The translations under genes were made by a program, and so were the position numbers. Below, in pieces: positions 1 through 12,571 of a stretch of 12,571 nt of DNA (position 1 is its first letter; every line of letters begins with the position of its first letter). Under the pieces are notes generated by a model. That model saw only the letters and a list, made by a program, of their open reading frames with translations. It made no database searches and had not been told where the DNA came from. Source of the stretch: Bdellovibrionia bacterium (lineage in GTDB: Bacteria; Bdellovibrionota; UBA1018); contig JBMSSC010000083.1 of assembly GCA_049424145.1 (NCBI GenBank), positions 1 to 12,571 on the forward strand, read 5' to 3'.

Positions 1-177
1 GTTGTTTTGGGAGACTCTCCCGTAATTTTTTAAAACTGGACCTTCCGCGAAGTGCGATGATCCAGGGTTTAAAAAATAAAGCTTGTCCCGGGATGTTTTT
101 GGCTCACCTCAGGAAGTCTTGTTTTTTCTGGGTGCACAGCTGATCAGTTTGCAACAGAGAGTGATTCTTAAACGGCT

Positions 178-1305
178 TTAGAATTGCGCGGTTTGACCCG
201 CGAATTCTGGAGAATAGAGATCCGTTGAGATCGAACTTCGAACCTCAGGAACCCTTACGCCTTGAGACTGATAACAGTGAATGGCGTTTTCACTGAGGAC
301 TTTCAAAACTACTCCATTGAAAGTCGCTAAAATATTCCATAATGACTTTTCATCAGATAGCCTGTCGTATAAGGTTTCGATCCTTTCAAAAAAACTTCCT
401 GCATTTTTTAAGGATTCAAAAGTCAGTCCGTGATACGACCACCCGTGCACCGGGTTTGACATTGAGGTCTGTAAAATGATGGAATCTGGACGCATATTCT
501 CCTCGAAGCTTTGGATGAGCTCGGTTACTCCCTGGGTACCCAGATAGGCCCCATCCCAAACATTACTCAAATCCAGGACGCCAATGGATTCATTGGATCG
601 GGCTAAGGATTTTGAGAGTGAGTCAACACTGGGTAAATCGCCTAAGTCTAAAACGTGGGATTCGATGTGATCCTGAGTTGCAAGATCTTTGAGTCTTTGA
701 AAGAGTGTGTTGTCGATTAAGTAACTTGCGTTCTCAAACGGAATCATTCCTTCGCCACACTCCGTGTAAGGGGATTTGAGGGCCTGAAAGATCTCGTGTT
801 GATTGACGAGGGTTGACCACCAATTCCAATTTTCCGGATCCTGAAGAACAGGCTTCGCTGAATCGTTTTCCGCCAAAGCGGCACTTCTTCTCATCCACTC
901 ACTGGCAGAGGCCTCGTTTCGAAGAAAAATGTAGTCCTGACGATCGTGAGCGAGCTTTAGCAATCCCGTATTGATTCGGTTAAAGCGAATCACGTCTCGG
1001 CCGAGATCAACCAGGATGAGGCGACTTGCATTTGAAAGAGCTGCGCCGATAAACCCGCGCTCAGTTCCGACTGAAATATAGACCCCGGGTTGGCTCTTGG
1101 AAAAGATTGCCGTTGCATCCCCGATAAAGACTTCGTTGGGTCTAACATGACCGGTATTTTCATCTGAGGAAGGCTCAAGCGGTTGCTCGATCATGAGGGG
1201 TTGTGCGAAACAGAACGAAGTGCCTCCTTCCATGAGGATCAGGGTTCCGGTGATGAAAAAGATGAAGCTTAGATGCTTCACGGACTTAAATTTTAAACTT
1301 ATCAT
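178..1305 (-). CDS. Hypothetical exported protein, possibly with a Rossmann/SAM-methyltransferase-like fold
   Basis: 375-aa ORF. Basic then hydrophobic N-terminus ending CFA-Q (signal-peptide-like). Segments GVYISVGTERG, LILVD, VLDLGD and VLDLSN are spaced like class I methyltransferase strands. Function not assignable. Confidence 0.75.
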   Translation of the reverse strand: MISLKFKSVKHLSFIFFITGTLILMEGGTSFCFAQPLMIEQPLEPSSDENTGHVRPNEVFIGDATAIFSKSQPGVYISVGTERGFIGAALSNASRLILVDLGRDVIRFNRINTGLLKLAHDRQDYIFLRNEASASEWMRRSAALAENDSAKPVLQDPENWNWWSTLVNQHEIFQALKSPYTECGEGMIPFENASYLIDNTLFQRLKDLATQDHIESHVLDLGDLPSVDSLSKSLARSNESIGVLDLSNVWDGAYLGTQGVTELIQSFEENMRPDSIILQTSMSNPVHGWSYHGLTFESLKNAGSFFERIETLYDRLSDEKSLWNILATFNGVVLKVLSENAIHCYQSQGVRVPEVRSSISTDLYSPEFAGQTAQF

Positions 1306-1306
1306 T

Positions 1307-1330
1307 AGAAAGTGCCCCAGAAAGTGCCCC
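1307..1330. repeat. Perfect 12-bp tandem duplication (AGAAAGTGCCCC x2)
   Basis: 1307-1318 and 1319-1330 are identical and lie directly upstream of the minus-strand ATG at 1305. Confidence 0.9.
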
Positions 1331-1351
1331 TTTTTTTGAGTTCTTAGAAAC

Positions 1352-1378
1352 TTTAATAAATTAAAAAAATTTATTAAA
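1352..1378. promoter_or_regulatory. AT-rich perfect inverted repeat, candidate operator
   Basis: TTTAATAAATT-N5-AATTTATTAAA in the divergent intergenic region between the 178..1305 ORF and the SDR. Confidence 0.4.
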
Positions 1379-1721
1379 AAAATAATTTATCTGGAGGTAT
1401 CATCTTTTCAAGGGAGAAGCAATCCAAAAGAGCCTGGGTCTGGCGTTTGTCCAGATCGTCAGGCGGGTCTCGAGCGTTTTTTAATGAATTTTGAGGAGCG
1501 TGATTCTGCGGATGTGAATGATCAGTGGGACCTGGACTTCCTCACCGTCGCACTCTTTTCAATCCGCCTCAACGGAGTTACAAATATCTTGAACCCATGA
1601 AGCTCAGAATCTCTTGGGTCAAAAGGTTTTTTTCGGCATCCTGCGACAAATACCACATGCACCTGGACAGAAAAGGAAAGTAAACTCTGACCTACCTTAA
1701 CTTTTTGCACGAGGAGTGATT

Positions 1722-2708
1722 ATGATTTTTCAGCGTCTGATTCAACCCTTACTGGATTCTCAGCCCATGGAGTGCCTTCTGGATCGGAGTATCTATTACT
1801 CCTTTGATCGCTCAGGGTTTAAACGCCATCAGCGGCGCTTTAACCCTGAGGATTTGAACGTCGATCTCAGGTCTCAGGTGTGTTTGATCACCGGAGGGAC
1901 TTCAGGTCTGGGGTTTGCTGCTGCGCAGCAGCTTTTGCGCCTCGGGGCAAAAGTTACCATCACGGGTAGAAACCTGGAAAAGGGGCAAAAGGCTCTGGAG
2001 CTTTTAAAAAAAGAGGGACACCCGCAGTCCGTCTTTTTTGAGCCCGTGGACCATTCGGATTTATCCTCGATTCGAGCCTTTGTGGATCGTTGGAGCGAGC
2101 AACGGGTGGATGTCCTCATTCATAACGCTGGGCTGATTGCTCCCGCTTTGGAGAAAACCCCCCAGGGGCTTGAGGTGACTTTAGCCACTCACGTGGTGGG
2201 GGCTCATCTGTTGACGGAGCTTCTTTTGCCCAGGCTCAAAAAGTCCCCTTCAGCCCGTGTGATTTGGGTCTCCTCAGGTGGGATGTACTTGCAGCGACTC
2301 AATTTGGAGCAACTGAATGGGGAGCGCGAGCCCTTTGATGGGGTGAAAGCCTATGCCAACACCAAGCGTGCTCAAGTGATCTTAAATGAGCTTTGGGCTG
2401 AACGCCTGAAGGACTCCTCCGTCTCCTTGTTTTGCATGCATCCGGGCTGGGCTGCGACCCCTGGGGTGGAGAAGTCGTTACCGGGATTTTGGAAGTGGAT
2501 GCAGGGGCGTCTGAGAACCCCTGAGGAAGGAGCCGATACGATCGTTTGGCTGGCTGCCTGTCCTGGGATTCAAGACCATCGGGGCAAGTTCTGGCTGGAT
2601 CGCAAGGAGGTTCCTCCTTATTTGTTCTCCTGGACGGTGGAGTCTCCCCAGGATCGAGCGAAGCTGTGGGAGCGCTGTCAGAACTGGATTTCACCGTTTT
2701 TAAGCTAA
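1722..2708 (+). CDS. Short-chain dehydrogenase/reductase, DHRS12/retinol-dehydrogenase-like
   Basis: TGGTSGLG cofactor motif, HNAG, VSSGG, catalytic YANTK (YxxxK), MHPGWAATPG. ATG 1722 preferred over GTG 1716 because GAGGAG (1711-1716) lies 5 nt upstream of it. Confidence 0.92.
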   Translation: MIFQRLIQPLLDSQPMECLLDRSIYYSFDRSGFKRHQRRFNPEDLNVDLRSQVCLITGGTSGLGFAAAQQLLRLGAKVTITGRNLEKGQKALELLKKEGHPQSVFFEPVDHSDLSSIRAFVDRWSEQRVDVLIHNAGLIAPALEKTPQGLEVTLATHVVGAHLLTELLLPRLKKSPSARVIWVSSGGMYLQRLNLEQLNGEREPFDGVKAYANTKRAQVILNELWAERLKDSSVSLFCMHPGWAATPGVEKSLPGFWKWMQGRLRTPEEGADTIVWLAACPGIQDHRGKFWLDRKEVPPYLFSWTVESPQDRAKLWERCQNWISPFLS

Positions 2709-2712
2709 ACAA

Positions 2713-2741
2713 TTGGCTCGCCTTTCGGTTGTGTGTATAAG
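2713..2741 (+). promoter_or_regulatory. Candidate sigma70 promoter for feoAB (possibly leaderless)
   Basis: TTGGCT (2713-2718)-17 nt-TATAAG (2736-2741), with TG-rich bases just upstream of the -10. ATG at 2748 falls at the expected start site. Confidence 0.45.
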
Positions 2742-2747
2742 AGGCGT

Positions 2748-3026
2748 ATGAGTCAATCCAATCCCACTTCCCGTCCCTTAGGGGAGATGAAAAAAGGCAC
2801 CCAAGCCTTCATTCGAAGAGTTGGGGGCCCGTCTACGCCCCATGAGCGGGTGAACCGGCTTTTAGAGATGGGCTTTGTGGAGGGCTCTTGGGTAGAGGTG
2901 CTTCACGAGGCGCCCTTTGGGGGGGACCCCATTGTGGTTCGAGTTCGGGGGGCTTTAGTGGCTTTAAGACGAGCAGAGGCCAGCATGATCTGGGTGGAGT
3001 GGTCTGAGGAGAGCAGCAGTGGTTGA
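2748..3026 (+). CDS. feoA: Ferrous iron transport protein A
   Basis: RLLEMGFVEG...APFGGDPIVVRVRGALVALRRAEA is the FeoA SH3-like signature. Lies directly upstream of feoB. ATG 2748 chosen over GTG 2733. Confidence 0.93.
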   Translation: MSQSNPTSRPLGEMKKGTQAFIRRVGGPSTPHERVNRLLEMGFVEGSWVEVLHEAPFGGDPIVVRVRGALVALRRAEASMIWVEWSEESSSG

Positions 3027-4923
3027 TGGGTCAAGTGGTGTGCCAACGGTGGCTTTAGTGGGTCACCCCAATTGCGGAAAAACAGCCCTTTTTAATGCCC
3101 TCACCGGCGGCAATGCTAAGGTTGGCAACTACCCAGGCGTCACCGTGGAGCGGAAGGAAGGGGAGATGAACCTCCCGGACGGCAGAAGGGTTCAACTCTT
3201 GGATCTGCCGGGGACCTATAGCCTGGATGCCTTGAGTATGGATGAGCAAATCACCTGTGATGTGCTCTTGGGGAACCACCCGACTGAGAAAATCCCCTCG
3301 CTTTTGATTGCCGTGGTGGATGCAACGAACTTGGAGCGGGGCTTAGGCCTGATTTTAGAAGTCAAGGAGCTTGGGATTCCCTTGGTTCTGGCTCTCAATA
3401 TGGTGGATTTAGCCCAAGGGCGGGGCCAGAGTTTGGACCTCAAGGTTTTAGCTCAGGAATTAGGGATGCCTGTGGTGTCCACGGTGGCCGTCCGAAAGCA
3501 AGGGATCATCGAGTTGATTCATCGTGTTCAAGTGCAGCTCCCTGAAGACAGGGAGGCTCGTTCTTTGCCTTCAAGTCCACTTGAGCAAAAGACCCGGGAT
3601 CGCTCTCAGTCCTCCGATCAGATTCGTCAGCGTTTTGCTCAGGTGGATCGCATTTTAAAAAAAGCCGTGCTTCAATCCCCGGGTCCCTCCCTTTGGACCG
3701 ATCGTCTGGATCGCATCGTGCTTCACCCCGTTTGGGGTACTCTGCTTTTAGGGCTTCTTTTGGCCCTCATGTTTCAAGCCCTTTTTGCTTGGGCTGCAGC
3801 GCCCATGGATGCGATTCGCAGTGCCATGATCTGGGTGGGAGAGCAAGTGACGGGAGCCTTAGGACCTGGTCCCCTGCAAAGCCTTCTTGTGGATGGAGTG
3901 ATCGTGGGGGTGGGGTCGGTTTTAGTGTTTTTACCCCAGATTCTCATTCTTTTTGCGCTCATTGCGATTTTAGAGGACTCAGGCTACCTCTCGCGAGCGG
4001 CGTTTTTAATGGATCGTCTGATGAATCGAGTGGGCTTGCATGGGCGGGCTTTCTTACCCCTGCTCTCTTCTATGGCGTGTGCGATTCCCGGGATTTTATC
4101 CACGCGGACCATTGAGAACCGAAGAGACCGACTCACGACTATTTTAGTGGCGCCGTTGATGACTTGCTCGGCTCGGCTGCCTGTCTACTCCTTGCTCATT
4201 GGAGCGTTCATTCCGGATCACTCCGTTTATGGACCCATTCGCCTGAGGGGGCTGGTTCTATTTGGCCTTTACTGTGCAGGCGTTGTGGCTGCGCTTGCGA
4301 TGGCTTGGGTGTTTAAACGGTTCTTATTTCCCGGGGCAACTCCACCGCTTCTGCTTGAGCTTCCGACCTATAAGGTGCCTCAGTTGCAAACGATCCTTCG
4401 GTCTCTTTTGGAGCGAGCCCGGCTTTTTGTTCAAAAAGCCGGTTCTGTCATCTTAGTGCTGTCGATTCTGCTGTGGTTTTTGGTGTCCTATCCCAAGCCT
4501 CCTTTGAATGCCACGGAGCCTGCGATTGTGTACAGTTATGCGGGGACCTTTGGACGAGCCATTGAACCCTTGCTTCGACCCATTGGCTTGAACTGGAAGA
4601 TTGCCGTGGCGCTAGTGCCCGGGTTTGCAGCCCGAGAGGTGATGATTGGCTCTTTGGCCACAGTTTATGCGGTGGAGGGAAACGAAGATCTCGCTCAAGT
4701 GCTCGGCGGGAAATTGGCTCAGGATTGGAGCTTGGCCACAGCCTTAAGCCTTCTGGTGTGGTATGTGCTTGCGTGTCAGTGTCTTTCGACCTTGGCGGTC
4801 ACGCGAAGAGAGACGCAGTCCTGGCGCTGGCCCGTGGTGATGTTTAGCTACATGACCGTTCTGGCTTACTTGGCGTCGTTTGGGGTTTACCAGCTGGCTT
4901 GCTTTTTGGGTTACGGACCATGA
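3019..4923 (+). CDS. feoB: Ferrous iron transport protein B
   Basis: G1 GHPNCGKT, NYPGVTVE, G3 DLPGTYSL, G4 NMVD. Membrane domain with LEDSGYLSRAAF, CAIPG, TCSARLPVY and FAAREV. GTG start overlaps the feoA stop. Confidence 0.97.
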   Translation: MVDGSSGVPTVALVGHPNCGKTALFNALTGGNAKVGNYPGVTVERKEGEMNLPDGRRVQLLDLPGTYSLDALSMDEQITCDVLLGNHPTEKIPSLLIAVVDATNLERGLGLILEVKELGIPLVLALNMVDLAQGRGQSLDLKVLAQELGMPVVSTVAVRKQGIIELIHRVQVQLPEDREARSLPSSPLEQKTRDRSQSSDQIRQRFAQVDRILKKAVLQSPGPSLWTDRLDRIVLHPVWGTLLLGLLLALMFQALFAWAAAPMDAIRSAMIWVGEQVTGALGPGPLQSLLVDGVIVGVGSVLVFLPQILILFALIAILEDSGYLSRAAFLMDRLMNRVGLHGRAFLPLLSSMACAIPGILSTRTIENRRDRLTTILVAPLMTCSARLPVYSLLIGAFIPDHSVYGPIRLRGLVLFGLYCAGVVAALAMAWVFKRFLFPGATPPLLLELPTYKVPQLQTILRSLLERARLFVQKAGSVILVLSILLWFLVSYPKPPLNATEPAIVYSYAGTFGRAIEPLLRPIGLNWKIAVALVPGFAAREVMIGSLATVYAVEGNEDLAQVLGGKLAQDWSLATALSLLVWYVLACQCLSTLAVTRRETQSWRWPVVMFSYMTVLAYLASFGVYQLACFLGYGP

Positions 4924-5120
4924 GTGGACTTCAAGAGGCCGTAGCTCTATCCATTGTTACTCTTGCTGCGCTGCTTCTTTTTTTTAAACTTCTGGGGAAG
5001 AAGCTCGGGGATTGGTTGTCTCAATTTTTATTGAAGCAAGGAGCTGTGAAGCTTGCGTTTCAAGTGAGAAAGCTCTCGGGTCTCCATAAGAAGCCGCAGT
5101 CCGGGTGCAAGAACTGCTAG
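4920..5120 (+). CDS. Small membrane protein with C-terminal CxxC, FeoB-associated Cys-rich membrane protein-like
   Basis: ATG 4920 overlaps the feoB stop (ATGA). 66 aa with an N-terminal TM helix (AVALSIVTLAALLLFFKLL), a basic tail, and ends SGCKNC. Confidence 0.75.
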   Translation: MSGLQEAVALSIVTLAALLLFFKLLGKKLGDWLSQFLLKQGAVKLAFQVRKLSGLHKKPQSGCKNC

Positions 5121-5294
5121 CCTTTCGCTCTTGAGTGTTGGGGCAAAATTGAGGTAGCCTAAAGCATAGGTAGCTCGAATTTTAAACGAGATGATTAATC
5201 CATTCTTTTGGTTTGAAAATTTTAGGATTTTACAACCTCTTTTTTCTCTGGCAGTGTCGGGAAAAAATGAGAATTAGCAAAATTTGGGGTCCTT

Positions 5295-6446
5295 ATGGCT
5301 TATCCGATTGTCACAAAAAATAACGTTCGAGATCGCTTTCAACCCGCTCCTCGTCCGGCTCTCTGGAGTCAGACCGAAGAGAAAGATTGGAACAATTGGG
5401 CCTGGCAACAGCAAAAGCGAATCAAATCCATGGAGGTCTTAGAGAAGGTCATTGAAGTGACCGCTGAGGAGCGCGAAGCGTTTGCTCAGTCTCATGAGCT
5501 CTTCAACATGGGGATCACGCCCTACTATGCTTCCTTGATTGATCCTAAAAATCCCAACTGTCCCATTCGCCTTCAGTCCGTCCCGAAAAAAGGTGAGCTT
5601 ACGGTTTTAGACATGGAGCTTGAGGATCCTCTGGCCGAAGAGCGTTACATGCCCGTTCCTGGCATCACGCATCGATACCCAGATCGAGTTCTCTTTTATA
5701 CGACCCATAACTGCCCGGTTTACTGTCGTCACTGCACGCGCAAAAGAAAAGTCTCTGATCCCTCCTCGTCGGCGGCCAATCAGCAGCTCGAAGACGGGTT
5801 GGCCTACATTGCCGCTCATCCTGAGATTCGAGATGTGGTGATCTCAGGCGGGGATCCACTCTCGAACTCCGATGATCGATTGGAGTACATTCTCTCGCGG
5901 CTCAGAGCCATGGATCACATTCAAGTGTTTCGTCTGGGCACTCGAAACCTGGTGACCCTGCCTCAGCGAGTGACTCAAAATTTTGCAAACATGTTAAAGA
6001 AATACCATCCCGTGTTCATTCACACGCACTTTAATCATCCGAAGGAGTGCACGCAGGAGGCCTTTGATGCCTGTGCGCGTCTAGCGGATGCGGGTTGCTT
6101 GATTCAGAATCAGATGGTGCTTTTAAAGGGAATCAATGATCAGCCCGAGATTGTCAAAGAACTCAATCACAAGCTTCTGATGATGCGTGTGAGGCCTTAC
6201 TATATTTTTCAATGCGATATGTCTCAGGGAATTAGTCACTTCCGCACTCCAGTGGAAGTGGGCTTGAACATCATTGAGAATCTCCGCGGCTGGACCAGCG
6301 GAATGGCTGTTCCTCACTTCGTCATCGATGCTCCGGGCGGTGGGGGAAAAATTCCGCTGCTCCCAGAGTACGTGATTAAGCGGGAGGGTAAAAAGTGGAC
6401 TCTTCGAAATTATCAAAAGCAGCAATTTGAATACATTGAGCCTTAG
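5295..6446 (+). CDS. kamA: KamA-family radical SAM/PLP enzyme, lysine 2,3-aminomutase-like
   Basis: HRYPDRVL, CPVYCRHCTR (CxxxCxxC), SGGDPL, THFNHPKE, PYYIFQCD, and IDAPGGGGKIP containing the PLP lysine. Confidence 0.9.
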   Translation: MAYPIVTKNNVRDRFQPAPRPALWSQTEEKDWNNWAWQQQKRIKSMEVLEKVIEVTAEEREAFAQSHELFNMGITPYYASLIDPKNPNCPIRLQSVPKKGELTVLDMELEDPLAEERYMPVPGITHRYPDRVLFYTTHNCPVYCRHCTRKRKVSDPSSSAANQQLEDGLAYIAAHPEIRDVVISGGDPLSNSDDRLEYILSRLRAMDHIQVFRLGTRNLVTLPQRVTQNFANMLKKYHPVFIHTHFNHPKECTQEAFDACARLADAGCLIQNQMVLLKGINDQPEIVKELNHKLLMMRVRPYYIFQCDMSQGISHFRTPVEVGLNIIENLRGWTSGMAVPHFVIDAPGGGGKIPLLPEYVIKREGKKWTLRNYQKQQFEYIEP

Positions 6447-6451
6447 AGCCT

Positions 6452-6490
6452 GAACCAGGCCGTAGGCTTGCGGTTCTTTTTTCTTTTTTT
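6452..6490 (+). terminator. Intrinsic terminator of kamA
   Basis: GAACC-AGGCC-gta-GGCTT-gc-GGTTC hairpin starting a few nt after the stop codon, followed by a long T-rich tract. Confidence 0.7.
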
Positions 6491-6517
6491 TCTCTTTTTC
6501 GATTTTTTTCATTCAGG

Positions 6518-6546
6518 CCAGGCAAAGCGCATGTCGTTTTGCCTGG
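6518..6546. terminator. Second hairpin between convergent genes
   Basis: CCAGGCAAAGCG-catgt-CGTTTTGCCTGG. May terminate or stabilise the minus-strand transcript, but has no clear U-tract on that strand. Confidence 0.4.
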
Positions 6547-6577
6547 GTCATTGGGCAGATTTTTCAATGAGCAGAGT

Positions 6578-7186
6578 TTATTGATTAATTAGGAAATTGA
6601 GGATCACTTTTCCGATTTCAAGGAAAGTCCGAACGATTTTTAAGTAGGGTGGCCCAAAAAGGTAGTAGGGGGCTAAGACGCTTGTGGATAGAATGATTCC
6701 AAGGTTAACGAGTCCTCGAATGATGAGGCGAGGAATGGCCCACTGAATTTGAGCGGAGAGCCAGACTTTGATTAAAAATCCCAGTAAAACAGTGATCAGT
6801 TCATAGACCCAGAGGTTTTTAGCCTCAGGATGGTTTTGAATCACAAATAAACTCTCAAAGGTATCTGGCCGCATGAGGATGGGGTAAATTTTTTGTGCGA
6901 GCGGGGACTGGGTGATGGATTGGAGTTTCTGCAGAGCTGAGCTTGCTTGAGACGTTTCAGAGAGCTTTTCGGCTAGACTTTCAGCCGAGGCGGGGTCTCG
7001 GCTCTTGGGCATCATCCAGGCTTTGAGCTGGTTTTCATAGGCCATCTTTTCAAAGAAGAGCTTTTTCTCAAGCGCGCGGGATTCTTTCCTTTCTTGGCCC
7101 CCGGGTAATTGGGCCCAAGAACTCAACGGAACCATGAGGGCTCCTAGAAGAATGGCATTTCTAGCACTGCGTCGCAGGTGAATCAT
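6578..7186 (-). CDS. Hypothetical membrane protein (signal peptide plus two C-terminal TM helices)
   Basis: 202 aa. RRSARNAILLGALMVPLSSWA-Q is signal-like. Hydrophobic segments LWVYELITVLLGFLIKVWL and LIIRGLVNLGIILSTSVLAPYYLF. Starts 3 nt after the upstream stop. Confidence 0.75.
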   Translation of the reverse strand: MIHLRRSARNAILLGALMVPLSSWAQLPGGQERKESRALEKKLFFEKMAYENQLKAWMMPKSRDPASAESLAEKLSETSQASSALQKLQSITQSPLAQKIYPILMRPDTFESLFVIQNHPEAKNLWVYELITVLLGFLIKVWLSAQIQWAIPRLIIRGLVNLGIILSTSVLAPYYLFGPPYLKIVRTFLEIGKVILNFLINQ

Positions 7187-7189
7187 AGC

Positions 7190-8302
7190 TTAGGCTGCCC
7201 GATTGAGCTCTGTGGGAGCGGGGGTTGAATTTTTTACTTTCGGGTTTCTAAAAGCACTGGCTTTGATCTGATGTTTTCTTAAAAGTCTTAAGAAGTTGCT
7301 TCGGTCTAGGCCTGCTTTCTGAGCGGCATGGGTCACGTTGCCTTGGGTTTTTTCAAGGAGTGTCGTGAGGTACTGCCGTTCGAATGAATCGGACCACTGT
7401 TTTTTAAGCTGCATGAGGGGTTCGAGCTCGCGCTGAGCTAGGGGTAATCGGGTCGGTGGTTGTTCTAGTGAGGAAGAGGTTGGGCTTAAGAGGGTTAAGG
7501 TGGGGAGTCCTAAGCCATGGGGAGGTAGCGGTGTTTTTCCGGATTGGAGCAATGAAACACGCTGAAAGACGCTTTTCATTTCCAGTTCATTGCCGGGCCA
7601 GGGGTATTCTAAGATCACCTGCTCGGCCTCAGGGGAGAATCCTGAGAAGGGCTTTCCTAGAGCTTGAAAAGCGAGGTTGCCATAGAAGTGAGCCAAGGGG
7701 AGGAGGTCTTCTTTTTTCTCGCAAAGAGCGGGTAGGATCAGGGAAACGGAGCAAAGACGGTGGTATAGACCGCCTAAGAATTGGCCTTGTTGAACCTGGG
7801 TGCTTAAATCCATAGGGGATTGCGTGATCATTCTCAGGTTCATGGGGATGCGGCTTAATCCCCCGATGCGTTGAAAAGATTGGCCTTCTAAGGCGCGCTC
7901 CAGTTGCTTTTGAATGGAAAGAGGAAGTTTTTCCACGTGTTCTAAAAAGATCGTTCCTCCGGATGCGGCTTCAAAAAGTCCCCGCTCAATCTGGTGCCCA
8001 TTTGGGGTGACTTGTTCCGTTCCAAAGAGGGTGCGCTCAAAGTCCCCGTCCGATTCCAGGAGAGCGCAATTCAGGGCGATAAACGGCTGTTCTGCCCTTC
8101 GTGAGCCTTGATGGATCATTCGAGCAAGGCTCTCATGAGGAGCTCCCAGGGGGCTTTCTATGAACACGAGGGGTTCGGGTTGGTGTTCGTTTAAAGCCTG
8201 ATGCCTCAACTCCGCAATCCGGTGGTACACGGTGATCATGGCTTGGGATTTTGAGGAAAATAAAGGCTCATCTTCGCGATGGGGAAATAAAATGGGTTTC
8301 AT
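7190..8302 (-). CDS. Sigma54-activator (NtrC/Fis family)-like AAA+ protein with Fis-type HTH and degenerate catalytic motifs
   Basis: Retains ARMIH, PFIALNCA, LFG, GLFEAASGGTIFL, RIGG, LYHRL, YPWPGN and the HTH GNVTHAAQKAGLDRSNFLRLLRKH. Walker A, Walker B and GAFTGA are altered. No N-terminal sensor domain. Confidence 0.9.
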   Translation of the reverse strand: MKPILFPHREDEPLFSSKSQAMITVYHRIAELRHQALNEHQPEPLVFIESPLGAPHESLARMIHQGSRRAEQPFIALNCALLESDGDFERTLFGTEQVTPNGHQIERGLFEAASGGTIFLEHVEKLPLSIQKQLERALEGQSFQRIGGLSRIPMNLRMITQSPMDLSTQVQQGQFLGGLYHRLCSVSLILPALCEKKEDLLPLAHFYGNLAFQALGKPFSGFSPEAEQVILEYPWPGNELEMKSVFQRVSLLQSGKTPLPPHGLGLPTLTLLSPTSSSLEQPPTRLPLAQRELEPLMQLKKQWSDSFERQYLTTLLEKTQGNVTHAAQKAGLDRSNFLRLLRKHQIKASAFRNPKVKNSTPAPTELNRAA

Positions 8303-8309
8303 ATGGGGG

Positions 8310-8338
8310 TTTTCGGAAGAATCCGGGGTGGAACTTAA
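8310..8338 (-). promoter_or_regulatory. Candidate sigma28 (FliA)-like promoter
   Basis: Minus strand TTAAG-N16-TCCGAAAA (consensus TAAA-N15-GCCGATAA), ending 7 nt before ATG 8302. No Shine-Dalgarno sequence. Confidence 0.35.
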
Positions 8339-8356
8339 GAAAAAACACTTCCGCCC

Positions 8357-8848
8357 TTAAAGTGAAAGATCAAGGTCTTGTTTTTCTTCAGGTTTTTTAG
8401 TGGATTTCCAGCGAATGGCCGTTGCCTGGGTCAGGATCTGTCCTTCCGCTCCATCGTCCGAGCACTCCGGTGTGGGGTAGGTCTCTCGCCGTCCATCTTC
8501 TAAGAAGACCACGGATCGAACATCGATGACCGCTTGCCCTCCTTTTTTTTGAGCAAGCTTCACTAAGGTCTCCACCGACTCGTTAAATGCGTTCTGACAG
8601 AGATCCCCCTCCTCGTGTTGGTCGTCTAGGGAAATGAACTCCACGCGCGAGCGCACGGTTCCTAGCACCTCATACGGGCGCTTGACCGGGCCAATAAAGG
8701 CCATTCCTTTGGGAAAAGAATGAGGGGTAAATCGAGGGGCGGGAAGCGAGCTGCAACTGAGGCCAAGCAGGCTCAGGAGGAGCCAAACCTTAGGACTCAA
8801 GGGTTCATGGGGCATCCATCCGCCGTGGGTAGTTTCGTTTTGAGTCAT
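8357..8848 (-). CDS. Putative lipoprotein with a YbjQ/UPF0145-like domain
   Basis: Lipobox-like LLGLS-C. RPYEVLGTV...LVKLAQKKGGQAVIDVR...ATAIRW resembles YbjQ-like domains. Two additional Cys. The start codon is uncertain. Confidence 0.7.
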   Translation of the reverse strand: MTQNETTHGGWMPHEPLSPKVWLLLSLLGLSCSSLPAPRFTPHSFPKGMAFIGPVKRPYEVLGTVRSRVEFISLDDQHEEGDLCQNAFNESVETLVKLAQKKGGQAVIDVRSVVFLEDGRRETYPTPECSDDGAEGQILTQATAIRWKSTKKPEEKQDLDLSL

Positions 8849-8856
8849 CGCTGCTC

Positions 8857-8886
8857 AGTGTACACCGGAGGAAAGGCTTTTGACAA
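8857..8886 (-). promoter_or_regulatory. Candidate sigma70 promoter for the lipoprotein gene
   Basis: Minus strand TTGTCA (8886-8881)-18 nt-TACACT (8862-8857), ending 8 nt before ATG 8848. Confidence 0.5.
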
Positions 8887-8911
8887 AGTTCAGATGGAAA
8901 AAGTAGACCCC

Positions 8912-9014
8912 TAAAAGCAGTAAAGGACCCGGAGGAGCTAGCCTCAAGGTCCTTTATCGCCACGGGAACCCCATCAGTGTGTGGGGGGGGGAAGTGGGAG
9001 TCCCCATGGAAACT
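8912..9014 (-). ncRNA. Candidate small regulatory RNA with C-rich loop and intrinsic terminator
   Basis: Stem 9009-8995/8973-8960 encloses the loop CUUCCCCCCCCCACACACUGA. Second stem UAAAGGACC..GAGG-CUAGCU-CCUC..GGUCCUUUA followed by UUUU. Has its own promoter-like elements upstream. Confidence 0.6.
8913..8959 (-). terminator. Intrinsic terminator hairpin
   Basis: TAAAGGACC (8921-8929)/GGTCCTTTA (8948-8956) perfect arms with an inner GAGG/CCTC pairing. Minus-strand TTTT at 8916-8913. Confidence 0.65.
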
Positions 9015-9020
9015 GAGCGC

Positions 9021-9081
9021 AAGTTATCCGATCCGATGTCAGCTGACAAGAGAAAAAAACACTTTTTTTGAATTTTTTTTT
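9021..9081 (-). promoter_or_regulatory. Sigma70-like promoter with UP-element-like A-tracts and a palindromic operator
   Basis: TTGTCA (9049-9044)-17 nt-TAACTT (9026-9021). Palindrome TGTCAGCTGACA at 9037-9048. A/T tracts at 9051-9081. Confidence 0.55.
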
Positions 9082-9103
9082 AATCAGCTTTCCAGGGAGC
9101 TTC

Positions 9104-10048
9104 TCAGGGGAGGAAGCTGTGGTGGGAAGCATTTTGCTGACATTCCTCCACCTCGGCTTGCGTCAGGCCGATTTCCTCTCGAGCCACCTGAATCTCATGC
9201 GGTAGACTCACCCCAAAAATACTCGGATCATCCGTGTTGATGCAGACGGGGACCTGAGCCCTTAAAGCCAGAGGAAGCGGATGAGCCTTGAGGCTGGGTA
9301 CCGCTTGAGTGAGCCAGTTACTCGTGGGGCACATCTCCAGGCAGATCTTCCGAGTTTTGAGCTCCTCAATGAGCAGGGGATCTTGAAAACTCTGGATCCC
9401 ATGACCAATGCGCTCGGCCCCTAGAAGCTCCAAGGCTTCCCAGACGTTTTCCGGTCCACTGGCCTCGCCCGCATGCACGGTGATGCGCGCTCCAGTTTTT
9501 TTAGCCCTCTGAAACGACGATTCAAAGAGTCGACAAGGGAATTGAGCCTCATTTCCAGCGAGATCCAGCCCAATGAACTCATCTCGGTGCCGTAGGAAAA
9601 AATCCACAGTCTGATCCACTCGCTCCGCCCCGTAGTCCCGGCTGGCGATACAGATTAACCCTGCCTGCATCTCTGGGTAATGCTGGATTCCTCGTTGAAT
9701 TCCCTGACGAAAGGCCAACAGCACGTCTTCAAAGGAGAGTCGGCTAAATTCGCTCACAAACTCAGGGCTATAGCGAAACTCCACCTTTCGGGTTCCTTCC
9801 CTAAAGCAGTCCTCCACGGCTTCAAATCCCACCTGCTCAATCACCTCGGGCCGATCCAATACCTTCTGATATAAGGTGAACTGCGCTAAGACCTCACTCA
9901 AATTCGATAGAGGCTTTCTTAGGACCTGCTTTTGTTCAAAGGCTTGCAGACTCGTGCTCTGAGCCTCAAACCCCCGCTCTTGAGCGAGCCTTAAAAGCGT
10001 GCTGAGTCGCAGGGAAACATCCAGATGCCGATGCAGTTCCGTCTGCAT
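9104..10048 (-). CDS. add: Adenosine/adenine deaminase family protein
   Basis: ELHRHLD (HxH metal ligands), EFRYSP, GLDLAGNE, TVHAGEA, RIGHG, EMCPTSN, INTDDP. Exact substrate unverified. Confidence 0.9.
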   Translation of the reverse strand: MQTELHRHLDVSLRLSTLLRLAQERGFEAQSTSLQAFEQKQVLRKPLSNLSEVLAQFTLYQKVLDRPEVIEQVGFEAVEDCFREGTRKVEFRYSPEFVSEFSRLSFEDVLLAFRQGIQRGIQHYPEMQAGLICIASRDYGAERVDQTVDFFLRHRDEFIGLDLAGNEAQFPCRLFESSFQRAKKTGARITVHAGEASGPENVWEALELLGAERIGHGIQSFQDPLLIEELKTRKICLEMCPTSNWLTQAVPSLKAHPLPLALRAQVPVCINTDDPSIFGVSLPHEIQVAREEIGLTQAEVEECQQNASHHSFLP

Positions 10049-10845
10049 TAGGCGCCCATGATGTGGGCACCGCTATCCACATACAAGGTTGAGCCGGTGA
10101 TGTGTTTTCCCATCGGAGAGCAGAGAAACGCAGCCAGCGTTCCCACGTCTTCGCCGTCAATGGTTTCATGAAGCGGGGTTTTCTCCTCCGCCGACGAGAG
10201 CATGGATCTGAAGTTCTTAATCCCAGCAGCAGCCAGGGTCTTAATGGGACCCGCTGAAATCGCATTGACCCGAATCTTCTTGGACCCCAGATCATAGGCT
10301 AAGTAGCGGACACTGGCCTCCAATGCGGCCTTCGCAACACCCATGACATTATAGTTGGGGACTACCTTCTCGGCGCCATAGTAGCTTAGGGTCACAATCG
10401 AGCCGTTTCTGCCTTCCATCAAAGGTTCAGCGCGTTTTGCCGTGGCCACGAGCGTGTAAGCACTGATGTCCAACGCCAGCTGAAACCCCGCACGTGAAGT
10501 ATCGACGAATCGTCCTTCTAAGTCCTCTTTATTGGCAAAAGCAACGGAGTGAATGAGATAATCTAAGTGTCCCCAGCGAGTCTTGATTTTTTCAAACAGC
10601 GCATCAATCTGAGCGTCATCCGAAAGATTGCAAGGCTCAATGATTTCAGCTTGGACGGATTCCGCCAGAGGTCTCACTCGTCTTTCTAAAGACTCCCCTA
10701 AAAAGTTAAACGCAAGCTTGGCTCCTCCCTGATGAAGTTCCTTAGCAATGGACCAAGCTAAGCTCCGCTCATTGGCCACGCCGAGAATGAGGCCGGTCTT
10801 TCCTGCAAATAAGTTTTCAAATCGTTTTTCTGTTGGATTCATCAT
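10048..10845 (-). CDS. fabI: Enoyl-ACP reductase (NADH)
   Basis: GVANERSLAWSIA, HSVAFA, LSYYGAEKVVPNYNVMGVAKAALEASVRYLA, NAISAGPIKTLAA. GGGAG Shine-Dalgarno upstream. Confidence 0.97.
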   Translation of the reverse strand: MMNPTEKRFENLFAGKTGLILGVANERSLAWSIAKELHQGGAKLAFNFLGESLERRVRPLAESVQAEIIEPCNLSDDAQIDALFEKIKTRWGHLDYLIHSVAFANKEDLEGRFVDTSRAGFQLALDISAYTLVATAKRAEPLMEGRNGSIVTLSYYGAEKVVPNYNVMGVAKAALEASVRYLAYDLGSKKIRVNAISAGPIKTLAAAGIKNFRSMLSSAEEKTPLHETIDGEDVGTLAAFLCSPMGKHITGSTLYVDSGAHIMGA

Positions 10846-10869
10846 GGACTGCTCCCTTTTTGAGACTTT

Positions 10870-11200
10870 TTTGCAACACAGGACTCAAAGCTCCTTGGAT
10901 CCTCGCAAGAGTCCTGTGCGTTTTATCCCTGAATCGCTCCCCCCTCGACGCTTGGAGGGATACGGCTCAGGCTCTATTTCTGCCCACGCTCATGTGCCCG
11001 AACTCAGTTCACAAAGTAGGCCGAAGGTTGACTGAAGTTGGACTCTTTTTTTGATTCCGCCTTTCGGTCAAGAATCGTCAAACAAAAAGAGGTCTATTCC
11101 AGACTTCAACCATTCGGTTTTTAATCGATTCATGGGCCGTGCTGGAATCTGACTGTTTTCCACGCCATGAGTTCTTCAAGAGATTAAAAAACGAAGGTCC
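10870..11200 (-). ncRNA. Long structured non-coding leader or ncRNA upstream of fabI, family unidentified
   Basis: Four stem-loops (11130-11170, 11021-11117, 10924-10962, 10877-10918) plus long-range complementarities. No credible ORF. Lies downstream of a perfect TTGACA. Confidence 0.5.
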
Positions 11201-11202
11201 AG

Positions 11203-11233
11203 ATTAAATACAAACGGACCAACCCCCTGTCAA
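11203..11233 (-). promoter_or_regulatory. Candidate sigma70 promoter for the leader/fabI-add transcript
   Basis: Perfect TTGACA (11233-11228), then TATTTA at 17 nt or TTTAAT at 19 nt spacing. Confidence 0.5.
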
Positions 11234-11356
11234 GCTCCTAAGATCTGAGACAAAATGGCTGCAGGAGTTTCCCGTGTTGTGTCGTATGGTAGGTCGAGAG
11301 ACGATGGGTACTAGGTCCATTGCGAAACGAAGAGGATCCGAGGAGGAAATCGAGAG

Positions 11357-12571
11357 ATGCTAAGAGCTCCACAGAGCATAAGAAAATGGCTTTCACTTAA
11401 GCCCGTGGAGGGGATCCCGGGTGAGTCAGGTAAACGGACTGTCCGTCTTGGGGTGGGAGTGTTTGATGGTCTTTGTTTTCTTCTGCTTCTCATTGGGTTT
11501 TGCGGTGGTGTCTCCGTTCACGGGCGACTGGTTCTGAAGCATGCGGCTGATTTGCGTCGAGCGGTGATTCTCCTCTCTGGAATCGTTTTTTTCTTTCGAC
11601 CCCATTGGGTTGCCCAGAGCCATTGGTTTCGCTTGATTCAGGCAGGCGCTCAGGCGCTGGGCGGTCCACGGGTGAGGCGAGGGGTGATTCTGGGAGTGAT
11701 GCTTTGGGCCATGATCTTAGCTGTTCTTCAAGTGCAGGTGCTCGCCGTGCCTCTGTATGATGTGGGGATTTTTCATCAAGTGCTTTGGAGTTTGTCTCAG
11801 GGCCTAGGCTTTCATAGCTCCATCAGTGGGGCTCAGAACTTTTTAACGGATCACTCCTCGGTGGCTTTGGCCCTGCTTCTGCCTTTTTTTCAGATGAGCG
11901 GGGGGAGTGTCTATTTTCTTCCTGTGATTCAGGGGGTGTTGTTGTGGGGTGGAGCTTGGGCCTGGGTTCGTCTGGCTGAGCGGCTGTCTGAGTCCGATCC
12001 CGCCCTAGCTTCTTCTCTTCCAGGTGCGACCGTGGTTTTTATTCTAGGATTTGAGAGTCTTTGGAGAAATCTTCGATGGGGGTTTCATGAGAATGCGATT
12101 TATTTTTTTCTCCTGTCCTGGGCCCTGTATTTTTACTACCGCAGTGAACATGTCCATTCCTTAACCGATGAGTTGCGCGGCGGTCGGAGTCCATCAGTTT
12201 GGGAGCAGCCTAGGTTTCTCCGAGCCTTAGTTTTTTGTCTTTTTTTAGGCGCAGCTGCAGCAAAGGAAATTTTACTTCTCAATTTGGCATTGGGATTTCT
12301 CATTTGGTGTGCTTTGGATGGGAAGAAGCGCAAGTGGACTTTCGGAGAGCTTGGGTTCTTCGTCTTGAGGGTAGGCGCTGCAATCGCCCTTTTCTTGGGC
12401 TTTCTTGCCTTTGAGACCATGGGTCATCCGGCGGATAAGAATTATTTTAATCGCTATTACGCCTACCTGGGAGCCAGTCTTCCAGACTTTTTAAGTAACC
12501 TGCTTGCGTCACCCCAGAAGGTGATTGAAACGGTGGGACTCGGGGCTCTGTTGAAGTATGGTTTTCAGGTG
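11357..12571 (+). CDS. DUF2079-like polytopic membrane protein (putative GT-C glycosyltransferase), 3' truncated by the window edge
   Basis: Not in the ORF track. Hand translation: ATG 11357 after AGGAGG (11341-11346), in-frame TAG upstream at 11312, open to the window end. Motifs YDVGIFHQVLWSLSQG, NFLTDHSS, WGFHE, AAKE, RYYAYLG and many TM segments. Confidence 0.8.
   Translation, partial: MLRAPQSIRKWLSLKPVEGIPGESGKRTVRLGVGVFDGLCFLLLLIGFCGGVSVHGRLVLKHAADLRRAVILLSGIVFFFRPHWVAQSHWFRLIQAGAQALGGPRVRRGVILGVMLWAMILAVLQVQVLAVPLYDVGIFHQVLWSLSQGLGFHSSISGAQNFLTDHSSVALALLLPFFQMSGGSVYFLPVIQGVLLWGGAWAWVRLAERLSESDPALASSLPGATVVFILGFESLWRNLRWGFHENAIYFFLLSWALYFYYRSEHVHSLTDELRGGRSPSVWEQPRFLRALVFCLFLGAAAAKEILLLNLALGFLIWCALDGKKRKWTFGELGFFVLRVGAAIALFLGFLAFETMGHPADKNYFNRYYAYLGASLPDFLSNLLASPQKVIETVGLGALLKYGFQV

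Follow-up and report, generated by a model that had tools for sequence, protein, structure and literature searches.

A previously uncatalogued family of small structured RNAs with a conserved C-rich loop in Bdellovibrionota

Organization of the locus

Through analysis of a 12,571-nt contig of a Bdellovibrionia bacterium (JBMSSC010000083.1, assembly GCA_049424145.1; hereafter the window), a short element has been located on the minus strand, between the adenosine deaminase gene add and a gene of 163 residues. On comparative grounds this element is predicted to be a conserved, non-coding RNA gene of about 100 nt. Its parts are listed in Table 1; the promoter, the stem, the 21-nt loop with its run of nine C, the second hairpin and the U-tail all lie where a preliminary description of the window had placed them. 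The −35 and −10 hexamers are separated by a spacer of 17 nt and followed by the discriminator GCGCTC at 9020-9015. The start site, an A at 9014, is placed from the position of the −10 box, and a TTTT at 8916-8913 closes the predicted transcript, giving 102 nt overall.

Table 1. Features of the RNA locus and its neighbourhood (positions within the window)
Feature	Position	Strand	Evidence or remark
Predicted RNA gene, ~102 nt	8913..9014	-	Model R1 match 8913-9017, E 8.6e-18
5' arm, stem 1	8995..9009	-	Changes on both sides in 9/11 modelled pairs; 94.9% of cells paired
C-rich loop, 21 nt, putative functional element	8974..8994	-	C9 at 8983-8991, then AC repeats
3' arm, stem 1	8960..8973	-	Covariation alignments
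Hairpin 2, long, probably a bidirectional intrinsic terminator	8917..8959	-	Changes on both sides in 13/16 pairs; 97.9% of cells paired
U-rich tail, first part able to pair back and lengthen hairpin 2	8913..8924	-	Sequence and folding
−35 hexamer TTGTCA	9044..9049	-	Homologs mostly TTGCnn
−10 hexamer TAACTT, weak here	9021..9026	-	Homologs mostly TATAAn; missed by consensus scan
A/T-tract, putatively UP-element-like	9050..9080	-	T-tracts ahead of TTG in most homologs
add, adenosine deaminase, usual upstream neighbour	9104..10048	-	Pfam A_deaminase
Enoyl-ACP reductase-type gene (fabI), upstream neighbour when add is missing	10048..10845	-	Pfam adh_short_C2
163-aa gene downstream	8357..8848		No Pfam match
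Separate promoter-like site before the 163-aa gene, outside the RNA	8857..8886	-	Promoter scan

Taken by itself, the source genome makes a modest case for an RNA gene. The folding z-score at the locus is −2.1, with 4 of 200 shuffles equally good, and a consensus scanner called neither the promoter nor the terminator of the RNA there. The minimum-energy fold of the exact predicted 102-nt transcript (−43.7 kcal/mol) contains the long stem and leaves the C-loop open; when the flanks are added, the minimum-energy fold hides the C-run in two small hairpins. The RNA gene is accepted here because its homologs settle the case that the source genome alone leaves modest.

The preliminary description had seen no ORF in the element. 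Literally this does not hold, as 17 codons are open from an AUG within the 5' arm (9007); in functional terms it does, the AUG being kept in just 24 of 61 homologs, and a leader peptide has been rejected on this count. A perfect 12-bp palindrome at 9038-9048, unique in the genome, overlaps the −35 box; it was considered as an operator and rejected, 12-mer palindromes being present upstream of only 2 of the 61 homologs. Beyond the 163-aa gene, at 7190-8302 (minus strand), the window encodes a sigma54-activator-like protein with a Fis-type HTH, in which the Walker A and GAFTGA motifs look degenerate. Six loci or more have a homolog of this protein close to the RNA and oriented toward it.

Distribution of the RNA

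When a 261-nt query was used in blastn, only its central stretch of about 100 nt was matched, in 17 of 24 genomes of the same family and, elsewhere in the order, in 1 of 16 genomes. We take this order to be UBA1018 of GTDB. A covariance model, R1, was built from 19 copies; of the 116 genomes of the order that were searched with it, 61 have one strong copy (E ≤ 2.2e-8). These comprise 54 of the 75 genomes of family f1 and 7 of the 41 genomes elsewhere (f4, f5, f6, f11 and f12); in the source genome the match at 8913-9017 is the sole strong copy. Eight further, diverged copies were found by hand, which gives 69 carriers overall, and the RNA family occurs across eight families of this uncultured order. 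In one of these copies (genome G074), at a syntenic site, both stems have been replaced, and the promoter, the loop and both neighbours are kept. Another, in genome G031 of family f8, lies behind add; when the region behind fabI/add was inspected in 10 genomes without a match, the RNA was recovered in this genome only. The remaining six belong to family f10 (6 of 19 genomes) and occupy a different locus, common to them, with promoter, long stem, invariant C-rich loop and terminator; they score weakly (26-34 bits), and their homology rests on anatomy. An uncertain candidate in genome G018 was left out of the carrier count.

Outside the order, R1 gave no strong match in 126 genomes of the phylum and weak matches in four of them (E ≥ 1.7e-4). 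Weak matches of genus g53, family f7 and genomes outside the order were rejected, the inspected ones being terminator hairpins that lack the stem of the C-loop. In 185,579 species genomes a pattern scan returned 30 matches, 29 of which are labelled Bdellovibrio, Bdellovibrionales, Bdellovibrionia, Bacteriovoracaceae or Oligoflexia and one 'bacterium'. All 26 metagenome matches were full-length copies, and no phage copy was found in the viral contigs scanned. A loose pattern search stayed at chance level overall, among the matches listed. As a separate observation, a C-rich stretch directly before a terminator was noticed at L130:1437-1544 (G106) and L097:1501-1573 (G188, outside the order); these are possibly 3'-end sRNAs, or due to chance.

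Covariation and the conserved loop

Analysis of the 61 strong copies, aligned by fitting to the model, indicates that 96.7% of cells pair and that 22 of 27 pairs carry changes on both sides, an unfitted alignment of 19 sequences giving 14 of 27. None of 500 shuffles reached 22 of 27, and slid controls dropped to 28-52%. At one pair CG and UG are exchanged in a ratio of 37 to 24; such wobble exchanges determine the strand and speak for an RNA rather than a DNA cruciform. In 47 of the 61 copies it is the sense strand that has the better fold. Both a search for homologs in relatives and a covariation check had been proposed in the preliminary description, and both came out in favour of an RNA with conserved loop and stems.

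The loop shows the following features: (i) a C-run of 4-12 residues among the 61 copies; (ii) a predicted unpaired probability of this run above 0.7 in every copy; (iii) the motif U-C5+-A in 57 copies; (iv) persistence through complete turnover of the stem, as seen at the syntenic G074 site and in the six f10 genomes. The AC-repeat part is replaced in other families, CACAC being mainly confined to family f1.

Promoter and gene neighbourhood

A sigma70 promoter pattern, TTG[CT]nn-17-TA, is located upstream of 51 of the 61 homologs, compared to 3.1 expected from shuffles, and sits 8-38 nt from the stem. Across 65 loci the upstream neighbour is add in 41 and the enoyl-ACP reductase-type gene fabI in 8; other genes stand there in 5 and none was identified in 11. 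In 49 of these loci add or fabI lies directly ahead of the RNA on the same strand.

On the downstream side a homolog of the 163-aa gene is found in just 2 of 65 loci. The downstream genes vary, and 18 of the 24 identifiable ones converge on the RNA, so that no consistent same-strand gene follows it. A riboswitch, an attenuator or a leader-peptide element of the downstream gene, to which the hairpin abutting a terminator and the short ORF of the source genome might point, is therefore excluded as scarcely credible; the poorly kept AUG and the promoter-like site owned by the downstream gene also speak against it.

On the upstream side, a scan of the locus placed no terminator in the interval from add to the RNA promoter, and read-through from add is therefore likely; it probably also ends at the terminator of the RNA. 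Hairpin 2 is of a type (AAAGG...CCTTT) that recurs at other terminator-like sites in the lineage. Together with the 49 loci just behind add or fabI, these observations would suit an element that is simply the 3' end of a fabI-add mRNA, a terminator with a stabilising hairpin and no separate RNA. However, the RNA has its own conserved promoter, promoter and loop move together to unrelated neighbourhoods (5 loci, and the six f10 loci), and a terminator has no need of a conserved C-loop hairpin. We regard this explanation as very improbable, and a role as a mere add terminator as unlikely.

The covariation, the conserved promoter and the variable downstream context lend strong support, by sequence comparison, to a structured RNA that is transcribed on its own and whose C-rich loop is conserved and single-stranded, in line with the unannotated sRNA with dedicated promoter and terminator that had been proposed for the locus. 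Structure, strand, promoter, loop accessibility and independence of the downstream gene are thereby established by comparison.

Comparison with known RNAs

At the gathering thresholds of Rfam 15 no match was obtained for the window, for 19 further loci including diverged homologs, or for locus L395; the RNA does not belong to a known Rfam family. At E ≤ 10 the RNA region gave just two off-target matches (E 7.9 and 9.4). The source genome has a 6S RNA on another contig, and tmRNA and tRNAs were called by ARAGORN; none of these classes was found at the RNA locus in the Rfam scans. The lack of tRNA, SRP and riboswitch hallmarks noted in the preliminary description agrees with the Rfam, locus and downstream-context evidence. 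Two features of trans-acting sRNAs with a C-rich loop are present: an own promoter and terminator with no conserved ORF, and a conserved C-rich seed predicted to be single-stranded.

RepG of Helicobacter pylori is a two-hairpin sRNA. Its C/U-rich loop binds G-repeats of variable length, as described in PMC8295292; that loop is the terminator loop, whereas the C-loop of the new RNA lies in the 5' hairpin, and, unlike RepG with its G-repeat, the new RNA has yielded no conserved target. The 6C RNA of Actinobacteria, according to PMC6486639, pairs with mRNAs through C-rich loops without Hfq or ProQ and is likewise a stem-loop RNA conserved across a large clade. It has several C-rich loops, whereas the new RNA, from a different phylum, has one C-loop and a terminator hairpin whose loop is not conserved; the two or more C-rich hairpin loops and the Rfam match that define 6C were not found. 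Cyanobacterial Yfr1, as described in PMC2190773, has 54-69 nt and two stem-loops with an invariant unpaired motif between them. The resemblance lies in the two stem-loops, in a conserved unpaired motif ending in CACAC after a core similar to an anti-Shine-Dalgarno sequence, and in a clade-wide distribution with secondary losses. The new RNA differs in its length of about 100 nt, in the position of the motif inside a hairpin loop and in a pure C-run of variable length; its motif is not the invariant 11-nt motif that stands unpaired between the two stem-loops of Yfr1. Attack-phase sRNAs and merRNA of Bdellovibrio bacteriovorus, intergenic and from the same phylum, are reported in PMC3627812 as not conserved beyond that species; the new RNA is set apart from them by this reported range and by the lack of a strong R1 match in the 126 phylum genomes outside the order.

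The 4.5S RNA (RF00169) shares the length of about 100 nt, the single copy and the strong promoter, and within the order the two RNAs show complementary distributions. In contrast to 4.5S RNA, the new RNA has neither the domain-IV motif nor the tetraloop and forms two hairpins, not one rod. A diverged SRP RNA was accordingly considered and rejected: fold and locus are different, there is no Ffh partner, and neither RF00169 nor RF01854 is matched. In close relatives all 10 loci of the 4.5S RNA lie next to a dnaX-like gene, whereas the new RNA adjoins add/fabI.

Family f10 has yet another conserved structured RNA (L370-L378, L384), which is about 210 nt long and includes a terminator and a C-rich stretch. 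Four f10 genomes have two copies each (e.g. G043:C6 near 539600 and G043:C11 near 552000), one upstream of a gene presumed to be smc-like and one converging on a gene presumed to be ung-like. It gave no Rfam gathering match at four loci and bears no clear likeness to the 6S RNA of the source genome.

A paper search, with most subscription journals and supplements outside its reach, found neither a description of the RNA nor a clade-wide sRNA report in Bdellovibrionota. The main texts of two motif surveys do not mention Bdellovibrio (PMC8632094, PMC11109978); their supplements could list the RNA. We regard the RNA as a real, previously uncatalogued family of a known functional kind, the function being proposed by analogy.

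Proposed mode of action and target analysis

The preliminary description had proposed a trans-acting sRNA directed at G-rich or Shine-Dalgarno sequences. This is the best reading by analogy with 6C, RepG or Yfr1 and one that we hold to be somewhat better than evenly balanced, in the form of a C-rich loop that pairs, independently of Hfq and ProQ, with G-rich sites in mRNAs. From its own sigma70 promoter and intrinsic terminator a stand-alone small RNA would be produced, in which two long hairpins would shield both ends of the transcript and present one single-stranded, pyrimidine-rich and C-rich loop. The loop would nucleate G-C pairing with G-rich stretches (ribosome-binding sites of the GGGGG type, G-runs) in several mRNAs and so may lower their translation or stability, with neither chaperone taking part. 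Expression, pairing with mRNAs and repression are what we infer.

Several properties of the source genome bear on this proposal. Hfq and ProQ were not found in it (95% complete; this genome only). GGGGG is enriched at ribosome-binding positions, with 82 occurrences compared to 12 upstream, and two relatives have a canonical 16S tail. The variable length of the C-run fits G-runs as targets more readily than it fits a single fixed register.

None of four target tests yielded a positive signal. Strong loop duplexes are no commoner at start regions (97/2209) than inside genes (92/1998), and no commoner with the loop than with the reversed loop (54 versus 51 of 2113). The perfect 12-nt complement of the loop occurs in the source genome only at the RNA gene, and among 20 non-self loop-complement sites in relatives none has the anatomy of the RNA. 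Genes for membrane proteins are not enriched for G5 ribosome-binding sites (6/168 versus 63/1527, p=1). These results apply to a target scan of one full genome, with one candidate followed across species, and to gene starts from a simple caller, so that sites were possibly missed. Such blank tests are partly to be expected, because weak sites for a C-run seed would be numerous.

Two candidate targets were rejected. Pairing with the flagellin leader is specific to the source genome, 2 of 72 leaders reaching −18 kcal/mol or below in a check of 30 of the 109 genomes with a match. The best site in the 16S decoding region has −18.1 kcal/mol, a value equalled by 58 of 60 shuffled loops.

Two further observations were made on these sequences. 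The flagellin leaders L280-L309 contain, across the family, repeated A(C/A/U)GGAGG words, which in our judgement resemble CsrA sites. The strongest predicted loop duplex (−28.1 kcal/mol) is that of a PALP-ACT enzyme gene of the source genome (G000, C33:6353-7585, minus strand), whose ribosome-binding site consists of ten consecutive G, possibly a phase-variable tract.

The blank target tests leave room for a protein-binding or decoy RNA, in which the open C/CA-rich loop would be the ligand of an RNA-binding protein and the hairpins its scaffold. Rho prefers C-rich single strands, and KH-domain proteins are another candidate type of partner. A single copy, an rRNA-like promoter with an A/T tract and the tolerated variation in C-run length would be in keeping with such a role. 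No protein gene travels along with the RNA except fabI/add, however, and with 21 nt the loop is short for the loading of Rho; we consider a protein-binding function rather unlikely, and the pairing sRNA is retained as the preferred reading.

Apparent absence of the signal recognition particle

In silico analysis of the source genome revealed no match to the small or the large SRP RNA (RF00169, RF01854) anywhere and no Ffh M-domain. Its best SRP54-type GTPase match (93 bits) adjoins a FliA-like gene; we take this match to be FlhF, and FtsY therefore seems to be missing too. Within the order, Ffh was found only in families f2 (10/10) and f7 (2/2), with 4.5S RNA in 10 of those 12 genomes, whereas Ffh (PF02978) and 4.5S RNA were undetected in the other 104 of 116. 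Outside the order Ffh is present in 123 of 126 genomes of the phylum. By these searches a large SRP-less clade of about 100 genomes, 2-5 Mb in size, appears to exist. An SRP-less state is known for Leptospira (bioRxiv 10.1101/2022.11.21.517368). The paper search, which left out most subscription journals and supplements, found no description of SRP loss in the lineage, and signal recognition is not mentioned in the available text of a 2026 paper on the class (PMC13200544).

The 69 carriers of the RNA all fall within the 104 genomes without detected Ffh, and none of the 12 SRP-bearing genomes carries it; the 123 Ffh-bearing genomes outside the order likewise belong to the set without a strong RNA match. 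Suppressors of SRP loss in E. coli work by slowing initiation (PMC7844537), which makes a compensating role conceivable: an abundant RNA would dampen or delay initiation at G-rich sites or route mRNAs to the membrane. Against this, no copy was found in 35 of the 104 SRP-less genomes, several of them 96-98% complete; these are 9/9 of genus g53, single f3 and f9 genomes, 13/19 of f10 and 11 other f1 genomes. Membrane-protein genes lack the G5 enrichment, loop pairing with 16S rRNA is at chance, and the RNA does not stand at the 4.5S locus. Both traits may stem from one ancestor, and the overlap may be one ancestral coincidence, that is, a single data point. An adaptation to SRP loss is thus judged improbable, and the sRNA pairing with G-rich mRNA sites is kept as the preferred interpretation.

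Significance

The RNA family offers a natural test of chaperone-free pairing through a C-loop outside Actinobacteria and Helicobacter. The side result, an SRP-less clade, may matter as much as the RNA family itself. If the RNA is tied to the loss of SRP, it would bear on how membrane proteins are inserted by bacteria without this particle. There is a small chance that the RNA originated together with the loss of the entire SRP pathway in a large Bdellovibrionota clade and makes up for that loss; such an RNA would leave membrane proteins enough time to get to the translocon in cells that have no Ffh, 4.5S RNA or FtsY.
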